Source of the DNA: Clostridia bacterium
GTDB taxonomy: Bacteria > Bacillota > Clostridia > Oscillospirales > CAG-382
Direction of reading: 5' to 3'
Length of the DNA: 64,000 bases
Assembly (NCBI GenBank): GCA_017537345.1
Contig: JAFYKY010000012.1
Coordinates: 134,665-198,664 of the forward strand
Part shown: piece by piece, positions 1 through 64,000 of the stretch
Layout: every line of letters begins with the position of its first letter
How positions within the stretch are numbered: position 1 is the first letter of the stretch
Translations under genes and position numbers: made by a program
Notes under the pieces: model-generated
Databases searched by the model: none
What the model was told of the DNA's origin: nothing
What the model saw: only the letters and a program-made list of their open reading frames with translations

Positions 1-472
1 TACCGTCAACGGGAGCGCCGTCGGTATCAACACAATCAACGGTGATGGTGTATGTAGCAACCTGCTTGAAGGTAATAACTACCTGATGGTTTGCGGTGAC
101 CGCAAAGGTGTATTTTCCGTCCTTGGCTTTGATCTCGATACCGTCCACCTTAACGGTGTCTACCAGATAACCGTCGTTCGAAGTAACGGTAAGCACGGCG
201 GTATCGTTGGTTACGTAGTAATATTCGTGCTTGGAGGGTCTGCTTCCCTCGGTGCTTTCCAGCTTGTAATCACCGCCGGTGCCGCAGGAAACGGTAACGG
301 TAAAATCTTCTGCGGGGGTGCTTTCCTCGGGCGTGCTCGTTTCGGGAACGCTCTCCTCGGAAACTTCTTCGCTTACCTCGGTGTTGCTGTTTTCCGCAAA
401 AGCGTAAAAAGGAACAAGCATAAGGCTTATTATTGCCGCCAGCAAAATAGCAGTCAGCTTACGTGTAAACAT
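1..472 (-). CDS. secreted protein, N-terminal 157 aa only (gene runs out of the window)
   Basis: Not in the supplied ORF track. Reverse complement from ATG at 472 reads MFTRKLTAILLAAIISLMLVPFYAFAENSNTEVSEEVSEESVPETSTPEE... (signal peptide plus acidic linker). AAGGAG at 482-487. Frame stays open to position 1. Confidence 0.6.
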   Translation of the reverse strand, partial: MFTRKLTAILLAAIISLMLVPFYAFAENSNTEVSEEVSEESVPETSTPEESTPAEDFTVTVSCGTGGDYKLESTEGSRPSKHEYYYVTNDTAVLTVTSNDGYLVDTVKVDGIEIKAKDGKYTFAVTANHQVVITFKQVATYTITVDCVDTDGAPVDG

Positions 473-513
473 AATTTTTATCTCCTTCGGATAAGTGGTT
501 TTTTTATGAGTGC

Positions 514-542
514 TTGACTTTAACAATTTGTTTTGCTATACT
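514..542 (+). promoter_or_regulatory. sigma-70-type promoter for proS
   Basis: TTGACT (514-519), 17-nt spacer, TATACT (537-542), upstream of the proS ATG at 679. Confidence 0.5.
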
Positions 543-678
543 GTTTTAAACTATTAGCAGCAAGTATTATATAACATAAGTGTGAACTTTTCAAGTCCGT
601 GGTAAAAATATTTACGAAATTCACAACTTATTAACCTGTTTACTGCCAAAATTTTCCTTTTAAAGGAGTTTTTATATA

Positions 679-2376
679 ATGAAAGTTTCGGTTTTATTGG
701 GCGAGCGTTATAAAAACGCCCCTGCAGATTGTATTGTTGAAAGCCAGGCTCTTATGGTCCGCGGCGGTTATATCAAGCAGGTGGGAAGCGGTATCTATTC
801 GCTGTTTACCCCCGCAAAGCGTATAATGAACAAAATAGAAAATATCATCCGCGAGGAGATGGACGCTATCGACGGTCAGGAGGTTATGTTCCCCGTGGTA
901 ATGCCCGCATCTCTCTGGCGTGAATCCGGCAGATTTGAAAGTATCGGTTCGGAGCTGCTCCGCTTTAAGGACAGAACGGGCAACGATATGGTTCTGGGTA
1001 TGACCCACGAAGAAGCGGCTGTTCAGCTTGCCCGCGATACTGCCCAGACATACACCAAATATCCCTTTATGATATATCAGATCCAGACCAAATTCCGTGA
1101 TGAGCCCCGCGCAAGAGGCGGCCTTATCCGCGTACGCGAATTCACTATGAAGGACGCATACTCCTTCCACAGAACTCAGGAGGATCTGGAGCAGTACTAC
1201 GAAAAGTGCTACAAGGCGTACGAGCGTATCTTTGAGCGCTGCGGTCTTAAAAACGTTGTTGCCGTTAAGTCCGATTCGGGTATGATGGGCGGTAAGGTAA
1301 GCCACGAATTTATGCTGCTTACCGATATCGGCGAAGACACTCTGGTTATCTGCGACGATTGCGATTACCGTTCCAATATGGAAGCGGCAGACAGCATTAC
1401 CGTAAACGATGAAAAGTACCCCGTAGAAGAGCTTTCCGAAATCCACACCCCCAACGTAAAGACTATAGATCAGCTTTGCGGCAAGGTTGGCAGAAAATCC
1501 AAGTACTTCTGCAAGGCGGTGGTCTACCGCGTTAACGAGGATGACAGCCACGTGGTAGTATTTATACGCGGCGACCTTGAGGTTAACGAAACCAAGCTCC
1601 GCAATTATCTGGGCAAGGAAATTCATCCCGCCGCAGATATAGACGAAGATCTGCTTACCGCAGGCTTTATCGGCCCCGTTGGCATAAGCAAGGACGTTAA
1701 GGTGGTTTACGATGAATCCTTGAAGGGCGCGCACAATCTGGTTTGCGGCGCAAACAAGGCAGATTACCATCTCACCGGTCTTGATCTTGAGCGTGACGTG
1801 GAGGGTGTAACCTACGTTTCCGTTGCAAAGGCGGTTTCCGGCGGTATTTGCCCCAAGTGCGGCAGAAGAAGTCTTAAGATCAAAAAAGGCGTAGAGATCG
1901 GCAATATCTTCCAGCTGGGTACCAAGTATTCCGAAGTTATGGGACTCAGATATACCGATGAAAACGGCGAACTTCAGACCCCCATTATGGGCTGTTACGG
2001 TATCGGCGTAGGCAGACTTTGCGCCTGCATTTGTCAGGAGCACAGAGATAACTTCGGTCCTATCTGGCCCAAATCCGTAGCACCTTGGCAGGTAGAGGTC
2101 TGCGCTTTGCGTGCGGACGAGCCTGCAGTAAAGGAATGTGCGGAAAAATTGGTAAAAGACCTTGAAGGCTTGGGAATAGAAGTGCTTTATGACGACAGAC
2201 CCGTTTCCGCAGGCTTTATGTTCTCGGATGCAGACCTTTTGGGCGTGCCCGTAAGAGCAATAGTCAGCCCCAAGAATATGGATAACGGCGAAATAGAGAT
2301 CGCCACCCGCGATAAGAGCGTTAAGGTGAACGTGCCGATAGATGAGGCGATCGCAAAGATCAAGGAATTGATATAA
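679..2376 (+). CDS. proS: prolyl-tRNA synthetase (bacterial type with insertion/editing domain)
   Basis: 565 aa. MVRGGYIKQVGSGIYSLFTP, FRDEPRARGGLIRVREFTMKDAYSF, GCYGIGVGRL. AAAGGAG RBS upstream. Confidence 0.95.
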   Translation: MKVSVLLGERYKNAPADCIVESQALMVRGGYIKQVGSGIYSLFTPAKRIMNKIENIIREEMDAIDGQEVMFPVVMPASLWRESGRFESIGSELLRFKDRTGNDMVLGMTHEEAAVQLARDTAQTYTKYPFMIYQIQTKFRDEPRARGGLIRVREFTMKDAYSFHRTQEDLEQYYEKCYKAYERIFERCGLKNVVAVKSDSGMMGGKVSHEFMLLTDIGEDTLVICDDCDYRSNMEAADSITVNDEKYPVEELSEIHTPNVKTIDQLCGKVGRKSKYFCKAVVYRVNEDDSHVVVFIRGDLEVNETKLRNYLGKEIHPAADIDEDLLTAGFIGPVGISKDVKVVYDESLKGAHNLVCGANKADYHLTGLDLERDVEGVTYVSVAKAVSGGICPKCGRRSLKIKKGVEIGNIFQLGTKYSEVMGLRYTDENGELQTPIMGCYGIGVGRLCACICQEHRDNFGPIWPKSVAPWQVEVCALRADEPAVKECAEKLVKDLEGLGIEVLYDDRPVSAGFMFSDADLLGVPVRAIVSPKNMDNGEIEIATRDKSVKVNVPIDEAIAKIKELI

Positions 2377-2391
2377 TTAAAATCCGTTGCG

Positions 2392-2487
2392 GCGAGGAAT
2401 TTAAAACGAGGAAATAGGAACGAGAAACGAGGAACGAATGGAAACCTTTTTTCGCGCAAAACGCGAAAAAAGCTACCGAAGTTCATA
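2392..2487. repeat. modular repeat, CGCG subfamily (heptamer array + module-A hairpin)
   Basis: Seven in-phase heptamers at 2392-2440 (GCGAGGA ATTTAAA ACGAGGA AATAGGA ACGAGAA ACGAGGA ACGAATG). Hairpin TTTTTTCGCG-caaaa-CGCGAAAAAA at 2447-2471, flanked by AATGGAAACC and GCTACCGAAGTTCAT. Same architecture at 22631-22727 and 62585-62689. Confidence 0.85.
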
Positions 2488-2510
2488 TTTTTCAGAAAGG
2501 ATAACTTACT

Positions 2511-3302
2511 ATGGGCAGACTTTTGGGTTCTCTCGCAGAGGTTGACGAACTTGACAGACCGGATCTTAACAAATGTCCGGATTGCAAATGCTTTTTCGCT
2601 TCGGAAAAATGCCCTATTTGCGGTAAGGTTTGCCCCGAGGAAATGCGGGCAGGCAACCGCAAGGCGGAAAAGAAGCGCCGCAAGCGCGGGGGCGGAAACG
2701 GCAGAGTGACCTTTGTGGAATGGTATCATTCCTGGTGGTTTATTCTGATAATGATGTTTTCCTTTACCTTTGTGGGAATAATCCTCCTTGCCACCAGCCC
2801 CAGAGCAAAATGGAAAAAGATACTGTTTTGTTCTGTTGCGGCGGTGTTTATGGTTGTGTCTTACTCATCCTTCGTTTATCCCGGCGGAATTTCCGGAATC
2901 GTATACGAAATCAAAAGCGTATTCGATAAGCCCGTAAACACCTCCCTTTCCAAGGAGGAATACGAAGCGAAATGCGAATACGTTTCGGCAGAGGATTTTT
3001 ACCGCAATCCCCAAAAATACGAAGACAAATATCTCCGCCTTGAGCTTATCGTAGTCAAAAAGGCAGTGGTTTACGAAAATTATTACGCTTCAGACGAGGA
3101 TTATTATCTGTGCGTTTCCGAGGACGGCAGATTTAACGTTCTGGTGAGATGCTGTTTCGTTTCCGGCTACGAATATCTGGTGGAGGGCGACGTTATTTCC
3201 GTTTACGGCGAGGGCGCGGGCCAAGCGTCCGCTTTCGATTTTGAAGGAAATACCTTTGATGCGCCTTGTCTTAACGGAGCGTACGTATACCTCACAGATT
3301 AA
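2511..3302 (+). CDS. zinc-ribbon membrane protein, function unknown
   Basis: 263 aa. N-terminal CPDCKCFFASEKCPICG zinc ribbon, Lys/Arg-rich linker, hydrophobic helices (WWFILIMMFSFTFVGIILLA; ILFCSVAAVFMVVSY), C-terminal soluble domain. Confidence 0.6.
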   Translation: MGRLLGSLAEVDELDRPDLNKCPDCKCFFASEKCPICGKVCPEEMRAGNRKAEKKRRKRGGGNGRVTFVEWYHSWWFILIMMFSFTFVGIILLATSPRAKWKKILFCSVAAVFMVVSYSSFVYPGGISGIVYEIKSVFDKPVNTSLSKEEYEAKCEYVSAEDFYRNPQKYEDKYLRLELIVVKKAVVYENYYASDEDYYLCVSEDGRFNVLVRCCFVSGYEYLVEGDVISVYGEGAGQASAFDFEGNTFDAPCLNGAYVYLTD

Positions 3303-3309
3303 ATAAAAC

Positions 3310-3339
3310 AAAAAGAGCAGACATCGTCTGCTCTTTTTT
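3310..3339 (+). terminator. rho-independent terminator (A-tract / hairpin / T-tract)
   Basis: AGAGCAGAC (3314-3322) atc GTCTGCTCT (3326-3334) followed by TTTTTT. A near-identical hairpin occurs at 35735-35755. Confidence 0.7.
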
Positions 3340-3442
3340 AATGATGAACCCACCCCAAAAACGCGTGGCGTTTTCGGGGAACCCCGGGAATGAGGAATGA
3401 TGAATGATGAATGTCGGTAGTTTTTTGCGTAACGCAAAAAAC
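3338..3442. repeat. modular repeat (inverted H2 hairpin + heptamer array + module-A hairpin)
   Basis: TTAATGATGAA terminus. CCCCAAAAACGC-gtg-GCGTTTTCGGGG (3353-3379) with CGGGGAACCCCG palindrome. Heptamers AATGAGG AATGATG AATGATG AATGTCG (3389-3416). GTTTTTTGCG-taa-CGCAAAAAAC (3420-3442). Confidence 0.85.
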
Positions 3443-3458
3443 AAATACAATTATTGGC

Positions 3459-3585
3459 GGGACGATAGGGATATCGTCCCCTACGATTATCGAATAGCCG
3501 TGGCTGTTCGCAGACCGTAGGGGACGATGTCCCCACCTGCACCCCACAAAACCTGCGGTTTTGCGGGGAACCCCGCCGTCGTCCC
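3459..3585. repeat. REPIN-like inverted REP doublet; right REP has an H2 module nested in its loop
   Basis: Left REP is GGGACGATA-ggga-TATCGTCCC followed by CTAC (3459-3484). 32-nt linker GATTATCGAATAGCCGTGGCTGTTCGCAGACC. Right REP is GTAG (3517-3520) followed by GGGACGA ... CGTCGTCCC (to 3585), with an inverted H2 at 3539-3574 inside. The same doublet and linker occur at 52205-52288. Confidence 0.85.
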
Positions 3586-3711
3586 GCAAACTGTTCGCAC
3601 GAAACTAATGTCTGTTGCATCGAAAAAGCAAGTTTTTGAAGTGAGCGATGGCAGAATGACGCGTAGAAAAACGCAAAAAAATAAAATCCTTTTTAAGGAT
3701 TTTTTCCTAAT

Positions 3712-3749
3712 AAAAAACAAAAGGCGAGAGATATATTTAAATCTCTCGC
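3712..3749 (-). terminator. rho-independent terminator downstream of cysK (bidirectional hairpin)
   Basis: GCGAGAGAT (3724-3732) / ATCTCTCGC (3741-3749) with T-tracts on both strands. A second hairpin AAATCCTT/AAGGATTT lies at 3684-3702. Confidence 0.6.
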
Positions 3750-3788
3750 TTTTCTTATTTTTTTATTTCGTGCGTTTTTCGTTCTGCG

Positions 3789-4769
3789 TTATTCTGTCGA
3801 GCGAAAGCGCAAAAAATTGGGGCAGCTTAAATACCTTTCTCCCGTATCGGGTAAAAGCACTACGATGGTTTTTCCCTCGTTTTCCTGCTTTTTTGCCTCT
3901 CGTACGGCGGCGCAAAGGGCGGCGCCGGAGGAAATTCCCGCCAGTATTCCTTCTTTTTTTGCAAGCAGGCGGGCGTATTTAAAGGCTTCCTCCTCGGTTA
4001 CCGTTTCCACCGTATCGTAAACGGAGGTATCCAGCACATCGGGCACAAATCCCGCGCCGATCCCCTGCAAGCCGTGAGCGCCTTTTTTGCCTCCCGAAAG
4101 CACGGGGGAGCCTGCAGGCTCAACGGCGACTACCTTGGTTTTCGGGTTTTTCTCTTTTAAAAATCTTCCCGTGCCGGTAATGGTTCCGCCGGTGCCCACG
4201 CCGCACACAAAAATATCCACGTTTCCGTCGGTATCTTCATATATCTCTCTGCCCGTGGTATCAAAATGGGCTTTGGGGTTTGCGGGGTTGGTAAACTGCC
4301 CCGCAATAATACTGCCCTTTATCTCTTTCAAAAGCTCGTTTGCTTTTGCGATCGCGCCGTCCATCCCATCGTTTGCGGGGGTAAGCACAAGGGAGGCGCC
4401 GTAGGCGGAAATAAGCATTTTTCTTTCTTCCGACATATTTTCGGGCATAACGATAATGCATTTGTACCCCCTCACGGCGCAAAGCGCGGCAAGACCTATA
4501 CCCGTATTACCCGAGGTAGGCTCGATAATCACCGTGTTTTTATTGATGATACCTGCCTTTTCGCCTTCGTCCAGAATACTTTTCGCTACTCTGTCCTTGG
4601 CGCTTCCGCCGGGGTTAAAGGATTCAAGCTTTGCAATAACGCGGCAGTTGAGCGAAAGCTCTTTTTTTATGTTGTTAAGCTCCAGAAGGGGAGTGCCGCC
4701 TATGAGAGCGTCTGCTCTCTGATAAATTTTTTCCATATTATTCCTGAGCAAATCTGCTGTAATATTCAA
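3789..4769 (-). CDS. cysK: cysteine synthase A (O-acetylserine sulfhydrylase)
   Basis: 326 aa. GGTPLLELN, KLESFNPGGSAKDR, PTSGNTGIGLA. Alternative start ATG at 4736, 1 nt after the upstream stop, is plausible. Confidence 0.9.
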   Translation of the reverse strand: MNITADLLRNNMEKIYQRADALIGGTPLLELNNIKKELSLNCRVIAKLESFNPGGSAKDRVAKSILDEGEKAGIINKNTVIIEPTSGNTGIGLAALCAVRGYKCIIVMPENMSEERKMLISAYGASLVLTPANDGMDGAIAKANELLKEIKGSIIAGQFTNPANPKAHFDTTGREIYEDTDGNVDIFVCGVGTGGTITGTGRFLKEKNPKTKVVAVEPAGSPVLSGGKKGAHGLQGIGAGFVPDVLDTSVYDTVETVTEEEAFKYARLLAKKEGILAGISSGAALCAAVREAKKQENEGKTIVVLLPDTGERYLSCPNFLRFRSTE

Positions 4770-7047
4770 TATACTGCTTCATCTGGTGCATCTTGTATAC
4801 GCCCTTCCAATCGTCTTTGCCCCAAAGCGCCATGGGAGTCATATAATGGGGGATATCGAAAACGATAATTCCATCGGAAAGAGTGTACTGCAGTGAAAGG
4901 GATTTTTCCGTTTCTTCAAAGCGTTTGGAGGAATAGTTTATCTCAAACACCTCCGCATCGTGCCAGAAATCCGCGCCCGCTTTTTCTATTCCCTTTTTCC
5001 ACGCCTGACAGTATTTAAGCCAATCTCCGTAGACCTTATCGGAAACAACAAGGCTTTGCTCTCTGCCAAGGCAATCCTGCACCGCAACAATATCCACCAC
5101 CGGCTTTTCTCCCTCGGCGGCGGGCTTTAACAGATCGTAAAGCTTATCCGAAATCTTGTCAACACTGCCGGAACGCCATATAGCGGGGGCGATCATTATC
5201 AGAGCGTCCTCGTCCAGCTTACGTATCACCTTGGACTGACCTTCGTATACCTTGCGGGCGGCTTCCACACCGCCGCTGAAATTAAGCCAGTAATCGCAGG
5301 TTTCATCGGAAAGATAATATCCGCCGAAAGCGGGATGGTCCCCGTACATTTCGTCAATATCCTTAATAACCTTTTCGCCGTCCGCCACTATAGCATCGTA
5401 CTGCGCCTGATTTTTTGAGGGGGCGGTGAAATCCGCATCGTGAATAGTGCCGATAAACACCTTCATACCCAGCTTTTCAGCCGCGTCAAGCACCGCCTTG
5501 CACATATCCTCCGTGCCGTAGGTGGGGGTGTATGTATATCCGGCGGCGGTAATGTTTTTGCCGTTTATAAGGGTGGTCTTTGCGTTGTAATGGGTGGAAT
5601 ACTGAATAATCACCGTACTCATACCCAGATCCCGCATACCTTTAAGGGAAAGATACCAGCTGTACGCATCGTTCTGTGTGGAAATGTCGTTTCCTCCGTT
5701 GGTGGGAAGCTGGTAAAAACCGCCGTCCACTACGGGCAAAGCCACGGTCTTGTTAAAGGTCTGAATTTCGTTTACCTCGCCGTCACATTTAAAAGAAAGG
5801 GTAAATTCACCGGATTCCACGGGGGTTTCAAGCAAAATAAGGGTAGTGTGCAGGCCTGCGGCGGAATTTTTTATAACCTTTCCTGCGGGAGAAATATCCG
5901 TAATTTCTGCGGTGGAAAGTATGTTCAAAGCCGTTACCGCACCCTTGGCTTTTACGGTCAGCGCACCGTCAACCTTTACGCCCGCATTTACAATGCCGTC
6001 GGTAAGGGCTTTGTCCCCTGCGCTCTTTATGGTGTTCACATCACCTACGGGAAGGGCAAGGGGAGGAGTGTATTCTTTTCTTGCGACAGAAGTATTTGCG
6101 CCCCAGATCTCAATTTCATCGGTGGCGAAAATTCCGTCCGCATAAGTAAATACCTTTATATATCTCGCTTCCACCGTGGCGGGACGGGTGACGGTGAATC
6201 GGTTTTGCTTGTTCTTTGCTTCCACAAGGAAGGATTGACCGAAATCTTCCCAGCTTTCGCCGTCTTTGGAATAACGTACGGCTATCCGTTCGGGAATCAC
6301 CGTTTTTATATCACCGTAAAGGAACGCGGAAACTGATACCTCACAAACGTTTTTCGCTTCGCCGAGATCAAGTGTGATAATATTTCCCTTTTTGCCGTTG
6401 CGGGGATCGGTATCGTGGGCGGTCTTTGCGGCAACAACGCTGTCGTCCCCCGTAAAATACACGCCGTCCGTAAGCTTTAACCCGTCTTTATCGGAATAAT
6501 CTCTCATTCCCGTGCCTTCCCATACGTAGGATGCGCCTAAGGAAAGCAGGGTCTTTTTTGCATAAGGCAGGGCGGTAACCGTAACCGAATCAAGGGTAAC
6601 GCTCTTTTTTTCAAAAACTATATTAAACGCCTTGCAGTCTGTGTTAAAATTAAAGGTGTCGGTATCAAATTCGCCCAAAAACTTTGTGAAATTATATCCG
6701 TCGTCAGATGCAAATACCTTGTAAGAGCAGTCTGCTCCCTTTAATTCCACCTTGCCGTCGGGGGCGGGGAAGCCGATATCTATAAACAGGGAAACACCGT
6801 TTAAGGGCAGTTTTTCTGTGTGGGTGTTGTTATACCAATCGGTAAAGGTAAGCTCCTCGGGGGCGTTTTCGTCCAAAGCCAGAACGTACTTTCCCTCGCT
6901 TTCCGTCATCACCGTGCCGCTTTCGGGCCATACACGGATATTTTCCAAAGCATAAGGCTCCATAAGCGGGGGCGTGGTTTCACAGCTTGTCATAAGAATA
7001 CCTCCAAGTAGGGCAATTAAAAGAAAAATACAAACGCTTCTTTTCAT
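4738..7047 (-). CDS. lipoprotein with discoidin (F5/8 type C)-like domain and DUF4434-like glycoside-hydrolase-like C-terminal domain
   Basis: 769 aa. Signal plus lipobox-like LLGGILMTSC. Central segment ...LKLTDGVY...ARYIKVF...DEIEIWG resembles F5/8-C. C-terminal TIM-barrel-like region. GGAGG RBS. Confidence 0.6.
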   Translation of the reverse strand: MKRSVCIFLLIALLGGILMTSCETTPPLMEPYALENIRVWPESGTVMTESEGKYVLALDENAPEELTFTDWYNNTHTEKLPLNGVSLFIDIGFPAPDGKVELKGADCSYKVFASDDGYNFTKFLGEFDTDTFNFNTDCKAFNIVFEKKSVTLDSVTVTALPYAKKTLLSLGASYVWEGTGMRDYSDKDGLKLTDGVYFTGDDSVVAAKTAHDTDPRNGKKGNIITLDLGEAKNVCEVSVSAFLYGDIKTVIPERIAVRYSKDGESWEDFGQSFLVEAKNKQNRFTVTRPATVEARYIKVFTYADGIFATDEIEIWGANTSVARKEYTPPLALPVGDVNTIKSAGDKALTDGIVNAGVKVDGALTVKAKGAVTALNILSTAEITDISPAGKVIKNSAAGLHTTLILLETPVESGEFTLSFKCDGEVNEIQTFNKTVALPVVDGGFYQLPTNGGNDISTQNDAYSWYLSLKGMRDLGMSTVIIQYSTHYNAKTTLINGKNITAAGYTYTPTYGTEDMCKAVLDAAEKLGMKVFIGTIHDADFTAPSKNQAQYDAIVADGEKVIKDIDEMYGDHPAFGGYYLSDETCDYWLNFSGGVEAARKVYEGQSKVIRKLDEDALIMIAPAIWRSGSVDKISDKLYDLLKPAAEGEKPVVDIVAVQDCLGREQSLVVSDKVYGDWLKYCQAWKKGIEKAGADFWHDAEVFEINYSSKRFEETEKSLSLQYTLSDGIIVFDIPHYMTPMALWGKDDWKGVYKMHQMKQYIEYYSRFAQE

Positions 7048-7070
7048 TTTTTCATACCTCCGTTAAGTTG

Positions 7071-7099
7071 ATTTTAACACATACGGGCAAGCTTGTCAA
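7071..7099 (-). promoter_or_regulatory. sigma-70-type promoter for the lipoprotein gene
   Basis: Minus strand reads TTGACA (7094-7099), 17 nt, TGtTAAAAT (-10 at 7071-7076). Confidence 0.55.
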
Positions 7100-7227
7100 T
7101 CAAACAATGAATAAATGCACTTTCGTCTGCAGAGAAAATATATTAATATATGTTTAATATATGTTGCTTTTGCGAGAATATTTTTGCATTTGTTGAATAA
7201 AAAGTGAATAAAAACACAAAAAGCCCC

Positions 7228-7255
7228 TTGAATTTATGCAAAAATGTGCTATAAT
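7228..7255 (+). promoter_or_regulatory. strong extended -10 promoter driving the large ncRNA
   Basis: TTGAAT (7228-7233), 16 nt, TGcTATAAT (TG 7247-7248, -10 at 7250-7255). No ORF or RBS follows. Confidence 0.65.
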
Positions 7256-7261
7256 AAATGA

Positions 7262-7882
7262 GCGATGGCGCAGTATTCTAGTTAGCGCGGCGTTTTTGAA
7301 GGCGTGCCTAAAAATACGTCAAACGGCAAATCGATGAAGCTCCTGGTGTTTGCTTTGTACGCCCAGTTCAGGGTGGATGCTGGGAGAGTGGACTGTGGGC
7401 GCACCCCAACGGCATGGGGCGGCTACCCCACTTTCCTTTGAGGCTTTTTCTTCGTGGCGGACCTACACAAACAAAAAAAGGGGGCTACGGGATTAAGATT
7501 AAACCTATCACGCGGTACGACCATTACAGATGCTGTGGATAGATGTAGCCGGCTTTGAGTGGGTCATGGCGGATAACGTTCATGTCGGGGTGAGATTAGC
7601 TACCGAACCCCGAATAAATCGCGTTTGAAATCATGCCTGCAAAAGAAGATAAGAAAACGTTTTGCGCTATGGCGGAAAACGCCTAGACTGTTATCGTGGC
7701 AGATAAACACGTATGGGCACGGTGCGGATTACAGTGCGGACTCATAGGCAATCAAGTCGCGGAACCGGTAACGCTCCGCCTCGGTCTTTAATGGGGAACC
7801 CCTTCATCGGCGACGAGAAGGAGACCGCGGGGAAATCCTACTTGACCGTAAGCCGCAAGGTCTACGTACCGTGCCGCCATTA
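7262..7882 (+). ncRNA. large structured ncRNA, probable OLE (ornate, large, extremophilic) RNA
   Basis: About 620 nt directly after a strong promoter. The only ORF of 60 aa or more is 7713-7916 (67 aa, no RBS). Visibly more G+C-rich than the AT-rich 7100-7255 region. Helices: ATGGCG 7265-7270 / CGCCAT 7875-7880; GGCACGGT 7716-7723 / ACCGTGCC 7868-7875; CGGGGT 7586-7591 / ACCCCG 7607-7612; GCGGA 7759-7763 / TCCGC 7775-7779; CCTCGGTC 7779-7786 / GACCGCGG 7823-7830. Synteny with the oapA-like/dxs/tlyA/nadK/argR/recN cluster. Class not verifiable without a covariance-model search. Confidence 0.55.
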
Positions 7883-7883
7883 T

Positions 7884-7990
7884 TATTCACCCCACAAAAG
7901 GTTTTTTGGCGAGTAGGGGCGTTTCACGAAACGCCCGCAACAGACAAAACATATCACGAAAAAACGCTTTTGCGGGGACCCCGAAAATAT
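7884..7990 (+). repeat. composite element X: inverted H2 hairpin split by an insert carrying a REP variant
   Basis: H2 arms CCCCACAAAAGG (7890-7901) and GCTTTTGCGGGG (7966-7977). Inside is GTAG followed by GGGCGTTTC/GAAACGCCC (7913-7938). A ~90 percent identical copy lies in reverse orientation at 42020-42125. Confidence 0.85.
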
Positions 7991-8227
7991 CAAACAGACA
8001 GTGGGAGCGCGTTCATTCGGCGCAGAAGACACCCCACAAAACTTGCGTTTTGCGGGGACCCCGTGAACCAAAAACGCAAAAACACACTCAAATGTTTCGA
8101 AAACCGTAGGGGACGACGTCCTCGTCGTCCCGCACACCACAAAACATACGGTTTTGCAGGGAACCCCGAAAATATCAAACAGACAGTGGGAACGCATTTT
8201 AGGGGTGGGTTCCTCATTCCTCATTAA
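7991..8227. repeat. REP/H2 mosaic (BIME-like)
   Basis: REP GTAG GGGACGACG-tcct-CGTCGTCCC (8106-8133). Inverted H2 copies at 8032-8057 and 8134-8168. 28-nt direct repeat CCCCGAAAATATCAAACAGACAGTGGGA at 7979-8006 and 8164-8191. Terminal heptamers TTCCTCA TTCCTCA then TTAA (8210-8227). Confidence 0.85.
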
Positions 8228-8241
8228 AAACGGTGGTAAAT

Positions 8242-8706
8242 ATGGTAAAAAACATTTTAAAATATTCCCTGTTTGGATTGACGGCGTCTTTTGCTTTTGC
8301 GGCTTTTACGATCTATCTGCTTGAGCCGAGAGAAAAACTTATCTCGGAACTGCCTAGGTATTGGCAGGTCATCTGGTTGGTGTTGCTTAATATCGTGGGA
8401 ATCTTTTCTCATTTCGCCGCAAGATTTAGCATTCCCCTTGTTGCCCGCGTATCAAAAAAATACAAAAAAGCACCCGTTATATTTTTGGCGGTGTTTGTAG
8501 TTATCGTGTTTGTTCTTTCCGGCGGAAAATACGGCGCCAGACACGGAAGAGGACTGTTTTTTATAATGCACGAAACGGCGGGCATAACTTCGGTTGCCGC
8601 GCTTGATATTATTTTGTTTTTCTTCATAATGCTGATCTCATATTTCGTTATTTGTGTTGTTACGGAATTCAAAAAAACGGAAAAAACAAAAAATGACAAA
8701 CAATAA
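8242..8706 (+). CDS. small polytopic membrane protein (about 4 TM), function unknown
   Basis: ORF 8233-8706. ATG at 8242 is preferred (GGTGG 5 nt upstream). Hydrophobic helices throughout. The 3' end overlaps the RAYT start by 14 nt. Confidence 0.5.
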   Translation: MVKNILKYSLFGLTASFAFAAFTIYLLEPREKLISELPRYWQVIWLVLLNIVGIFSHFAARFSIPLVARVSKKYKKAPVIFLAVFVVIVFVLSGGKYGARHGRGLFFIMHETAGITSVAALDIILFFFIMLISYFVICVVTEFKKTEKTKNDKQ

Positions 8707-9370
8707 ACCACCCCTCCCCAAACGTAAAAACACCCGCTGGGACAAGCAGGACTACTCCCACCCCGGCGAATATATGATAACTGTCTGCACAAAGGATATG
8801 AAACAGATATTATCGAGAATAACCGCCGGTAACCCGCAAACCGTAGGGGACGATATCCCTATCGTCCCGCACCACGTAAACGCACAAACCGTAGGGGACG
8901 ACGTCCTCGTCGTTCCGCACCCCACAAAACCTGCGGTTTTGCAGGGAACCCCGACCGTCCCGCATATCGAACTCACATATTTCGGAAAAATTGCGGATAA
9001 ATATATAAACCAATTAAACGATTTCTACGATAACATCAACGTAATAAAATACGTTATAATGCCGAATCATATACATTTGCTGTTGCAGATACCGGACGGG
9101 ACGACGAGGACGTCGTCCCCTACGAAAACAACTGACGGAACTAAGTGCGAAATCACGCCGTCCCCTATGGGTGAGCGAACAGACGCACGACCCGTTGAAC
9201 ATTCGATAATATCGGATTTTATTTCAACTTTCAAACGTTTCGTTCACCGCGATATCGGCGAGCAGATTTTTCAGCGCTCATATCACGATCACGTTATACG
9301 GGACGAAAACGATATGATCGGGGCTATAAATTATATAGAAAATAATCCACACAGATGGATAGAAAATTAA
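8693..9370 (+). CDS. REP-associated tyrosine transposase (RAYT; IS200/IS605 TnpA-like Y1 HUH enzyme) with in-frame REP insertions
   Basis: Start at ATG 8693 (MTNNKPPLPKRKNTRWDKQDYSHPGEYMITVCTKD). HUH motif VIMPNHIHLLLQ. C-terminal QRSYHDHVIRDENDMIGAINYIENNPHRW. Segments VGDDIPIVP, VGDDVLVVPHPTKPAVLQGTP and GTTRTSSPT are translated repeat hairpins. Confidence 0.8.
   Translation: MTNNKPPLPKRKNTRWDKQDYSHPGEYMITVCTKDMKQILSRITAGNPQTVGDDIPIVPHHVNAQTVGDDVLVVPHPTKPAVLQGTPTVPHIELTYFGKIADKYINQLNDFYDNINVIKYVIMPNHIHLLLQIPDGTTRTSSPTKTTDGTKCEITPSPMGERTDARPVEHSIISDFISTFKRFVHRDIGEQIFQRSYHDHVIRDENDMIGAINYIENNPHRWIEN
8843..8963 (+). repeat. two tandem REPs plus inverted H2 module inside the RAYT coding frame
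   Basis: GTAG GGGACGATA-tccc-TATCGTCCC (8843-8870). GTAG GGGACGACG-tcct-CGTCGTTCC (8891-8918). CACCCCACAAAACCTGCGGTTTTGCAGGGAACCCCG (8918-8953). Partial stem ACCGTCCCGC (8954-8963). Confidence 0.85.
9096..9124 (-). repeat. inverted REP inside the RAYT coding frame
   Basis: GGGACGACG-agga-CGTCGTCCC followed by CTAC (9098-9123). 27 nt identical to the reverse complement of the intergenic REP at 8106-8133. Confidence 0.85.
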
Positions 9371-9372
9371 AT

Positions 9373-9520
9373 TGTGAAGAGAGAAAAGAGAAGAGTGGAA
9401 AGAAACGGAAGATTTTTGCGTAATACGCAAAAATCAACCATAATTCCCGGGGTTCCCCGAAAACGCTGTGCGTTTTTGGGGTGGGTCATTCATCATTCCT
9501 CATTCCTCGTTCCTCATTTA
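9373..9520 (+). repeat. modular repeat (purine heptamers + module A + H2 + pyrimidine heptamers)
   Basis: GTGAAGA GAGAAAA GAGAAGA GTGGAAA GAAACGG (9374-9408). GATTTTTGCG-taata-CGCAAAAATC then AACCAT. CCCCGAAAACGC-tgt-GCGTTTTTGGGG. TCATTCA TCATTCC TCATTCC TCGTTCC TCATTTA (9486-9520). Near-identical copy at 15653-15795. Confidence 0.85.
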
Positions 9521-9569
9521 TTACAGCCATTACATATCAAAAACATTTATTTAAATTTTAGGATATAAA

Positions 9570-10136
9570 ATGAAAAACATAAAAGAAAAATCCAAACGCC
9601 GTGCGCGGCGGATATGGATAACATTTGCATTTATATTCAGCTTTATAATGACCGCCCTTCTTTCGCTGCTTTCCGGCGAAGCGTTGGAGGATCTTCCCGT
9701 TTGGGCAGCGCTGGCGGTGCTGCTTATCTTTATTTTGCTGGGTATCGTGTTCGATATGATCGGTCTGGCGGTCACCACGGCGGATATTTCCGCCTTCAAC
9801 GCTATGGCGGCGAAAAAAGACCCCGTGGGCAAGCGGGCTGTATGGCTTATCGCCAATGCGGAAAAGGTATCCTCCTTTTGCAACGATATAGTGGGCGATA
9901 TCTGCGGCGTAGTTTCGGGCGCTTCGGCGGCGACCATTGCGGTGGTGCTGTTTTCGGGACTGAGCTATGAGCTTGCGTTCTGGCTCACCCTTTCTCTTAC
10001 CGCTCTGGTTTCCTCCGTCACTGTGGGAGGAAAGGCGCTGGGCAAGAAGGCGGGTATCGATAAAAACAGGGAAATAACCCTTTTATGCGCAAAAATATTA
10101 AGTGTTTTTTCGAAAAAACAAGGAAAGAAAAAGTAA
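9570..10136 (+). CDS. oapA: 4-TM membrane protein, probable OLE-associated protein A
   Basis: 188 aa (about 20 kDa). Basic N-terminus KEKSKRRARR, four hydrophobic helices, Lys-rich tail. Sits immediately upstream of dxs-tlyA-nadK-argR-recN, the position reported for oapA. Assignment is by synteny and architecture only. Confidence 0.5.
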   Translation: MKNIKEKSKRRARRIWITFAFIFSFIMTALLSLLSGEALEDLPVWAALAVLLIFILLGIVFDMIGLAVTTADISAFNAMAAKKDPVGKRAVWLIANAEKVSSFCNDIVGDICGVVSGASAATIAVVLFSGLSYELAFWLTLSLTALVSSVTVGGKALGKKAGIDKNREITLLCAKILSVFSKKQGKKK

Positions 10137-10142
10137 AAAAGT

Positions 10143-11975
10143 ATGATACTTGAAACGGTTTCCACACCGGCAGACGTAAAAAAACTGCCTCCCGAACAAT
10201 TAAAGATACTGGCGGCGGAAATTCGTTCCGAGCTTATAAACGTAACCGCCTCAAACGGCGGGCATCTTGCCTCCAATCTGGGGGTGGTAGAGCTTACCAT
10301 CGCTATTCACCGTGTGTTCGATTGCCCCGAGGACAGAATTATTTTCGACGTAAGCCACCAGAGCTACGTTCACAAAATGCTTACGGGCAGGCGTCAGTTT
10401 ATGCACACCCTCCGCAAATACGGAGGGCTTTCCGGCTTCCAGAAGCGTTCGGAAAGCAAAGCAGACCCTTTCGGTTCGGGTCATTCCTCCACATCTGTTT
10501 CCGCGGCGGCAGGCTTTGCGGCGGCGGATAAAATTGCGGGCAGAAAGAATATTACCGTTGCGGTCATCGGCGACGGTGCGCTTACGGGCGGTATGGCGTA
10601 CGAGGCTCTTAACAACTGCGCCTCCTACGATAATATGGTTATTATCCTTAACGATAACGGGATGTCCATTTCCCCCAACGTAGGCGCCACCTCAAAGCTT
10701 CTTTCCCGCATAAGAGTAAGTAAAAAATATTTCGGATTCAAGCGGCTTGTTTACAAAGCCTTTATGGCTGTGCCGGGTATCGGCAAGGGCTTGGTGAATA
10801 TGGCTGTGGGCTTTAAAAACTGGGCAAAGCGGCATCTTGTGCACGAAAACCTTTTCGAGCAGTTGGGAATGCACTACTTCGGCCCTCTTGACGGACACGA
10901 TATCTCCGCTATGGAGGACGTGTTGCGTGAAGCCAAGGCGGACGGCAAATGCTCGGTTGTCCACGTTTGCACCAAAAAGGGCAACGGCTACGCCCCTTCG
11001 GAGAAAAACCCCGCCTTTTTCCACGGCGTTTCCGGCTTTGACAGAGAGACCGGCGCGGTTAAAGAGGGAGAGGGCAAGAGCTATTCTTCCGTTTTCGGCG
11101 AAACTCTCACCCGCCTTGCGTTTGCGGATAAGCGTATATGCGCAGTTACCGCCGCAATGGAATACGGCACGGGACTTGCCCCCTTTGCAAAAGCCTTTCC
11201 CGATAGATTTTTCGACGTGGGCATAGCGGAAGAACACGCAATGACCTTTTCCGCAGGTCTGGCGGCAGGGGGAATGAAGCCGGTCTTCGCGGTGTATTCC
11301 ACCTTTTCCCAAAGAGCATACGACCAGCTTATACACGACGTGGCTTTGCAAAAGCTTCCCGTGGTCATCGCTATGGACAGAGCGGGTATCGTCGGCTCCG
11401 ACGGACCTACCCACCACGGTATGTTCGATATGTCGTATCTCAACGCAATACCCAATATTACGGTCTGGTCGCCCTATACCGAAACCGAACTCAAGGTGTG
11501 CTTAAAGCGGGCGCTGGATCTTGATACTCCCTCCGTGGTGCGCTACCCCAGAGGAAACGTGCCCGAAGGACAGTCTATGTCCGATATAGATTACGCCGTA
11601 ACCGATTTCGGTCAGAGCGAATTCATATATACCGTGCTTATAACCACGGGCAGTGAAACGGCAGAGGCTTACCGCGCTTGCGAAATAGCCCACGCCAACG
11701 GAACCAACGTGCGGCTTATCCGTCTTATACGGGTAAAGCCCCTGCCCGATATATCCCATCTCATTAAAAACGCCCGTGTTATCGTAACGGCAGAGGAGGG
11801 TATGGTAAAGGGCGGTATCGGCGAAGGTATCGCCGCTATGTGCGCAAGCAAGCAGCTCCGCGCCCGCGTTACCGTTTGCGGCGCAACCGATTTTTTGCCC
11901 CACGGCGATGGCGGCACTCTGCGCGCGATGGCGGGAATAGACTCTACCTCCCTTGCGCGTAAATTATGCGAATAG
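10143..11975 (+). CDS. dxs: 1-deoxy-D-xylulose-5-phosphate synthase
   Basis: 610 aa. GGHLASNLGVVELTIAIHRVF, DVSHQSYVHKMLTGR, GDGALTGGMAYEALN, DVGIAEEHA. Confidence 0.95.
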   Translation: MILETVSTPADVKKLPPEQLKILAAEIRSELINVTASNGGHLASNLGVVELTIAIHRVFDCPEDRIIFDVSHQSYVHKMLTGRRQFMHTLRKYGGLSGFQKRSESKADPFGSGHSSTSVSAAAGFAAADKIAGRKNITVAVIGDGALTGGMAYEALNNCASYDNMVIILNDNGMSISPNVGATSKLLSRIRVSKKYFGFKRLVYKAFMAVPGIGKGLVNMAVGFKNWAKRHLVHENLFEQLGMHYFGPLDGHDISAMEDVLREAKADGKCSVVHVCTKKGNGYAPSEKNPAFFHGVSGFDRETGAVKEGEGKSYSSVFGETLTRLAFADKRICAVTAAMEYGTGLAPFAKAFPDRFFDVGIAEEHAMTFSAGLAAGGMKPVFAVYSTFSQRAYDQLIHDVALQKLPVVIAMDRAGIVGSDGPTHHGMFDMSYLNAIPNITVWSPYTETELKVCLKRALDLDTPSVVRYPRGNVPEGQSMSDIDYAVTDFGQSEFIYTVLITTGSETAEAYRACEIAHANGTNVRLIRLIRVKPLPDISHLIKNARVIVTAEEGMVKGGIGEGIAAMCASKQLRARVTVCGATDFLPHGDGGTLRAMAGIDSTSLARKLCE

Positions 11976-12694
11976 ACGTGTTTTTGGCGGAAAAGGGCTT
12001 GGCGCCCAGCCGCAGTAAAGCAAAAGAATATATAGATTCCGGCAAGGTTTTTTTAAACGGCGCCCCCGTTAAAAAAGCGGGACTGGAGGTTACGGGGACA
12101 GAGGATATCCGTGTTATGGATGCGGATAAATTCGTTTCCCGCGCAGGCAGAAAATTGGAAGCCGCTTTGGATATTTTCGGTATCGACGTTACGGATCTAA
12201 GCGCACTTGACCTTGGTGCGTCCACCGGCGGATTTACCGATTGCCTCTTGCAGAGAGGGGCAAAAAGGGTTATCGCCCTTGACGTAGGCAGGGATCAGCT
12301 TGATAAAAGCTTAAGAGAGGATGAGCGTGTTTTCGTAATGGAAAACACCAACGCCCGTGATATTTTTCCCGAAGACCTGCCTTTTTTACCGGATATTATT
12401 ACCACAGACCTTTCCTTTATTTCCCAGACTCTTGTTTACCCCGCAGTTGCAAGGGTGCTTGAAAAAGGCTACTTTATATCCCTTGTAAAGCCCCAGTTCG
12501 AAGCGGGGAGAGAGAATATCGGCAAGGGGGGAATAGTTAAGGATAAAGACGGTAAGATAAAAAAAGCGGTGCTTGAAAAAATAGAAAAAGCCGCTTCCGA
12601 AAACGGACTCCTGCTTTTGAAAACCGCCCCTTCACCCATTGCGGGAGGGGACGGAAACACAGAATATCTGGCACTTTTTGAAAGGAGTGTTTAA
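11966..12694 (+). CDS. tlyA: TlyA-family rRNA 2'-O-methyltransferase (hemolysin A-like)
   Basis: 242 aa. N-terminal S4 domain MRIDVFLAEKGLAPSRSKAKEYI. SAM motif LDLGASTGGFTDCLLQRGA. Overlaps the dxs stop by 10 nt. Confidence 0.9.
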   Translation: MRIDVFLAEKGLAPSRSKAKEYIDSGKVFLNGAPVKKAGLEVTGTEDIRVMDADKFVSRAGRKLEAALDIFGIDVTDLSALDLGASTGGFTDCLLQRGAKRVIALDVGRDQLDKSLREDERVFVMENTNARDIFPEDLPFLPDIITTDLSFISQTLVYPAVARVLEKGYFISLVKPQFEAGRENIGKGGIVKDKDGKIKKAVLEKIEKAASENGLLLLKTAPSPIAGGDGNTEYLALFERSV

Positions 12695-13483
12695 ATGAAA
12701 CGCGTTCAGCTCCTTGTAAATACGTTAAAGCCGGAAGCTCAGTACACCGCTATGAAGGTTACCGATGCCTTGACGGAATACGGTATGACAGTTACCGATA
12801 AAAATCCCGAAGCCATTATATCTATCGGCGGGGACGGTACGGTGCTTCGCGCCGCATCCATTGCCGCAAGGGCGGATATCCCCATCGTGGGTATAAACTG
12901 CGGCACACTGGGATATCTGAACGATATCGAATCGGACGAGACCGAACTTTTACAAAAATTAAAAACAGACGATTATACAGTGGATAAGCTTATGCTTCTT
13001 GCCGTCACCCTTTACAGAAAGGACGGCAGGCAGGAGGAATTTTTGGTGCTTAACGAGGTGCTGTTCTCCCGCGGGGCATCCCCCCGTATAGCGGATATCC
13101 ACCTTTATTCCGATGGTGTCCACGTTTCCGATTATTCGGCAGACGGGCTCATCTTTTCCACCCCTACGGGAAGCACGGCGTATTCCCTTTCCGCAGGAGG
13201 ACCTATTATACATCCCAGTCTTGAATCCATTACCGTTACTCCCGTTTGCCCCCATCCCACCGCATCTACCCGTGCAATAGTTTTCCCTGCGGACAGTATG
13301 CTTATGGTGGCGGCAGAGGTAAGAGGGGGCGCAAGCGCCTGCATTACCGTGGATTCCGCGCCTCCCGTGGAGTTTTGCCCCGGTGATTATGCGGTTATCC
13401 GCAAGAGCGAGCGCCACACAAAAATAGCCCGTATCAAAAACCGTAATTTCTATTCGGTTGTCCATAAAAAATTTAACGTTTGA
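12695..13483 (+). CDS. nadK: NAD kinase
   Basis: 262 aa. GGDGTVLRAA, NCGTLGYL, STPTGSTAYSLSAGGPI. Confidence 0.9.
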   Translation: MKRVQLLVNTLKPEAQYTAMKVTDALTEYGMTVTDKNPEAIISIGGDGTVLRAASIAARADIPIVGINCGTLGYLNDIESDETELLQKLKTDDYTVDKLMLLAVTLYRKDGRQEEFLVLNEVLFSRGASPRIADIHLYSDGVHVSDYSADGLIFSTPTGSTAYSLSAGGPIIHPSLESITVTPVCPHPTASTRAIVFPADSMLMVAAEVRGGASACITVDSAPPVEFCPGDYAVIRKSERHTKIARIKNRNFYSVVHKKFNV

Positions 13484-13499
13484 AAGGAAGCGGAGTAAA

Positions 13500-13958
13500 A
13501 TGAAAATAAAAAGACAAACAAAAATAATGGAGCTTATAAAAACCCGGGACGTAGATACCCAGGAAGAGCTTTTGATGCTGCTTCGCGCCGCAGGATTTGA
13601 ATGTACCCAAGCTACCGTATCCAGAGATATACGTGAGCTTAAAATAGTAAAGGCTTCCAACGGAAAGGGCGGCTACCGCTACGTTTCCGCAACCCTGCCC
13701 ACCTCCGAGCATATCGCAACCAAGTTTGCAAAGATACTTGCAGACACGGTAAAGAGCGTGGATCAGGCAATGAATCTGGTAGTGCTCCGCACCTATATGG
13801 CAATGGCATCCGCCGCCTGCATCACTATCGACGCTATGAATTTTGAAGGTATCCTGGGCTCTATCGCAGGGGACGATACCATAGTTTTAATTACCAAAAA
13901 CGAGGAAGATGCTCACCGTATCTGCGTAAAGTTAAAGGAACAGATCGGCGCGGCGTAA
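13500..13958 (+). CDS. argR: arginine repressor
   Basis: ATG 13500 preferred (GGAAGCGGAG upstream). MKIKRQTKIMELIKTRDVDTQEELLMLLRAAGFECTQATVSRDIRELK. C-terminal GSIAGDDTI. Confidence 0.9.
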   Translation: MKIKRQTKIMELIKTRDVDTQEELLMLLRAAGFECTQATVSRDIRELKIVKASNGKGGYRYVSATLPTSEHIATKFAKILADTVKSVDQAMNLVVLRTYMAMASAACITIDAMNFEGILGSIAGDDTIVLITKNEEDAHRICVKLKEQIGAA

Positions 13959-13967
13959 AAAACAGAT

Positions 13968-15632
13968 ATGCTTTTTTCATTACATATCCGCTGTGTTGCA
14001 CTTATTAAAGAATTGGATATAGACCTTTCCGAGGGGCTTACCGTCTTTACGGGTGAAACGGGCGCAGGTAAAAGTATTATCATAGATTCAATAGCCCTGC
14101 TTTGCGGCGCACGGAGCGATAAAAGTATTATCCGCACCGGTGAAGACAGCGCCGAGGTGGAGGGTGTTTTCGGTATGCTTTCTTCCGATGTGCTAAAGGC
14201 GTTGGAAACCGAAGAGGTGTACCCCGATGAAGAGGGAAATCTGTTCCTTACCCGCCGCATTACCGCAGACGGCAGAAGCGTTTCCCGCATAAACGGCAGA
14301 GTTGTGCCCGTGGGCAAGCTCCGTGCAGTTTCCGCATATCTTCTGGATATTCACGGTCAGCAGGATACCACCCGTCTGGCAGACGAAAGCATTCATCCCG
14401 CCCTTTTGGATCTGTATGCGGATAACGGCAGGGAAAAGGAAGAATATTCGGCTGCCTACCGCGCCTACACCGCCTTGCGCAAGGAAAAGCAAGAGCTGGA
14501 AGACAGTATGAACAATACCGAGGAAAGAAAGGATTTTCTTTCCTACCGTCTTAAAGAGCTTCGCCGCGCAAAGATAAAAGCGGGTGAGCAGGAAGAGCTT
14601 ACCGCAAAACGAAACCTGCTTTTAAACCGCGAAAAGATAGTGGTTTCCGCAAGAAACGCTTATTACGCCCTGTATGAAAAAGACGAATCTGCTGCTTCTT
14701 TGATTTCCGAAGCGGAGAGCGCTCTGGACACCCTTTCGGATTACGTGCCCGAAGCAAAGGATTTAAAAAACCGTCTTGAAAGCGTGCGGTTGGAAATAGA
14801 AGATATTGCGGATACCGTTACTGCCTATACCGACGATCCGGACGGCGACCCCCAGTCCGCGCTGGATAATATAGAATCTCGCCTTTCTCTCATTTCCTCT
14901 CTGTGCCGTAAGTACCGTACCGACGAGGAGGGGCTTATAACTCTCCTTACAGAAACGGAAAACGAGCTTAATTCCATAGAAAACAGCGTGTTCCGCAAGG
15001 AAGATATAGAAAAAGAGCTTGCGGATGCGGAAAAACAAGCCTCCGCCCTTGGCGAAAAGCTGTATTCCACCCGCGCCCGCGCCGCAAAGGAAATGGAAAA
15101 GCAGATAAAGGATATCCTTTACGGCTTGGATATGCCGGGAGTCACCTTTGTGACCGAGTTTGAAAAAACTCCACTTTCCCCTTGGGGTACGGAAAAAGCA
15201 AGATTTTTAATATCTGCCAATGCAGGCGAAGAGCCCCGCCCCGTTGCCAAAATAGCATCGGGCGGTGAATGTGCCCGTATAATGCTGGCGGTAAAGAGCG
15301 TGCTGGCAAACGCAGAAAATATAAGCACTATGATATTCGACGAGGTGGACACGGGTATCTCGGGAGCTACCAGCTCCCGTATCGGTATGCGGCTCAAAGC
15401 GCTGGCGGGAACGGAAAAGCAGGTTATATGCGTTACCCATTCCGCACAGATAGCCGCTTTGGCAAAAAACCACCTGCTCATTTCAAAAAGCGCATCCTTC
15501 GGCAGGACCGAAACCCACGTACGCCCCCTTTCCGGCGAAGCCCGCGTGAAAGAGGTTGCACGTATAATGGGCGGTATCGATCCGGGCGAGGAAATAATAA
15601 ACGCTGCAAGAACAATGATAAAAAACCCGTGA
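13968..15632 (+). CDS. recN: DNA repair protein RecN
   Basis: 554 aa. LTVFTGETGAGKSIIIDS Walker A, coiled-coil middle, ASGGECARIMLA signature, MIFDEVDTGISG. Confidence 0.95.
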   Translation: MLFSLHIRCVALIKELDIDLSEGLTVFTGETGAGKSIIIDSIALLCGARSDKSIIRTGEDSAEVEGVFGMLSSDVLKALETEEVYPDEEGNLFLTRRITADGRSVSRINGRVVPVGKLRAVSAYLLDIHGQQDTTRLADESIHPALLDLYADNGREKEEYSAAYRAYTALRKEKQELEDSMNNTEERKDFLSYRLKELRRAKIKAGEQEELTAKRNLLLNREKIVVSARNAYYALYEKDESAASLISEAESALDTLSDYVPEAKDLKNRLESVRLEIEDIADTVTAYTDDPDGDPQSALDNIESRLSLISSLCRKYRTDEEGLITLLTETENELNSIENSVFRKEDIEKELADAEKQASALGEKLYSTRARAAKEMEKQIKDILYGLDMPGVTFVTEFEKTPLSPWGTEKARFLISANAGEEPRPVAKIASGGECARIMLAVKSVLANAENISTMIFDEVDTGISGATSSRIGMRLKALAGTEKQVICVTHSAQIAALAKNHLLISKSASFGRTETHVRPLSGEARVKEVARIMGGIDPGEEIINAARTMIKNP

Positions 15633-15650
15633 TACAATCACGGGTTTTTA
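15621..15650 (+). terminator. rho-independent terminator of recN
   Basis: CCCGTGA (15626-15632) tacaa TCACGGG (15638-15644) then TTTTT. Overlaps the recN stop codon. Confidence 0.75.
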
Positions 15651-15652
15651 TA

Positions 15653-15795
15653 GTGAAGAGAGAAAAGAGAAGAGTGAAAAGAAACGGAAGATTTTTGCGT
15701 ATTACGCAAAAATCAACCATCCCGGGGTTCCCCGCAAAACCGCAGGTTTTGTGGGGTGGGTCATTCATCATTCATCATTCCTCATTCCTCATTAA
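15653..15795 (+). repeat. modular repeat (same composite as 9373-9520)
   Basis: GTGAAGA GAGAAAA GAGAAGA GTGAAAA GAAACGG. GATTTTTGCG-tatta-CGCAAAAATC then AACCAT. CCCCGCAAAACC-gca-GGTTTTGTGGGG. TCATTCA x2, TCATTCC x2. Ends in TTAA (15792-15795). Confidence 0.85.
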
Positions 15796-15825
15796 AAAAC
15801 GCCGCCTTTTTGGCGGCGTTTTTTA
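15794..15825. terminator. bidirectional rho-independent terminator
   Basis: AAAAAACGCCGCC ttttt GGCGGCGTTTTTT. Serves the convergent minus-strand operon ending at 15823. Confidence 0.75.
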
Positions 15826-16950
15826 TTCCTCGGGTACACTGAAATCGCTGTGTGTCATCATATCATAAAGCTTATACTCTCCGTTAACCAGATGGAAATA
15901 GAGAGAAAGGTCGATATATTCGTACTGTTCCTGCCCGTTGGTGCGTATTGCGTGCCAGGTGAACTTTACTCTGCAGGAGAACACGCCGGGGGCGTATTCA
16001 TAAAATTCAAAGGTCTGCTTATCCAAAAATTCGCACTTGCTGTGGGAAAGGGCAAAATAGTTTGCAAGTGTGCGTATTTTCTCGTAAATATCGCTTTTGG
16101 GGTCGATATACGGTCTTACGCTGTTGAAGTTTGCGCATTCCTGCGCGAACTTTGCATAATTCGTGGCAAACGCCAACGCGGTTTCGGAAAACGCTTCTTT
16201 TAATTCTTCGCTGTAATTAACGGTTGCGGTAAACGTACCGTCTTCTCCTCTGTTAACTGCGCAGGGGTCGCCGTATCTGTCGATCACGGTGATATTTTCG
16301 GTATCGTAAAGCAATCCGTCAATAACGTAGGTGGAATACCTTATTCCCTGCGTGGGGTCGCCGTTGTGGAAAACTCTGTCGGGCATATGCAGGCAGGACT
16401 CCGTATCTGCCGTTTCGGTAACGTAGCTTTGGTCAAGGGTGTATCCGTTGACCGCCACGGAAGCGTCCGAAGGGGCGATGATCTTTACGGAAACCGTTTC
16501 CACCTTGTAAAAGAACTCGTAATCTCCCATAACGTACAGAGAGTTTCCGTATTCCGTCTTTTCGCCCGAATCCACTACGGTAAACTGGGCAAAGCTGTTT
16601 TCTCCTGCGGAAACGACGTATTTCAAGGTATCGCCGGTAATAGAACCGCTTGCGGCTTCGTTATAGACTATCTCGCCGCTGCCGATCTGTTCGGTAACGT
16701 ATCTTATAAGATCTTCCTTGGTTTCCGCGGGGGAAACGGTAAAAGGCTTTGTTTCTATAAGAGCTTCGATATCCGGCTCTTTGAAATATGTGTTGAACAC
16801 GTGCTCCGCCACGTATTTGGGGCGGGTGGATTCATAATCCGCCATCCAGCTTTTTAAAAGCCCCAGACCGTATGCAACACAGCATACTCCTACCAGAACA
16901 AGCAGCGCAAGAATTGTATAAAAATATGGGAAACGCTTTGTTTTTTCCAT
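15823..16950 (-). CDS. membrane-anchored extracytoplasmic protein, function unknown
   Basis: 375 aa. N-terminal anchor FPYFYTILALLVLVGVCCVAYGL. No recognised motifs. AGGAGGGGG RBS. Last gene of a 3-gene operon. Confidence 0.55.
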   Translation of the reverse strand: MEKTKRFPYFYTILALLVLVGVCCVAYGLGLLKSWMADYESTRPKYVAEHVFNTYFKEPDIEALIETKPFTVSPAETKEDLIRYVTEQIGSGEIVYNEAASGSITGDTLKYVVSAGENSFAQFTVVDSGEKTEYGNSLYVMGDYEFFYKVETVSVKIIAPSDASVAVNGYTLDQSYVTETADTESCLHMPDRVFHNGDPTQGIRYSTYVIDGLLYDTENITVIDRYGDPCAVNRGEDGTFTATVNYSEELKEAFSETALAFATNYAKFAQECANFNSVRPYIDPKSDIYEKIRTLANYFALSHSKCEFLDKQTFEFYEYAPGVFSCRVKFTWHAIRTNGQEQYEYIDLSLYFHLVNGEYKLYDMMTHSDFSVPEE

Positions 16951-16953
16951 TTT

Positions 16954-18093
16954 TTATTCCCCCTCCTGTTTTGCTACCACGAAATAGGTGGGCATCGTTC
17001 TGGGCGGTATAAACGCCTTGTATTTGTTTACTATACCCTGAAGCTGATATTGGTCAAGGGTAGATTCATCAATGTTATATCTGGATATGTAGTTATCAAA
17101 ATACATAAGGGTGGACGTGCCGCCGTCCAGCATACCCGCAACCACTGCGCCCTGAGATACCAGCAGGTCGATAATATCGTTTCTGGATGCGCCTATACTT
17201 GCGGCGCTGCGTCCGTCGGTAACCACTAAAAGTATTGCTCCGTCCGCCCGCTGACCAATAGCGGTCCTCTGCGCCGCGCCTACGTTTCCTTCGCTGTAAT
17301 GAAGCTGAACCTTGCCGTTTTCGTTGGTAATAAGCACGTTTCCGTTCTGGAAGCAAACGCCGTCACGTATCTTAAGCTCTTCCGCTTCTTTTTTGGTCAT
17401 ACCCTCTTTAACAACAAGACGGTTGTTTTCGTCAATACCTATAAAGGTGCGGTATGCGTTATCGTTCCATACGCATTCGCCTTGGGAAAAGGTAATTCCC
17501 ATAGGCACGTTTCCCGGGCTGGAGCCGTTATCGGGGAATTCCCCTGCGTTGATAACCGTCTGGGCATTGTATTTTTGGGCAATTTCAAAAATGCGCATAC
17601 CCTTGGGCGCGGTGCCCAGATTATCGCATACGCCCACAAACACGCGGGAAGGGTCTTTTACCACGGTAAGATAAGCGCGGTAGGTAGAGCCCTGCAAAAA
17701 TTCAAGCCGCACTCCTTCGGGGTAATCCGCCCATTCATCGTATTCCTCGCCGCCGCTTACGTCTGCGCCTTCGGGAGGCTTGGGCTTGAAATCGTTAATA
17801 TCTATTTCGGTAACGGTAACCTTTTTACTGTTTTCCAATATCTCATTAATGGTTTCCTCGTCCATAAACAGACCGGGAAGCCATTTTGTTGCAGACGCCT
17901 GCTTTGCGGAAAGCACCAGCATATCTCTTAAAGCGGGGCTGGGTCCGTTTGCAAGGGTAAGTCCCAGCGCGTACACGCTTCCCACAAGGAAAAGCAGTAT
18001 GACCAGCAGGGTTATAAGGGTTCGGCGCACCACCAGCCAAAAGGTCTTGACCGCCTTGGAACGCTCTTTTTTCTCTTTGTTTCTTTTAATCAT
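16954..18093 (-). CDS. phosphodiester glycosidase family protein (DUF2233 / NAGPA-like), membrane anchored
   Basis: ORF extends to GTG 18123, but ATG 18093 (MIKRNKEKKERSK...) is preferred. TM anchor LITLLVILLFLVGSV. Domain ...VINAGEF...RTAIGQRADGAILLVVTDGR...MLDGGTSTLMY. Confidence 0.7.
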   Translation of the reverse strand: MIKRNKEKKERSKAVKTFWLVVRRTLITLLVILLFLVGSVYALGLTLANGPSPALRDMLVLSAKQASATKWLPGLFMDEETINEILENSKKVTVTEIDINDFKPKPPEGADVSGGEEYDEWADYPEGVRLEFLQGSTYRAYLTVVKDPSRVFVGVCDNLGTAPKGMRIFEIAQKYNAQTVINAGEFPDNGSSPGNVPMGITFSQGECVWNDNAYRTFIGIDENNRLVVKEGMTKKEAEELKIRDGVCFQNGNVLITNENGKVQLHYSEGNVGAAQRTAIGQRADGAILLVVTDGRSAASIGASRNDIIDLLVSQGAVVAGMLDGGTSTLMYFDNYISRYNIDESTLDQYQLQGIVNKYKAFIPPRTMPTYFVVAKQEGE

Positions 18094-19186
18094 TTTTCTT
18101 TTTTCCTCCGAACACCCACTCACGCTGTAAGGTAAAGCTGAGTATAAACAGCACGGTGTCCACCGCCGCTTTTATAAGGGTGATAACTATCTCTTTTGTG
18201 CCGTCGGGCAGTAATACGGTTATTCCGCCTACGGATGCGCCGGAAATTATCATTATAAGCACCACCAGCACGTAATACTTCAGCATCGTGTGTTTCGCTC
18301 CCGTCTGCTTTGCAAAAACAAAACGGCTGTTAACGAAATAATTGTAAAGAGAAGATATTATTCTCGCCGCCGCGGTACACAGGGCGGTGCATATAAACTT
18401 ATCTTCCGCCGTAGCCGAAAATTTAGATAAAAACAGATAAGAAAACAGGGTAAACAGCAAAAGGTCTATTCCCGTGGCGGAAAGTGAAGAAAAGGCATAG
18501 CCGAATATCTGCTTATAGATCATATAAGAATCTCTCAGGGGATTAAAATGAGAGGTCTTGTTTTCTTCTATGTAGACCGTGTCTATGGAATTTTCCGCAA
18601 AGGGTATGCCGCCTTCCTTAAAAGCAAGCAGCATATTGGTTTCGTATTCAAACCTGTCCCCTTTAACAGCCATAAGTGTGTCCAGATATTGCACGGGTAT
18701 GGCGCGTAGCCCCGTTTGCGTATCGGTTATCTTTATTCCGCAAAGGAATTTAAACACAAAAGCTGTCATTTTGTTGCCGAAAACGCTTCTTGCGGGAATT
18801 CCGGGCAGATTAAAATTGCGGGCGCCCAAAATAACCTTGCCTTCCTCCAGCATACGCATAGCGCAGGCAAGAACGTCTGCGGGGCGGTGCTGTCCGTCCC
18901 CGTCTACCGTAACCACGCCAAGACATTCGGGACGCGTCTTTCTTATATACGCAAACGCGGTCTTAAGCCCCGCGCCTTTTCCGCGGTTTATCCAGTGGTT
19001 TATTACGGTACAGCAGGGGTATTCGGCGGGGTCGGGAAAATTCTTTTCGCACTCCGCTTTGCTTCCGTCGTTAATTAAAACTATATCGGTAAAGCCAATC
19101 TCAATAAGCCCCTCAACCGTCTTTTTCAGTTTTTCATCAGGGTTGAGAGAGGGGATTATTACTGTGATCTTTGCAAGAGAAGACAT
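18086..19186 (-). CDS. family-2 glycosyltransferase fused to GtrA-like membrane domain
   Basis: 366 aa. ITVIIPSLNPDEKL, VTVDGDGQHRP (DxD-type). C-terminal 4-TM GtrA-like region. AAAGGAG RBS. Confidence 0.8.
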   Translation of the reverse strand: MSSLAKITVIIPSLNPDEKLKKTVEGLIEIGFTDIVLINDGSKAECEKNFPDPAEYPCCTVINHWINRGKGAGLKTAFAYIRKTRPECLGVVTVDGDGQHRPADVLACAMRMLEEGKVILGARNFNLPGIPARSVFGNKMTAFVFKFLCGIKITDTQTGLRAIPVQYLDTLMAVKGDRFEYETNMLLAFKEGGIPFAENSIDTVYIEENKTSHFNPLRDSYMIYKQIFGYAFSSLSATGIDLLLFTLFSYLFLSKFSATAEDKFICTALCTAAARIISSLYNYFVNSRFVFAKQTGAKHTMLKYYVLVVLIMIISGASVGGITVLLPDGTKEIVITLIKAAVDTVLFILSFTLQREWVFGGKKKND

Positions 19187-19202
19187 ATTATTTCTCCTTT
19201 AT

Positions 19203-19285
19203 TTAATGAGGAATGATGGTTGATTTTTGTTCTGCGAACAAAAATCTTCCGAAGTTTCTCGTTTCTCGTTTATCGTTCCTCGTTT
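19203..19285. repeat. modular repeat (module A inverted) overlapping the pyrR 3' end
   Basis: TTAATGAGG AATGATG. ATGGTTGATTTTTGTTC-tgc-GAACAAAAATCTTCCGAAG (19216-19254). Heptamers TTTCTCG TTTCTCG TTTATCG TTCCTCG (19255-19282). The pyrR TAA (19270-19272) lies in the third heptamer. Confidence 0.85.
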
Positions 19286-19812
19286 GGTTCTAAAATCGCA
19301 ACTTCCGTTTTTCCGTCCAGCTCTTTTACTCTTACGGCAATTTTCTCCTTGCGGGATGTGGGCACGTTTTTACCCACGTAATCGGCACGTATGGGCAGTT
19401 CGCGGTGGCCTCTGTCAATAAGGGCGGCAAGGCGTATGGCGGCAGGTCTGCCGCAAAGCATAACAGCTTCAATGGCTGCCCGCACCGTTCTGCCGGTATA
19501 CAAAACGTCGTCCACCAGAACCACGGTTTTTCCCTCCACCGCCGTTTTCAAAGGAAGCGCTTCGGTTTTGGGAATGCTTCCGTTATCATCGCGGAAGGGG
19601 GAAACGTCCAATTCCTCCACCTCCACCTCCACTCCGTAAGAGCTTTTTATACGGGCGGCTATACGGTTTGCAAGGGGAAGCCCTCTGCGCCGTATGCCCA
19701 CAAGGCAGACAGAAGAAATGTCTTCGTTTTTTTCTGCAATTTCGTGGCTTATGCGGGTGAGCGACCGCTCCAGTGATTGCTCGTCCAGCAGTATGGTTTT
19801 TTCTCTGTACAT
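19270..19812 (-). CDS. pyrR: bifunctional pyrimidine operon regulator / uracil phosphoribosyltransferase
   Basis: 180 aa. LVGIRRRGLPLA, VVLVDDVLYTGRTVRAA (PRPP motif), IDRGHRELPIRADYVG. Confidence 0.92.
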   Translation of the reverse strand: MYREKTILLDEQSLERSLTRISHEIAEKNEDISSVCLVGIRRRGLPLANRIAARIKSSYGVEVEVEELDVSPFRDDNGSIPKTEALPLKTAVEGKTVVLVDDVLYTGRTVRAAIEAVMLCGRPAAIRLAALIDRGHRELPIRADYVGKNVPTSRKEKIAVRVKELDGKTEVAILEPNEER

Positions 19813-19854
19813 ATATTTCGCCCTTAAAGGATAAATTTTTACTTTACACTACAC

Positions 19855-19882
19855 ATTATATCGGTTTTTTGATATAAGTCAA
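19855..19882 (-). promoter_or_regulatory. sigma-70-type promoter for pyrR
   Basis: Minus strand reads TTGACT (19877-19882), 16 nt, TATAAT (19855-19860). Confidence 0.55.
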
Positions 19883-19925
19883 CACATTTTCTTACATATT
19901 AATAATTAATTAACACCTATTTTCG

Positions 19926-19954
19926 TTGACAAATGCGGGGTTTTGTAATATAAT
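19926..19954 (+). promoter_or_regulatory. sigma-70 consensus promoter for the MinD-like gene
   Basis: TTGACA (19926-19931), 17 nt, TATAAT (19949-19954). Confidence 0.65.
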
Positions 19955-19985
19955 ATTATATCTGTAAAATGCGGAAGGAGGCGTT

Positions 19986-20780
19986 TTGGTTTTGGGCAGA
20001 TGTGTTTTTGTAACATCCTTTAAAGGCGGCGTGGGAAAAAGCTTTGTTTCCGCCAACCTTGCGGGTGCATTAACGGGTCTGGGCAAAAAAGTTCTTGTGG
20101 CAGACGGGGACTTGGGTATGCGCAGTATGGATATCCTGCTGGGCTGTGAAAACGCTTCTCTGTTTGATATAAAGGACGTTATATCCGGTGCTTGCCCCGT
20201 TGAAAAGGCTATTATAAAAGCAGATAAAAACGGATTTCCCGATTTCATTCCCGCGCCACAGACATACGACGGCTCTTTGCTGGACCGTGACCGTACGCAG
20301 GCATTGTTTACATACCTTAAAAGCGTGTACGATTACGTGCTTATAGATTCCTCTGCGGAATATTCGCCGTATTATTCTCTGCTTGCGTCCTGCGCGGACA
20401 CTGCGGTGATCGTTACCGCCCATCAATCCACGGCGGTGCGGGCGGCGGAAAAAACGGCAGCCCTGCTCCGTAAGGAAGGGTTAAAAGAGCAATATCTGGT
20501 AATAAATATGTTCCGCAAAAAAGAAGCGGAAAAAGGCTTACTGCCCGACCCTGCGGATATAATACTCAATTCCGCGGTGCCCCTTCTGGGAATTGTCCCT
20601 TGGGATAAAAACGCGGCGCTGGAGGCGGAAAAGGGCGGAATAGCTTTTTGCAACCCCAAAGGCAAGGCGTATTCATACGAGGCGGCGGCAGTAAACATCG
20701 CATACCGTCTTTCCGGAAGCGAAGTTCCCTTGTTCAAGGGCGTTTACCGCACCTTAAGAAGAAAATTTTATCTTAAATAA
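19986..20780 (+). CDS. MinD/ParA-family P-loop ATPase (orphan, no minC/minE nearby)
   Basis: 264 aa with TTG start after GGAAGGAGG. Deviant Walker A SFKGGVGKS. VADGDLGMRSMD. Basic amphipathic-looking C-terminus RTLRRKFYLK. Confidence 0.75.
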   Translation: MVLGRCVFVTSFKGGVGKSFVSANLAGALTGLGKKVLVADGDLGMRSMDILLGCENASLFDIKDVISGACPVEKAIIKADKNGFPDFIPAPQTYDGSLLDRDRTQALFTYLKSVYDYVLIDSSAEYSPYYSLLASCADTAVIVTAHQSTAVRAAEKTAALLRKEGLKEQYLVINMFRKKEAEKGLLPDPADIILNSAVPLLGIVPWDKNAALEAEKGGIAFCNPKGKAYSYEAAAVNIAYRLSGSEVPLFKGVYRTLRRKFYLK

Positions 20781-20816
20781 CAAAAATACTAAAGGCAAGA
20801 AAGGACGATACGTATT

Positions 20817-21215
20817 ATGGAAATAGCAATTATCGCCAACGATAAGAAAAAAGAGCTTATCACCGAATTCTGCATAGCTTATTGCGGAGTGCTTGCCAAG
20901 CACAATCTCTGTGCAACAGCTACGACAGGAAAATACATAAGCGAAGCAACGGGGCTTAAGGTTACCCGTATGCTGGCAGGCTCTCATGGCGGAGCAGAGC
21001 AGATAGCCGCCCGTATCGCATATAACGAAATAGATCTGGTTATCTTCCTTCGGGACCCTAATTCGGACGCCGAATACGTAGACAATACCCTTCAGGTCAT
21101 CCGTCTGTGCGATAGCCATAATATCCCCGTTGCAACCAATATCGCAACCGCAGAAGCGCTTATCCTCGCTCTCGGCAGAGGAGATCTTGACTGGAGAGAG
21201 ATTCAGAGAAACTAG
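20817..21215 (+). CDS. methylglyoxal synthase-like protein with non-canonical active-site residues
   Basis: 132 aa. Clear MGS fold signature (ATATTGKYISEATGL, DLVIFLRDP, IPVATNIATAEAL), but canonical AHDKKK / GGDQ / PHEPD read ANDKKK / GGAE / EYVDN. Confidence 0.75.
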   Translation: MEIAIIANDKKKELITEFCIAYCGVLAKHNLCATATTGKYISEATGLKVTRMLAGSHGGAEQIAARIAYNEIDLVIFLRDPNSDAEYVDNTLQVIRLCDSHNIPVATNIATAEALILALGRGDLDWREIQRN

Positions 21216-21352
21216 GAACGAGGAACTGGGAACTAGGAACTTCGGAAGATTTTTGCCCCAAAGGCAAAAATCAACCATTCCGGGGTTCCCCGCAAAACCG
21301 CAGGTTTTGTGGGGTGGTTAGTTCATAGTTCATCGTTTATCGTTCATCGTTC
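21210..21352 (+). repeat. modular repeat (full composite) between the mgsA-like gene and hisS
   Basis: AACTAGG AACGAGG AACTGGG AACTAGG AACTTCG (21210-21244). TTCGGAAGATTTTTGCC-ccaaa-GGCAAAAATCAACCATT. CCGGGGTTCCCCGCAAAACC-gca-GGTTTTGTGGGGTGG (21280-21317). AGTTCAT/CGTTCAT-type heptamers to 21352. Confidence 0.85.
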
Positions 21353-21372
21353 TTTTTACGGAGTAAAAACAT

Positions 21373-22632
21373 ATGGAACAAATCAAAAAGCCTCGCGGAA
21401 CCTTGGATATTCTTCCCGAGCAGACTGCCGCTTGGCAGTATATAGAAAAAACAATACGCAAAAAATGTCTTGAATACGGCTTTGGCGAAATACGCTTCCC
21501 CACCTTTGAAGCAACCGAACTTTTCTCCCGCGGTGTGGGCGACACTACCGACGTGGTTCAAAAGGAAATGTACACCTTTAAGGACAGAGATGACCGCAGT
21601 CTGTCACTCCGTCCCGAAGGAACGGCGTGCGTTGTCCGCAGTATGCTGGAAAACGGTCTTTACGCAGGGGCTATGCCTTTAAAGCTGTATTACCTTACCA
21701 ATTTCTTCCGCTATGAAAAGCCTCAGGCAGGCAGATCGAGAGAGTTTTTCCAGTTCGGAACAGAGCTGTTCGGCTCCGAATCCCCTGCGGCGGATGCAAC
21801 GGTCATCTCCCTTGCATACAGCGTGTTCAAGGAATTGGGACTTAAAGACGTGGTGCTTCACATAAATTCCGTGGGCTGTCCCAACTGCCGTCCTCTTTAC
21901 AGAGAGGCGCTGGTAAATTATTTAAGCGGTTATACGGACAAGCTTTGCCCCACCTGCCTTGAAAGACTCGGTAAAAACCCCTTGCGTGTGCTGGATTGCA
22001 AATCTCCCGTTTGCTCGGAGATAGCGAAAAACGCACCCAAGACCACACAGCACCTTTGCGAAGACTGCAAAGAGCATCTGGAAGCTCTTACCGCTATTCT
22101 TGATGCGGCGGAAATTCCTTACGTTATAGATTCCGGCATTGTAAGAGGATTGGATTATTACACCGGCACGGTGTTTGAGTTTATAGACCAGCGTATCGGC
22201 GCTCAGTCCACGGTTTGCGGCGGCGGCAGATACGATGGCTTGGTTGCCCAGCTTGGGGGACCCCAGATGTCCGGCGTAGGATTTGGTATGGGTATTACCC
22301 GTCTTATCGCCTGCTTGGAGCAGGATGGACTTTTGAAGAGCGTGGATACCGCACCGGATATCTATCTCGCTCCCGCAGACAAAGAGGTGTACACAAAGGT
22401 GTTCACTCTCTGCGAACAGCTCCGCGGTATGGGCATAAAGGCAGAAACCGACCTTTGCTCCCGCAGTATAAAAGCGCAAATGAAATATGCGGATAAGATA
22501 CACGCCCGCTACACAGCCGTTATCGGCGGAAACGAAGCGGAAACCGGCGTGGTTACGGTTAAGAATATGCAAGACGGAGCGCGATACGAGGTCAAGCTCA
22601 CGGCTACGGATATTGCTAACGCAATAAAATAA
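21373..22632 (+). CDS. hisS: histidyl-tRNA synthetase
   Basis: 419 aa. PRGTLDILPE, LSLRPEGTA, YYLTNFFRYEKPQAGRSREFFQFG, GGGRYDGL. Confidence 0.95.
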   Translation: MEQIKKPRGTLDILPEQTAAWQYIEKTIRKKCLEYGFGEIRFPTFEATELFSRGVGDTTDVVQKEMYTFKDRDDRSLSLRPEGTACVVRSMLENGLYAGAMPLKLYYLTNFFRYEKPQAGRSREFFQFGTELFGSESPAADATVISLAYSVFKELGLKDVVLHINSVGCPNCRPLYREALVNYLSGYTDKLCPTCLERLGKNPLRVLDCKSPVCSEIAKNAPKTTQHLCEDCKEHLEALTAILDAAEIPYVIDSGIVRGLDYYTGTVFEFIDQRIGAQSTVCGGGRYDGLVAQLGGPQMSGVGFGMGITRLIACLEQDGLLKSVDTAPDIYLAPADKEVYTKVFTLCEQLRGMGIKAETDLCSRSIKAQMKYADKIHARYTAVIGGNEAETGVVTVKNMQDGARYEVKLTATDIANAIK

Positions 22633-22727
22633 CTATGAACGATGAACGATGAACGAGAAACTAATGGAAACCTTTTTTCGCGCACACGCGAAAAAAGCTA
22701 CCGAAGTTCATAGTTCATAGTTTCTAC
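22631..22727 (+). repeat. modular repeat, CGCG subfamily, between hisS and aspS
   Basis: AACTATG AACGATG AACGATG AACGAGA AACTAAT. GGAAACCTTTTTTCGCG-caca-CGCGAAAAAAGCTACCGAAG. GTTCATA GTTCATA GTTTCTA. The hisS TAA (22630-22632) overlaps the first heptamer. Confidence 0.85.
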
Positions 22728-22757
22728 TATACTTTGAAAGAAGGCAAAATTAAAACC

Positions 22758-24539
22758 ATGGCAGAATTACTTGGAAATTCAAAAAGAACTCACTATTGCG
22801 GTGAGTTTACTATACAAAACGTAGGCGAGCGTGCCTGCGTAATGGGCTGGTGTCAGAGACAGAGAGACCTTGGTTCTCTTATCTTTATCGACCTGCGTGA
22901 CAGAAGCGGTATCGTTCAGCTGGCTTTTGACGAAAACACCGAAAAAGAGATTTTCGATAAAGCTTTCGGTATAAGAAGCGAATACGTGCTTTGCGCAGAG
23001 GGCGTGGTGCGTGAACGCTCCTCCAAAAACCCCCAGATCCCCACAGGTGATATTGAGATAGCGGTGGACGAATTGAAGATCCTTTCCGTATCCCAGACAA
23101 CACCTTTTGAAATAACCGAAAACTCCCGCGCAAACGAAGAGCTTCGCTTGAAGCACCGTTATCTCGACCTGCGCCGTCCCGACCTTATGCAGAATCTTTT
23201 GTTCAGACACAAGGTTGCCAAGGTCACCAGAGATTATTTTGATGAAAACGGCTTTGTGGAAATAGAAACCCCCATCCTTATCCGTTCTACTCCCGAAGGC
23301 GCAAGAGACTATCTTGTTCCCAGCCGTATCAGAAAGGGCTCCTTCTACGCTCTGCCTCAGTCTCCCCAGCTTTACAAACAGCTTTCCATGGTTGCGGGAT
23401 TTGACAGATATATGCAGATCGCCCGCTGCTTCCGTGATGAAGACCTGCGTGCGGACAGACAGCCCGAATTCACCCAGATCGACTTTGAAATGTCCTTCGT
23501 TCAGATGGAGGACGTGCTTAATATAGGCGAAGGCTACATCCGCCGTGTGTTCAAGGAAACCTTGGGCGTGGACGTACCTGCCATCCCCCGCTATACCTAC
23601 CGTGAATGTATGAACCGTTACGGCAGCGATAAGCCCGATATGCGCTTTGGTATGGAAATTGTTGATATTTCCGATATAGTCAAAGGCTGTGATTTCTCTG
23701 TGTTTACCTCCGCAGTTGCCGCAGGCGGCAGTGTAAGAGGTATAAACTGCAAGGGCTATGCGGAAAAGCTTACCCGTAAAGAGATAGACAAGCTTACCGA
23801 ATACGCAAAGGGATGCGGCGCAAAGGGACTTGCGTGGATAAAGAAGGTTGGCGGCAACACCACCTGCTCTTTCGGCAAGTTTATGACAGAGGACGAGCTT
23901 AACTGCATCTGCACCCGTCTTGATTGTACCGACGGTGACGTGGCATTTGTTATTGCAGACACAAACGATAACGCAGTGCTTACCCAGCTGGGTCAGCTCC
24001 GTGTTGAGGCGGCAAACAGACTTGACGTTCCCAGAGAAGGCTACAGCTTCCTTTGGGTAGTGGAATTCCCCTTCTTTGAAAAGGACGCGGAATCCGGCGA
24101 ATGGATGGCAATGCACCACCCCTTCACCGCGCCTCTTGATGAATGTCTGCCTTATCTTGAATCGGATAAAGGCTCGGTCCGCGCAAAGGCGTATGACCTT
24201 GTGCTTAACGGTATCGAACTGTCCTCCGGCTCTATCCGTATAACCGACCCTGCTTTGCAGGCAACCATTTTCCGTCTGCTTGGTCTTTCCGATGAAGAAG
24301 CACAGCAAAAGTTCGGCTATCTGCTGGATGCATTCAAATACGGCGCACCTCCCCACGGCGGTATGGCGCTGGGTCTGGACAGACTTGTAATGCAGATGCT
24401 GGGCGCTCCCACCTTGCGTGACGTTGTGGCGTTCCCCAAGGTATCCAACGCATCCGAGCTTATGACAGACTGCCCTGCCGAAGTACCTTTGCAGGCACTT
24501 GCGGATCTGGGTATAAGTATAGATAAACAGGAGAAATAA
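22758..24539 (+). CDS. aspS: aspartyl-tRNA synthetase
   Basis: ORF opens at TTG 22734, but ATG 22758 (MAELLGNSKRTHYCGEF) is preferred. WCQRQRDLGSLIFIDLRDRSG, FRDEDLRADRQPEFTQID, GGMALGLDRL. Confidence 0.93.
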   Translation: MAELLGNSKRTHYCGEFTIQNVGERACVMGWCQRQRDLGSLIFIDLRDRSGIVQLAFDENTEKEIFDKAFGIRSEYVLCAEGVVRERSSKNPQIPTGDIEIAVDELKILSVSQTTPFEITENSRANEELRLKHRYLDLRRPDLMQNLLFRHKVAKVTRDYFDENGFVEIETPILIRSTPEGARDYLVPSRIRKGSFYALPQSPQLYKQLSMVAGFDRYMQIARCFRDEDLRADRQPEFTQIDFEMSFVQMEDVLNIGEGYIRRVFKETLGVDVPAIPRYTYRECMNRYGSDKPDMRFGMEIVDISDIVKGCDFSVFTSAVAAGGSVRGINCKGYAEKLTRKEIDKLTEYAKGCGAKGLAWIKKVGGNTTCSFGKFMTEDELNCICTRLDCTDGDVAFVIADTNDNAVLTQLGQLRVEAANRLDVPREGYSFLWVVEFPFFEKDAESGEWMAMHHPFTAPLDECLPYLESDKGSVRAKAYDLVLNGIELSSGSIRITDPALQATIFRLLGLSDEEAQQKFGYLLDAFKYGAPPHGGMALGLDRLVMQMLGAPTLRDVVAFPKVSNASELMTDCPAEVPLQALADLGISIDKQEK

Positions 24540-24542
24540 CCG

Positions 24543-25529
24543 ATGATCGAGATAATCGACGTTTACAAGAATTTTGGCGATAAGCAGGCGGTAAAGGGCG
24601 TTACCTTTAACGTAGAAGAAGGGGAGATAATGGGCTTCCTCGGCCCCAACGGCGCAGGAAAGACAACCACCCTTAACATACTTACCGGCTATCTTTCCGC
24701 ATCCTCCGGTACCTGCCGTATCGACGGGGTGGATATACTTGAAAACCCCGTGGAAGCAAAGAGAAAGATCGGCTTCCTTCCCGAACAGCCCCCTCTTTAC
24801 GTGGATATGACAGTAAAGGAATACCTTTCCTTCGTGTATCAGCTTAAAAAGTGCGTGCTTCCCAAGGATGCACACCTTAAAGAGGTTTGCGAGGTTGTAA
24901 AGATAACCGACGTATTCAACCGCAAAATAAAGAACCTTTCCAAAGGCTACCGTCAGCGTGTTGGTATTGCTCAGGCGCTTATCGGCAACCCCAAGGTGCT
25001 TATATTTGACGAACCTACCGTTGGTCTTGACCCCAAGCAGATAATCGAGATCCGTAACCTTATCCGTGTTCTCGGTAAACAGCATACGGTTATCCTTTCC
25101 ACCCATATACTCCCCGAAGTTCAGGCGGTGTGCGACCGTATCGTAGTTATCAACAAGGGCGAGATAGTGGCAAACGAGCGCACGCAGGACCTTATCAACG
25201 CAGTAGACGGCTCCCGCAAGCTGGTTGCAAAAATTGTAGGTCCCGAAAACGACGTACTTAAAGCAGTAAAAGCCCTTCCCGGCGTAAAATACGCAGAAAT
25301 TCTGGGCAAGAGAGATACGGATTCCACCAGTTATCTTATCGAATCCGAGGATAAAGTGGATATCCGCAAGCCGCTGTTCGCGCTTATCGCAAGAAACAGC
25401 TGGTATCTTATCGGTCTTGAGGGTATGGAACTTAACCTTGAAGATATCTTTATCCGTCTTACCGAAAAGAGAAAAGAAAAAGAAACACGCAAGAGCGTAA
25501 GAAGAGTAAGAAAGGCAGGGGAAGAATAA
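24543..25529 (+). CDS. ABC transporter ATP-binding protein (ABC-2/GldA-like)
   Basis: 328 aa. GPNGAGKTT, LSKGYRQRVGIAQAL, LIFDEPTVGLD. Starts 3 nt after the aspS stop. Confidence 0.88.
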   Translation: MIEIIDVYKNFGDKQAVKGVTFNVEEGEIMGFLGPNGAGKTTTLNILTGYLSASSGTCRIDGVDILENPVEAKRKIGFLPEQPPLYVDMTVKEYLSFVYQLKKCVLPKDAHLKEVCEVVKITDVFNRKIKNLSKGYRQRVGIAQALIGNPKVLIFDEPTVGLDPKQIIEIRNLIRVLGKQHTVILSTHILPEVQAVCDRIVVINKGEIVANERTQDLINAVDGSRKLVAKIVGPENDVLKAVKALPGVKYAEILGKRDTDSTSYLIESEDKVDIRKPLFALIARNSWYLIGLEGMELNLEDIFIRLTEKRKEKETRKSVRRVRKAGEE

Positions 25530-26236
25530 TGTGGGCTATATATTGTCGTGAGCTTCGCTCATATTTCACCACGCCTATCGGCTACGTGTTTGCGGGAATG
25601 TTCCTTGCCGTTTCCGGCGCGCTGTTCTCCGCAACGGTACTGCTTCAGGCAGACACTTCTATGATGTCTATGTACTTTTTGTGCCTGATGTTCGTTTTTG
25701 CAATACTCATTCCCTTGCTTACAATGAAGCTTTTTGCAGACGAGCGCCGCACAAAATCCGAGCAGATACTCCTTACCGCCCCCATCTCTCTGGGCGCAAT
25801 GGTAATTGCAAAGTTCCTTTCCGCACTTACCGTTTTTGCCGCAGTTCTGGGCGTGAATTCCTTTAACTTCTATCTGCTTTATATATACGGCAACCCTTCC
25901 TTGTCTTATATATTCCTTAACGTGCTCACGTTGTTCCTTATCGGCGCGGCGTTTATCGCAGTGGGCGTGTTCATATCTTCTCTTACAGAAAGCCAGCTCA
26001 ATGCCGCTATCGGCTCTATGGGACTTATTGTAGTAATTCTTTTGCTGGGCGTGCTTGTTAACTCCATTCCCGTTGAATGGGTGCGTAACATTATCAAGTG
26101 GTTTTCCTTTATAGACAGATACTCTACCATGGCCTCCGGTATACTGGATCTCAGCGCGGTAGTATACTTTATCAGCTTTACGGCAGTATTCCTTTTCCTT
26201 ACCGTCCGTGTATACGAAAAGCGCCGCTGGTCATAA
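25529..26236 (+). CDS. ABC-2 type permease (GldF-like)
   Basis: 235 aa with 6 hydrophobic helices. TAATG overlap with the ATPase gene. Confidence 0.8.
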   Translation: MWAIYCRELRSYFTTPIGYVFAGMFLAVSGALFSATVLLQADTSMMSMYFLCLMFVFAILIPLLTMKLFADERRTKSEQILLTAPISLGAMVIAKFLSALTVFAAVLGVNSFNFYLLYIYGNPSLSYIFLNVLTLFLIGAAFIAVGVFISSLTESQLNAAIGSMGLIVVILLLGVLVNSIPVEWVRNIIKWFSFIDRYSTMASGILDLSAVVYFISFTAVFLFLTVRVYEKRRWS

Positions 26237-26251
26237 GGAGGTAACAAAACA

Positions 26252-27772
26252 ATGGCAAACAACAACAATAAGAAAATGTCCTTCGGTGAGCTTATAAAGA
26301 GCAAAAAGTTCAGATACGGCTCTCTTTCCGTAGTGTTTACCGCAGTGACCCTGGCGTTTATTATCGGTATAAACCTTATTATCACCGCGCTCAACGCAAC
26401 CCATATTTTTTCCATAGATATGACAGCGGAAGAGTTCTATTCCATTTCAGATACCACCGTGGAATATCTTGAGGAATTGGGCGATGATTTTGAAATAACC
26501 ATTCACTTCTGCACTGCCCGCGACAGACTCGAGGAATACGAGCAGGGCGGCTACAACTATTTCCGTATGGTGCACGAAACGGTGCTTGCCTTTGCGGAAA
26601 AATTCCCCGATAATATCGAAGTTGCGTATTTCGACGTAACCACAGATCCCAAATACGTAAACGATATCAAGCATTATACCCAGACCACCCTCAACGCCAG
26701 CAACATTATCGTAGAGGGTAAATACCACACCCGTATACTTAATTTTGACGCGTTCTTTATGGTAGCCGAATCCGACGGATCGCTCTATGCTTACAACGGC
26801 GAATCCAGAATGGTTTCCGCCATTACCCAGTGCTCTATCAAGGAGCCTTATTCCGTTCTGTTTACTCAAGGCCACGGCGAAACCGTTCCCACCACTCTCG
26901 TTTCTCTGTTTCAGGATGCGGGCTTTGCCACCCGTAGCATAGACCTTACCGCCGCAACGGAGGAAGAGTTGGAAGAAGCCTTCAAAACCGCCCGTATAAT
27001 GGTTATCTGCGATCCCCAGAAGGATCTTGCCGGCTACGATAAAAACAACCCCAACGCAGACGACGAAACGGATATTATAAACAAATTCCTGGGCGGCAAC
27101 CGCGCGCTTATGGTATTTGTGGATGCTTCCACTCCCGATCTGCCCAACCTGCGTGAATATCTGAGCGAGGTTTGGGGTCTGGATTACGAGCCCAATAACA
27201 TTCTTTCCGACCAGACCCATTCTCTTATGCTTAACAAGAACAATATTCTTGCACAGCCTGCAGGCGAATCGGGTACTATCGCCGCACAGCTTCACATTTC
27301 CTTTGCAGACGATACGGATATAAAGACTGTGTTTGACGATACCGTAAAATTGGTAAACGGCAAGGCGGCAAACGGCGCGTCCGTAGGCACCTCCTTTACC
27401 TCTTACAGCACAGCAACAGATAAAAACGGCGTTTCCGGCGCCTTCCCCATATTCACCATATCCACCGTTATGGATTATGACGACACCAACACCGCAAGAT
27501 ACCAGTACGTAACCCTTTGCGGCAGTACGGAATTCGTATCCAACGCAAGTCTTTCCGCCCAGTACGGCAACCGCGAGGTTATAGAAGCGGCGGCAAGAAT
27601 GATGGCGACCGAGCGCGTTTCTCCCGATATAGATTACAAGGTATTTGCAGATACCGCCCTTTCTCTTGAAACGGGCGAAGCAAAAACACTTTCCGTTATA
27701 GTTATCGCCGTAGCTCCCCTTATAATTCTGGTGCTGGGTGTCGGTGTTTATATTAAGAGGAGACACCTGTAA
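26252..27772 (+). CDS. GldG-like ABC transporter auxiliary protein
   Basis: 506 aa. N- and C-terminal TM anchors with a large external domain. This is the typical third gene of GldA/F/G-like modules. Confidence 0.7.
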   Translation: MANNNNKKMSFGELIKSKKFRYGSLSVVFTAVTLAFIIGINLIITALNATHIFSIDMTAEEFYSISDTTVEYLEELGDDFEITIHFCTARDRLEEYEQGGYNYFRMVHETVLAFAEKFPDNIEVAYFDVTTDPKYVNDIKHYTQTTLNASNIIVEGKYHTRILNFDAFFMVAESDGSLYAYNGESRMVSAITQCSIKEPYSVLFTQGHGETVPTTLVSLFQDAGFATRSIDLTAATEEELEEAFKTARIMVICDPQKDLAGYDKNNPNADDETDIINKFLGGNRALMVFVDASTPDLPNLREYLSEVWGLDYEPNNILSDQTHSLMLNKNNILAQPAGESGTIAAQLHISFADDTDIKTVFDDTVKLVNGKAANGASVGTSFTSYSTATDKNGVSGAFPIFTISTVMDYDDTNTARYQYVTLCGSTEFVSNASLSAQYGNREVIEAAARMMATERVSPDIDYKVFADTALSLETGEAKTLSVIVIAVAPLIILVLGVGVYIKRRHL

Positions 27773-30238
27773 ATGAAGCGCAACGAAATTATTTATACAG
27801 ATGCCGAAACCTTTACTCCCGAAGAGGAAAAGAATGAAGGCATAACCGCGGAAAGCTCCACCTTTGCGTCTGCAGGGGCGGAAAACGGCAAAGCCAAAAA
27901 AACCGCAGGCAAGCAGACAAAGGTTGTGGTCATCTGCCTGCTGGTTGCCGCCGCGTTACTTATCGGAGGATATTTTATATTCCTCCACGAGCCTGCCACC
28001 GATATGGAAGAAGACCCCTTTTACCTTCTTACCGCCGAAGGAAAGGACGCTTTGGAGGATATCTCCGGCACCATCTCCTTTAAGGACGAAGAAGACGCTC
28101 TGTTTGCAGACAGCACCGCCAGCGTGGTATATAAATTCGCTCTTTCTGTGGGCGAGGTCGGCAAAATAAAGGTTAAAACCGGCTCGGGCAGTGAATTCTG
28201 CACCGTTTCCGCCAACGGAAATCAGGTTTCCTTTAAAAAAGAAGAGTTTTTCCGTTTCCTTAAAGACGGCACGGCATACGCTTTTGACGGCGAGAATATG
28301 TTTGTAAACTCTTTCCTCTCTCTTTGCGGGGAAGAAAAGATCGAACTTTCTCTCCGCGCAATGAACGGCTACGATACGGACGGGGACGTGGTAACCTCCA
28401 CGGGCAAGCCCTTTATGTACCCCTCTATTACCAGAAGCGACGTTGCTTCCATTACCGTTCAGAACAAAAACACCACCTTTAAGGTGTACAGAGAGAGCAA
28501 ATCCTCCTCCACCTTCTATATCGAGGGAGCGGAGGGCGTTCAGCTCAACGCAGAAGCCTTCTCATATCTGGTGGTAAATGCCACCTATACCTGCGCGGAA
28601 GGAAAATTAACAAACCCCAAGGATTTCTCCCAGTACGGACTTGAGGGGGACGGCTCCACCGCCAAGATCACCATTAAGACCAACAAGGGCGATACACACG
28701 TGCTTATTATAGGCGATAAGGATTCCTCCGGCGCATATAATTACGCCCGCTACGAAGGCAAGCCCCACGTGTATATGCTCCTTAATTCCGACGTTGAATC
28801 CACCTTTGCCGCAGGAGGCGAAACCTTCCTTACCGCTAATCTGGTTTATTCCATTTCGGATACAAACGAAATTTATTCCATAGACAAAATGTCTATGTAT
28901 TTCCGCGATCTTGATCAGGCGCTTACCATCCGTCTGCGCCGCGCAATGTCCGCCTCCTCCAATCTGGTGCTTTCCAACCAGGAAGCAGACGTGGCAACAC
29001 TCCTTTCCGACCTTAAGCGCGCCCCCGCGCCCTATTCGGATTGGACAAAGCAAGCCGCATTTATCGGTATCGGCTCCAAGGACGGAAACGCTGTACAGAT
29101 AGCGATCTCCCTTAACCGCGTTGCCGAAAACGGTAAATACAGCATTAAGATCCCCTTGGTAAAAGACGAGGGCAAGGGAGCGTACCTGCCCGAAAACATT
29201 AAGGTATGGATATATACCGATGGTGAAAACTTCAACGAAGTAAAGACCACGGGTATGGAAACCCTTAAAACCCAGAAGGATGGCACCTACGTTATCCACA
29301 CCCTTTCCTTTGAAAGCGAAAAGCCCGTTCAGTACGTGCGTATAGATTTCGAGGGATACAGCTCCCAAAAGCTGTTGGTGACCGACGAGATACGCGTTAT
29401 GGCAGGCGATCTGGACGCAAACCCTGCGGATGCGTTTATCGGTCTGTGGATGGTCACTACCGATGATTTTATTCCCGAAAACCGTAATTACGCCTACGTA
29501 AACACCACCGCATACGTTGAATATCTTTTGTCCGTATGTACCTTGGTGGGCGACGAGGTAGTTGAATTCGGTATCGAGGAAATGGACCTTGCCAAGTACG
29601 GCTTGGGCAAGACCGAGGATGGGGAAGGAACCGATCCTGCCATTACCATCCACTACGTTTACGGCGCATATACGATGGATATCCTCCTTTCCGACCCGTT
29701 GGAGGATGGATCCCGCTACGCCGCTTCAATGATCACCACTCTGGATTCGGAGGGCGAGGAGGTTAAGTTCGTTAACCCCTATATCGCAAAGGTGTATCTT
29801 GAAACTGCGCCCTGGATGGATTGGGAGCCTCTGGATTTTGTAAGCTCCTCTCTGCTGTATATGTATATTGATGACGTTAACGAGATCAAGTTCACCTATG
29901 GCGGCGAAAGCTACAATTTCGTTATCGGTAAGGACGAGGCGGGTATAGCCCAGTCCGCAACCTGCAACGGAAAAGAAATCGATATGAACGCGTTCAGACA
30001 GTTCTATATCAAGGTTATAAACGTTTCCCGCGAAGGGGAATATAAGCAAGGGGACGAAACGGGCAGTGAAATGCTGCGTATCAACCTTGTAAGCGAAACC
30101 AAATCCGATGAAATTATATTCTACCGTGTAACCTCCTCCAAAGCCTACTATACCATAGACGGCGCAGGCGGATATTACACGCTGACCTACGAGGTTTCAC
30201 AGCTTTTGGATAAGCTGGAAGAAATTATAGGTAAATAA
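27773..30238 (+). CDS. DUF4340-like membrane-anchored protein
   Basis: 821 aa. Single N-terminal TM (VVVICLLVAAALLIGGYFIFL) and a large extracytoplasmic beta-rich region. Position after the GldG-like gene is typical of DUF4340. Confidence 0.6.
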   Translation: MKRNEIIYTDAETFTPEEEKNEGITAESSTFASAGAENGKAKKTAGKQTKVVVICLLVAAALLIGGYFIFLHEPATDMEEDPFYLLTAEGKDALEDISGTISFKDEEDALFADSTASVVYKFALSVGEVGKIKVKTGSGSEFCTVSANGNQVSFKKEEFFRFLKDGTAYAFDGENMFVNSFLSLCGEEKIELSLRAMNGYDTDGDVVTSTGKPFMYPSITRSDVASITVQNKNTTFKVYRESKSSSTFYIEGAEGVQLNAEAFSYLVVNATYTCAEGKLTNPKDFSQYGLEGDGSTAKITIKTNKGDTHVLIIGDKDSSGAYNYARYEGKPHVYMLLNSDVESTFAAGGETFLTANLVYSISDTNEIYSIDKMSMYFRDLDQALTIRLRRAMSASSNLVLSNQEADVATLLSDLKRAPAPYSDWTKQAAFIGIGSKDGNAVQIAISLNRVAENGKYSIKIPLVKDEGKGAYLPENIKVWIYTDGENFNEVKTTGMETLKTQKDGTYVIHTLSFESEKPVQYVRIDFEGYSSQKLLVTDEIRVMAGDLDANPADAFIGLWMVTTDDFIPENRNYAYVNTTAYVEYLLSVCTLVGDEVVEFGIEEMDLAKYGLGKTEDGEGTDPAITIHYVYGAYTMDILLSDPLEDGSRYAASMITTLDSEGEEVKFVNPYIAKVYLETAPWMDWEPLDFVSSSLLYMYIDDVNEIKFTYGGESYNFVIGKDEAGIAQSATCNGKEIDMNAFRQFYIKVINVSREGEYKQGDETGSEMLRINLVSETKSDEIIFYRVTSSKAYYTIDGAGGYYTLTYEVSQLLDKLEEIIGK

Positions 30239-30240
30239 CC

Positions 30241-30951
30241 ATGAAAAAGAGTTTTCTTTGTATTTTACTTGCTTTTTCAATGGTTTTGTGCGCCTGCTCA
30301 GGCGCAGACGAAACTCATATCACCCCCGTTACCGAAAGCTTTAAGGATTTCGGCGGCGCCGATTACGGCTTTTCTTTAAGAATAGAGCTTAGCGGAAAAA
30401 CCTGTGTCCTGCTTGCAACCGGAAAGATCTCTATTGATGAAGAGCAAAAGCTTATGACGGGCGAGATAGAAGAAACCCTTATGGGTGATAATATCGGCAT
30501 AATGAAGGTGGAGTGGAAGGACGGTACTATGGTTACCGACGGTATCGAAGAACAGCTTTCCTGGGAAGAGTTAAGAGGCTCTCTCATATACGCTTTCCCC
30601 TTGTTGTTTGAAACGGAAACCGTGAAATCTACCGAAAAATCCACTACTCTTGCAGGGACTCTGTACCGCCATTATATTAAGGATAATTCCCAAAACGCTC
30701 TGCTTTATTCACTGTTGGGCTCCGCTTTGCCGGAGATATGCGGTGTGGTAAGCGTCGTTGAGGACGAAACCGAATTCAAAAATATAATGTGCGAATACAC
30801 CTTGGATAAAGAAGGCAACCCTGCGGGATATACCGTTTCGTTTACCGTTGTTTATCAGGATACTCCCCCTTACGTTCCCGGTGTTAACCAGAATAAGGAT
30901 AAATACACCGTGGAAGTGGACGTGGAGTTCCGCGCAAATTATAATAACTGA
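30241..30951 (+). CDS. lipoprotein, function unknown
   Basis: 236 aa. MKKSFLCILLAFSMVLCACSG (lipobox LCAC). Confidence 0.65.
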   Translation: MKKSFLCILLAFSMVLCACSGADETHITPVTESFKDFGGADYGFSLRIELSGKTCVLLATGKISIDEEQKLMTGEIEETLMGDNIGIMKVEWKDGTMVTDGIEEQLSWEELRGSLIYAFPLLFETETVKSTEKSTTLAGTLYRHYIKDNSQNALLYSLLGSALPEICGVVSVVEDETEFKNIMCEYTLDKEGNPAGYTVSFTVVYQDTPPYVPGVNQNKDKYTVEVDVEFRANYNN

Positions 30952-30954
30952 ATA

Positions 30955-31042
30955 TCATTTTACGGGGTGCTGTATAATATATACGGCTGAGAACATACCC
31001 GATGAACCTGTCAGATAATACTGTTGAAGGGAGAAGACGTGT
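30955..31042 (+). promoter_or_regulatory. TPP (THI-box) riboswitch aptamer
   Basis: ACGGGGTGC ... CTGAGA ... ACCC ... GAACCTG ... ATAATAC ... GGGA, matching the conserved TPP aptamer core. Located upstream of thiT. Confidence 0.85.
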
Positions 31043-31072
31043 AAAAGCGTTTGGAAAATGGTAAAAAATTAT

Positions 31073-31111
31073 CGGCTTGTTCTGTAAAAAAATAGAACAA
31101 GCCGTTTTTTT
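31073..31111 (+). terminator. riboswitch expression-platform terminator
   Basis: CGGCTTGTTCT (31073-31083) / AGAACAAGCCG (31094-31104) followed by TTTTTTT. Confidence 0.8.
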
Positions 31112-31147
31112 CTCTTAAAAAGCGTAAAACACGTCGTAATTTTAAAA

Positions 31148-31693
31148 ATGAACAAAAAACTTAAAGAACGCTTATTGATCGTTTGCGAGTGCGGTATAAC
31201 CGTAGCTCTCGCTCTGGCGCTTTGTCCGCTGGAATTGGATTTCGCTTGGCTTCAGGGCGGCGGAATCGACATACTTATGGTGCCTCTGGTAATCCTTGCT
31301 TTGCGCCGCGGCGCAGGATGGGGTATCGCCACGGGAGCCACCTTCGGTATTTTAAAATATCTGCTTTGGTCTTCCGGCGGATACGGAATACCCTCCATTT
31401 TACTGGATTACGTTTTGGCATACGCCGCTGTTGGTTGTGCAGGTTTCTTTAAAAAAGGCATCACAGGCACAGCCGTTGCAACGGGAGTGCGCTTTATCGT
31501 GCACTTTATAAGCGGTGTAACCATATACGCTATCACAGCTTCGGAAACGGTGTACGGTATCACCACCGCTTCCCCCTTTATATACTCTATTGTATATAAC
31601 GCGCCCTACGTTTTGGCAAACGGTATAATTTGCGCGGTAATCGTTACGCTTTTGGAAAAGCCTATGAGCAAAATACCAAAGAATTTTAAATAA
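31148..31693 (+). CDS. thiT: thiamine ECF transporter S component
   Basis: 181 aa with 6 TM. ThiT-like sequence, and TPP riboswitch control supports the call. Confidence 0.8.
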   Translation: MNKKLKERLLIVCECGITVALALALCPLELDFAWLQGGGIDILMVPLVILALRRGAGWGIATGATFGILKYLLWSSGGYGIPSILLDYVLAYAAVGCAGFFKKGITGTAVATGVRFIVHFISGVTIYAITASETVYGITTASPFIYSIVYNAPYVLANGIICAVIVTLLEKPMSKIPKNFK

Positions 31694-31722
31694 GACGTGC
31701 CAAAAGCACGCAAGCAGGACAC

Positions 31723-31754
31723 AAAAAACTCCCGATATAATCGGGAGTTTTTTA
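31723..31754. terminator. bidirectional rho-independent terminator (thiT / convergent TRIC gene)
   Basis: AAAAAA CTCCCGA tataa TCGGGAG TTTTTT. Confidence 0.8.
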
Positions 31755-31769
31755 ACGCATGAGTGGTTT

Positions 31770-32399
31770 CTATTCAGCTTTCGGCAATGACCATTTAAAT
31801 CTTGCCGCAAGAAAACGTATTACGATAATAACTGCCGCGGAAATTGACATAGCCGCGGTTGAGCCCAGAGGCTTCCAAAGCAAAACACAAAGAACTGCTC
31901 CCGCAAGGGAAGCGGATGCGTATATGTGCTTTACGAATATGTAAGGCGTGTTGCCTGCCATAACGTCCCGTAGCAAGCCTCCGCCAACGCCTGTAACTAC
32001 GCCTACGAACACAAGCAGGAATATATTTTCCCCTTGTCCCGCGTTTATGGCGGTGCGTATTCCCATTACGGTGAATATACCCAATCCCACGGAATCGGTT
32101 ACAAGCAAAAATATATCAAAAGCCTTTGGAGTTTTGCCTGCCAATTTCCGCACTACGGGAATAAAGGTCAGTATTCCCGTGGCAACGGCAACCAGAGCGT
32201 AAACGGGATTTCTGAATGTCATAGGCGGTGTGTTGCCCAAAACAATATCCCGTATAGCTCCTCCGCCAACAGCGGTTACAACGGCGAGTATCACCACGCC
32301 GAAAATATCCATTTTCTTTTTAAGGCCGGTAATTGCGCCTGAAATGGCAAAAGCCACCGTGCCGATAAGCTCAAAAACAAAAGTAAGTGTTTCTATCAT
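31770..32399 (-). CDS. TRIC-family cation channel (UPF0126, YadS-like)
   Basis: 209 aa with duplicated glycine-rich motif AVVTAVGGGAIRDI / GVVTGVGGGLLRDV. Start overlaps the ackA stop (TAATG). Confidence 0.8.
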   Translation of the reverse strand: MIETLTFVFELIGTVAFAISGAITGLKKKMDIFGVVILAVVTAVGGGAIRDIVLGNTPPMTFRNPVYALVAVATGILTFIPVVRKLAGKTPKAFDIFLLVTDSVGLGIFTVMGIRTAINAGQGENIFLLVFVGVVTGVGGGLLRDVMAGNTPYIFVKHIYASASLAGAVLCVLLWKPLGSTAAMSISAAVIIVIRFLAARFKWSLPKAE

Positions 32400-33604
32400 T
32401 ACTTGTTAAGTGCTTCAACTACCTCTGCGGTATCACGGGCGATAACCAATTCTTCGTTGGTGGCGATAACCAGAATTCTTACCTTGCTGTCGGGCGCAGA
32501 AACGTCTGCGGGAACGGGAAGGTCACGGTAGTTAAGGTTCTTGTCCTCGTCCATCTTCACGCCAAGGAATTCCATATCGGCACAAACTTCGCTTCTTACT
32601 CTCGCGTCGTTTTCGCCGATACCTGCGGTAAATACCAGACAGTCCAGACCGTTCATAGCCGCCGCATAAGAACCGATAAACTTCTTTATCTCGTATACAA
32701 GTATATCGGAAGCAAGATTTGCTCTCTCGTTGCCCTCAGCCTGCGCTTTGCGGAGGTTACGCATATCGGAGGATACGCCGGAAACACCCAAAAGTCCGCA
32801 CTTTTTGTTCATCCAGTTGCCCATTTCGTTAGCGGGAATGTTTTCTGCTTCCATAATATAGGGAACGATCGCGGGGTCGATAGCGCCGCAGCGGGAGCCC
32901 ATAATAATACCGTCAAGGGGAGTAAAGCCCATGCTGGTATCCATACATTTGCCGCCACGTACAGCGGAAATAGAGGAACCGTTACCAATGTGGCAGGTTA
33001 CTATCTTGCTGTCTTCCTTGCCAAGAAATTCGTTTGCAATAGCGGAAACGTATCTGTGGGAAGTGCCGTGGAAACCGTAACGGCGGATATTATATTTTTC
33101 TGCTACTTCGTATGCGATAGGATAAGTGTATGCCTTTGCGGGCATGGTGGAATGGAAAGCGGTATCGATAACCAGCACCTGAGGAACGGTGGGCATAACC
33201 TCTTCACAGCCCTGAATACCCTCAAGATGTCCCTTGGTGTGAAGGGGAGCGATAGTAAGGCACTTGCGAAGGTCTGCCTTGGATTGCTCGGTAACCAAGG
33301 TGGGCTTGGTGAGCCAGGGACCGCCGTGCACCACACGGTGTCCTACGGCGCCGATCATATCAATACTCTCAATACAGCCTGCGTCTTTATCCACAAGTGT
33401 TTCAAGCACCTTTTTAATAGCGTCTGCGTGGGTGGGGAAGGGAGTGGGGGTTGCGGTTTTTTCTTTACCGATCACCTGATGCTCCAGCACACCGTCAATA
33501 CCGATACGGTCTGCATTACCTTTTGCCAAAAGTTTTTCGCCCTCCATATCAAAGAGCTGGTATTTAAGTGAAGAGCTTCCTGCGTTTACGACAAGAATAT
33601 ACAT
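32399..33604 (-). CDS. ackA: acetate kinase
   Basis: 401 aa. ILVVNAGSSSLKYQLF, GHRVVHGG, RYGFHGTSH, FTAGIGEN. Confidence 0.95.
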   Translation of the reverse strand: MYILVVNAGSSSLKYQLFDMEGEKLLAKGNADRIGIDGVLEHQVIGKEKTATPTPFPTHADAIKKVLETLVDKDAGCIESIDMIGAVGHRVVHGGPWLTKPTLVTEQSKADLRKCLTIAPLHTKGHLEGIQGCEEVMPTVPQVLVIDTAFHSTMPAKAYTYPIAYEVAEKYNIRRYGFHGTSHRYVSAIANEFLGKEDSKIVTCHIGNGSSISAVRGGKCMDTSMGFTPLDGIIMGSRCGAIDPAIVPYIMEAENIPANEMGNWMNKKCGLLGVSGVSSDMRNLRKAQAEGNERANLASDILVYEIKKFIGSYAAAMNGLDCLVFTAGIGENDARVRSEVCADMEFLGVKMDEDKNLNYRDLPVPADVSAPDSKVRILVIATNEELVIARDTAEVVEALNK

Positions 33605-33680
33605 TGTTCATTTCTCCTTGCTTGACATTTTGATCATTTTTCATTATACTACCGTTAGAAAATAAATGCAAGGGATTTTT

Positions 33681-34790
33681 ATGGAAAGATTAAAAGGAAC
33701 AGCCGCAATTATTTGCGAATTCAATCCGTTTCACTTCGGCCACAAGCATCTTCTGGACGAAGCGCATAAATCATACCCCGTAGTTTTCGGAATTATGAGC
33801 GGAAATCTGGTTCAGCGGGGCATAAACGCCTGCGCAGATAAATACTTGCGCGCTTCCGCCGCCGTGGAATGCGGGTTTGACGGGGTGTTGGAGCTGCCAT
33901 TCCCCTTTTCCTCCCTTTCCGCCCGTGATTTCGCCCGTGCGGGAGTGCATATAGCAGAGGAAGCAGGGTTCGAAGCGCTGGTCTTCGGTGCAGAGGATAA
34001 GGAGGCGGTACTGCAGGCAAAGGATATCGTTTGCGCCGCGGATTTTGAAGAAAAAATAACCGCTTTAATAAGAACCCAAAAAAATCTGTCCTTCCCCAAA
34101 GCAACAGAGCTTGTTCTGGCAGAGAAGCTGGGCGGCGAAACCGCGAAGCTTCTTTCAAAGCCAAACAACATATTGGGGCTTGAATATATAAAAGCGGCGT
34201 CAAAACGCAATTTATTAAAAATACAAATAATTCCCCGTTCTCCCGCCTTTGCTTCCGCAGGCTCTTTGCGCAAAAGCGGAGTTCCCGCAGGGGAACTGCC
34301 AAAGGAAGCGGCCCCGTTTTTTGAAAACACCGCGGCGGATACCGCCCTTTACCCCAATTTAAGCGTGGCGGCAAAGCTTTACAGCGGTGATAAAGCCATG
34401 CTTTACGGTATAGACGAATCTCTGGCGGGGCGCATAACCAAAGCCTGCAGGGAAAAAAGCGGTACAGAAGAAATAATTTCCGCCTGCGTCAGCGCTCACG
34501 ATACGGCCGCCCGTGTCCGCCGCGCCCTTTTAAGCATACTTTTCGGCATAACCAAATATCAGGCGGCAGAAATGCCTTCATATACCGTCCTGCTCGCCGC
34601 AGGGGAAAAGGGGCTTCCCGTAATAAAACAGATAAGCAAAAATTCCGCCCTTCCCCTTGTTGTAAAGCCCGCCGGTTTTACGGGCAACAAGCAGTTCGAA
34701 TATGCCTTACGGGCGGAACGGGTGTTAAGAGAGGTTTTTAATTCTCCCGACCCGCTGTGCCGCACCCCATATATTAAAGGAGAAAAATAA
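33681..34790 (+). CDS. tmcAL: tRNA(Met) cytidine acetate ligase (YlbM/UPF0348 nucleotidyltransferase family)
   Basis: ATG 33681 preferred (AAGGGA RBS). AIICEFNPFHFGHKHLL, MSGNLVQRG. Confidence 0.75.
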   Translation: MERLKGTAAIICEFNPFHFGHKHLLDEAHKSYPVVFGIMSGNLVQRGINACADKYLRASAAVECGFDGVLELPFPFSSLSARDFARAGVHIAEEAGFEALVFGAEDKEAVLQAKDIVCAADFEEKITALIRTQKNLSFPKATELVLAEKLGGETAKLLSKPNNILGLEYIKAASKRNLLKIQIIPRSPAFASAGSLRKSGVPAGELPKEAAPFFENTAADTALYPNLSVAAKLYSGDKAMLYGIDESLAGRITKACREKSGTEEIISACVSAHDTAARVRRALLSILFGITKYQAAEMPSYTVLLAAGEKGLPVIKQISKNSALPLVVKPAGFTGNKQFEYALRAERVLREVFNSPDPLCRTPYIKGEK

Positions 34791-35708
34791 ATGAAGCATC
34801 TTTTTATACTAAACCCCGTTGCGGGCAGTAAGGATCGTTCAAATATTATTTCCGAAGCGGTGGAAAAGCTTTGCCTTGAAAATTGCGAAAAATACGTTAC
34901 CGTATGCGCAAAGGACGCTATACGTGAGGTGTGCGAGCAATTAAAAAACACCGATGAACACGTGCGTATTTACGCCTGCGGCGGTGACGGCACCTTTAAC
35001 GAGGTGGTTACGGGAATTATCCGTTCCGGCAGTAAAAACTGCTCTGTGGCGGTTGTCCCCACGGGAAGCGGAAACGATTTTATAAAAGCGTTTCCCGATC
35101 ACACCGCATCCGATTTCCGTGATCTCAAGCGGGTAACAAAGGCGCAAACCGTTCCCTTGGACGTAATGCTCGTTACCGATTCGGAAAGCGGCACGGAATA
35201 CATAAGCGTAAACGTGGCGTCTGCGGGCTTTGATTCCGCTGTCGCAGACGGTATGGGCAAATACCGCCGTATTCTTGGGGGTAAAAATTCCTACAATATG
35301 TCATTAATAGAATGCTTCGTAAAGTTCGAAAAATACGAGTACACCGTTATTTGTGATGATGAAGACGTTTTCGGCGGGCCCCACCCCTGTATGTTCGCCC
35401 TTGCCGCCAACGGAAATTATTACGGCGGCGCATATAAAGCGGCACCTTATGCCAAGGTTAACGATGGATTTATGGATTTCGTGTGTATCGACCGCGTTTC
35501 CCGCGCAGGGGTCTTAAAGCTGGTGAATATCTATAAAAAAGGCGAGCATTTTGAAAAAGCAAAGGACCTTGTAACCTTCCGCAGATGCAAAAAATTAAAG
35601 ATCTGTTCTCCCAACCGTATTCCCTTTAACGTGGACGGCGAGATAATCTTAATGCGCGACCCCGAATTAAAGCTTCTGGAAAGCGCGGTACAGCTGGTTT
35701 TACCGTAA
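34791..35708 (+). CDS. diacylglycerol/lipid kinase family protein (YegS/BmrU-like)
   Basis: 305 aa. LFILNPVAGS, ACGGDGTFNEVV, PTGSGNDF. Confidence 0.85.
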   Translation: MKHLFILNPVAGSKDRSNIISEAVEKLCLENCEKYVTVCAKDAIREVCEQLKNTDEHVRIYACGGDGTFNEVVTGIIRSGSKNCSVAVVPTGSGNDFIKAFPDHTASDFRDLKRVTKAQTVPLDVMLVTDSESGTEYISVNVASAGFDSAVADGMGKYRRILGGKNSYNMSLIECFVKFEKYEYTVICDDEDVFGGPHPCMFALAANGNYYGGAYKAAPYAKVNDGFMDFVCIDRVSRAGVLKLVNIYKKGEHFEKAKDLVTFRRCKKLKICSPNRIPFNVDGEIILMRDPELKLLESAVQLVLP

Positions 35709-35729
35709 AGTAATTCCTCATTTCTTATT

Positions 35730-35761
35730 AAAAAAGAGCAGACATTGTCTGCTCTTTTTTG
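35730..35761. terminator. bidirectional rho-independent terminator
   Basis: AAAAA AGAGCAGAC (35735-35743) att GTCTGCTCT (35747-35755) TTTTT. One-nucleotide variant of the hairpin at 3314-3334. Confidence 0.75.
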
Positions 35762-35764
35762 TTG

Positions 35765-35802
35765 TTCGGGGTCCCCGAGAAGCCGCAAGGCTTCTTGGGG
35801 TG
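35765..35802 (+). repeat. H2-type hairpin module (variant)
   Basis: CGGGGTCCCCG palindrome plus CCCCGAGAAGCC-gcaa-GGCTTCTTGGGG (35773-35800), with the family-typical G:T at stem position 5. Confidence 0.75.
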
Positions 35803-35819
35803 TTTTTTTATATGTATTC

Positions 35820-36302
35820 TTATTTGAGTATTCTCATCTTGCCGATAAAGGGAAGCTCGTTTGCTTTGCCCTGAGCGGCGTTGATAACACCTATAACAGC
35901 CAGAACGAGAGCCAACATACCAACAACAAGGCCGATAAGGCTTATAACCGCGCCCACAACAGCGGGAACGAAGCTGAGCCAATCTTGGAACAATTCGATG
36001 TTGCCGAATATAAATCCGTTGAGCCAATCAAGTGCTCTTAAAGGAAGAGCGATGATTATCTCTGCAAGGAAGAGAACAAGACCCTGGTTTGCGTGGAAGC
36101 GTGCGTACTTGGATTTGGGAGCAGCCAGCACGGGAACGAGGAAGAGGGGACCGATATAGGAAAGCAGAGCGAATATTTTGTTATCTTTAATATCGTTTTC
36201 GCAGTATCCTTCTGCCTTGGGTTCGTCCTTTACTTCTGTACCGCAAGCGGGGCAGAATTTGCTGTCTTCAAAGGTTTTTCCGCATTTGGGACAAGTTTTC
36301 AT
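35820..36302 (-). CDS. zinc-ribbon / DUF4870-like membrane protein
   Basis: ATG 36302 preferred (AAAGGAG RBS). MKTCPKCGKTFEDSKFCPACG, then TM helices with the HANQ motif (ARFHANQGLVLF). Confidence 0.65.
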   Translation of the reverse strand: MKTCPKCGKTFEDSKFCPACGTEVKDEPKAEGYCENDIKDNKIFALLSYIGPLFLVPVLAAPKSKYARFHANQGLVLFLAEIIIALPLRALDWLNGFIFGNIELFQDWLSFVPAVVGAVISLIGLVVGMLALVLAVIGVINAAQGKANELPFIGKMRILK

Positions 36303-36388
36303 AGTTTTTATCTCCTTTAATTTAAATTCACACAATTATATTAATACATTTTTTTGTGATTTGCAACAGGCTTTGGCAAATTTCTTTT

Positions 36389-37531
36389 TTAAAAAGGTGC
36401 GCGTTTGCCCAAAATAGGAACCATTTTGTTTTTCCATTCGGTAAAATCGCCTTTTTCGATATGCAGACGTATCTGCGCCATAAGCTCGTTATAAAAATGC
36501 AGGTTATGCAAAACGCAAAGACGCATTCCCAAAAGCTCTCTTGCTTTAAACAGGTGGCGGATATATGCACGGGAATACCTCTTGCACACGTCGCATTCGC
36601 AGTTTTCGTCTATAGGTCTTTCATCCAGCAGGTATTTGTTGTTGTTAAGGTTCATCATACCTGCCCAGGTAAACAGATTTCCGTGACGGGCGTTACGGGA
36701 AGGCATTACGCAATCAAAGAAATCTACGCCTCTTTCCACCGCTTCAAGAATATTCACGGGAGTGCCCACGCCCATAAGATAACGGGGCTTGTCCTTGGGC
36801 ATATGAGGCTCAACCGCTTCGATAACACGGTACATCGTGTCCGCATCCTCGCCTACCGCCAGACCGCCGATAGCGTATCCGGGCAGATCCAGCTCACGTA
36901 TCTGCTTCATATGCTCCACACGCAGGTCGGCATACACACCGCCCTGATTAATTCCGAACAGAAGCTGATGGGGGTTAATTGTTTCTTCCAAAGAATTCAG
37001 TCTGTCCATCTCGTCTTTACAGCGGTAAAGCCAGCGTACGGTTCTTTCGCAGGAATTTTTAATATATCTTTTGTCCGCCACAGAGGAAGGGCATTCGTCA
37101 AACGCCATTGCAATGGTGGACGCAAGCTTTGATTGTATCTGCATAGAGGATTCGGGGGACATAAATATCCTCGCACCGTCCATGTGGGATTGGAACGCAA
37201 CCCCTTCTTCCTTTATACTGCGGAGATTTGCCAGAGAAAACACCTGAAATCCGCCGCTGTCCGTAAGCACGGGCTTATCCCAGTTAAAAAACTTGTGAAT
37301 TCCGCCCAGCTTGTAAATTACGTCTTCACCGGGACGGACGTGCAGGTGGTAGGTGTTGGAAAGCTCCACCTGACAGTTAATGTTACGCAGATCAAAGGTG
37401 GAAATACCGCCCTTTATCGCCGCAGAAGTGCCAACGTTCATAAAAACGGGTGTCTGAATATCACCGTGTACCGTGGAAAACACGCCTCTGCGTGCGTTAC
37501 CCTCGGTTGCAAGTATGGTAAACTGTGCCAT
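36389..37531 (-). CDS. tgt: queuine tRNA-ribosyltransferase
   Basis: 380 aa. TPVFMNVGT, LTDSGGFQVFSL, GLAVGE. CxCxxC...H zinc site (CECDVCKRYSRAYIRH). Confidence 0.95.
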   Translation of the reverse strand: MAQFTILATEGNARRGVFSTVHGDIQTPVFMNVGTSAAIKGGISTFDLRNINCQVELSNTYHLHVRPGEDVIYKLGGIHKFFNWDKPVLTDSGGFQVFSLANLRSIKEEGVAFQSHMDGARIFMSPESSMQIQSKLASTIAMAFDECPSSVADKRYIKNSCERTVRWLYRCKDEMDRLNSLEETINPHQLLFGINQGGVYADLRVEHMKQIRELDLPGYAIGGLAVGEDADTMYRVIEAVEPHMPKDKPRYLMGVGTPVNILEAVERGVDFFDCVMPSRNARHGNLFTWAGMMNLNNNKYLLDERPIDENCECDVCKRYSRAYIRHLFKARELLGMRLCVLHNLHFYNELMAQIRLHIEKGDFTEWKNKMVPILGKRAPF

Positions 37532-37540
37532 ACGTATCTC

Positions 37541-39331
37541 CTATCTGTCAAAAAACTTGTTTATCTCTCTTTTTTCGTATATATGCATTACGGGTCTGCC
37601 GTGGGGGCAATAGCGTATCTCGGGGGAGGAAAGCAGTTTTTCCGCCAGGGCAATGTTTTCCTCTTTTGTAGTGTGCTCTTTTGCCCGCACTGCCGCTTTG
37701 CAGGCTGCGGTGTATACCGCTTTTTCGCACCTTTCGGTAAGAGGCACTGCGGTGCCCTCTGCGGCGGCGGCGCACAGCTCATAAAAAAGTCCCGTTTCCT
37801 GCTTTGTTCCCGCAAGTATGGTGGGCACGGCACGGATAAGCAAAGTGTCTGTACCAAACTCCTCAAAGGAATATCCGTACTGCTCAAAAAGAGCTTTGTT
37901 TTCCAGTGCGGCGGCAAATTCCTCTGCTCCCAGGGTAACGGGCACGCCCGTTAACAGCTCTTGGGAATAGTTTTTACGGGCGGTTCGTATCTGCTCGTAA
38001 ATTATACGCTCGTGCACTGCGTGTTTATCGAATAAAATAAAGCTGTCCTCGGTGGCAACGGCAACGTAAGTGTTCCACAATTCACCTATATATGCAAATT
38101 CGGGTGCGGAAGCTTCAAAGGTTTCCTGCACGGGGGATGCCACGTATGCAGTTGTGCTTTGCTCGGTCACATCCGCTTCGGGGGTAAAGGGTGTGTACTC
38201 CCTTGTTTCCTCCTTGGTTTCATAGCGGAAGGGTGTGGCTTTTATCACCTCAGCGTGGGTAAGAGGCTCTTCCGCAACAGAGGATACGCTGTAAACGGGG
38301 GCGGGGGAAGGAGATTTACTCTCCGTAAAAATGTCCTCTTCCGTTACGTTAAGGTTAAAAGCGTTTCTCACACAGCAGTACACGCTTTCAAAGATCTTTC
38401 TTTCGTCCGCAAACTTGACCTCCAATTTGGCAGGGTGAACGTTTACGTCAACGGAAAGGGGGTCTATCTGTATATTAAGCACGCAGGCGGGGTATTTTCC
38501 ACGGGGGATGTAGCTTTCAAACCCTCTTTCCAATGCGGCTTGCATGGTTTTGTTTTGCACGCACCGTCCGTTAAGCAAAAATACCTGTCCTCTGCGTGAG
38601 CCTCGGGGGTATTCGGGTGAGGAAACATAGCCGTACACCTTAATTTTATCGCTTTCATACTCTGCGGGAATAAAGGTGTTTGCCGTTTCCTTGCCGTAAA
38701 GCGCGTATATGGTGTTGTATAGATCTCCGTCACCGGAGGTAACAAACCGTTTTTCCCCGTCGGTTATAAGGGTAAAAGAAATTTCGGGGTGGGCAAGGGC
38801 AAGTTTTTCCACGGCGGGAACACATGCCGCCGTTTCGGAAACGTCTTTTTTTAAAAACTTCCGTCTTGCAGGCTGGTTGTAAAACAATTCTCTTGCGGTT
38901 ATCACCGTTCCGTCGGGGGAAGGGTGCTCGTCTAATTCCACTCCGTTTTCATCGCAGTAAAGGCGGTAGCCCGCATCCGAATCAATATGTTTTGAAACAA
39001 TTTCCGTCTTTGCCACGGAAGAAAGGGCGGCAAGCGCCTCTCCGCGGAAGCCCAGAGTAAGCACACCGTCAAGGTCGGAAGCGGTTTTAATTTTACTGGT
39101 TGCGTGACGGAGTATGGCTTTGGGCAGGTCTTCGCGGGAAATGCCTACGCCGTTATCCGTAACACGCATCATAAGTACTCCGCCGCCCCGAATTTCTGCG
39201 GTTATTTTGGTAGCACCTGCGTCTATGGAATTTTCTATAAGCTCCTTCAAAGCGGAGGCAGGTCTGTCCACAACCTCGCCTGCGGCTATCATATTGGAGG
39301 TTTGGGTATCCAGAGTGTTAATTATCCCCAT
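37541..39331 (-). CDS. mutL: DNA mismatch repair protein MutL
   Basis: 596 aa. IAAGEVVDRPASALKELIENSIDAG, DNGVGI, GFRGEAL. C-terminal CPHGRP. Confidence 0.95.
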   Translation of the reverse strand: MGIINTLDTQTSNMIAAGEVVDRPASALKELIENSIDAGATKITAEIRGGGVLMMRVTDNGVGISREDLPKAILRHATSKIKTASDLDGVLTLGFRGEALAALSSVAKTEIVSKHIDSDAGYRLYCDENGVELDEHPSPDGTVITARELFYNQPARRKFLKKDVSETAACVPAVEKLALAHPEISFTLITDGEKRFVTSGDGDLYNTIYALYGKETANTFIPAEYESDKIKVYGYVSSPEYPRGSRRGQVFLLNGRCVQNKTMQAALERGFESYIPRGKYPACVLNIQIDPLSVDVNVHPAKLEVKFADERKIFESVYCCVRNAFNLNVTEEDIFTESKSPSPAPVYSVSSVAEEPLTHAEVIKATPFRYETKEETREYTPFTPEADVTEQSTTAYVASPVQETFEASAPEFAYIGELWNTYVAVATEDSFILFDKHAVHERIIYEQIRTARKNYSQELLTGVPVTLGAEEFAAALENKALFEQYGYSFEEFGTDTLLIRAVPTILAGTKQETGLFYELCAAAAEGTAVPLTERCEKAVYTAACKAAVRAKEHTTKEENIALAEKLLSSPEIRYCPHGRPVMHIYEKREINKFFDR

Positions 39332-41893
39332 TTATTCCACCATTTTCTTAATTTCGTAAAGTATTCCCATCGCTTCTATGGGGGTAATGGTATTTATATC
39401 CGTATTCTTTAATTTTTCCTTCATGTTTTCCCAGGACATATCAAAAAGTGTAAGCTCGGCTTCTTCCTCAACATCCTTTTTGATAACGGGAGCAGAAACG
39501 TGCTCGGTAATATCCTTAAGTATCGCCTTTGCACGGTTTACCACAGAAGCAGGCACTCCCGCAAGGGACGCTACCTCGATACCGTAGCTGTCCGAAGCGT
39601 GGCCTTTTACTATCCTGCGCAGGAAAATAATATCGTTGCCTCTCTTTTTTGCGGCAATATTGTAGTTTACCACGCCATCCTGCATACCCTCAAGCTCGGT
39701 AAGCTCGTGGTAATGGGTGGCAAAAAGGGTGCGGGCTTTAATCTTTTCCGCAGTATGCTCCACCACCGCACGGGCAATAGACATACCGTCGTATGTGGAG
39801 GTGCCTCTGCCTATCTCATCGTATACGATAAGGCTCTTTTTGGTGGCGTTTGCAAGAATATTTGCCACCTCACGCATTTCCATCATAAAGGTGGAGGTAC
39901 CGCCGGAAAGATCGTCGGATGCGCCTACACGGGTGAAAATTCTGTCCACCACGCCGATCCGCGCGCTTTCCGCAGGGACAAAGCATCCCGCCTGCGCCAT
40001 AAGCACAATGTCCGCTACCTGACGCATATAGGTGGATTTACCTGCCATATTCGGTCCCGTTATAATGTGCAGACGGGAGGAGGACGTGTTAAGCAGGCAA
40101 TCGTTGGGTACAAAATAACTGTCACCGCAAAGCTTTTCCACTACGGGATGTCTGCCTGCTTTAATATCTATAATATCGGAAACGTCCACTTCGGGACGGG
40201 TGTATCCGTTTTCCTCCGCCACCTTGGCAAGAGTGGAGTAAACGTCCGCCTCCGCAATGGCTTCTGCCGTTTTGCGCAAAAGGTTAATGGATGCGTTTAC
40301 GTAGGTAACCAGCCCCGTAAACAGCTCTGCTTCCAGCGCGTACAGTCTGCCCTTGGCATTTATTACCCTGCTTTCCATTTCCTTAAGCTCTTGGGTAACG
40401 TACCTTTCCTTGTCCGCCAGAGTCTGTCTGCGGATATACCCTTCGGGTACGCTTTCAGATGCAGACTTGGGAACTTCTATGTAATATCCGAAAACTCGGT
40501 TGTATCCTACTTTAAGTGTTTTTATGCCGGTCTGCTCCCGTTCATTACGTTCAATACGGGCAAGCCAGCTTTTACCCCCGTCAAGAATTTCACGCAGCTC
40601 GTCCACTTCCTTGTGGGCTCCCTTGCGTATAACGCCGCCCTCCTTGTAAACCACGGGGGGATCATCGTCTATGTATTTTCCAATACTTTCGCAAACGTCG
40701 GCAAGGGGGTTGATCTCTTTTTGTATGCGCTCAAGCTCGGGTGAAGAAAACGCAGATAATATCTGCTTTATTTCAGGGAAACGGCGCATAGACATTTCCA
40801 AAGATTTCAAATCTCTGGGGTTTGCGCTTCCGTACGCCACGCGGGAGGAAAGACGCTCGAGGTCAGAAACCTTGGCAAGCTCATCCCGCAGGCTATCTCT
40901 GCTTTGTCTGTCTTTAAAAAGCTCTGCCACGCCGTCAAGACGGGCGTTTATCATATTGGGGTCAAGAAGGGGAGCTTCTATCCTTCTGCGCAGAGCGCGG
41001 GCGCCCATAGCCGTTTTGGTATCGTCAAGCACCCACAAAAGAGAGCCTCTCTTTTCACGGCTGTAGGCAGATTCCGTAAGCTCCAGATTTTTTCTGGAAA
41101 AGGAATCAAGCTGTAAATACAAAGTGGGGTCGTAAAAATTAATATCCTTAACAAATTTAAGGTCAAGCTTTTGGGAACTGCGCAAATGATTAATAAGCGC
41201 GCCTGCCGCCGTGCAGGCAAGGGGCAGTTTTTTTGCCGTATCGTTTCCCGTAACGGAAAAAACCTCCTCGAATGCAGTTTCAAATTTATAAAGCGAAGTG
41301 TTTACTGCAGTTATACGTGCGCCGAATCTGTCTGCGATCGCCTGCTTTAAATCGGATGCGCCGTAAACCAAGGCTTCCGTAGGACAGTATGCGGCGGTTT
41401 CGGAAAGCAGCAGCGCCTTTGCATCTCTGCCGGTAAACTGGCAGGCGGAAAAGGTTCCGGTAGAAACGTCCGCGTATGCGGCGCCGCAGCCTTCTTCTGT
41501 GTTATATACGGAAAGTATATAATTGTTTTTTTCTTTGGGGAGATATTCGCTTTCGGTAACCGTGCCGGGGGAGATGACCCGAATTACCTCACGCTTTACA
41601 ATTCCCTTAACGCTTTTGGGGTCTTCCATCTGCTCTGCCACGGCAACTCTGTACCCCGCCTTTATAAGACGGTGAATATAGCTGTCCGCCGCGTGGAAGG
41701 GAATACCGCACATAGGCGCTCTCTGCTCTTCACCGCAATCTCTGCCGGTAAGCACTATATCCAGCACCTTGGATGCAGTTATAGCGTCCTCGTAAAACAT
41801 TTCATAAAAATCCCCAAGGCGGAACATAAGTATGCAATCGGGATTTTCCTGCTTTACCTGTAAATATTGCTTCATCATGGGTGAAAGAGCCAT
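39332..41893 (-). CDS. mutS: DNA mismatch repair protein MutS
   Basis: ATG 41893 preferred (GAGAGGAG RBS; MALSPMMKQYLQVKQENPD). The 33-codon upstream ORF extension is translated repeat sequence. GPNMAGKST, DEIGRGTSTYDG. Confidence 0.95.
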   Translation of the reverse strand: MALSPMMKQYLQVKQENPDCILMFRLGDFYEMFYEDAITASKVLDIVLTGRDCGEEQRAPMCGIPFHAADSYIHRLIKAGYRVAVAEQMEDPKSVKGIVKREVIRVISPGTVTESEYLPKEKNNYILSVYNTEEGCGAAYADVSTGTFSACQFTGRDAKALLLSETAAYCPTEALVYGASDLKQAIADRFGARITAVNTSLYKFETAFEEVFSVTGNDTAKKLPLACTAAGALINHLRSSQKLDLKFVKDINFYDPTLYLQLDSFSRKNLELTESAYSREKRGSLLWVLDDTKTAMGARALRRRIEAPLLDPNMINARLDGVAELFKDRQSRDSLRDELAKVSDLERLSSRVAYGSANPRDLKSLEMSMRRFPEIKQILSAFSSPELERIQKEINPLADVCESIGKYIDDDPPVVYKEGGVIRKGAHKEVDELREILDGGKSWLARIERNEREQTGIKTLKVGYNRVFGYYIEVPKSASESVPEGYIRRQTLADKERYVTQELKEMESRVINAKGRLYALEAELFTGLVTYVNASINLLRKTAEAIAEADVYSTLAKVAEENGYTRPEVDVSDIIDIKAGRHPVVEKLCGDSYFVPNDCLLNTSSSRLHIITGPNMAGKSTYMRQVADIVLMAQAGCFVPAESARIGVVDRIFTRVGASDDLSGGTSTFMMEMREVANILANATKKSLIVYDEIGRGTSTYDGMSIARAVVEHTAEKIKARTLFATHYHELTELEGMQDGVVNYNIAAKKRGNDIIFLRRIVKGHASDSYGIEVASLAGVPASVVNRAKAILKDITEHVSAPVIKKDVEEEAELTLFDMSWENMKEKLKNTDINTITPIEAMGILYEIKKMVE

Positions 41894-41924
41894 AAAAATA
41901 ATCTCCTCTCGAACAAGTTCGTTT

Positions 41925-42125
41925 TTAACGATGAACGATGAACGATAAACGATGAACTTCGGAAGCTTTTTGCACGGCTGTGCAAAAAGCAACCATTAGT
42001 TCATAGTTTATAGTTCATAGTTTTTTTCGGGGTCCCCGAGAAAGCGTTTTTTCGTGATATGTTTCGTCTATTGCGGGCGATTCGTGAATCGCCCCTACTC
42101 ATCAAAAAACCTTTCTTGGGGTGAA
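41925..42125. repeat. compound repeat inside the ymcA-mutS intergenic region
   Basis: TTAACGATG AACGATG AACGATA AACGATG AACTTCG. TTCGGAAGCTTTTTGCAC-ggct-GTGCAAAAAGCAACCATT (41958-41997). AGTTCAT AGTTTAT AGTTCAT. Then element X in reverse (42020-42125) with REP variant GGGCGATTC/GAATCGCCC followed by CTAC (42075-42098). Confidence 0.85.
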
Positions 42126-42127
42126 CA

Positions 42128-42520
42128 TTAATGGCAGCCGCCGCAAGCAGAGCAATCCCCGCCGCAAGAATGCTGGCTTTCGGGAATAACTCTGGACTGG
42201 ATCTCGGAATTAAGCACGTTAAGAAGCTCGTTAAGCTCGTTTTCCGCATTTGCAAGAGCAACCATAACGGGGTTAGCCATAACCTCTTCGTAAAGCTCCT
42301 TCATACGGTTGTCGATCTGCTTAAGCAGCTCTTCGTCCTTGTTTTCGTCTGCCGCAGCCTTTTCATATATCATACGCTGTACGGTGTATTCGTTGATCTT
42401 GGTGGAGAGGGTATCGTCGTTATCAAAGTTTTCCTTTGCCGCTTTGTAGTTAATAACTACCTCGTCCTGTTCAATAGCGTCTGCCAATGCGAGAATGGCG
42501 TTTTTTGTGGTTTCGTTCAT
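42128..42520 (-). CDS. ymcA: YlbF/YmcA-family regulatory protein with Cys-rich tail
   Basis: 130 aa helical protein in the conserved position between miaB and mutS. C-terminus is CGGDCSACGGCH. Confidence 0.65.
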   Translation of the reverse strand: MNETTKNAILALADAIEQDEVVINYKAAKENFDNDDTLSTKINEYTVQRMIYEKAAADENKDEELLKQIDNRMKELYEEVMANPVMVALANAENELNELLNVLNSEIQSRVIPESQHSCGGDCSACGGCH

Positions 42521-42535
42521 TTTTTATAGTTCCTT

Positions 42536-43924
42536 TCAATTAATTACTTTTCCTTTTAAACCGTATGCCTTGGTTTCGGTTATCTCCACTTTTACAAACT
42601 GCCCCGCGGGCACGTCTTTATCCAAGGTAACGATCTTGTTTTGGCTGTTTCTTGCTTCAAAATTTCCGTCGGAAAGCACTTTTATAATTTTTCCTATATA
42701 GCTTTTGCTCTTTTCCGCAGAAATTTCGTCCTGAGCGGCGGAAAGCTCCTTGAATCTTCTCACCTGCTCTTCGTGGGGGATATGACCTTCCATCTTTGCC
42801 GCCACCGTTCCGGGACGGGGAGAGTATATAAATGTGTATATCATATCGTATCCCACTTCCTTTATTAAGGAAACGGTATCCTCAAATTCCTCTGCCGTTT
42901 CCGTGGGGAACCCGCATATAATATCCGTGGTTATGGCGGTTTCGGGCATAGCGGTGCGTATCTTTTTAACCGTTTCAAGATATTTTTCTCTTGTATATTT
43001 ACGGTTCATCGCCTTTAATATTCTGTCATTACCGGATTGTGCGGGGAGATGGAAATGGCGTGCAATGGTTTCGGGGTGGTTTTTCATAACCTCAATAAGC
43101 TTGTCCGAAGCGTCCTTGGGGTGGCTTGTCATAAACCGAATACGGTATTCCCCGTTGGCGGATGCGGCGGCATCCAGCAGTTCGGGGAAATCCATATCCC
43201 CTTTATAGCTGTTTACGTTTTGCCCAAGGAGGGTTATATCCTTATATCCTGCGTCAATAAGTCCTTTTATCTCTTTAAGTATTTCTGCGCTGTTTCTGCT
43301 TCTTTCTCTGCCGCGGACATGGGGAACAACGCAGTAAGAGCAAAAGTTATTACAGCCGTACATTATAGAAACCCAGGCCTTGTAATCGGAAGAGCGCAAA
43401 ACGGGCACGTCCTCCGCAATCACACCAAGCTTATCGTGGGAAAGACCGGAAACGTAATACTGTCTTTTTCCCGTTTTCAAAACGGTGTACAGCATTTCGG
43501 CAAGGAGATGGTTTTTATCCGTTCCAAACACCAGATCCACGTAAGGATAACTGTTTTTTATCTGGTCCTTGCGGTACTCCTGCTGTGCCATACATCCGCA
43601 AACGGCAATAACCGTTTTGGGACGGTCCTTTTTTATCTTTTTAAACTGTCCCGTGCCGGAAAGCGCCCGTTTTTCTGCGTGCTCGCGTATGGCGCAGGTG
43701 TTTATAATAATAAGGTCGGCGCTCTCCTCGTCATCCGTAAGGGTATAACCGCATTCCACGGCTATTCCCCCCAGCCGTTCCGTGTCCGCTTCGTTTTGCT
43801 GGCATCCGAAGGTGCGCAAAAACACGGTGGGGGAAGCGTATCTTTCTTTTATTATCTCTCTCACCCTGCAGGCGTATTCCTTTTGGCTTTCCATCACCTG
43901 AGGGGAAACGTATATGTCTGTCAT
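42536..43924 (-). CDS. miaB: tRNA-2-methylthio-N6-dimethylallyladenosine synthase
   Basis: 462 aa. UPF0004 domain Cys (FGCQQN, NTCAIRE, CGCM). Radical-SAM CNNFCSYC. C-terminal TRAM domain. Confidence 0.93.
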   Translation of the reverse strand: MTDIYVSPQVMESQKEYACRVREIIKERYASPTVFLRTFGCQQNEADTERLGGIAVECGYTLTDDEESADLIIINTCAIREHAEKRALSGTGQFKKIKKDRPKTVIAVCGCMAQQEYRKDQIKNSYPYVDLVFGTDKNHLLAEMLYTVLKTGKRQYYVSGLSHDKLGVIAEDVPVLRSSDYKAWVSIMYGCNNFCSYCVVPHVRGRERSRNSAEILKEIKGLIDAGYKDITLLGQNVNSYKGDMDFPELLDAAASANGEYRIRFMTSHPKDASDKLIEVMKNHPETIARHFHLPAQSGNDRILKAMNRKYTREKYLETVKKIRTAMPETAITTDIICGFPTETAEEFEDTVSLIKEVGYDMIYTFIYSPRPGTVAAKMEGHIPHEEQVRRFKELSAAQDEISAEKSKSYIGKIIKVLSDGNFEARNSQNKIVTLDKDVPAGQFVKVEITETKAYGLKGKVIN

Positions 43925-44673
43925 TTTAAAGTTCCTATTGCAATAATATTGTTTTTCATGTGGGGCTGTGTTTCAAAATCGCTTTCGCACACGCCGTAAG
44001 GACCGCAGGAATGAATAAATCTGCCGTTTCCTTCGTATATCGCCACGTGCCCTCTGTAAAACAGCAGGTCGCCTTTTTGCGCTTCGGCAAGAGTTATCTG
44101 CTTCAAAGCGGTGCTGCGGTCAATGTCCGCATCTCTCCAAAGGGTTATTCCCGCCATTTGGTAGGACATAAACGCAAGTCCGGAGCAATCTATACCCATC
44201 GGGCTTTTTCCGCCCCAGCGGTACTGGACGCCCAGATAGCTTTTTGCGGTTTCCACTATAATATCACGGAAATTCTCTGTCATTTTGGGGTAAGGTGCAA
44301 CCCATTCCTTGTGCATATATCCTCCCGTTTTATCGGGCAGAATAACCATACCGTATCTTTCCCCTTCGTGAGGTGCGCCGTAATCAACTCTGCTTCCCTT
44401 GGGGAAGGTTATAATGGGGGTGCGGCAGTTTTCGGGGGTAGGAAGCAGGTCGGCAAAAAGCTTTTTCACCACAAAGCCGCCTCTTACCAATACGGGGCAG
44501 ATATCTGTTTTTTCCACCCAGCCGATATATTCGTAATCGGTTTTAATTTTATAAAAAGAATGGAAATCATCCAGAATTTCACATTCCGTGCCAAACAGAG
44601 CTTCGTCCACGTGCTCGGAAGTTTTGTCGGGCAGGGAATAAAGGTGAGAAATGGGTACGCAAACTGTATACAT
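43921..44673 (-). CDS. NlpC/P60 (C40) peptidase with SH3-like N-terminal domains
   Basis: 250 aa. YRWGGKSPMGIDCSGLAFMSY (catalytic Cys), GDLLFYRGHVAIY (His). AAGGAG RBS. ATGA overlap with miaB. Confidence 0.85.
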   Translation of the reverse strand: MYTVCVPISHLYSLPDKTSEHVDEALFGTECEILDDFHSFYKIKTDYEYIGWVEKTDICPVLVRGGFVVKKLFADLLPTPENCRTPIITFPKGSRVDYGAPHEGERYGMVILPDKTGGYMHKEWVAPYPKMTENFRDIIVETAKSYLGVQYRWGGKSPMGIDCSGLAFMSYQMAGITLWRDADIDRSTALKQITLAEAQKGDLLFYRGHVAIYEGNGRFIHSCGPYGVCESDFETQPHMKNNIIAIGTLK

Positions 44674-44689
44674 AGCAAACTCCTTTATG

Positions 44690-44785
44690 TTAACGATGAA
44701 CTATGAACTATGAACGATGAACTATGGTTGATTTTTGTTCTGCGAACAAAAATCTTCATTATTTTTCTTCGTTTATTCATCACTT
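44690..44785. repeat. modular repeat in a divergent promoter region
   Basis: TTAACGATG AACTATG AACTATG AACGATG AACTATG (44690-44726). ATGGTTGATTTTTGTTC-tgc-GAACAAAAATCTTC (44724-44757; 34 nt identical to 19216-19249). Degenerate pyrimidine heptamers follow. Confidence 0.85.
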
Positions 44786-44847
44786 TTTCGCAAAAACTAT
44801 ATTACGGAAAGGAATGATATTTTATTAAAAAATATATAATTTTATTT

Positions 44848-46215
44848 TTGCTTATTTTTGCATTCCCTCTTTCCGCGTTGGCGGGGGAGGGTTGGTATTT
44901 CAAAAGCGGTAAGGGCAGACCCCAATGCTTCGGCGGTGAAAAATGGGTTACCGAAAAAGGGGCGCTCTTTATGGGCGCAGAGGGGGATAAAACGGTTTAT
45001 CTCACCTTCGATGCGGGCTACGGTAATGAAAACGTGCGCTCTATCGCCCAAACTCTTATGAAAACCCACACCACGGCGGCGTTTTTCATACTTCCCGCCT
45101 TTGCGGATACGGATGGGGAATTAATAAAAACTCTCGATGAAAAGGGATATTTTATCTGCAACCATTCATATTCCCACAAGGATATGTCCCTGCTTTCAAA
45201 AGCACAGCTCCAAAAAGAATTAACCAAAGCAGAGGAATACGTTTTTGAAAAAACGGGAGTAAAGATGAAAAAATACTTCCGCCCGCCGGAGGGGACTTTT
45301 TCAAAGGAAATGCTGGATAATTGCAATGCCTTGGGCTATAAAACCGTGTTCTGGTCCTTTGCCTATGCGGATTGGGATAACAACAACCAAAAGGATGAAA
45401 GCTGGGCGTATGAGCGCATAATGTCCTCGCTCCACGACGGAATGGTAATACTGCTTCACCCAAATTCCGTTACAAACGCAAAGATACTTGAAAAGCTTAT
45501 AACCGATATCCGTGCAAAGGGATATAAATTCGGAAATCTTGACGAGCTTTACGCTTCCCAGTACGGAGTTGAAACTTCCGGATATATCAGAGATAATAAA
45601 GAAGCAGGCAAATGCGTGGCGCTTACCTTTGATGACGGACCTCACCCCGAGTACACTCCCCAAATTTTGGATATTTTAGATGAATACGGGGTAAAAGCCA
45701 CCTTTTTCGTGGTAGGGGAAAACGCCGCCCGTTATCCGGAGATCGTAAAACGAATAATAGATTCGGGCCACGAGATCGGCAACCACACCTGGTCCCACAA
45801 GGGGATGAAGGGGATCACCAGAGAGCAGGCGGAAAAAGAGATTACGGATACCCACGTCTTTTTAAAGGAAACCTTTAATTACTGCCCCGTTTTGTTCCGT
45901 CCTCCCGGAGGCGGGGAATATTCCCTTGCACGGGAAATTGCGGCGGAAAACGGATATAAATACGTTTTGTGGGCGTGGCGCACCGATTCAAAGGATTGGG
46001 CGTGCCCCGATGCGGAAAGCATTTCCCAAACCGTGCTTTCCACCGTGTCGGAGGGGGATATCGTTCTTTTGCACGATTACGTGGGGGGTAAAAGCTCTAC
46101 TCCGCAGGCGCTTCGGCAGATAATTCCTCAGCTACTTGCGCAGGGGTATTCACTTGATACGGTTTCCGGGCTTTTATCACGCGGGAGTACGCGATCCAAC
46201 CTGCAAGGAGAATAA
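44848..46215 (+). CDS. tandem polysaccharide deacetylase (NodB) domain protein, PdaA-like N-terminal domain
   Basis: 455 aa from TTG 44848. The in-frame ATT at 44824 would add MKKYIILF and give a canonical signal peptide. TFDAGYG...NHSYSHKDM and LTFDDGPHPEYT...GNHTWSH motifs. Confidence 0.8.
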   Translation: MLIFAFPLSALAGEGWYFKSGKGRPQCFGGEKWVTEKGALFMGAEGDKTVYLTFDAGYGNENVRSIAQTLMKTHTTAAFFILPAFADTDGELIKTLDEKGYFICNHSYSHKDMSLLSKAQLQKELTKAEEYVFEKTGVKMKKYFRPPEGTFSKEMLDNCNALGYKTVFWSFAYADWDNNNQKDESWAYERIMSSLHDGMVILLHPNSVTNAKILEKLITDIRAKGYKFGNLDELYASQYGVETSGYIRDNKEAGKCVALTFDDGPHPEYTPQILDILDEYGVKATFFVVGENAARYPEIVKRIIDSGHEIGNHTWSHKGMKGITREQAEKEITDTHVFLKETFNYCPVLFRPPGGGEYSLAREIAAENGYKYVLWAWRTDSKDWACPDAESISQTVLSTVSEGDIVLLHDYVGGKSSTPQALRQIIPQLLAQGYSLDTVSGLLSRGSTRSNLQGE

Positions 46216-47860
46216 CTGCGCAGACATTAAGCCAAAAAGAAATATGCTGTATGGCGGTGCCGCTGTAGGTTACGTACACGGTGCCGTCTGTTTTTATATC
46301 TCTTAAGAAAACGCGCAACACGTTGTTTTCGCCGTATTCGGTGTTAAGTGAAATTTCGTTTCCGTCTTTATCGGTAAACACGGCGGTATAGCCCTTATAA
46401 TTTATAAGGGGAAGATCCATATAAGTTCCCATGTCTTCGCTATATTCAATGGGAATATACATATCGCCGTTTTTCTCTTGGGTAAATATCTTTTTTGTTC
46501 CGTCGGTTTTAATAACCTTGCCTCTGTTATAAAGGGCGGTTCTGTTTGTGCCGGTGGGGAGATATTCTCCCGTGCCGATATTAAAGCCGATATTATTGCC
46601 CTTGTAATAGGTTACCGTTTGCCCCGTCTTTTCATAGGAGGCATAGGTGTTATAGCGGGGGATAAACACGCTTCCGAAAGCGCATATACCCGCAACGCAG
46701 GCAAGGGAAACAAAGGTCACCGCATCCTGCTTTTCCATACGGGAACAGTAATCCGAAGCGGCAAGCGCCATAAACAAAGTGGCAAAAAGCATTATTCGCC
46801 AAGGGAACTGAATAGTGCCGAAAAGGCTTTGGAAAATCTCTTTTTCCCAAGGGAACAGGTCGCTTATCATAAACAGCAAAAGGTTTGCGGTTATAAGATA
46901 TGCATCTCCTGTGCAGAATTTATGCTTGCGCAGAACAACAAAACGGAACACCAAAAGTATAATGGGCAGGTATCCGATACCGTTGGGTATCCAGAATTCA
47001 CGGCTTTCGTTAAGGTTTAAAAGGGAAAACAGTTGTTTTATCTGCATGGACCTTTGCTCCATGGTGCCGAACACCGTGGCAGAGGAGCCGTCCGTTGCCA
47101 GAAACTCCGTGCTTTTGAGCTGTTCAAGCAGGGGCAGCAGAAAAGAAGCGGAAATAAGCACAAACACCAAAGCACATACGGCAATAGCGCCGATCTTTTT
47201 CGGGTTCTTTACAAGCTTTAAGGTGTGGATAATTGCGTATACCAAAAGGAAAACCGCTGTCATAACGCTGGTTATAAGGTGGCTGAAAAGCACCGCCGCC
47301 AAGCCGATCGGCAGATAATACCAGTATTTTCCTTCATCGTTAATAATGCTGTGAAGTCCCAAAAAGGCAAGGGGAACAAACACAAACGCCTGCATTTCGC
47401 CTATTGCGGCTCTGGTAAAAACGTCCACCGCAAAATAAGAAGAAACCGCATAGGTAAAGGCAAACACCACAGCCGATGATTTTTTATTAAACATCCGTCT
47501 TCCGCAATAATACGCCATAAGCACGCAGGCGCAAACGCATATTATCATAAACGCCTTGTATGCAAGGGGCATGGGCATTCCCGCCAGAATGAGCAGTGAG
47601 GGAATAATTAAGAACAGATCTCCGTAAAACATAGGGGAAGCATAGCCGTATCCGTCGTATACGAAATAATACAGCCTTGCGGGTATGTTGCCCGCATCTA
47701 TCTCCTGCGCCAGCGCTTCCATTCTGGTCATATGGAAATATACGTCGTGTCCCAAAAAGGTCTGCACACTGCAAAGGGGAATAACAATGCACAAAAGAAG
47801 CAGCAGGCAGATGAGCAGTATAAGATAATGATTTTTTACAAAGGCTTGCAGTTTTTCCAT
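46097..47860 (-). CDS. polytopic membrane protein, GT-C-like putative glycosyltransferase (PTPS-related/YfhO-like)
   Basis: 587 aa with more than 10 TM helices. N-terminal loop GHDVYFHMTRMEALAQEIDAGNIPARL is typical of this family. C-terminal beta domain plus a last TM. Confidence 0.55.
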   Translation of the reverse strand: MEKLQAFVKNHYLILLICLLLLLCIVIPLCSVQTFLGHDVYFHMTRMEALAQEIDAGNIPARLYYFVYDGYGYASPMFYGDLFLIIPSLLILAGMPMPLAYKAFMIICVCACVLMAYYCGRRMFNKKSSAVVFAFTYAVSSYFAVDVFTRAAIGEMQAFVFVPLAFLGLHSIINDEGKYWYYLPIGLAAVLFSHLITSVMTAVFLLVYAIIHTLKLVKNPKKIGAIAVCALVFVLISASFLLPLLEQLKSTEFLATDGSSATVFGTMEQRSMQIKQLFSLLNLNESREFWIPNGIGYLPIILLVFRFVVLRKHKFCTGDAYLITANLLLFMISDLFPWEKEIFQSLFGTIQFPWRIMLFATLFMALAASDYCSRMEKQDAVTFVSLACVAGICAFGSVFIPRYNTYASYEKTGQTVTYYKGNNIGFNIGTGEYLPTGTNRTALYNRGKVIKTDGTKKIFTQEKNGDMYIPIEYSEDMGTYMDLPLINYKGYTAVFTDKDGNEISLNTEYGENNVLRVFLRDIKTDGTVYVTYSGTAIQHISFWLNVCAVILLAGWIAYSRVIKARKPYQVNTPAQVAEELSAEAPAE

Positions 47861-47872
47861 TTTTGTTTCCTT

Positions 47873-48583
47873 TTAAGTTACGGGTGTTTCGCTCTTGCAA
47901 GCAACAAGGCCTGTTTTTCCGCAAAGACGCTTTGCAAGGGATTTATCATATTTGTGGCAAAGCACACCGGCAAACATTTTGCTTCCGTCGGGAGTTATTA
48001 AAATGCCCACGTCATTGTATACGTCCCCAAGGTCGCCGGGTTTTGTGTACATTTTTACGTTTCTGTAAATATATCTTCCCAAACGCTCAAGGCATTTCTG
48101 GGTGGAAAGCATTTCCATAGCCTCTTCGTTTTTGGAAAGAATTTCCATAACGGTGTAGCAATCTGCAAGAGAGGTCATATTCTCTCTGCCCTCTTCACGG
48201 GCTTTAAAATCCATCATCTTGCGGGCAAGAACGGTGTTTTTACAGCCTATTTCCAGAATATGCTTGTTTATTTCGTCCATACCCGCGTAATTTATAAGCA
48301 GGTTTGTGGCGGTGTTGTCGGAAAAGGATATCATAAAGGTAAGCGCATCCTTTAAGGTAACGGATTTCAATTTAAGCTCGCTTATAATGCTGGTGCCCAC
48401 CATATCCTTTCGGGTTATGGGTAAGGTAACATCCTCTTTATCTGCAAAGTAAGAGAGTATAAACAGCTTTATAACGCTGGCGGAAGGAAAGGCAACGTCT
48501 GTATTGTGGTTTACAAGAACCTCTCCTGTGTTCATATCTTTTACAAAAACGGCATTTTGGGAACAAAGGTATTTATTTATCAT
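47873..48583 (-). CDS. class A beta-lactamase-related serine hydrolase (no signal peptide)
   Basis: 236 aa. SASVIK (SxxK), SDN motif (FSDNTATN), KPGD (KTG-like). Confidence 0.7.
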   Translation of the reverse strand: MINKYLCSQNAVFVKDMNTGEVLVNHNTDVAFPSASVIKLFILSYFADKEDVTLPITRKDMVGTSIISELKLKSVTLKDALTFMISFSDNTATNLLINYAGMDEINKHILEIGCKNTVLARKMMDFKAREEGRENMTSLADCYTVMEILSKNEEAMEMLSTQKCLERLGRYIYRNVKMYTKPGDLGDVYNDVGILITPDGSKMFAGVLCHKYDKSLAKRLCGKTGLVACKSETPVT

Positions 48584-48758
48584 TGTTTTTTGCCTTCCTT
48601 TCCGTAAATAAAGTATTTTTACCCATTATCCTTATTATTATATCATTTTTGCAAAATAAATCAACATAAAAATTCGTTCTTTGCGGGTGTTTTTCACTAT
48701 TTTCCGCTTATATTTAAGGGGTATAATCTCTCTACTATACGTAAAGGGATAAAGAAGT

Positions 48759-50861
48759 ATGAAAAAGTATTTGAATTTCACCGTTTTAAAAGAATTTTTA
48801 CTGGGGGCGGTGTTGGGCGCATCCCCTCTTTACGGGGGCGTATATCCATTCGGGGCGGCGTATCTTTGCGGTTTTACCGGCAATATTCCCGCCTTCGCTC
48901 TGGGCGCTTTGGTTTCGGCGGTGTTGCTGGGCTCCCACCGCCTTGTTGCCTGCGCCGCACTTATATATACCGCCGCAATGCGTCTTTTGTTTGCAAAAAG
49001 AAAGCATGTGTGGTGGCGGGCTTTGCTCCTTTCATCCGCATACGGAGCTTTAATGCTCATCACATTGTTGTTTCAATGGGACAGTGGCGCAGACAAGCTT
49101 TTAAAAATATTTTTTATAATCCTTTTGCCTGCGGTTTATACAATGCTTGTATACTTTGGGGATAAACATATTGTTTTACAAAGCACCCATTATCTGGTTA
49201 CGGGACTTTTGATTTGCCGCGCTTTTTCGGGGGTATATATCTTTTCTGTTCCCGTTTCCGTGGCGGCGGCTGTGTTTTTGACTGCCCTTATGGGAAAAGA
49301 AAAAGGCTTTCCTCTTTCCGGCGCCGCAGGATTCGTCTACGGCTTGGCGGGCGGAGTTTCCGCCGTGCCCGTGGTGGGCATATTCGGGCTTGTTCACGGA
49401 CTTTTCGCCTTTGATTCCCCCTTGTTTGCCACACTTTTGGGATATATGCTTTCCGTTACCGCAGGGGCGTACATTCTTTCCTTTGATAATATTCTCCCAA
49501 TCGCCATTTCGGCACTTGCGGGAATAATCATCGCCTTGCCCTTTTTGTATAAAAAGCAGGTGTCGCCCAAAAGCACAGATCCCGCTTTCTCGGCGGACAA
49601 GGGTATGGCGGCGCTGGCGGCAGGCTTTTCCTCTCTTTCGGGGCTGTTTTACGCCGTTTCGGATACGGCGGTCGCTCTTCCCAGAGATAAAGCCTATACC
49701 GCCGTAAAGGAAAAGCTGGATACGCTGTGCAATACCTGCGGCGGCTGTCCTTTGGATAAAGGGGACCTTGCTACCCGACTTGCCGATGCCTGCGCGGAAA
49801 ACCGCACCCTTTCGGATGAGGATATGCCCAAATTCTTTTGCAGGGAATGTCCGAACAAGCAAGAGATAATCGCTATTCCCCTTGGGTGCGCCTTGGAAAA
49901 CCTTAAAGACGCAAAGGACGCTTATTCCCGTTTCGGGGCGGAATACAAGTGCTTTTCCAATATGCTTTCTGCATCCGCCCGCAAAACGGAGGAGGAGCGC
50001 ACCGAGGACGATTCCTTGGCATCCAAGGTGGAAAAGGTTTTGGAGGAAAAGGGAATATACTATGAAAAAGTCCGTGTTACGGGGGTGCGAAGCCGCCGTG
50101 TAGAGATATTCGGAGTCCATCCGGACAGTATCCGCATATCCTCGGGGGAGTTTTCCCGCTCGGTTGCCCGTGCCGTGGGCAGATGTCTTTCCTCGCCCGA
50201 ATTCGTGTGCCGGGAGGAAAAGACCACCGTCGTGTTTGACACTGTTCCCGCATTGCGCACCGAATCGGTAAAATTGGTGTGCGCCAGAAACGGGGAAAAG
50301 GTTTCGGGGGATACGGTAAGTCTTTTTGAAAACGGGGAGGGCTGCTTTTATTCTCTGGTTGCAGACGGAATGGGCTCGGGCAAGGAGGCGAATATGGTGT
50401 CCCGCCTCGCCGCTTTGTATCTTGAAAAGATCATCGGCGCAGGGGGAGATATGAACTCCGCCTTAATGCTGCTGGGTGATACCCTTTCAAGCTCTCCGGG
50501 GGAAACCTTTACCACCGTGGATATTCTGGAAGCGGACCGTGTCCTTGCCCGCGGGAAAATAGTAAAAGCGGGGGCGGCGCCAAGCTTTTTGCTTCGGGGA
50601 GGCAAGCAGTACGTCATCCGTTCAAAGACACCGCCTTTGGGTATAATAAAAGAGGTTACCCCAAAGCAGACCGCCTTTAATCTGCGCAAGGGGGATATTA
50701 TACTTATGGCGTCCGACGGGGTGGATATTTCTCCCTCCGCCATACAAAAAACCTTTCTTTCAGGCAAGGATTTACGCTCTGCCGCTGCCGCTTTAACGGA
50801 TTTAAGCCGTAAAAACGGTTTTGATGACGATATGTCTGTCTGTGCAGTAAGATTTTATTGA
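48759..50861 (+). CDS. spoIIE: stage II sporulation protein E (PP2C phosphatase with polytopic N-terminal domain)
   Basis: 700 aa with about 9 N-terminal TM helices. C-terminal PP2C: FYSLVADGMGSG, TTVDIL, MASDGV. Confidence 0.85.
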   Translation: MKKYLNFTVLKEFLLGAVLGASPLYGGVYPFGAAYLCGFTGNIPAFALGALVSAVLLGSHRLVACAALIYTAAMRLLFAKRKHVWWRALLLSSAYGALMLITLLFQWDSGADKLLKIFFIILLPAVYTMLVYFGDKHIVLQSTHYLVTGLLICRAFSGVYIFSVPVSVAAAVFLTALMGKEKGFPLSGAAGFVYGLAGGVSAVPVVGIFGLVHGLFAFDSPLFATLLGYMLSVTAGAYILSFDNILPIAISALAGIIIALPFLYKKQVSPKSTDPAFSADKGMAALAAGFSSLSGLFYAVSDTAVALPRDKAYTAVKEKLDTLCNTCGGCPLDKGDLATRLADACAENRTLSDEDMPKFFCRECPNKQEIIAIPLGCALENLKDAKDAYSRFGAEYKCFSNMLSASARKTEEERTEDDSLASKVEKVLEEKGIYYEKVRVTGVRSRRVEIFGVHPDSIRISSGEFSRSVARAVGRCLSSPEFVCREEKTTVVFDTVPALRTESVKLVCARNGEKVSGDTVSLFENGEGCFYSLVADGMGSGKEANMVSRLAALYLEKIIGAGGDMNSALMLLGDTLSSSPGETFTTVDILEADRVLARGKIVKAGAAPSFLLRGGKQYVIRSKTPPLGIIKEVTPKQTAFNLRKGDIILMASDGVDISPSAIQKTFLSGKDLRSAAAALTDLSRKNGFDDDMSVCAVRFY

Positions 50862-50927
50862 CATTTTCTTCTAAAAGGGGTAAAATCGGGGTATGGAAAA
50901 TATTTGTTTTTGAAAGGATGCTTTGTT

Positions 50928-51860
50928 ATGATCAAGATCGGCACCGTGAATATTGATACCTCCCACGCTCCTTCCTTTGCGGAAATTTTGCTTAAGGAAG
51001 ACAGAGCACGCTACACCGCTATATATAACGATTCCTTCCGTACGGAGGAGGAAGTTAACGCTTTCTATGAAAAGTTCGGACTCACCCACAAGTGCAGTAC
51101 TCTTGAAGAAATGGTACCTCTGGTAGACGTTGCCTTTATTCAGGGCTGTGATTGGGATAAGCATATAGAAACCTGCCGTCCTTTTGTGGAAGCAGGCGTG
51201 CCCGTGTTTGTGGATAAGCCTCTCTGCGGCAATAAAAAGGATATAGACGTGTTCCGTGCCTGGGCAAAAGAGGGCAAGGTGATCCTTGGCACCTCCGCAA
51301 TGCGCTATACCTACGAGCATCAGGCATTTTTCGCCATTCCCGCAGAGGAGAGAGGGGAAATATGCCATATCACCGCCACCGTTGGTGTGGATGAATTCAA
51401 TTACGCTATCCACGCAGTGGAAAGCATTACGGGACTTCTGAACGGAGTAAAGGCAAAGAGCGTTAAGTTCGTGGGCAACGGCACTACAGACGGCGCTCCC
51501 ACGGAAACCTTCTTCGTGCTGTTCGAAAACGGCGTTTCCGCCACCTACCACGTTCGTATGAAGGGCTGGCAGCCTTCCACCCTCACCATCGTAACCACCA
51601 AGACCACATACGTTTATAAGATAGATTCAAATAAGGTTTACGAAGCTATGCTCAAGGAATTCTGCAGCTGTATGGAGGGCAAGGAAAGTATGATGGCATC
51701 CGTAGAGGATATGCTCACCTCCATAGAAATTATGCTTGCAGGCAGACTCTCCCGCGAAAACGGCGGTATCGAAGTAGACCCCAACAATATTCCCGCAGAC
51801 GATAAGGGATTTGACGGGTATGAATTCTGGGTAGGCTACGCCGCAGCACAGCGCAAGTAG
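50928..51860 (+). CDS. Gfo/Idh/MocA-like oxidoreductase
   Basis: ATG 50928 preferred (GAAAGGA RBS). MIKIGTVNIDTSHA..., FVDKPL. Confidence 0.6.
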   Translation: MIKIGTVNIDTSHAPSFAEILLKEDRARYTAIYNDSFRTEEEVNAFYEKFGLTHKCSTLEEMVPLVDVAFIQGCDWDKHIETCRPFVEAGVPVFVDKPLCGNKKDIDVFRAWAKEGKVILGTSAMRYTYEHQAFFAIPAEERGEICHITATVGVDEFNYAIHAVESITGLLNGVKAKSVKFVGNGTTDGAPTETFFVLFENGVSATYHVRMKGWQPSTLTIVTTKTTYVYKIDSNKVYEAMLKEFCSCMEGKESMMASVEDMLTSIEIMLAGRLSRENGGIEVDPNNIPADDKGFDGYEFWVGYAAAQRK

Positions 51861-51933
51861 TCACTCGGTAAAAGCACTGTAGAACAAAAACGCAAATAAT
51901 TGTATATAGTTCTGTGCAGCTAATTCCCACAAT

Positions 51934-51960
51934 GTAGGGCGGGTGGCTTGCCCCCGCCGC
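51934..51960 (+). repeat. REP variant (GTAG + GC hairpin)
   Basis: GTAG GGCGGG-tggcttgc-CCCGCC (reads tGTAGGGCGGGTGGCTTGCCCCCGCCGC). Confidence 0.6.
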
Positions 51961-51982
51961 TTTAATAACAGAATAAGGTAAA

Positions 51983-52020
51983 AATTCGGTAGAAGTAAAC
52001 CTCTACCGAATTCCTTTTTA
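51983..52020 (+). terminator. rho-independent terminator candidate downstream of the oxidoreductase gene
   Basis: AATTCGGTAGA (51983-51993) / TCTACCGAATT (52002-52012), an 11-bp perfect stem followed by a T-rich tract. Confidence 0.55.
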
Positions 52021-52076
52021 TTTTGCGTTTTTTAAAGGCTTTCGCTTCGCTGGCTGTAGGTTACTACAGCTCCCGA

Positions 52077-52110
52077 CGGGGTCCCCAAAAATGCACGCAT
52101 TTTTGGGGTG
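52077..52110. repeat. H2-type hairpin module (perfect-stem variant)
   Basis: CGGGGTCCCC then CCCCAAAAATGC-ac-GCATTTTTGGGG (52083-52108). Confidence 0.75.
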
Positions 52111-52204
52111 CCATATCCCGCTCGCGAAAGACCTTTTCTACAGCGTTTTACCTTCGCTCTCGCTCGGTCATCGAATAGACGATAGTGTAGTGCGAACAAA
52201 TTAC

Positions 52205-52288
52205 GGGACGATGAGGACATCGTCCCCTACGATTATCGAATAGCCGTGGCTGTTTGCAGACCGTAGGGGACGTCGTCCCCGACGTCCC
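52205..52288. repeat. REPIN-like inverted REP doublet
   Basis: GGGACGATG-agga-CATCGTCCC followed by CTAC (52205-52230). The same 32-nt linker as 3485-3516 with 1 substitution. GTAG GGGACGTCG-tccc-CGACGTCCC (52263-52288). Confidence 0.85.
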
Positions 52289-52307
52289 GTAACAAAATAA
52301 AAATGTA

Positions 52308-52342
52308 GGAATCCGTTTTTGACGGATTCCTTCTTTGTTTTT
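52308..52342 (+). other. GTAG-prefixed hairpin with T-tract (REP-like or orphan terminator)
   Basis: tGTAG then GGAATCCGT (52308-52316) ttttg ACGGATTCC (52322-52330) TTCTTTGTTTTT. No plus-strand gene ends nearby. Confidence 0.4.
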
Positions 52343-52572
52343 ATCGCGTTTTTCTATGAATTTTCAGTCGGGGGGCAGTAGAATACTACAGCACCCCGCG
52401 CCTGAAAATTCATTCTGCTTTGTTTATACAGCCGCCCCGCTTCAATCAGACTTTGGCTGCTATAGACGTTACATATCAATAATTTTAGATATATTTCGGC
52501 TATTCGATAACCGTGGGGCGCTGTCCGATTTAGGCTCTCTATCCACGCATCCGCAGGATGCATAGTTCCACA

Positions 52573-52773
52573 TTATTCCTCAACAAACTCGGCGATATCC
52601 TCCAAACCGCAATTCAGAGCTTTGCACAGTTTGTCCAGCGTTTTGGTTTCGATATTCTCGTTGGCGCGGAGTCGGCGTACGGTTTTATTGTCTATACCGC
52701 ATTCTTCCCTTAATACGTAGGTAGATACGCCCTTTTTCTCCATAGTTTTCCACAATCTGTCAAATATAATCAT
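52573..52773 (-). CDS. XRE-family helix-turn-helix protein (small)
   Basis: 66 aa. VSTYVLREECGIDNKTVRRLRANENIETKTLDKLCKAL is a typical Cro/CI HTH. Confidence 0.75.
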   Translation of the reverse strand: MIIFDRLWKTMEKKGVSTYVLREECGIDNKTVRRLRANENIETKTLDKLCKALNCGLEDIAEFVEE

Positions 52774-52787
52774 ACTAAATCCCTTGA

Positions 52788-53027
52788 CTATTCCAATCCC
52801 GCGAAAAATTCGTCATATGAGCAACCGTATATTTTCTTCAACGCCACGATCACGCTGGCGCGCACGTTCAATTCGCCGGATTCGTACTTTGCGTATGTGG
52901 TTCTGCCGATATCACAGCCGCGGCGCTGCAGTTCGGCGCACAGCTTTTCTTGAGATAACCCTTTTTCGCCCCGCAATCTACGCAGATTATTGCCTAAATT
53001 CAGATCACGCCTTATTTTCTGTTCCAT
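52788..53027 (-). CDS. XRE-family helix-turn-helix protein
   Basis: 79 aa. LGNNLRRLRGEKGLSQEKLCAELQRRGCDIGRTTYAKYESGELNV. Confidence 0.8.
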   Translation of the reverse strand: MEQKIRRDLNLGNNLRRLRGEKGLSQEKLCAELQRRGCDIGRTTYAKYESGELNVRASVIVALKKIYGCSYDEFFAGLE

Positions 53028-53055
53028 AAAACATCCTCTTTTTGACCAGTATTGG

Positions 53056-53084
53056 TTGCAACCGAGAATATTCTATGTTATAAT
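53056..53084 (+). promoter_or_regulatory. extended -10 promoter for the SLOG gene, bracketed by 9-bp inverted repeats
   Basis: TTGCAA (53056-53061), 17 nt, TGtTATAAT (53079-53084). GACCAGTAT (53043-53051) and ATACTGGTC (53105-53113) flank it. Confidence 0.55.
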
Positions 53085-53131
53085 ACTTCAAAATATTGAC
53101 CGCTATACTGGTCTGTTTGGAGAAATCGGCA

Positions 53132-53575
53132 ATGAAAACTTGTACTTTTTTCGGGCACAGCGATGCGCCGAGCGATATTTTAGATAAGCTGTATCTCATT
53201 TTGGAGGATCTGATCGTAAATAAAGACGTAGGTTGCTTTTTGGTCGGCAACCAAGGGGCGTTTGACAGAACGGTTTTACGCACTCTTCGGCTGCTTAAGG
53301 TCGATTATCCTCATATTTTATATTCAGTGGTAATTCCTTACCTTACGTATAAAGAAAATGAATATTATTCGGAAGACGAAACTGTTTTCCCCGGTATATT
53401 GGATACCTGCCCCGAAAAATTTTCCATAGACAGACGTAACAAATGGATGATAAAAGAATCCGATTACGTGGTCTGCTACATAAAATGCGATTTTTCCCGT
53501 TCCGCCCAATATATGGAGATGGCAAAACGCAGAAAAAAGACTGTTATAAACCTGGCACCTTCCGCATTTGATTAA
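53132..53575 (+). CDS. SLOG-fold protein (DUF1273 / YpsA-like)
   Basis: ATG 53132 preferred (GGAG RBS). MKTCTFFGHSD..., VGNQGAFD..., and the RRNKWMIKESDYVVCY pattern are typical of DUF1273. Confidence 0.65.
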   Translation: MKTCTFFGHSDAPSDILDKLYLILEDLIVNKDVGCFLVGNQGAFDRTVLRTLRLLKVDYPHILYSVVIPYLTYKENEYYSEDETVFPGILDTCPEKFSIDRRNKWMIKESDYVVCYIKCDFSRSAQYMEMAKRRKKTVINLAPSAFD

Positions 53576-53577
53576 TT

Positions 53578-53680
53578 GTTTTTTGCCTCGCAAAAAACTA
53601 CCGAAATTCCCGGGGTTCCCCGCAAAACCGCAGGTTTTGTGGGGTGGGTTCCTCATTCATCATTTATCATTCATCATTAA
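53578..53680 (+). repeat. modular repeat (module A inverted + H2 + heptamers)
   Basis: GTTTTTTGC-ctc-GCAAAAAAC then TACCGAA. CCCGGGGTTCCCCGCAAAACC-gca-GGTTTTGTGGGGTGGG. TTCCTCA TTCATCA TTTATCA TTCATCA TTAA (to 53680). Confidence 0.85.
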
Positions 53681-53711
53681 AAAATCCTTGCTTAACAGCA
53701 AGGATTTTTTG
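53679..53711. terminator. bidirectional rho-independent terminator
   Basis: AAAAAATCCTTGCT-taac-AGCAAGGATTTTTT. Contains the stop codon of the minus-strand M48 gene. Confidence 0.75.
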
Positions 53712-54924
53712 TTATTTCTTCTTCCACCGCTTCTATTCTCTGCGCCAGAGGGGGATGGCTGTAATCCAGCGCCACGTTGAGCTTTGAGGGAGAAAGGTGG
53801 GCGAAGTTTTCGCGGGCGAGCTTTTTGAGTGCGGTTATCATAGCCTCGCCGTAGCCTTCTTTTACAGACTGTTTATCTGCGCGGAATTCTGCTTTTCGGC
53901 TGTACGCGTTTATAATAAGGCTCGTAAAGGGCTGGATAACGCCCAATCCCACGCCCAAAAGTATATATGCAAAGCCGTAGTTTACCGTTTCAAACCCGAA
54001 AGCAGTATGCAAAGCAGGCTCTCTTACCGCAAACCACACGGCGCACGCCATTATAAGCAGGTTGCCCAAATTCATTATCTGCATTTTAAGCACGTCCTTG
54101 TGCAGACCGTGTCCCAGCTCGTGGGCGAACACGGCGCAGATCTCGTCCGGTGTCATGGAATTTACAAGGTTATCGTATAAAACGATAGTCTTCATTTTGC
54201 CGAACCCCGTGAAATACGCGTTGAGCTTTGTGGTACGGCGGGATGCGTCCATAACCTCAATGGCTTTTACCTTGTAGCCGTGGTCGGTAAGCAGGGACAT
54301 AAGACGGTCTTTCAATTCCCCGTCCTCAAGGGGAGTGAACTTGTTTCCGATACGGCTGAAAACGGGATAAAGGAAGGAAACCGCCAGAGTAAAAAGGAAC
54401 AAAACCGCGGCAAACAGTAAAATAAGTAAGTCTCCGAAGGCTTGGTGTATTCCCCATAGGACGCACACCAACCCCAAAGAAAGAGCGAAGGAAAGCAGGG
54501 TGTTTCGTATAATATCAAAAACGAAGGTTTTTGCGGAAGAACGGTTGAAGCCGTATTTTTCTTCGATGATCATTACCGAAATATAGCTTTTTATTACGGA
54601 AAAAACCGTATCGGCGGTCGTTTCCAGAAGGATAACGGCGAACAGCCCCCAGAACACCGTGTCGGGAAACAGCGATGCGAAGGCGGAATACGCGTCCGCA
54701 GCAAGAAGCGCCACGGTTACAACAAAGGACACCGCCGTGGAAGCGAGGGAAAGCACGCAGTTTTCCGCGCTGTATTTTTTCCATTTAAGATAGGTTTCCG
54801 TATCGTACACGTCGGCAACGCTTTGAGGCGTGGGATTGTTCGCGGAACGGTACTGTACGATACCGAGAACAAGACGGTAAATGAAGGTGATGAGGGCAAC
54901 TCCGATTACTGCAAATTTAATCAT
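53692..54924 (-). CDS. M48-family zinc metallopeptidase (Ste24/HtpX-like), polytopic
   Basis: ATG 54924 preferred (GGGAGA RBS); ATG 54939 is possible. The upstream ORF extension is repeat sequence. HELGHGLHKD (HExxH) and multiple TM helices. Confidence 0.85.
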   Translation of the reverse strand: MIKFAVIGVALITFIYRLVLGIVQYRSANNPTPQSVADVYDTETYLKWKKYSAENCVLSLASTAVSFVVTVALLAADAYSAFASLFPDTVFWGLFAVILLETTADTVFSVIKSYISVMIIEEKYGFNRSSAKTFVFDIIRNTLLSFALSLGLVCVLWGIHQAFGDLLILLFAAVLFLFTLAVSFLYPVFSRIGNKFTPLEDGELKDRLMSLLTDHGYKVKAIEVMDASRRTTKLNAYFTGFGKMKTIVLYDNLVNSMTPDEICAVFAHELGHGLHKDVLKMQIMNLGNLLIMACAVWFAVREPALHTAFGFETVNYGFAYILLGVGLGVIQPFTSLIINAYSRKAEFRADKQSVKEGYGEAMITALKKLARENFAHLSPSKLNVALDYSHPPLAQRIEAVEEEITKNPCC

Positions 54925-54941
54925 AATATATTCTCCCATTG

Positions 54942-55037
54942 TTAACGATGAACTATGAACTATGAACTTTGGAAGATTTTTGCCCTTGTGGGCAAAAATC
55001 AACCATTAGTTTCTCGTTCATCGTTCCTCGTTCATAG
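54942..55037. repeat. modular repeat between the MATE and M48 genes
   Basis: TTAACGATG AACTATG AACTATG AACTTTG. TTGGAAGATTTTTGCCC-ttgt-GGGCAAAAATCAACCATT. AGTTTCT CGTTCAT CGTTCCT CGTTCAT. Confidence 0.85.
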
Positions 55038-55039
55038 TT

Positions 55040-56440
55040 TTATACAGACATCTCTCTGTTGGCTGTTTTCATTGTGCTTGCAAGGAAAATCACGCTCAAC
55101 GTAAGGGACGCTATTTCTGCAAGGGGGAACGCAAGCCATACCGCCCAGAGATGCCCCGTAAGAGAAAGGAGCCACGCCGCAGGGATAAGCACCACGAGCT
55201 GACGGCAGGCGGAGGTGATAAGAGAGAAGAAGGGGTTTCCGATCGCCTGAGTAACGCTTATGGTTATAATGCAAAATCCTGCGGGAATGAAGGAAAGTCC
55301 GATAAGGCGCAGACAGTTTATGCCCATAGAGAGCATATTTTCGGTGGGGTTGAACATACCCAGCAAAAGCTCGGGAGCAAGCAGGAACACCGCGTAACCC
55401 GCCGCCATTATGGATACCGCCGTTATGATGGATATTTTTATGGTCTTTTTAACACGGTCGGGCTGCTTTGCGCCGTAGTTATAGGATATAATGGGGATCA
55501 TACCGTTGTTAAGACCGAACACGGGCATAAAGATGAAGCTCTGGAGCTTGAAGTATATGCCGTAAACGGTGGCGGCAAGTTCGGTAAATCCGTTGGTAAG
55601 GATCTGGTTTAAGGTAAAGGTGGTAAGAGAGCCTACCGCCTGCATTATAATGGAGGGAGAGCCAACCTTGTATATCTCCTTCACGGAGGGGCCGTGGGGA
55701 CGGAAGTTTTTGATATGCAATCTTACATCGGGGTTGAAGAATATATTAAAAACAAGTCCCATCAAGGCGGCGATGATCTGTCCCGTAATGGTGGCGTACG
55801 CCGCGCCGGCAACGCCGAGTCCCAAGCCCAAGGGCATTTCAAACACGCCGAATAACGTATCGCCCTTGTTAAAAATAAAGATGGGGTCCAGTATAATATT
55901 TATTAAAGCGCCGGTAAACTGGGTAACGGTGGAAAGCATTGTCCTGCCCGTACTCTGAAGCATACGCTCAAAGCAGAACTGACCGAAAATACCGATACTT
56001 CCCGCAAGACAGATGGTGGTGTAAACGGTGCCGAAATCTATAATTTCCTGTATGCCCGTCTGCACCTTGAAAAAGGGGCGGGAAAGGAAAACGCCGATAA
56101 ACGCGAATACGAGCGCGGTGCATACGGTTAAGAAAAGTCCCGTGCCTGCGGCTCTGTCTGCGCTTTCTCTATCCTTTCTGCCCAATGATTTGGAGATAAG
56201 AGTGTTCATACCCAGCATCGTACCGCCGCCGAATGCGATCATAAGGCTTTGAAGAGGGAAAGCAAGGGTAAGAGCCGTAAGCTCGTTGCCCGTTTCGCTT
56301 ATCTGCGCTACGAAAATACTGTCTACTATATTATAAAACGCCTGCATAAGCATAGAGAGCATCATGGGCACGGACATGGAAAATAACAGTTTTCCCACCG
56401 GCATAACGCCCATTTTGTTTTCTTTTACAGAACCGTTCAT
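55040..56440 (-). CDS. MATE-family efflux transporter
   Basis: ATG 56440 preferred (MNGSVKENKMGVMPVGKLLFSMSVPMMLSMLMQAFYNIVDSIFV). 12 TM helices. The ORF extension to 56551 runs into the H2 repeat. Confidence 0.88.
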   Translation of the reverse strand: MNGSVKENKMGVMPVGKLLFSMSVPMMLSMLMQAFYNIVDSIFVAQISETGNELTALTLAFPLQSLMIAFGGGTMLGMNTLISKSLGRKDRESADRAAGTGLFLTVCTALVFAFIGVFLSRPFFKVQTGIQEIIDFGTVYTTICLAGSIGIFGQFCFERMLQSTGRTMLSTVTQFTGALINIILDPIFIFNKGDTLFGVFEMPLGLGLGVAGAAYATITGQIIAALMGLVFNIFFNPDVRLHIKNFRPHGPSVKEIYKVGSPSIIMQAVGSLTTFTLNQILTNGFTELAATVYGIYFKLQSFIFMPVFGLNNGMIPIISYNYGAKQPDRVKKTIKISIITAVSIMAAGYAVFLLAPELLLGMFNPTENMLSMGINCLRLIGLSFIPAGFCIITISVTQAIGNPFFSLITSACRQLVVLIPAAWLLSLTGHLWAVWLAFPLAEIASLTLSVIFLASTMKTANREMSV

Positions 56441-56533
56441 AAGATCACCGTTCCTTTGTTTCAAAAAATCCACATTATTATACAGCAAAGGAGAAGATTT
56501 GTCAATGAAACTATGAGCTGTAAATGTACAAAG

Positions 56534-56575
56534 CCCACCCCAAAAACGCATAGCGGTTTCGGGGTGGGTTTCTCG
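56534..56575. repeat. H2-type hairpin module plus short heptamer tail
   Basis: CCCACCCCAAAAACGC-ata-GCGGTTTCGGGGTGGG followed by TTTCTCG TTATTTT. Confidence 0.75.
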
Positions 56576-56581
56576 TTATTT

Positions 56582-58513
56582 TTACAGTTCTATTATCTTT
56601 ATCTCTCCCTTGTTTGCCGATACTCCGTTTACGGTCACCGCCGTATCGGTATCGTTCCAGAGGGTGAGTATGCTTTTTTCACCAAGGGTATATTTTGCCG
56701 CCCAGACCCCTGCGGGGAAGTTCTGATCCGGCAGGTCAAACTTGCCGTCGGTAAAGAAGGCTCTGTACGGCTCACGCAGGTCGATTATCTTTTTTACGTA
56801 TTCCGCATAATTATGGCAGACCTCAATAGTCTTTGCTCTGCAACGGTAAAGACCGATATCGAAAAGCAGACCGAACACGAAAGCATAGTTAAGATGCTTT
56901 TCCCAGCCCGAAACCTCATCATGCAGAAATCGGTTTGTTACGGGAATATCGGGGAAAACATAGCGGAATATGTAAGGGTACGCATCGGGCGTATAGGTCA
57001 TACCCACGCCGCAGCCGTGAACAAAATCCACCTGCACGCTTACTCTGTCCATAACCCCCTCGGTGCCGAATATGTGGGTGTCGCCATCCACCATTTTTCG
57101 CATTTCCGTTACGGTTTCGGTACGGAGCTGACCGTCCAGATCTATACGGTTTCCGTGGGAATGGGTTTTATCAAAGCACAGACGGAAAGCACAGCAAAGC
57201 TGATCAAAAAAGGTGCCGTTTGACCCAAGGTCAAGGTGCCTTTTTTCCAGTTCGTACAGCTTTTCCCGCCACTGCTCGGTGCCGTGGCAGGCGTTTACAA
57301 AGCATTTGTGCCCGTGGGAAAGCAGGGTGCCGTTATCCGTAAACATATAAAATTCACGGTATTCGTTTAATTCAAAATCCTTCATGGTGTATTTGTAGCC
57401 TTCGGTTTTGTAGTAATCGGTGGCTACGTCTATAATATGCCCGTTGGCGTACAGCACCACTCTGCCGCCCATATCGTTAATTTCTTTTATGGCTTTTTTA
57501 AGCTCTTCTTCGCCGCCCAGCATTTCGTCAGGCATATAATTGGGGTATCCGTTATCCATACCCTCCTGCCACCAGGCAAAAAGGAGTATCATATCAATAC
57601 CGTATTTTTGCCCTTCCTTAAATACGCGGGGAAGGTCGCAGTAACGGTGGAAAAGCTCACCGTGCTGGTGCTTCATAATAATTCTTTGCCAGCCGTTAAG
57701 TCTTTTTACGCTTTCGCTTCTGGTTACGGGCTTTAAGTATTTTTTTGCGCTTTCTTTATAAATATCTGCACCCTTTCTCCAGTCCCCGTCGCATACGGCG
57801 ATGGTAAAATCACCGTATGTAACCGTTTCGCCGGGGTTTACCACAGGGTAAGAGGATATGCAGGCGCACATATAGGGTGTGTGCGCTTCCTCTCTCGGCT
57901 CGGTATACAGAGTAAAGGTCGCCCAACGGCATTCTTCGCTGTGGCATCCCATGTAAAGGGATTTATTTCCGCTTTCCATAACCATCCAAGGCATAGAAAG
58001 GGCGGCGGGGTATTCAAAAAGGGCTTTTATGTTTTTGTAATCCGCCCCCATATACTCGGTGTGGCAAAAGCCAACGTGACGGTGAGGGTCGGGAATACGT
58101 CTGCCCAGCCCGTTGGGAAGATACAAAACGTCATCCTTTAACTCTCCGTTAAGGGAAACGTAATCCAAAAACGGGTACTGCAGTTCGTTCAGACGCACAT
58201 CCGAACGGTTTTCCATAGTAGCGGAAAAAGACAGCATATCGTCAACGTTTTTTACTTCAAGAGTAAGCTTTATATCGTGTACGGAGCCATCCTCCGCTTT
58301 AACGGAATCGTATATAATGCGCAGACCGTCTTCGGTTTTTATGGTTTCGGGTGTGTCCTGCAGATGGGAATATACGCCCAATTCACGGGGGTATCCCGCC
58401 TTGCCGTAATCAAGGTGTAAACGCCAAAAGTCCCCGTTTTCTCTGTAAACGGGGTTAAATCCTTCGGCAGATATTTTTAAAGCCTTATCAAACGTAAAAT
58501 AAGCTTTGGGCAT
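56582..58513 (-). CDS. uncharacterised 643-aa cytoplasmic protein (possibly glycoside-hydrolase-like TIM barrel)
   Basis: No signal peptide. Central ...IDMILLFAWWQEGMDNGYPNY...RVVLYANGH... is suggestive of a sugar-active barrel. Starts 1 nt after the pyrB stop. Confidence 0.4.
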   Translation of the reverse strand: MPKAYFTFDKALKISAEGFNPVYRENGDFWRLHLDYGKAGYPRELGVYSHLQDTPETIKTEDGLRIIYDSVKAEDGSVHDIKLTLEVKNVDDMLSFSATMENRSDVRLNELQYPFLDYVSLNGELKDDVLYLPNGLGRRIPDPHRHVGFCHTEYMGADYKNIKALFEYPAALSMPWMVMESGNKSLYMGCHSEECRWATFTLYTEPREEAHTPYMCACISSYPVVNPGETVTYGDFTIAVCDGDWRKGADIYKESAKKYLKPVTRSESVKRLNGWQRIIMKHQHGELFHRYCDLPRVFKEGQKYGIDMILLFAWWQEGMDNGYPNYMPDEMLGGEEELKKAIKEINDMGGRVVLYANGHIIDVATDYYKTEGYKYTMKDFELNEYREFYMFTDNGTLLSHGHKCFVNACHGTEQWREKLYELEKRHLDLGSNGTFFDQLCCAFRLCFDKTHSHGNRIDLDGQLRTETVTEMRKMVDGDTHIFGTEGVMDRVSVQVDFVHGCGVGMTYTPDAYPYIFRYVFPDIPVTNRFLHDEVSGWEKHLNYAFVFGLLFDIGLYRCRAKTIEVCHNYAEYVKKIIDLREPYRAFFTDGKFDLPDQNFPAGVWAAKYTLGEKSILTLWNDTDTAVTVNGVSANKGEIKIIEL

Positions 58514-58514
58514 T

Positions 58515-59564
58515 TTATTTCAGCTCCTCATCGCACCATACACAGCGTCCGTTCTTGGAGTATACGGGCAGCTCCTGCTCGGTGTGGGATATACAACGTC
58601 CGTTGGGGCAGGCTTTCTGGGTAACAGATGCGCCTTCCAACAGGTCTGCACCCTTATGCTCACCGGAAAGAAGCAGCATAATAAGTGCCATACGCATATA
58701 TTTGCCCCACATTACCTGCTTAAAGTAGCAAGCCCGCTTGTCTGCGTCCACTCCCACGGAAATTTCGTTTACTCTGGGCAGGGGGTGAAGAATTATCATA
58801 TCCTCTTTTGCCTTTTTCAGCTTTTCGGTGTCCAGAATATATACGTCCCTGAGGCGCTCGTACTGCTCACGGTCTGCAAAACGCTCCTGCTGAACACGGG
58901 TCATATACAGTACGTCAAGCTCAGGCAGAGCTTTTTCCAAATTGTCCGTTTCGGAAAACTCCATATTCTTAAGGGGACCTTCCTTAACGTATTCGGGAAT
59001 TTTAAGTTCATCGGGGGAGATAAGTACTACACGCACGTTTTCGTATCTCGCCAAAGCGTTTATAAGGGAATGTACGGTTCTGCCGTATTTAAGGTCTCCG
59101 CAAAAACCTACGGTAAGTCCGTTAATAACCCCTTTTTCGCTTTTAATGGTGCAAAGGTCGGTAAGTGTCTGGGTGGGATGGCAATGACCGCCGTCCCCTG
59201 CGTTTATAACGGGGATAGATGCGCTTACCGCCGCAACAGCGGGGGCGCCCTCAAGAGGATGGCGCATAGCCATAATATCCGCATAGCAGGAAACAACCTT
59301 GGACGTATCGTTTATACTCTCGCCCTTGGAAGCGGATGAGGTGGCAGATGAATGTACGGAAAGCACGCTGCCGCCCAGCTCCAGCATCGCCGCTTCAAAA
59401 GAAAGACGGGTGCGGGTAGAGGGTTCAAAAAACATTGCCGCCAGCTTTTTGCCTTTGCAAACGGAGGAATATTTTTCGGGGTTTTGGTGCATATCCATTG
59501 CCGTGTTTATAAGGTTGTCTATCTCTTTAACAGAAAGATCGGTTATATCTATAACGCTGTTCAT
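58515..59564 (-). CDS. pyrB: aspartate carbamoyltransferase catalytic chain with C-terminal PyrI-type zinc domain
   Basis: 349 aa. FFEPSTRTRLSFE, HPTQ, HPLPRV. About 45 extra C-terminal residues: CPNGRCISHTE...RCVWCDEE. Confidence 0.9.
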   Translation of the reverse strand: MNSVIDITDLSVKEIDNLINTAMDMHQNPEKYSSVCKGKKLAAMFFEPSTRTRLSFEAAMLELGGSVLSVHSSATSSASKGESINDTSKVVSCYADIMAMRHPLEGAPAVAAVSASIPVINAGDGGHCHPTQTLTDLCTIKSEKGVINGLTVGFCGDLKYGRTVHSLINALARYENVRVVLISPDELKIPEYVKEGPLKNMEFSETDNLEKALPELDVLYMTRVQQERFADREQYERLRDVYILDTEKLKKAKEDMIILHPLPRVNEISVGVDADKRACYFKQVMWGKYMRMALIMLLLSGEHKGADLLEGASVTQKACPNGRCISHTEQELPVYSKNGRCVWCDEELK

Positions 59565-60217
59565 TATTTTGCTCCGTTTACCGCAAGGTAATTTTTAATT
59601 CTTTCTACGTTTTCTTTGTTGCTTTCGTCTTCTTCAAGGTATTCTATAATATCGTAAACGTCAACTATAGAATATACGGGGAAACCAAACTGTTCTTCAA
59701 TTTCCTGCATTGCGCCTTTTTCGGACTGACCTTTTTCTTTTCTGTCAACCATAATAAAGGTTGCGGCAACCTTAACACCTTCAAGGTGGGAAAGGATCTC
59801 CATACTCTCACGTATAGCGGTGCCTGCGGTGATAACGTCTTCGATAATTACCACTTCTTCGCCTGCCTGGGGAACGTAGCCCACAAAAACTCCGCCTTCG
59901 CCGTGGTCTTTCACTTCTTTTCTGTTAAAGAAGAAGGGAACGTTAAGTCCGTTTTTGGAAAGCGCTACCGCCGCAGAAACGGAAAGGGAAATTCCCTTGT
60001 ATGCGGGGCCGTAAAGCACAGCATTCTTTTCGCCAAGCTTTTCAAAATATGCCTTTGCGTAAAATTCGCCAAGGGTTGCAATATCGTTTCCGGTCTTTAT
60101 CATACCTGCGTTAATGAAATAGGGTATCTTTCTGCCGCTTTTTGCGGTGAAATCACCGAATTTAAGTACGCCTGCTTTTTGCAAAAACTGTATAAACTCT
60201 CTCTTGTAGCTTTCCAT
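59564..60217 (-). CDS. pyrE: orotate phosphoribosyltransferase
   Basis: 217 aa. FGDFTAKSGRKIPYF, VVIIEDVITAGTA. Confidence 0.92.
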   Translation of the reverse strand: MESYKREFIQFLQKAGVLKFGDFTAKSGRKIPYFINAGMIKTGNDIATLGEFYAKAYFEKLGEKNAVLYGPAYKGISLSVSAAVALSKNGLNVPFFFNRKEVKDHGEGGVFVGYVPQAGEEVVIIEDVITAGTAIRESMEILSHLEGVKVAATFIMVDRKEKGQSEKGAMQEIEEQFGFPVYSIVDVYDIIEYLEEDESNKENVERIKNYLAVNGAK

Positions 60218-60231
60218 ATCTTTTCTCCTTT

Positions 60232-60930
60232 TTAGCCTACGAATTCATTTACGCATCTGTTGTATGCGGCAACGGGGTCGGGTGCGGCGGTAATGGGTCT
60301 GCCTACCACGATGTAATCGGAGCCTATCTCCTTTGCCTGTGCGGGGGTCATAACACGCTTCTGATCGCCGATATCGCCGTCTGCAAAGCGCACACCGGGG
60401 GTTACGGTAACAAAATCCTTACCGCAAGAGTCGTGAACCTTTTGGGATTCCAGAGGGGAGCAAACCACACCGTCAAGTCCCGCATTCTTTGCGGTAAGTG
60501 CGTAGTGCATAACCACGTCTGCAATAGGCTCTTTTATAAGCATATCCTTTTCCATACTCTCCTGATCAGTGGAGGTAAGCTGTGTAACCGCAATAAGTAT
60601 GGGGCGGGTTCCGTCGGGACGGGTAAGACCCTCCAACGCGCCCTCCATCATACGGGTGGTGCCTGCGGCGTGAAGGTTTGTCATATCCACGTCAAGACGG
60701 GAAAGAACTGCCATCGCCTTTTTTACGGTGTTGGGAATATCGTGAAGCTTAAGATCAAGGAATATCTTGTGTCCGCGGCGCTTTATCTCTTTTACAATGG
60801 AAGGACCTTCCGCATAGTAAAGCTCCATACCGATCTTAACAAAAGGCTTTACGTCCGTAAATTTATCAAGAAACGCAAAGGTTTTTTCCGCGCTGTCAAA
60901 ATCACATGCAATAATTACGTCTTTTCCCAT
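60232..60930 (-). CDS. pyrF: orotidine 5'-phosphate decarboxylase
   Basis: 232 aa. [25 protein letters not shown]. Confidence 0.92.
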
Positions 60931-60932
60931 TT

Positions 60933-61844
60933 TTATTTAACTCCTCCGATAATATCTTTCAAATTTTCTATTCCGTATTTTTCCATTGCTTTGGGCAGAT
61001 TTTCAATTATATTTTTGCAGGCGCAAGGGTCAACAAGGTTTGCGCTTCCCACCTCAACAGCGGTGGCGCCTGCCATCATCATTTCCAAAACATCCTCGGC
61101 GGTTTCAATTCCGCCCAAGCCGATAACGGGAATGTTTACCGCTTTTGCAACCTGATACACCATTCTCACCGCCACGGGGAACAAAGCGGGGCCGGAGTAA
61201 CCGCCCATAGTGTTTGCGATGATGGGCTTGCGGTTACGCAGGTTTATTCTCATTCCCAGCAGGGTGTTTATAAGGCTCACACCGTCTGCCCCTGCGTCCT
61301 CGCAGGCTTTGGCAATAGAAGCAATATCCGTTACGTTGGGGGTAAGCTTTGCGATAACCGGCTTGCTTACCTCTTTTTTTACTGCGCTTATCACTTCGTA
61401 TGCACCCTTGGGGTCGGAACCGAAGTTAACACCCCCTGCGTGCACGTTGGGACAGCTTATATTCACTTCAAGCCAGCCCACCTGCTCTTCGTTATCAAGA
61501 CGCTTGCACACCGTAACGTAATCGGAAACGGAAAATCCGCCTACGTTTGCCATTACGGGCTTGTTGAATACCTTTTTAAGTTTGGGCAGTTCTTCGGAAA
61601 TAACCTTGTCAATACCGGGGTTTTGCAGTCCCACCGCATTAATAAGCCCTGCCTTGCATTCCGCAATTCTGGGGGTGGGGTTTCCGAATCGGGGCTCCAG
61701 TGTAGTACCCTTGAAGGAAAATGTGCCAAGCACGTTTATATCGTAATACTGTGCAAATTCATAACCGAACCCAAAGGTTCCCGAAGCGGGTATAACGGGA
61801 TTATCTAAGTCTATACCGCAAAGGTTAACGCTTAATTTTCCCAT
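60933..61844 (-). CDS. pyrD: dihydroorotate dehydrogenase B, catalytic subunit
   Basis: ATG 61844 preferred (GAAGGAGGAG RBS; [27 protein letters not shown]). NISCPN. Overlaps the pyrK end. Confidence 0.92.
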
Positions 61845-62566
61845 AATATCTCCTCCTTCTTCATAACGGGTCCTTCCTTGCATATACGCTTGTAGCCGGT
61901 TATTGTCTTGCAGGAGCATCCCATGCAAGCGCCGAAACCGCAGCCCATACGCTCCTCAAAGCTGAAATATCCATGAGTATGGGAAGTTTTATACACCGCT
62001 TTAAGCATAGGCTCGGGTCCGCAGGTGTAAAAGCAGGTGTAATCAACATCCTTCATAGCCTCGGTTACAAAACCTTTAATACCGTAGCTTCCGTCTGCGG
62101 TGGTCACGTATACCTTACAGCCCAGTGAAACAAAATCCTTTTCGCAAAAAACTTCGTTTTCCTTGTTAAAGCCCAGTATTACAGTAACCTCTTTCCCTTC
62201 GGCAATAAGCTGTTTTGCCAGCATATAGAGGGGAGGCACACCTACACCGCCGCCGATCAGCAAAGGCTTTTCCCCGCTGTCTTCGGTTACGTAGCCGTTG
62301 CCCAGACCTGTCATAATATCCAGTTCCCCTTTTTGCATACGGGAAAGTCTTTCTGTGCCCTCGCCCACAACCTTATAAATAATGGTTACGGTGTCCTCCG
62401 TCATATCGTGGACGGATATAGGGCGGCGCAGATACAGACCGTCTATTTTTATGTTTATAAACTGCCCGGGGGCGGTTATATGGCTTACGTCCCCGTACAG
62501 CACCATTTTATATACGTTTTCCGTAAGGGGAAGATTGCTTATGATACGAAAAATTCCCGTTTTCAT
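61832..62566 (-). CDS. pyrK: dihydroorotate dehydrogenase B, electron-transfer subunit
   Basis: 244 aa. FAD/NAD-binding fold. C-terminal 2Fe-2S motif CGFGACMGCSC. Confidence 0.9.
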   Translation of the reverse strand: MKTGIFRIISNLPLTENVYKMVLYGDVSHITAPGQFINIKIDGLYLRRPISVHDMTEDTVTIIYKVVGEGTERLSRMQKGELDIMTGLGNGYVTEDSGEKPLLIGGGVGVPPLYMLAKQLIAEGKEVTVILGFNKENEVFCEKDFVSLGCKVYVTTADGSYGIKGFVTEAMKDVDYTCFYTCGPEPMLKAVYKTSHTHGYFSFEERMGCGFGACMGCSCKTITGYKRICKEGPVMKKEEILWEN

Positions 62567-62584
62567 AGTAAATTCCTCTCTTTT

Positions 62585-62689
62585 TTAATGATGAACTATA
62601 AACTATGAACTTCGGTAGCTTTTTTCGCGAATAAACGCGAAAAAAGGTTTCCATTCGTTCCTCGTTTCTCGTTCCTAGTTCCTCGTTAA
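62585..62689. repeat. modular repeat, CGCG subfamily, between carB and pyrK; bounded by TTAA
   Basis: TTAATGATGAACTATAAACTATGAAC. TTCGGTAGCTTTTTTCGCG-aataaa-CGCGAAAAAAGGTTTCCATT. CGTTCCT CGTTTCT CGTTCCT AGTTCCT CG TTAA. Termini TTAATGATGAACT and TTAACGAGGAACT are inverted repeats. Confidence 0.85.
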
Positions 62690-62692
62690 ACT

Positions 62693-64000
62693 TTATGCAT
62701 CAATAGTAGAAATAGTAAGCGTAATATCTTCCAATACATCCAGCAGCGCGCCCACGGTATCAAGAGATGTAAACATCGTTACGTTGTTTTCAACTGCGGC
62801 ACGGCGGATCTCATGTCCGTCATTAAGCTGTCCCGCAGAATCAATGTTACGGGTGTTGATAACGTACGCAATGTGACCCTGACGGATGGAATTGGGTATT
62901 TCATCGCTGTTTTCGCTTATCTTTTTAAGCACTCTGGTGCGTATGCCGTTTTCCTTAAGGAATTTTGCCGTGCCTGCGGTAGCCTCTATATTAAAGCCAA
63001 GGTTATAGAAACGGCGGATAAGGGGAAGTGCTTCTTCCTTGTCCTGATCAGAAATGGTGGCAAACACGGTGCCGTAGTTTTGCAGGTGCATACCGCTTGC
63101 CTGCAAAGCCTTATAAAGTGCGCGGTGGAAGTTGTCATCGTAACCGATCGCTTCACCGGTGGATTTCATTTCGGGGGAAAGGTATGCGTCTATACCGTGA
63201 ATCTTGTTAAAGGAGAATACGGGCGCTTTTACGTAATGACGCTTCTTTTCGTCGGGATAAATGCCGAAAATGCCCTGCTCCTTAAGGCTTACACCCAAAA
63301 TTACCTCGGTTGCGATATCCGCAAGGGAATATCCCGTTGCCTTGGAAAGGAAGGGAACGGTACGGGAGGAACGGGGGTTAACCTCAATAATATATACGTT
63401 TTCGTCCTTATCAACGATAAACTGAATGTTAAACAGACCCACAATGCCTATTCCCAAGCCCAGCATCTTGGAATAACGGAGTATGGTAGCCTTAACCTTA
63501 TCGGAAATGCTGTAGGTGGGATATACGCTTATAGAGTCGCCGGAGTGGATACCCGTTCTTTCAACCAGCTCCATAATACCGGGAACGAATACGTTTATAC
63601 CGTCGCAGATAGCGTCAACCTCTACCTCTTTACCCTGAATATATTTATCGACCAATACGGGCTTGTCTTCGTCTATTTCAACTGCGCTCTTAAGATACTG
63701 GCGGAGCTGCTGCTCGTTTGCAACTATCTGCATAGCTCTTCCGCCCAGAACGAAGGAGGGACGTACCAGAACGGGGTAGCCTATCTCTGCGGCGGTCTTA
63801 ACGCCGTCCTCGATATTGGTTACCGCCTTGCCCTGAGGCTGGGGAATATTAAGCTCTGCAAGTATTTTTTCAAAGCTGTCACGGTTTTCTGCGCGCTCAA
63901 TAGCGGCGCAATCGGTACCGATAATGTTTACACCTCTGTCAACAAGGGGCTGTGCGAGGTTTATTGCAGTCTGACCGCCGAGGGATGCGATAACGCCCAT
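62693..64000 (-). CDS. carB: carbamoyl-phosphate synthase large subunit, C-terminal part (gene continues beyond the window)
   Basis: 435 aa shown. Second ATP-grasp (GYPVLVRPSFVLGGRAM, IIEVNPRSSRT) and C-terminal MGS-like allosteric domain. Confidence 0.95.
   Translation of the reverse strand: MGVIASLGGQTAINLAQPLVDRGVNIIGTDCAAIERAENRDSFEKILAELNIPQPQGKAVTNIEDGVKTAAEIGYPVLVRPSFVLGGRAMQIVANEQQLRQYLKSAVEIDEDKPVLVDKYIQGKEVEVDAICDGINVFVPGIMELVERTGIHSGDSISVYPTYSISDKVKATILRYSKMLGLGIGIVGLFNIQFIVDKDENVYIIEVNPRSSRTVPFLSKATGYSLADIATEVILGVSLKEQGIFGIYPDEKKRHYVKAPVFSFNKIHGIDAYLSPEMKSTGEAIGYDDNFHRALYKALQASGMHLQNYGTVFATISDQDKEEALPLIRRFYNLGFNIEATAGTAKFLKENGIRTRVLKKISENSDEIPNSIRQGHIAYVINTRNIDSAGQLNDGHEIRRAAVENNVTMFTSLDTVGALLDVLEDITLTISTIDA

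Follow-up and report, generated by a model that had tools for sequence, protein, structure and literature searches.

Two pairs of GTAG-tagged hairpins lie far apart in the window, the stretch of 64,000 nt analysed here, which corresponds to positions 134665–198664 of contig C11 in a 2.02-Mb, 25-contig MAG assembly (G000) of a Clostridia bacterium. At 3458–3586 and 52204–52289, the hairpins of each pair face each other across a 32-nt spacer whose two copies are identical but for one C/T, which is the arrangement that the original prediction had read from the sequence. The spacer matches the window at exactly these two sites, with none expected by chance, and 15 occurrences of GTAGGGGACG with at most one mismatch were counted in the window, where 2.5 are expected; 0 of 100 shuffles reached this count. 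The features of the two loci are given below, the hairpins being referred to as REPs.

3427–3451, plus strand: 'Q' module, an A/T-rich hairpin with a GTAG tag (GTAG TTTTTTGCG…), found repeatedly next to doublets
3458–3484, minus strand: left REP of doublet 1, variant 'ATA', with GTAG tag, 9-bp stem, 4-nt loop and closing G
3485–3516, plus strand: spacer of doublet 1, 32 nt, C at position 25, composed of the 15-nt left-REP extension (minus strand), 2 nt and the 15-nt right-REP extension
3517–3586, plus strand: right REP of doublet 1, its loop interrupted by a nested hairpin module 'P' of ~47 nt (CCCCACAAAACC... type)
52170–52203, plus strand: 'R' flank module (…GTGCGAACA…), which begins with a half-spacer-like motif and recurs beside many doublets
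52204–52230, minus strand: left REP of doublet 2, variant 'ATG'
52231–52262, plus strand: spacer of doublet 2, 32 nt, T at position 25
52263–52289, plus strand: right REP of doublet 2, variant 'TCG'
52497–52512, minus strand: decayed copy, a 16/16 match to the GGTTATCGAATAGCCG half-spacer, adjoining a degenerate REP foot and without a partner REP

Both left hairpins (3458–3484 and 52204–52230) end in …CCCCTAC. In the right REP of doublet 1 the second arm is displaced to 3577–3585 by the nested module, which is a hairpin of another family and is found in the same nested form in relatives; the interval first proposed for this locus ran to 3585 because the loop of this right hairpin holds the ~47-nt module. 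A degenerate linker-like stretch noticed at about 52503–52526 had been taken for a decayed copy, and the minus-strand remnant at 52497–52512 (C11:187174 in the contig) bears this out; it is single-copy in the genome and is kept in strain-level contigs. Gene calls overlapping the doublets were also seen, and these are spurious ORFs.

Census and composition of the doublets

A search of the whole genome for the spacer, which had been set as the refutation test of the original prediction, went beyond the two known sites. Five doublets with the exact spacer were recovered, all on contig C11 and each between inverted GTAG hairpins, and three doublets with a variant spacer were added to them, giving seven on C11 and one on C9 (about 27 were counted across the genus). 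The three variants are as follows.

C11:132.5k: doublet with a spacer of 26 nt
C11:104.1k: doublet of divergent REPs
C9:218.7k: doublet made of class-2 REPs, with a gap of 32 nt

The expected genome-wide excess of GTAG hairpins was found as well, as GTAG precedes perfect 8-bp hairpins in 57 cases against a mean of ~11 per tag, and it ranks as the top tag once the A-rich terminator tags are set aside. Two classes were distinguished, the class-1 REP (GTAG, 9-bp stem, TCCY loop, 9-bp stem, closing G), a small family of ~33 copies in the genome that is almost confined to C11, and the class-2 REP (GTAG GGAAGGGGC TT …) with ~11 copies. All six neighbouring class-1 pairs picked up by the genome scan are of the TT type, with GTAG inside, and the gap is 32 nt in five of them and 26 nt in one; a seventh class-1 doublet (C11:32k, left REP interrupted), which fell outside the score of that scan, also has a gap of 32 nt. 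No HH dimers (tags outside) were present among the class-1 pairs in the scan, and the sole tandem class-1 pair of the genome lies inside the RAYT gene described below. Tandem reiteration of REP-linker-REP units (BIME-2 type) was not found in the scan either, the doublets being single and sometimes followed by one hairpin of another class. The doublets are intergenic, and at most of them the two neighbouring genes converge with their 3' ends. One orientation is common to four of the five exact copies, without statistical significance, and neither GC skew nor a strand bias of genes was seen on contig C11.

The spacer had been presented as a conserved linker; it is not a separate module but is composed of two 15-nt REP 5' extensions abutted head-on at a 2-nt centre (15+2+15), because singlet REPs bear the same 15-nt extension. 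In all 32 profiled class-1 REPs, singlets included, the 15 nt 5' of GTAG are conserved up to position −15 with the consensus GGYTnTTyGmwAAYC; position −10 is T in 26/32, −3 is A in 24/32 and −1 is C in 26/32, and the base after the hairpin (+1) is G in 31/32. A description of the spacer as a conserved left half plus a free right half was dropped after this flank profile had shown the 15+2+15 composition. Half-spacers, that is, extensions, adjoin singlet or decayed REPs at C11:40939, 84221, 99943 and 187174. The half GRTYATCGAAYAGCCGTGG is constant across the genus and the other half occurs in several types, some of only 7 nt, while in doublets with a 26-nt spacer the second REP is without its extension. 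At its centre the spacer has the symmetric sequence AGCC-GT-GGCT, so that either strand has a CT located 11 nt 5' of its GTAG. The elementary unit, an extended REP, measures ~42 nt and consists of the 15-nt extension, GTAG, a 9-bp G+C-rich stem, the TCCY loop and the closing G.

That the stems differ between copies and yet stay self-complementary, as noticed at the outset, was confirmed by an alignment of 28 distinct class-1 REPs of the genus, in which 94% of cells are paired (0 of 500 shuffles as high), a percentage inflated by the preselection of rows for at most two mismatches. Both sides of the stem have changed together in 6 of the 9 pairs (45 cells), and GTAG is invariant in all 28 copies. 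In ten doublets whose REPs are both intact, a REP's own stem has 0.1 mismatches on average, while the partner REPs, which are never identical, differ on average at 4.2 of 18 stem positions (range 2–6). In the ViennaRNA prediction the entire doublet forms a single long hairpin (−26 kcal/mol, z ~ −5), and the spacer alone has no significant fold. Judged from the aligned sequences, the variation pattern supports two independent hairpins over one long hairpin formed by the partners, and an exact flip of the spacer, detailed below, hints at occasional foot-to-foot pairing.

The class of the elements follows several established descriptions. GTAG at the foot of a palindrome of 20–40 nt, a covarying stem-loop and multi-copy, mostly extragenic occurrence, all of them seen here at a copy number low for classic REPs, are the features of the GTAG super-family of REPs, two inverted REPs at a fixed distance are the organisation of REPINs, and differing REP types in alternating orientation, conserved linker motifs and mosaic combinations are those of BIMEs. 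The REPIN label given originally was softened because the partners always differ while each own stem stays perfect. Inverted GTAG doublets with a fixed spacer, multi-copy and extragenic, are supported, and a strict REPIN with a single long hairpin of like REPs is not clearly so. In the terms of Di Nocera, the doublets are TT heterodimers, BIME-1-like rather than strict REPINs.

The RAYT gene and its distribution in the genus

Between the two doublets, the window contains a RAYT gene, found by reading the sequence and then by tblastn and NCBIfam searches, together with REPs of the same class.

8106–8132, plus strand: class-1 REP located ahead of the RAYT cassette; its 5' flank resembles a half-spacer (…TTTCGAAAACC before GTAG)
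8654–9370, plus strand: RAYT / TnpA-REP-like gene, 238-aa ORF with HUH (NHIH), SYHDH and YIENNP motifs and class-1 REPs in frame
8843–8917, plus strand: two tandem class-1 REPs in the RAYT frame (8843–8869 and 8891–8917), with …CAAACC 5' flanks like the right half-spacer
9097–9123, minus strand: inverted class-1 REP in the RAYT frame, just past the HUH motif

The translation reads MPNHIHLL … FQRSYHDH … YIENNP. It matches NCBIfam REP_Tyr_transpos (NF047646) with E = 1.8e-14 and 53.8 bits, below the 80-bit cut-off, and Pfam Y1_Tnp (PF01797) with 20.2 bits, below the 23-bit cut-off. The domain is split by REP inserts in frame, which probably accounts for the shortfall, and the same inserts caused a false negative when a six-frame Pfam Y1_Tnp search of the genome gave no match. 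The best PDB match is E. coli TnpA-REP (4ER8), in an alignment that spans the HUH and Tyr regions. By its NHIH and YIENNP motifs and its in-frame REPs, the protein is of the subclass 2.4 type.

The in-frame REP at 8843–8869 is identical in 27/27 positions to the doublet REP at 3458–3484. The gene at 8654–9370 is thus an example of a REPtron, defined as a gene flanked by or containing REPs of the dispersed class, and the co-occurrence of doublets with a RAYT in a Clostridia genome, part of the original prediction, is substantiated by the identical REP variant that it holds in frame. A second RAYT-like gene (C6:11525–12070), 29% identical, carries class-2 REPs in frame.

A doublet query matched seven of the nine other species genomes of the genus, and outside the genus it gave only short, REP-length matches in two other genera. 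The REP foot together with a half-spacer was found in only four other genomes among 185,579 species genomes, all ruminant-hindgut Clostridia MAGs (goat cecum, cattle colon, yak rectum and one 'Eubacteriales' MAG), and two scans of JGI metagenome contigs returned 0 and 1 match. The family is restricted to a single, uncultured genus of Clostridia from the ruminant gut. Orthologues of the class-1 RAYT with 41–61% identity were found in G002, G004 (two copies), G006 and G007, and doublets occur together with the cognate RAYT in G000, G002, G004 and G006. The class-1 RAYT was undetected in G008 and G003, which as MAGs of 95–97% completeness do not prove its absence; in both, the gap between OLE and the downstream gene is without a RAYT cassette, and the sole RAYT detected in G008 is the orthologue of the C6 gene. 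These two are the species with the most doublets and the nearest-identical ones.

Variation between species and its explanation

Three doublets have an orthologue at the corresponding site of another species; over ~86 nt they show no difference, one difference, and one difference plus a stem swap, although their loci are only 83–91% identical. The stem swap was observed between C11:132k of G000 and C55 of G003, where the left REP has changed from ATA/TAT to TCG/CGA by six substitutions, all of them compensated, and one base differs besides. C11:66k of G000 and C17 of G003 have near-identical flanks of ~60 nt on each side, which include both of the different REP variants, but the 32 nt enclosed by CTAC and GTAG in one are the exact reverse complement of those in the other. 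Inversion of the whole doublet was ruled out as the cause of this flip, since the two REP variants keep their original sides. Both configurations of the spacer coexist within G000.

Presence and absence vary as well. In G008 the orthologues of both window loci are short gaps (125 and 135 nt) without any REP, G003 has a singlet REP at the second window locus, and a doublet is present in G003 where C11:86.6k of G000 has none. The 84-nt doublet of the second locus is 100% identical in G008, but there it lies beside the orthologue of a C9 gene, and genes of the two species are only 85–92% identical. No empty site with exact doublet boundaries was found among the orthologous intergenic regions compared, in which the differing blocks are larger mosaics than the doublet, so the original view of the doublet as the mobile unit was not demonstrated. 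Strain-level contigs with exact flanking proteins were identical at both window loci or ended inside repeats, and because of this identity there is no sign of ongoing movement.

These observations are probably best explained by the two sites being members of a small, genus-restricted family of REP doublets that likely belongs with the RAYT, through a mechanism of the following kind. The hairpins would be folded single-stranded DNA substrates of the subclass 2.4-type RAYT, which, by analogy with characterised TnpA-REP enzymes, may be guided by GTAG to a cleavage site at CT or CA within the 5' extension; in TnpA-REP enzymology, GTAG serves as a guide and cleavage takes place at CT/CA 5' and 3' of the REP (PMC8266576). 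Cleavage and rejoining, with short-patch recombination or template switching between the 8-bp REP feet that the partners share, could spread, flip and reshuffle the units, and would in this way generate doublets, flips and stem exchanges. The doublets would then persist for long at fixed sites, even where the RAYT has seemingly been lost. Several observations weigh against this interpretation: the doublet-richest species, G008 and G003, are without a detected class-1 RAYT, the RAYT of the window scores below the family cut-offs, and the copy number is low (~33) and clustered on one contig. Also unfavourable are the missing second extension in the short 26-nt spacers, the failure to find an empty site with doublet boundaries and the identity of strain-level contigs.

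A bolder and improbable extension of this mechanism would treat the doublet centre as a site-specifically invertible 32-nt segment and the upper stems as exchangeable cassettes, with the RAYT cutting at the CT 11 nt 5' of each GTAG on either strand. If true, strand transfer by the RAYT would create TT doublets by connecting two extended REPs where they are cleaved, and the cleavage site and mobile unit of subclass 2.4 would be defined for the first time, and from a Gram-positive lineage.

It is possible, though it seems doubtful, that the doublets are relics, fossils of an old REP/RAYT burst that are no longer mobilised, that owe their present shuffling solely to homologous recombination or template switching between dispersed palindromes, and for which the present RAYT is irrelevant. 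The three doublets at orthologous sites in different species, the identity of strain-level contigs, the many doublets of G008 and G003 without a detectable cognate RAYT, the between-species differences in mosaic blocks larger than the doublet and the existence of decayed copies are all in keeping with it. Set against these are the 84-nt doublet that is 100% identical at non-orthologous loci of two species whose genes have diverged far more, the intact RAYT ORF with an identical REP variant, and the far better conservation of the spacer, with 0–1 differences per 32 nt, than of the stems, with ~4 per 18, a disparity indicative of active exchange and not of neutral decay.

Rather unlikely is a host function independent of the transposase, in which selection would maintain the doublets as DNA sites between convergent genes, either bound by nucleoid or topology proteins or acting as cruciform insulators. 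The strong conservation of orthologous doublets (0, 1, and 1 plus a compensated swap) in loci of 83–91% identity would fit such sites, as would the position of most doublets between convergent 3' ends, with those of the window between the terminators of the two converging genes, and the fixed spacer length of 32 nt. The neighbouring mosaic modules are equally conserved, however, which indicates that the conservation is not specific to the doublet; sister species dispense with doublets at orthologous sites, the spacer is found in either orientation with a right half that varies freely in type, and no candidate binding protein was identified. Neither the relic reading nor a host function excludes the belonging of the doublets with the RAYT, as both are compatible with it.

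A role at the RNA level, with the hairpins as transcript terminators or 3'-end stabilisers like some proteobacterial REPs, is very improbable. The hairpins are G+C-rich and lie at gene 3' ends, and the minus-strand REP arm of the second locus fits a lax terminator pattern, but both window doublets are located beyond the canonical terminators of the two converging genes, which are separate hairpins, most REPs are not followed by a T-run, and the GTAG tag and conserved 5' extension are traits of DNA substrates of HUH enzymes. Promoter and terminator scans revealed no promoter-like or terminator-like sites in the spacer. Chance similarity, segmental duplication or an assembly artefact, which might be suspected from the location of all exact copies on one MAG contig, is practically negligible, given that homology among the seven copies ends at the outer feet of both hairpins and their flanks differ, that independent assemblies and four other MAGs (goat, cattle, yak) contain the same doublets, and that the expected number of chance matches is zero.

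The main interpretation, that of REP doublets belonging with a RAYT, holds, and the family seems undescribed in this genus.

Comparison with known systems

What is known of REP, BIME and REPIN elements and of the domesticated transposases that go with them comes almost wholly from Proteobacteria, and in the literature searched no account of Clostridial REP doublets was found. As a kind, the system is already known; its occurrence in this lineage, its organisation in few copies and the flip of the spacer appear to be undescribed. A small family with readable variants, copies at orthologous and non-orthologous sites, a flip and stem swaps offers a tractable case in which several questions become approachable, namely what a subclass 2.4 RAYT recognises and cuts, whether the doublet or the single extended REP is the spreading unit, and whether the elements survive beyond their transposase. 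The doublet mosaics are also where assemblies of these gut MAGs break and a source of spurious ORFs.

In E. coli, BIME-1 consists of a REP Y, an L linker of ~32–33 bp and an inverted REP Z1, and the L motif binds IHF; the phylum of the present genome is generally taken to lack IHF. In architecture the doublets come nearest to BIME-1, which they resemble in having two inverted GTAG hairpins of different types and a conserved linker of ~32 nt, in their extragenic location and mosaic association with other motifs, and in a cognate Y1/HUH RAYT flanked by the same REPs, but they have no consistent Y/Z REP type for each side of the linker. Tens of copies are present here in contrast to the hundreds of E. 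coli BIMEs, and tandem arrays do not occur. The stems are perfect, whereas E. coli TnpA-REP requires a bulge, and the RAYT is of the subclass 2.4 type, that of E. coli belonging to group 2. The REPtron of E. coli tnpA-REP (yafM) and the BIMEs are described in general terms in PMC8266576 and PMC6006769.

The REPINs of Pseudomonas fluorescens SBW25, which are associated with group 3 RAYTs (Bertels and Rainey 2011; PMC5581495; bioRxiv 10.1101/2021.07.10.451892), are likewise inverted doublets of fixed spacing, accompanied by singlets that resemble decayed doublets, with a RAYT adjoined by the same REPs and long persistence at fixed chromosomal sites. Different from them, the partners here are never identical and the covariation favours two hairpins over one long hairpin, GTAG points inward, the populations are much smaller, and two doublet-rich species are apparently without a RAYT.

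The doublets fit the 'TT' (GTAG inside) 'heterodimer' class of Di Nocera et al. 2013 (PMC3733652), with a spacer in the range of 20–100 bp and complementary ends, and in-frame REPs inside genes are common to that survey and the present genome. TT spacers are usually variable in the survey, whereas here the length is fixed and one half is strongly conserved. A text search of PMC3733652 found no mention of Clostridia or Firmicutes.

The system also resembles TnpA-REP subclass 2.4, or Group 4 of Bertels, as characterised in PMC5581495 and PMC6006769, with NH[IFV]H and YIxNNP motifs, in-frame REPs and long REPs whose stem has three G-C pairs at its foot. Low repeat counts are recorded for Group 4 RAYTs, with ~14 occurrences of the flanking 16-mers (PMC5581495), and the elements are similarly low-copy here. 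FQ precedes the Tyr motif in the present protein in place of the WQ of the family. Cyanobacteria and Bacteroidetes, 'and various phyla', are the main sources from which the subclass has been described (Quentin et al. 2018, PMC6006769), the host here being a ruminant-gut Clostridia genus, and doublet organisation is given there as 'double foot' REPs.

In the exact reverse-complement flip with flanks kept, the doublets further resemble the minute loop inversions of plastids. Such inversions flip a short segment of plastid non-coding DNA that is bounded by inverted repeats and leave the flanks unchanged. Unlike in plastids, the inverted repeats here are the feet of REPs, with only ~8 bp common to the two partners, and a site-specific HUH nuclease is a candidate agent of the flip.

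Concentration of repeat modules on contig C11

Contig C11, on which the window lies (C11:134665-198664), represents 10.4% of the assembly of the source genome (G000), yet every kind of small intergenic repeat module is concentrated there. The nested ~47-nt hairpin module P, the A/T-rich GTAG hairpin Q, the heptamer motif and the half-spacer (the conserved half of the doublet spacer) each have 55-100% of their genome copies on C11, part of which clustering may be an assembly effect because many contigs other than C11 terminate within such repeats, and the flank module R is less concentrated (33% of copies). Among the assembled repeat copies, the clustering on C11 remains striking.

Gene calls and gene order at repeat mosaics

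Mechanical ORFs, as well as a public 151-aa gene call, cross a repeat mosaic and its doublet (two REPs inverted around a 32-nt spacer) at the following positions of the window:

3090-3620 (-), ORF or gene call crossing mosaic and doublet
3338-3589 (-), ORF or gene call crossing mosaic and doublet
3527-3982 (+), ORF or gene call crossing mosaic and doublet

The corresponding proteins are almost certainly spurious and encoded by the repeats. At locus L012 of a congeneric species (G003:C17), a repeat mosaic with a doublet separates the adjoining orthologues of one C11 gene and one C9 gene, the G000 counterparts of which are located on separate contigs (C11:30.6-32.1k and C9:234.3-234.9k). The C9 gene in G000 also has its 5' end replaced relative to L012. 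Either the repeats were the site of a rearrangement, or the difference stems from a misjoin in the metagenome-assembled genome.

Spacer-like sequence and the OLE RNA locus

A spacer-like sequence devoid of any REP, consisting of CTCGAATAGCCGTGG followed ~17 nt further on by …GCAGACCG, occurs near a gene end, apparently at the same locus in three species, and could be a progenitor or a relic of the doublet spacer:

G002:C15, L042
G003:C21, L043
G006:C63, L029
G000 C11:~12790

Upstream of the TnpA-REP-like (RAYT) gene, the window contains:

7249-7896, full-length OLE RNA (Rfam RF01071, 385 bits)
8233-8706, small membrane-protein ORF after the OLE RNA and before the RAYT

In four congeneric genomes (G008, G003, G004 and G007), OLE RNA is followed by the downstream gene within ~300-500 nt, and the cassette between them is absent from the compared locus.

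GTAG hairpin classes and RAYT-like genes

A 5' GTAG is shared by no fewer than four or five classes of hairpin, with examples at window 3427-3451 and 52303-52331 among other sites; an A/T-rich class (GTAG TTTTTTGCG…) and a terminator-like class (GTAG GAATCCG…, followed by a T-run) are among them. The RAYT-like genes found number only two. The second lies outside the window:

G000 C6:11525-12070, RAYT-like gene, 182 aa, motifs DHIH / FYDH / YIANNP

It bears in-frame class-2 REPs (GTAG GGCAGGGGC TT…) at two positions matching those in the window's RAYT, and the only RAYT found in G008 is 91% identical to it. Among the distinct class-1 REP variants, half retain a non-Watson-Crick G·A at the seventh stem pair (columns 26/35 of the alignment of 28 distinct REPs; …GCG TCCY CGA…), and this pattern suggests that the mismatch near the loop is tolerated or recognised.

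Follow-up and report, generated by a model that had tools for sequence, protein, structure and literature searches.

Evidence for a full-length OLE RNA set apart from oapA by a REP/RAYT module in an uncultured Clostridia bacterium

The ORF-free interval described here is very probably an OLE RNA of the canonical, full-length kind, and nothing in the analysis speaks against this identity. OLE, a ~600-nt membrane-associated bacterial non-coding RNA, is the RNA component of a membrane-bound ribonucleoprotein (RNP) complex in anaerobic Bacillota. The interval lies in a window of 64,000 nucleotides, the whole stretch of DNA that was analysed, and the features of the locus are collected in Table 1. 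The only unusual feature of the OLE locus is a two-gene REP/RAYT module between the RNA and oapA. The host is an uncultured anaerobic Clostridia or Eubacteriales bacterium with relatives largely from animal guts; the near relatives of the locus are all Clostridia or Eubacteriales MAGs, several of which come from animal guts.

Table 1. Features of the OLE locus, in window coordinates
Feature	Position (nt)	Strand	Basis or remark
Extended -10 promoter, sigma-70-type, TTGAAT-16-TGcTATAAT	7228-7255	+	10/12 plus TG
OLE RNA (RF01071), full-length	7249-7896	+	cmscan; structured core ~7265-7880
Terminal helix, 5' arm, ATGGC	7265-7269	+	pairs with 7876-7880
A-rich L4 loop (CCTAAAAAT; CCUAAAAAU as listed among the RNA elements)	7307-7315	+	near-invariant in 43 homologs
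P9 tip UAGCUA, self-complementary; corresponds to the L9.3 kissing-loop dimer bridge B3	7597-7602	+	homolog comparison
Long-range helix of the 3' domain, 5' arm (GGCACGGTGCG)	7716-7726	+	Rfam structure
Long-range helix, 3' arm (CGTACCGTGCC)	7865-7875	+	Rfam structure
Terminal helix, 3' arm, GCCAT	7876-7880	+	pairs with 7265-7269
REP-like palindrome cluster, units CACCCCACAAAA..TTTTGCGGGGACCCCG and GTAGGGGACGACGTCCTCGTCGTCCC	7884-8232	+	repeat families
TM154, 154-aa orphan membrane protein, four hydrophobic helices	8242-8706	+	hydropathy
RAYT-like gene (REP-associated tyrosine transposase, HUH/Y1)	8693-9370	+	NCBIfam, Pfam and PDB matches
More palindromes and REP units, with CATTCCTC repeats, 3' of the RAYT-like gene and 5' of oapA	9411-9520	+	
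oapA, 188 aa, N-terminal KRRARR cluster, DxxxD at D106-D110	9570-10136	+	motif, hydropathy, Pfam
dxs	10143-11975	+	Pfam
tlyA-like FtsJ/S4 methyltransferase	11966-12694	+	Pfam
nadK	12695-13483	+	Pfam
argR	~13500-13958	+	Pfam
recN	13968-15632	+	Pfam

The entire 64-kb window was searched by cmscan against Rfam 15 (4227 families), and the one match obtained was to OLE, on the plus strand. It scores 385.2 bits, where the gathering score is 50, has an E value of 1.2e-109, and covers model positions 1–616 of 616. The match supports the OLE RNA that a sequence-only reading of this DNA had proposed for the interval. Other large ornate RNAs, namely ROOL, GOLLD, the raiA motif and HEARO, are likewise large, highly structured and ORF-free, but unlike the OLE model their models score nothing on the interval at E ≤ 1. 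None of the four gave a gathering-score hit in the 64-kb window, and a permissive scan of nt 7150–9600 against Rfam (E ≤ 1) returned no family besides OLE. Since OLE alone is found even at this threshold, these four RNAs are excluded. The same reading had kept an unclassified large non-coding RNA as its fallback. This is refuted by the full-model OLE match and by the OapA-type protein encoded downstream, which carries the DxxxD motif and has homologs adjacent to OLE in 48 genomes.

All helices of the model are aligned without large deletions, including the central region taken to hold P7–P9. Therefore, the window copy is of the full-length class, which has P7, P8 and a long P9. It is neither variant 1 nor variant 2, the shortened forms known from TANB77 and RF39 organisms (Fernando & Breaker 2024; PMC11332333). 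Some non-canonical pairs occur in the Rfam alignment near several stem tips in the 5′ two-thirds of the RNA. The OLE family has been catalogued across GTDB, with 2,822 hits in Bacillota (PMC11332333), and as a canonical member of this family the locus counts as already known.

The stretch folds with a minimum free energy of -225.9 kcal/mol (z -3.0), lower than all 20 of 20 dinucleotide shuffles, and the predicted structure pairs the 5′ end with the 3′ end. In agreement with the statement that no credible ORF is present, nt 7256–7900 hold only mechanical ORFs of 40–67 aa. These are what could be cited for a coding function, in which the interval would specify one or more small proteins, for example from the 67-aa ORF at nt 7713–7916, instead of an RNA product. 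However, no RBS was seen in the earlier inspection, the substitutions are compensatory base-pair changes and loop indels rather than codon-like changes, and an RNA covariance model matches the region at E 1e-109. The probability of a coding function is thus negligible. The G+C content rises from 0.30 at nt 7000–7300 to 0.45–0.55 within the RNA, as had been noticed, a contrast that holds against the AT-rich intergenic leader only, the flanking genes also being at ~0.5.

For comparison, loci were anchored on homologs of the 188-aa protein, one genome per species, which gave 59 loci. OLE was located by nhmmer in 52 of them, and 43 full-length copies were aligned. Covariation was counted for two helices, the terminal helix and the long-range helix of the 3′ domain, and the remaining helices were accepted from the Rfam alignment. 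The pairing of GGCACGGT (nt 7716–7723) with ACCGTGCC (nt 7868–7875), picked out in the sequence-only reading, is part of the 11-bp Rfam helix 7716–7726/7865–7875. All 11 pairs of this long-range helix show double changes among the 43 homologs, and 95.1% of the cells are paired. The terminal helix is unpaired and unannotated in the Rfam model; compensatory changes occur in four of its five pairs, with 90.7% of the cells paired in the same 43 homologs.

The closing helix had been proposed as ATGGCG/CGCCAT. The ATGGC/GCCAT portion is real and covaries, whereas the sixth pair, G7270–C7875, used C7875 twice and was dropped. In the Rfam structure the partner of C7875 is G7716, and the two positions covary. 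Because C7875 belongs to the long-range helix, the terminal helix comprises 5 bp and not 6. When the two helices are pooled, 93.7% of the cells are standard pairs, compared with 34–50% when the 3′ partners are slid by 1–3 columns, and changes on both sides are found in 15 of the 16 pairs. There are 199 double-change cells versus 58 ± 6 in shuffles, and none of 500 shuffles reaches the observed score. This strong covariation demonstrates that both helices are real. Published OLE models, in the description given in PMC12265935, have a P1 built from the 5′ and 3′ ends that lies in a poorly resolved "domain 2". We infer that the terminal helix corresponds to P1 as described there.

In cryo-EM structures, OLE forms homodimers through A-A pairs in L4, contacts among L5, L6 and L7, and a kissing loop, L9.3 (PMC12286853, PMC12265935). 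The sequence elements for this homodimerisation, that is the A-rich L4, the L5/L6 loops and a self-complementary P9 tip, are kept in the window copy. The A-A dimer bridge B1 of the cryo-EM structures forms at the L4 loop (PMC12286853, PMC12265935). The dimer elements CCUAAAAAU, ACGCCCAGU and GGCAUG are conserved across the homologs, and in the homolog alignment the GCCCA and GGCAU loops are conserved in the window copy. The P9 tip is palindromic in nearly all homologs though its letters vary: most have GGCC, and AGCU, CAGCUG, GAGCUC, GGUACC and GGCGCC also occur. Self-complementarity that persists through sequence change is what a homodimeric kissing loop requires.

A promoter scan finds TTGAAT-16-TATAAT with the TG extension (10/12), and so confirms the extended −10 promoter previously assigned to nt 7228–7255. 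The closest relative that lacks the insert, L001, has the same TTGAAT-16-TG-TATAAT promoter letter for letter. Most of the 43 homologs have a TATAAT-like box 7–10 nt 5′ of the 5′ arm of the terminal helix; within the ~16 nt retained upstream, a −10 box with a 5/6 match is found in 31 of the 43. Because L001 shares the promoter and the position of the −10 box is conserved in the homologs, the OLE transcript is predicted to start probably at about nt 7262–7264, just before the terminal helix. No plus-strand intrinsic terminator was detected 3′ of OLE in the window or in L001. This absence fits the Halalkalibacterium halodurans cluster, for which polycistronic transcription is reported (PMC12265935).

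The 188-aa protein that heads the downstream cluster had been described as having four transmembrane segments. Its hydropathy profile bears this out, with overlapping hydrophobic segments consistent with, and read as, four helices, and there is a basic cluster, KSKRRARR. Its DxxxD motif is D106-IVG-D110 and is kept in 59 of the 59 homologs. DxxxD is distinctive for OapA and is absent from true CNNM domains (PMC11332333). Against Pfam CNNM (PF01595) the protein scores 21.2 bits, below the cutoff of 28.4, and such a sub-threshold score is the reported behaviour of OapA (PMC11332333). Homologs of the protein are encoded directly 3′ of an OLE RNA in 48 other genomes. The window protein thus shares with known OapA, which is distantly related to the CNNM domain of MpfA/CorB, a length of ~190 aa, four hydrophobic helices, the N-terminal basic cluster, the DxxxD motif and the sub-threshold CNNM score, and by its sequence it is OapA. 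MpfA itself anticorrelates with OLE and is expected to be missing from this genome.

The genes dxs, tlyA, nadK, argR and recN, named beforehand as the rest of the cluster, are all confirmed by Pfam. The order from dxs to recN is common to the window, L001 and L060–L069. No candidate for oapB or for oapC, a member of the L7Ae family, emerged when the small ORFs of the 64-kb window were searched by protein family: they have no match to L7Ae or another RNA-binding family, and most look non-coding.

The window locus is likewise similar to known OLE loci in that it belongs to an anaerobic member of the Bacillota and has the oapA-dxs-tlyA-nadK-argR-recN cluster. Besides the conserved nucleotides, its RNA has the P13 region, the palindromic P9 tip, the A-rich L4 and the GCCCA and GGCAU loops in common with the OLE RNAs of H. 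halodurans, Clostridium acetobutylicum and C. botulinum. At the P9 tip, UAGCUA stands in place of the common GGCC, and unlike the OLE RNAs studied so far, the window copy is preceded by a strong promoter of its own right at the 5′ helix. Its upstream neighbour is a divergently oriented DUF4434 gene, unlike the isoprenoid and exonuclease genes that we take to lie upstream of ole in H. halodurans.

The main difference from known loci concerns oapA, which is the third gene downstream of OLE on the same strand and, unlike known oapA genes, does not lie next to ole in the window or its clade. In the window oapA starts 1,690 nt past the OLE 3′ helix, versus a median of 62 nt (about 6–561 nt) in 48 relatives. 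The sequence-only reading did not remark on this 1.69 kb, with two genes and REP repeats, between OLE and the cluster. Compared with L001, window nt 7164–7882 align at 92% and nt 9581–15607 at 77%, and ~1.63 kb of extra DNA lies between them. Fragments of the ancestral spacer (ATCAAACAGCCATTAGGAGCGCGT) are recognisable on either side of the insert. L001 nt 17–231 also match the window, at about nt 51948–52208, and this match coincides with REP-like units at nt 52077–52288. Because of this overlap it was taken as repeat similarity and set aside as evidence of upstream synteny.

The insert begins with a cluster of REP-like palindromes that starts ~4 nt past the OLE 3′ helix and is itself strongly structured (-108.8 kcal/mol, z -3.9). 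Its hairpins include those at nt 7916–7937 and nt 8105–8132. The same units recur in the window at ~10 further sites between genes, well in excess of the shuffle expectation, and the ole-oapA spacer of L001 is without them.

The first gene of the insert, TM154, has no family in Pfam or NCBIfam, and an exhaustive HMMER search of 1.8 billion proteins gave 7 representatives of its family. Its homologs are 54–96% identical, its dN/dS is 0.25–0.31, and its AlphaFold model is of low confidence (pLDDT 61). TM154 was considered as a paralog of OapA and rejected, there being no detectable sequence similarity (BLASTP E = 4.2). A distant homolog of TM154 sits between recF and gyrB, and OLE and RAYT are absent nearby, which weakens the idea that TM154 is intrinsically linked to OLE.

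The second gene overlaps the stop of TM154 by 14 nt. Its protein matches NCBIfam REP_Tyr_transpos with 53.8 bits (E 1.8e-14), below the equivalog cutoff of 80, has a weak match to Pfam Y1_Tnp, and matches TnpA_REP (PDB 4er8) with E 3e-4. REP palindromes are translated in frame within the ORF, and these REP-derived inserts interrupt the NCBIfam match. The HUH motif (NHIHLL) and AINYIENNP, the region of the catalytic Tyr, are conserved in the orthologs, and dN/dS is 0.29–0.34. The gene thus shares the HUH motif and the C-terminal Tyr region with REP/RAYT systems such as E. coli TnpA_REP, and likewise lies between clusters of REP-like palindromes, which also occur scattered through the intergenic regions of the genome. 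Unlike those systems, it falls below the NCBIfam cutoff, carries in-frame REP palindromes of variable copy number, and appears to be translationally coupled to an orphan 4-TM gene.

The order OLE–TM154–RAYT-like–oapA–dxs is also found in L064, L065, L066, L067 and L069. The upstream contexts in L064–L069 vary, being an NTP-transferase gene, jag/yidC/rnpA or DUF4434. A recent one-off insertion is rejected, the TM154 and RAYT-like pair being shared by L064–L067 and L069 with different upstream contexts. An assembly artefact was rejected as well: the same locus is present in nine independent contigs encoding identical OapA, and therefore the module is not artefactual. TM154 is only 54–84% identical in L064–L069, where OapA looks more than 90% identical by inspection. 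Both genes of the module are under purifying selection, with dN/dS of 0.25–0.34 versus 0.07–0.10 for OapA. Among the 59 OapA-anchored loci of other species, none has a TM154 or RAYT-like gene. The module, made up of REP hairpins, the orphan 4-TM gene and the RAYT-like gene, all co-oriented between ole and oapA, is thus confined to a few close relatives that form a narrow clade.

As a rule, RAYT genes occur as single copies, are inherited vertically and keep a stable position with REPs on either side. Most likely, the module is a resident, domesticated and vertically inherited REP/RAYT locus that is unrelated to the function of OLE. The two genes might instead be new, functionally integrated OLE components of this clade rather than a passenger REP/RAYT locus. 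At least four related genomes, which differ in upstream context, have them at the same place between ole and oapA and in the same orientation, both are under purifying selection, and TM154 is, like OapA, a four-helix membrane protein. However, TM154 has no detectable similarity to OapA, its distant homolog is found without OLE or RAYT, 0 of the 59 other OLE/oapA loci carry either gene, and in L001 the ole-oapA pair is intact. The usual biology of RAYT genes alone accounts for the stable position, and the integration of the two genes into the OLE complex is unlikely. We assign a similarly low probability to the module being part of OLE biology in this clade, in which the REP hairpins would define and protect the OLE 3′ end, or the 4-TM protein would be a lineage-specific membrane partner of OLE and OapA.

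The sequence of the RNA itself is tightly conserved in the clade. OLE is 97.3–97.6% identical between the window and L064, L067 and L069, while the synonymous sites of oapA differ by ~44% (dS ~0.65–0.69). That the RNA is near-identical despite such divergence indicates strong purifying selection on it. In L001 the OLE core is 93.7% identical to that of the window.

This constraint bears on whether the window copy is a decaying relic, uncoupled once the REP/RAYT module broke the linkage between ole and oapA. A gap of 1.69 kb, unique among the loci compared, and the non-canonical pairs at some stem tips would fit decay. Yet OLE differs by less than 3% between species whose oapA genes show the synonymous divergence given above, it matches the full model at 385 bits, its promoter is intact, and OapA evolves at a dN/dS of 0.07–0.10, so that decay is hardly credible.

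Instead of acting in trans as part of an RNP, the RNA could be mainly a cis-acting 5′ leader that controls the oapA-dxs-...-recN operon as a giant riboswitch-like or processing element. All the downstream genes share its strand, a plus-strand terminator is found after OLE neither in the window nor in L001, the oapA start is just 6–560 nt past the RNA in most relatives, and a polycistronic transcript of the H. halodurans cluster has been reported (PMC12265935). A leader that acts on the translation or attenuation of oapA, however, would not tolerate 1.7 kb and two unrelated genes before oapA, and the RNA is 97% identical in the clade in spite of them. The dimerisation elements are conserved, and OLE has been shown to be an abundant, membrane-localised RNA to which OapA, OapB and OapC bind (PMC12265935). 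A role mainly as a leader is therefore very improbable.

The locus would work as follows if it is the canonical OLE RNA. Transcription would start from the extended −10 promoter of the RNA at about nt 7262, and the RNA is predicted to fold into the conserved multi-helix OLE architecture, closed by the 5-bp terminal helix. By analogy with the literature on H. halodurans and Clostridium, a dimer of OapA would bind the RNA and anchor OLE at or in the membrane, and the OLE particle may help the cell to cope with alcohols, cold, excess Mg2+ and poor carbon sources. Plus-strand transcription would still run as a single unit from ole through TM154, RAYT, oapA and dxs to recN, since no intrinsic terminator can be detected on that strand within the gap. 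Alternatively, oapA could be driven by an unrecognised promoter inside the module.

OLE is of interest as a class of large, possibly membrane-spanning RNA. The window copy adds no new kind of object to it and is of modest value. The broken ole-oapA adjacency and the in-frame REP units of the RAYT-like gene are minor curiosities, and the locus is a tidy Clostridia example of a REP/RAYT system with REP units in frame within the RAYT gene. Covariation of the terminal helix and of the palindromic P9 tip in newly compared gut Clostridia sequences supports the published structural models. The locus also reveals that ole and oapA, almost universally adjacent, can come to lie 1.7 kb apart with the RNA still under very strong constraint, a point in favour of OLE acting as an RNA in its own right rather than as a leader of oapA.

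The RAYT-like gene between ole and oapA, which encodes a protein resembling REP-associated tyrosine transposases (nt 8693–9370), contains REP-like palindromes that are translated in frame, for example TVGDDVLVVPHPTKPAVLQGTPTVPH. The copy number of these palindromes varies among otherwise near-identical RAYT-like orthologs. The orthologs of 249 and 234 residues, from two related loci with the same gene order (L064 nt 5452–6201 against L065 nt 5347–6051), differ by one 15-residue unit, and those of 196–198 residues carry only one palindrome, which is not the one found in the longer proteins. The HUH and Tyr motifs of the gene are intact, and its dN/dS is about 0.3.

TM154, the 154-aa four-helix membrane protein encoded just upstream (nt 8242–8706), has very few relatives: its orphan family counts 7 representatives in a set of 1.8 billion proteins. 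One distant relative carries the homolog in its replication-origin region, flanked by recF and gyrB (L071 nt 5001–5474). On L070, a short contig, the TM154 gene once more forms a pair with a Y1 transposase-like gene.

REP-like units of one family, made up of TTTTGCGGGGACCCCG-type and GGGACGACGTCCTCGTCGTCCC-type palindromes, are also scattered through the window between rough gene calls. The TTTTGCGGGGACCCCG-type palindrome has 16 matches in the window against about 1 expected by chance, and the GGGACGACGTCCTCGTCGTCCC-type has 5 against about 0. Another REP cluster is adjoined by a small HTH gene and a YpsA/SLOG-like ORF, which may be what is left of a mobile or defence element.

The product of the gene that diverges from OLE is probably a secreted enzyme of the carbohydrate-binding or glycoside hydrolase-like type. 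The context upstream of OLE varies among the closest relatives, being an NTP-transferase gene in L064 and L069 and jag/yidC/rnpA in L065.

Features in and around the ole-oapA region and the dispersed REP-like units
Feature	Position (nt)	Strand	Remarks
Dispersed REP-like units	3371–3574, 15724–15739, 21282–21297, 35762–35782, 42023–42043, 52077–52288, 53612–53627		
Gene divergent from OLE	4738–7047	(-)	769 aa; hydrophobic N-terminus, DUF4434 domain, F5/8 type C (discoidin) domain
Spacer fragments	7988–8013, 8173–8198 (REP cluster); 9525–9534 (near oapA)		Compared with L001 nt 1151–1180
In-frame REP-like palindromes	8842–8869, 8890–8953, 9097–9124		Within RAYT-like ORF
Cro/C1-type HTH gene	52573–52773	(-)	PF13443, E 1e-16
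YpsA/SLOG-like ORF	53096–53575	(+)	Weak match

Pieces of the ancestral ole-oapA spacer, as represented by the closest relative without an insert (L001), are present twice inside the REP cluster directly 3′ of the OLE RNA, in the form ATCAAACAG(C/A)CA(T/G)T(A/G)GGAGCGCGT, and ACAGCCATTA recurs just upstream of oapA. The presence of these fragments at all three places suggests that REP insertions repeatedly duplicated or split the ole-oapA spacer.

Follow-up and report, generated by a model that had tools for sequence, protein, structure and literature searches.

The stretch analysed here, referred to below as the window, comprises 64 kb of the Clostridia bacterium contig JAFYKY010000012.1, and all coordinates follow window numbering. 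It carries an OLE RNA gene and an oapA-like gene separated by 1686 nt, which are occupied by a repeat mosaic, a gene for a protein with four hydrophobic segments (4-TM), a RAYT gene and a composite repeat. All four blocks lie where the preliminary description had put them between the RNA and oapA, and the overlap it had given for the 4-TM and RAYT genes (8242-8706 against 8693-9370) was found to be exactly 14 nt, with the RAYT start codon falling inside the 3′-terminal 14 nt of the 4-TM gene. The features of the locus are the following:

7228..7255, + strand: sigma-70-type promoter-like site (TTGAAT, 16 nt, TATAAT, with TG), just 5′ of OLE, from a consensus scan
7249..7896, + strand: OLE RNA gene (Rfam RF01071)
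7884..8241, no strand: left repeat mosaic (REP, H2-type hairpins, 102-nt unit, TTCCTCA heptads)
8242..8706, + strand: 4-TM protein gene, 154 aa (155 codons including stop), four hydrophobic segments
8693..9370, + strand: RAYT gene (TnpA_REP-type HUH Y1 transposase), 225 aa
8843..8953, + strand: in-frame repeats within the RAYT open reading frame, site 1 (two GTAG-REP hairpins and one H2 hairpin)
9098..9123, − strand: in-frame GTAG-REP within the RAYT open reading frame, site 2, inverted, just past the HUH strand
9373..9520, no strand: composite repeat of TIR type, with an 88% identical copy at 15653-15793
9570..10136, + strand: oapA (OLE-associated protein A type), 188 aa, weak CNNM match and DxxxD
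10143..15632, + strand: remaining co-directional operon (dxs, tlyA-like methyltransferase, NAD kinase, argR, recN)
10143-11975, + strand: dxs (Pfam)
11966-12694, + strand: tlyA-like methyltransferase (Pfam)

NAD kinase, argR and recN were assigned by length and by synteny with the related loci L060 and L066.

The OLE RNA matched the RF01071 covariance model with 385.2 bits (gathering threshold 50) over the full model (positions 1-616, not truncated), and is 93-97% identical to the OLE RNAs of L001, L060 and L066; homology with relatives stops at about 7882-7883 (…GCCGCCATTA). The promoter-like site 5′ of OLE has the same sequence in L001, L060 and L061. That the gene at 9570 is oapA-like, as first proposed, is backed by its synteny with dxs-tlyA-nadK-argR-recN, by a weak match to CNNM (PF01595; 21 bits, E=2.5e-4) and by a DxxxD motif (D106-I-V-G-D110) that is invariant in 38 of 38 OLE-adjacent homologues. 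The CNNM score is below the Pfam cut-off, as would be expected of OapA, which is described as a small membrane protein that has a DxxxD motif and resembles CNNM domains only distantly (PMC11332333). The window thus shares full-length OLE, a DxxxD OapA and the downstream dxs-tlyA-nadK-argR-recN genes on the same strand with the canonical ole-oapA pair (Halalkalibacterium halodurans; Puerta-Fernandez 2006, Block 2011; PMC12265935, PMC11332333). However, the commonest arrangement has oapA immediately 3′ of OLE (PMC12265935), whereas here oapA, although on the same strand, lies 1686 nt rather than tens of nt past OLE, with two foreign genes between, and the genes 5′ of OLE differ from the usual xseB/ispA set. 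OLE-oapA adjacency is a typical trait of the OLE family, not a defining one; OapA itself is characterised by binding the RNA and bringing it to the membrane.

The RAYT product matched a single family, NCBIfam REP_Tyr_transpos (NF047646; E=1.5e-14), with 54 bits (53-74 bits for relatives without inserts) against an equivalog cut-off of 80; because this sole match falls below the cut-off, we take the window RAYT to be a divergent clostridial branch rather than a strict equivalog. A profile of the RAYT family matched PDB 4ER8, TnpA_REP, which is the only solved relative. No variation occurs among 15 sequences at the HUH motif (H126-I-H128) or at Y214 (in INYIENNP), and Y214 aligns to VDYIYINP of 4ER8. 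Y115 of E. coli TnpA_REP, the equivalent of Y214, is the catalytic residue, as Messing et al. 2012 reportedly found. GTAG-tagged REPs both flank the gene (8106-8131 upstream) and are dispersed in the window (3459, 52205, 52263), and in L074 they stand on both sides of the RAYT gene. The GTAGGGGACGACGTCCTCGTCGTCCC hairpin is a putative binding or cleavage substrate of the enzyme.

The 4-TM protein, for which hydropathy gives four segments predicted to span the membrane, had no match in Pfam, NCBIfam, PADLOC or PHROGs, and the PADLOC and PHROGs searches gave no support for a defence-system or phage origin. Its family had only 7 matches among 1.84 billion cluster representatives, and a metagenome scan with the 4-TM alignment gave no confirmed relative; the protein is thus a member of a tiny orphan family. 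An AlphaFold model was of low confidence (pLDDT 61.6), too low for fold comparison to be informative. The coupling of this gene to a RAYT had been singled out as unusual, and a search of its homologues for RAYT co-occurrence found them almost always directly 5′ of a RAYT gene, with an overlap of 8-14 nt. The pairing is recurrent but not obligatory, since RAYT occurs alone in L072, L074 and L076, and in L068 the 4-TM gene is accompanied by a decayed RAYT.

The intergenic repeats belong to several families. In the left mosaic, a 102-nt unit (7886-7987) recurs at 42024-42125 with 90% identity, and H2-type hairpins (about 7960-7985, 8030-8063 and 8133-8167) accompany one GTAG-tagged REP (8106-8131); TTCCTCA heptads (8210-8225) come last, ahead of the 4-TM ribosome-binding site. 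The content of the mosaic varies among the window, L060, L066, L072 and L074. The composite repeat is built of degenerate reverse heptads, a hairpin (9411-9435), an inverted H2 hairpin (9448-9483) and heptads (9489-9518); L060, L066 and L074 have it, highly conserved, at the corresponding position, and its second copy in the window, 88% identical over 145 nt, follows recN. Each repeat pattern was observed 5 to 14 times, against 0 to 0.26 times expected from shuffled sequence. The end of the composite repeat is complementary over 15 nt to the OLE −10 region, which was treated as chance.

Repeats of the same kinds are found inside the RAYT gene. Site 1 consists of GTAG-REP hairpins at 8843-8869 and 8891-8917 and an H2 hairpin at 8918-8953, which translate as VGDDIPIVP…VGDDVLVVPHPTKPAVLQGTP, and the internal REP at 8891-8916 and the extragenic REP at 8106-8131 are identical except at one base. 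The inverted REP of site 2 translates as GTTRTSSPT. In RAYT genes of this family the HUH motif is flanked, in frame, by two copies of the gene's own GTAG-REP hairpin in inverted orientation to each other, a pair that is backed by codon-level covariation among the 120 homologues listed.

The preliminary description had read the 4-TM and RAYT genes with their flanking repeats as a cassette dropped into the OLE-oapA junction, and the core of this reading is supported by a comparison of the junction across genomes. We fetched 59 OapA loci from other species, none of which contains the 4-TM or the RAYT gene; in the 48 species with a measurable OLE-oapA gap, its median is 62 nt and its maximum 556 nt. 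In the sister species L001 the spacer is 53 nt, and the alignment matches the window across OLE and resumes at oapA, with 66 nt in L001 against 1698 nt in the window. The element is thus evidently an insertion relative to an ancestral, tightly linked ole-oapA arrangement. Its arrival was not, however, recent. A RAYT stands at OLE-oapA in at least six related lineages (Dxs about 93% identical), four of which also have the 4-TM gene; both genes occupy the site in L060-64, L066 and L077, and RAYT without 4-TM in L072 and L074, which keep OLE and oapA. By this distribution the insertion is old and fixed in a genus-level clade (L060-64, L066, L077, L072, L074), rather than a strain-level event. The same arrangement was found in independent assemblies from different samples, and an assembly artefact was therefore rejected as its source; all relatives are metagenome-assembled contigs, some of whose contexts could be chimeric at repeats (the L061 and L060 sequences diverge exactly at the composite repeat).

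Neither exact breakpoints nor a target-site duplication could be defined, because both flanks are mobile repeat units that differ between relatives. The ATCAAA…GGGAGCGCGTTCA… sequence that follows OLE had the look of ancestral spacer common to L001, but this was rejected: the sequence is a mobile unit in its own right, of which the window has two copies (7974-8013 and 8159-8198) and which recurs at the RAYT 3′ end in L072 and L070. Within the 53-nt spacer of L001, CCATTAGGAGCGCGTCC does correspond to part of a repeat unit that occurs in the window clade, and the element may therefore have been lost from L001 rather than being primitively absent. Taken further, this fragment could be a deletion scar, and the 4-TM and RAYT genes would then be native to the ole locus in this lineage, with both deleted in L001 and no insertion at all. 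Conservation of the two genes at the OLE site in at least six lineages agrees with such a history. We nevertheless consider it improbable: 48 species of many genera have short spacers, neither gene occurs in the 59 fetched loci, the 4-TM family is tiny and, as described below, the identical two-gene unit stands at remB-gyrB in other relatives. At most, such a history would make the insertion older than the divergence from L001.

The cassette idea is strengthened by the genomes in which the module stands elsewhere. L073 has the order dnaA-dnaN-recF-remB-4TM-RAYT-gyrB and L067 has remB-4TM-RAYT, while L076 has remB-RAYT-gyrB, with RAYT but without 4-TM; the identity of RemB was confirmed with NCBIfam. 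In L068, remB-4TM-gyrB is accompanied by a REP and a collinear remnant of the RAYT 5′ end, whose score was reached by 0 of 1000 shuffles. The overlapping 4TM/RAYT junction is homologous at the OLE and remB-gyrB sites, and L075 has a RAYT at a third site. Because the same 4TM-RAYT unit is found at remB-gyrB in relatives and RAYT at a third site, the unit has evidently changed its chromosomal position, and the presence of RAYT at three different loci in related genomes argues against its immobility. We could not find two copies in one genome among the relatives' metagenome-assembled contigs, and the 64-kb window has one copy. The 4TM-RAYT unit is thus a REPtron-like, relocatable module with an accessory gene, in which either gene can be lost. 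Relocation might proceed by RAYT-catalysed single-strand excision and insertion at the flanking hairpins, in the manner of IS200/IS605, or by homologous recombination between the direct composite-repeat copies that bracket the module; we regard the two routes as about equally likely. In the OLE-oapA spacers of other species, H2-type palindromes number 13 in 5.6 kb, against 3 in the 434 kb making up the rest of those loci, and the OLE 3′ flank would thus be a preferred landing site for hairpin elements.

The dN/dS values of the cassette genes are 0.14-0.49 (4-TM 0.19-0.49; RAYT 0.14-0.48), whereas most pairs of oapA, dxs and tlyA give 0.04-0.17, indicating that both cassette genes are under purifying selection and evolve several times faster than their neighbours. 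Between L060 and L066 dxs has a dS of only 0.046, yet the 4TM proteins are 56% and the RAYTs 71% identical; between L066 and L077 the RAYTs are 92% and the 4TM proteins 48% identical, and the RAYT tree shows no grouping by site. Cassette alleles therefore recombine independently of the flanks and have been shuffled relative to nearly identical surroundings.

The faster evolution of the cassette might be taken to mean that it is inert debris, a decaying transposase pseudogene with repeat insertions beside a spurious or degenerating reading frame. The RAYT frame has been invaded by REP and H2 units and ranges from 176 to 262 aa among close relatives, it lacks a Shine-Dalgarno sequence, and either gene has been lost in some lineages. 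Yet all repeat insertions preserve the reading frame and are confined to two loops, the reading frames are intact in 12 lineages, the HUH and tyrosine residues are invariant, and dN/dS is well below 1 for both genes. The presence or absence of REPs at orthologous flank positions in the window, L066 and L074 further suggests that REP turnover is ongoing. An inactive remnant is, in our judgement, highly improbable.

By a simple consensus scan, no consensus promoter was found in 9371-9569, and the only + strand terminator-like match in 7884-9569 was a weak 6-bp stem (8474-8491) inside the 4-TM frame. The cassette would thus be transcribed by read-through from the OLE promoter, and RAYT, without a Shine-Dalgarno sequence, would be translated at a low level through coupling to the 4-TM gene. 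Expression of the oapA-dxs-…-recN genes would in turn require that transcription continue through the cassette, unless the conserved composite repeat contains a promoter that went unrecognised. We make no promoter claim for the TTGCGT-17-CATAAT sequence in that repeat (9417-9445), because its 8/12 matches are below the scan threshold and other copies of the repeat lie between convergent genes.

That the 4-TM protein is a new OLE-associated membrane protein, an OapA-like partner or paralogue recruited for OLE RNP function with RAYT incidental, is suggested by the position of its small, conserved gene, which comes first after OLE, ahead of oapA and co-directional with both, and by the purifying selection on it, but is extremely improbable, since the protein lacks the DxxxD motif and has no similarity to OapA (BLASTP E=4.3; hhalign profile-profile probability 0.3%), for which reasons we rejected it as a paralogue, and since its gene tracks RAYT and not OLE, being missing from L072 and L074, which retain OLE, RAYT and oapA, and elsewhere following remB, far from any OLE context.

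The cassette resembles REPtrons, which consist of a tnpA_REP/RAYT gene and its cognate REP/BIME (E. coli yafM, Stenotrophomonas, Marinomonas, Pseudomonas; Corneloup 2021, PMC8266576; see also Nunvar 2010, Ton-Hoang 2012, Bertels & Rainey 2011). Both have a TnpA_REP-type HUH Y1 enzyme flanked by GTAG-tagged palindromes that are also dispersed intergenically, with one copy seen, and expression of the window RAYT plausibly comes from upstream read-through, as has been proposed (PMC3733652). Unlike REPtrons, however, the window element has a conserved, translationally coupled 4-TM accessory gene, stands within a housekeeping operon, where it has a structured ncRNA on one side and the gene of that RNA's protein partner on the other, has a RAYT below the NCBIfam equivalog cut-off with an in-frame inverted pair of its own REP, and occurs at different loci in related genomes, whereas for RAYTs "no evidence of tnpAREP mobility" has been reported (PMC8266576).

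With IS200/IS605 elements (IS608, ISDra2) it shares a related Y1 HUH transposase, a coding region bordered by hairpins and an orientation consistent with action on single-stranded DNA. These elements can carry a second gene, tnpB; the second gene here encodes a membrane protein and lies upstream, and there is no tnpB. Its flanks are mosaics of several repeat families, and they differ between relatives, so that no common ends are definable. With one copy per contig, we found no multi-copy identical elements, common LE/RE ends or target tetranucleotide of the IS200/IS605 kind. In TIRtrons or TIRYTs (Di Nocera 2013, PMC3733652), long terminal inverted repeats enclose a RAYT-like gene, and the composite repeat is likewise a TIR-type unit (reverse heptads, hairpin, forward heptads) with its own dispersed copies; in contrast to TIRtrons, the window has GTAG REPs and TIR-type units together, and the latter bracket the module as direct copies, not as a single pair of inverted ends.

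Taken together, 7884-9569 is most probably a REPtron-type element, made up of a RAYT, its cognate GTAG-REPs, other hairpin and TIR repeats and a coupled 4-TM accessory gene in operon orientation. Possibly, although we put this forward only tentatively and with some doubt, the RAYT lineage is not frozen or domesticated but a still-relocating two-gene element, hopping or exchanged among origin-proximal housekeeping operons, with the internal in-frame REP doublet serving as a master copy, or template, by which enzyme and repeats continue to co-evolve, or as a self-recognition site at which the RAYT controls or rearranges the gene encoding it.

The prevailing view holds RAYTs to be immobile, single-copy genes; here a RAYT with a coupled passenger gene appears at three loci in related genomes. 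The internal inverted REP pair gives a concrete starting point for asking how a RAYT remains matched to its REP population, and the OLE 3′ flank would be a recurrent landing pad for hairpin repeats. Tight linkage of ole and oapA is dispensable, as a whole genus lives with 1.7 kb of hairpins and foreign genes separating the RNA from the gene of its membrane anchor, and the split locus may show, as a natural experiment, whether co-transcription of OLE and oapA is needed.

The 1686 nt that separate OLE from oapA in the window contain all four blocks named in the preliminary description. The features of the locus are as follows.

7228-7255: promoter-like site upstream of OLE (TTGAAT-16-TATAAT, extended TG; consensus scan)
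7249-7896, + strand: OLE RNA (Rfam RF01071, whole model length, 385 bits; gathering score 50)
7884-8241: repeat mosaic, left flank of the cassette
8242-8706: 4-TM ORF, 154 aa, four hydrophobic segments
8693-9370: RAYT ORF, 225 aa, overlapping the 4-TM ORF by 14 nt
8843-8917 (+) and 9098-9123 (-): REP hairpins within the RAYT ORF, an inverted pair flanking the HUH motif
9373-9520: composite repeat, right flank, with an 88% identical copy at 15653-15793, directly after recN
from 9570: oapA, 188-aa membrane protein (weak CNNM match), the next conserved operon gene after OLE

The promoter-like site is conserved in an alignment of relatives. The OapA-like nature of the protein starting at 9570 was borne out by the CNNM match and by D106xxxD110, conserved without exception in all 38 OLE-adjacent homologues, DxxxD being described as the feature that distinguishes OapA (PMC11332333). 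Downstream of oapA follow dxs, a tlyA-like methyltransferase gene, NAD kinase, argR and recN, and every gene from OLE through recN has the same direction. Convergent genes flank the second full composite repeat (15653-15793), which sits where the operon headed by the OLE promoter has its 3' end. Upstream of OLE, the place of xseB/ispA, usual in described ole loci, is occupied by a divergent gene for a 769-aa DUF4434/F5/8-type-C protein (4738-7047, - strand); the genes at this position vary among close relatives. The 4-TM protein had no family match in the databases searched and its structure model is of low confidence; a relationship to OapA was ruled out, sequence comparisons finding the two unrelated.

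Among 59 loci encoding OapA relatives, taken from species-representative genomes, OLE was located in 51. OLE and oapA lie a median of 62 nt apart, and never more than 556 nt, in the 48 loci with a measurable gap; neither the 4-TM protein nor the RAYT gave a tblastn match in any of the 59. The closest of these loci, L001 (Dxs 83% and OLE 93% identical), can be aligned with the window as far as 7882, and the alignment resumes at 9581; between these points L001 has 66 nt and the window 1698 nt. Because of these short spacers free of both genes, the L001 alignment, and the observation that oapA is the commonest immediate downstream neighbour of ole (PMC12265935), the window is concluded to carry an insertion relative to the ancestral ole-oapA arrangement, as had been proposed. 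The L001 spacer bears a fragment of a clade repeat, and therefore may reflect secondary loss of the element.

The idea of a cassette dropped into the junction holds for the insertion itself but not for its age: the insertion is old and fixed. The order OLE-repeats-4TM-RAYT-repeat-oapA-dxs is also found in L060, L062, L063 and L064, in L066 and in L077, and L072 and L074 have the same arrangement without the 4-TM gene; Dxs of all these relatives is ~93% identical to that of the window. Repeats flank the cassette genes there too, with left-flank content that differs among these relatives and a highly conserved right flank. The repeat families of the insert are far more frequent than expected by chance, and their other copies in the window lie between genes. 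A 102-nt unit directly after OLE (7886-7987; 90% identical to 42024-42125, - strand) is present in L074, partial in L072 and absent from L060 and L066, which shows that repeat turnover continues at the OLE junction. Just 3' of the RAYT stop (window 9371-9569 compared with L066:7025-7229 and L074:4534-4739), L074 has a GTAG-REP hairpin of which, at the orthologous position, only GTAG+TCCGC remains in L066 and nothing in the window, a pattern that excision or insertion of REPs could explain.

The sole family match of the RAYT was NCBIfam REP_Tyr_transpos (E=1.5e-14; 54 bits, below the 80-bit cut-off), against which relatives without inserts score 53-74 bits, and the family profile matched only PDB 4ER8 (E. 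coli TnpA_REP). H126 and H128 (HUH) and Y214 are invariant in the alignment, Y214 aligning with the tyrosine of VDYIYINP in TnpA_REP. The hairpin flanking the gene, GTAGGGGACGACGTCCTCGTCGTCCC, is tagged with GTAG, as REPs typically are (PMC3733652, PMC8266576), and has further copies at 3459, 52205 and 52263. These properties place the element within the REPtron concept, a TnpA_REP-type gene with GTAG-tagged REPs around it and dispersed, but differs in its accessory 4-TM gene and, apparently, in an ability to change place; PMC8266576 reports no evidence for mobility of tnpAREP.

Homologues of the 4-TM protein are scarce (ten clusters in a word-seeded search; seven matches in a profile search of 1.84 billion representatives), and all relatives are metagenome contigs. 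Elsewhere, the module lies between remB (confirmed by NCBIfam) and gyrB, in the order dnaA-dnaN-recF-remB-4TM-RAYT-gyrB-gyrA (L073); L067 has remB-4TM-RAYT, L076 has remB-RAYT-gyrB, lacking the 4-TM gene, and L068 and L069 have remB-4TM-gyrB. In the latter two, the first ~80-95 nt of a RAYT gene persist as a collinear remnant immediately behind the 4-TM stop (an alignment score reached by 0 of 1000 shuffles), with a GTAG REP next. All pairs share a homologous overlap of 8-14 nt between 4-TM stop and RAYT start, so the pair arose once and was then inherited or moved as a unit. The pairing is not strict, with RAYT alone in L072, L074 and L076 and only a RAYT remnant in L068 and L069; either member can be lost. 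The RAYT-core neighbour-joining tree does not group sequences by locus, and RAYTs from the gyrB site (L073, L076; 83-85%) are closer to that of the window than those from the OLE site of L066 and L077 (77-79%). In L075 a RAYT (5001-5588) occupies a third site, flanked by a TMEM164-like gene and a 439-aa gene, among genes found upstream of OLE in L060 and L066. The block NTP_transferase, nSTAND, 139-aa, TMEM164 is there oriented differently from L066 relative to the 438-aa/AI-2E genes, and NTP_transferase is not followed by OLE, which suggests a rearrangement with RAYT at a breakpoint. L061 and L060 have identical 4-TM proteins and RAYTs differing solely by one in-frame 15-aa repeat-unit indel; upstream of OLE, L061 has rpmH-rnpA-yidC-jag and L060 NTP_transferase, and the point of divergence (L061:3300-3800, L060:4350-4900) coincides exactly with a composite repeat that precedes OLE by ~190 nt. 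Either a genuine rearrangement has brought the ole operon beside the replication origin, or the assembly is chimeric.

Pairwise dN/dS is 0.19-0.49 for the 4-TM gene and 0.14-0.48 for RAYT, and 0.04-0.17 in nearly all pairs for oapA, dxs and tlyA (exceptions, up to 0.59, fall in the L060-L066-L077 group, where dS of these genes is small). These values mark both cassette genes as genuine genes under constraint, albeit quickly evolving ones. Between L060 and L066, dxs (dS 0.046) and oapA (dS 0.029) are almost the same, but identity falls to 56% in the 4-TM protein and 71% in RAYT; between L066 and L077 it is 92% in RAYT and just 48% in the 4-TM protein; and between the window and L060, dS is lower in the cassette (~0.3) than in its flanks (~0.6). 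The cassette alleles are thus mosaic relative to the flanks, implying that recombination has had breakpoints within the module as well as around it.

Two routes of relocation are about equally likely: catalysis by the RAYT, the module being bracketed by hairpins (in L074 by direct REP and hairpin copies), or a RecA-mediated exchange via direct composite-repeat copies on both sides. The OLE 3' flank seems to attract hairpin repeats as a recurrent landing site: in other species, H2-type palindromes number 13 in 5.6 kb of OLE-oapA spacers against 3 in the remaining 434 kb of those loci. The palindromes (GGGGACCCC cores) have built up directly behind the OLE 3' end in the spacers of L005, L008, L009, L010, L014, L017 and L040.

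In 7884-9569 the consensus scan gave a single weak terminator-like stem on the + strand (8474-8491, within the 4-TM ORF); immediately before oapA it gave no consensus promoter, and the L001 spacer is too short for a promoter. The simplest reading is that transcription from the OLE promoter would run through the cassette into the oapA operon; alternatively, the conserved composite repeat may contain a promoter. RAYT has no Shine-Dalgarno sequence, so its translation would be weak and coupled to that of the 4-TM gene.

RAYT orthologues are 176-262 aa long, the differences being gains and losses of in-frame REP/H2 units in two loops. At site 1, every RAYT gene examined carries an in-frame GTAG-REP hairpin (peptide VGxxxxxxP), and most have the reverse-complement hairpin as well (G..RT..PT), at site 2 directly behind the HUH strand. 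The inverted pair also occurs in L060, L066, L072-L077 and the homologous proteins P0016-P0135, and many family members have tandem duplications of the unit. In the 120 homologues listed (45-93% identity), stem amino-acid pairs are those of reverse-complementary codons (T-C 62, D-V 25, T-R 15, T-G 14, A-R 6, G-A 2, V-D 2, A-C 1); only 4 of 131 instances are incompatible, and by chance 13% of amino-acid pairs would be compatible. The covariation of the two sites is the one predicted if a single hairpin is read from either strand: DCP with GQS (54 cases), DGP with GPS (12), VVP or IVP with GTT…SSPT (13) and DRP with GRS (6). We found no description of such a doublet in the REP/RAYT literature accessible to us. 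As this covariation of stem codons and of the two sites shows, this clostridial RAYT family carries, within its own ORF, a co-evolving inverted REP doublet.
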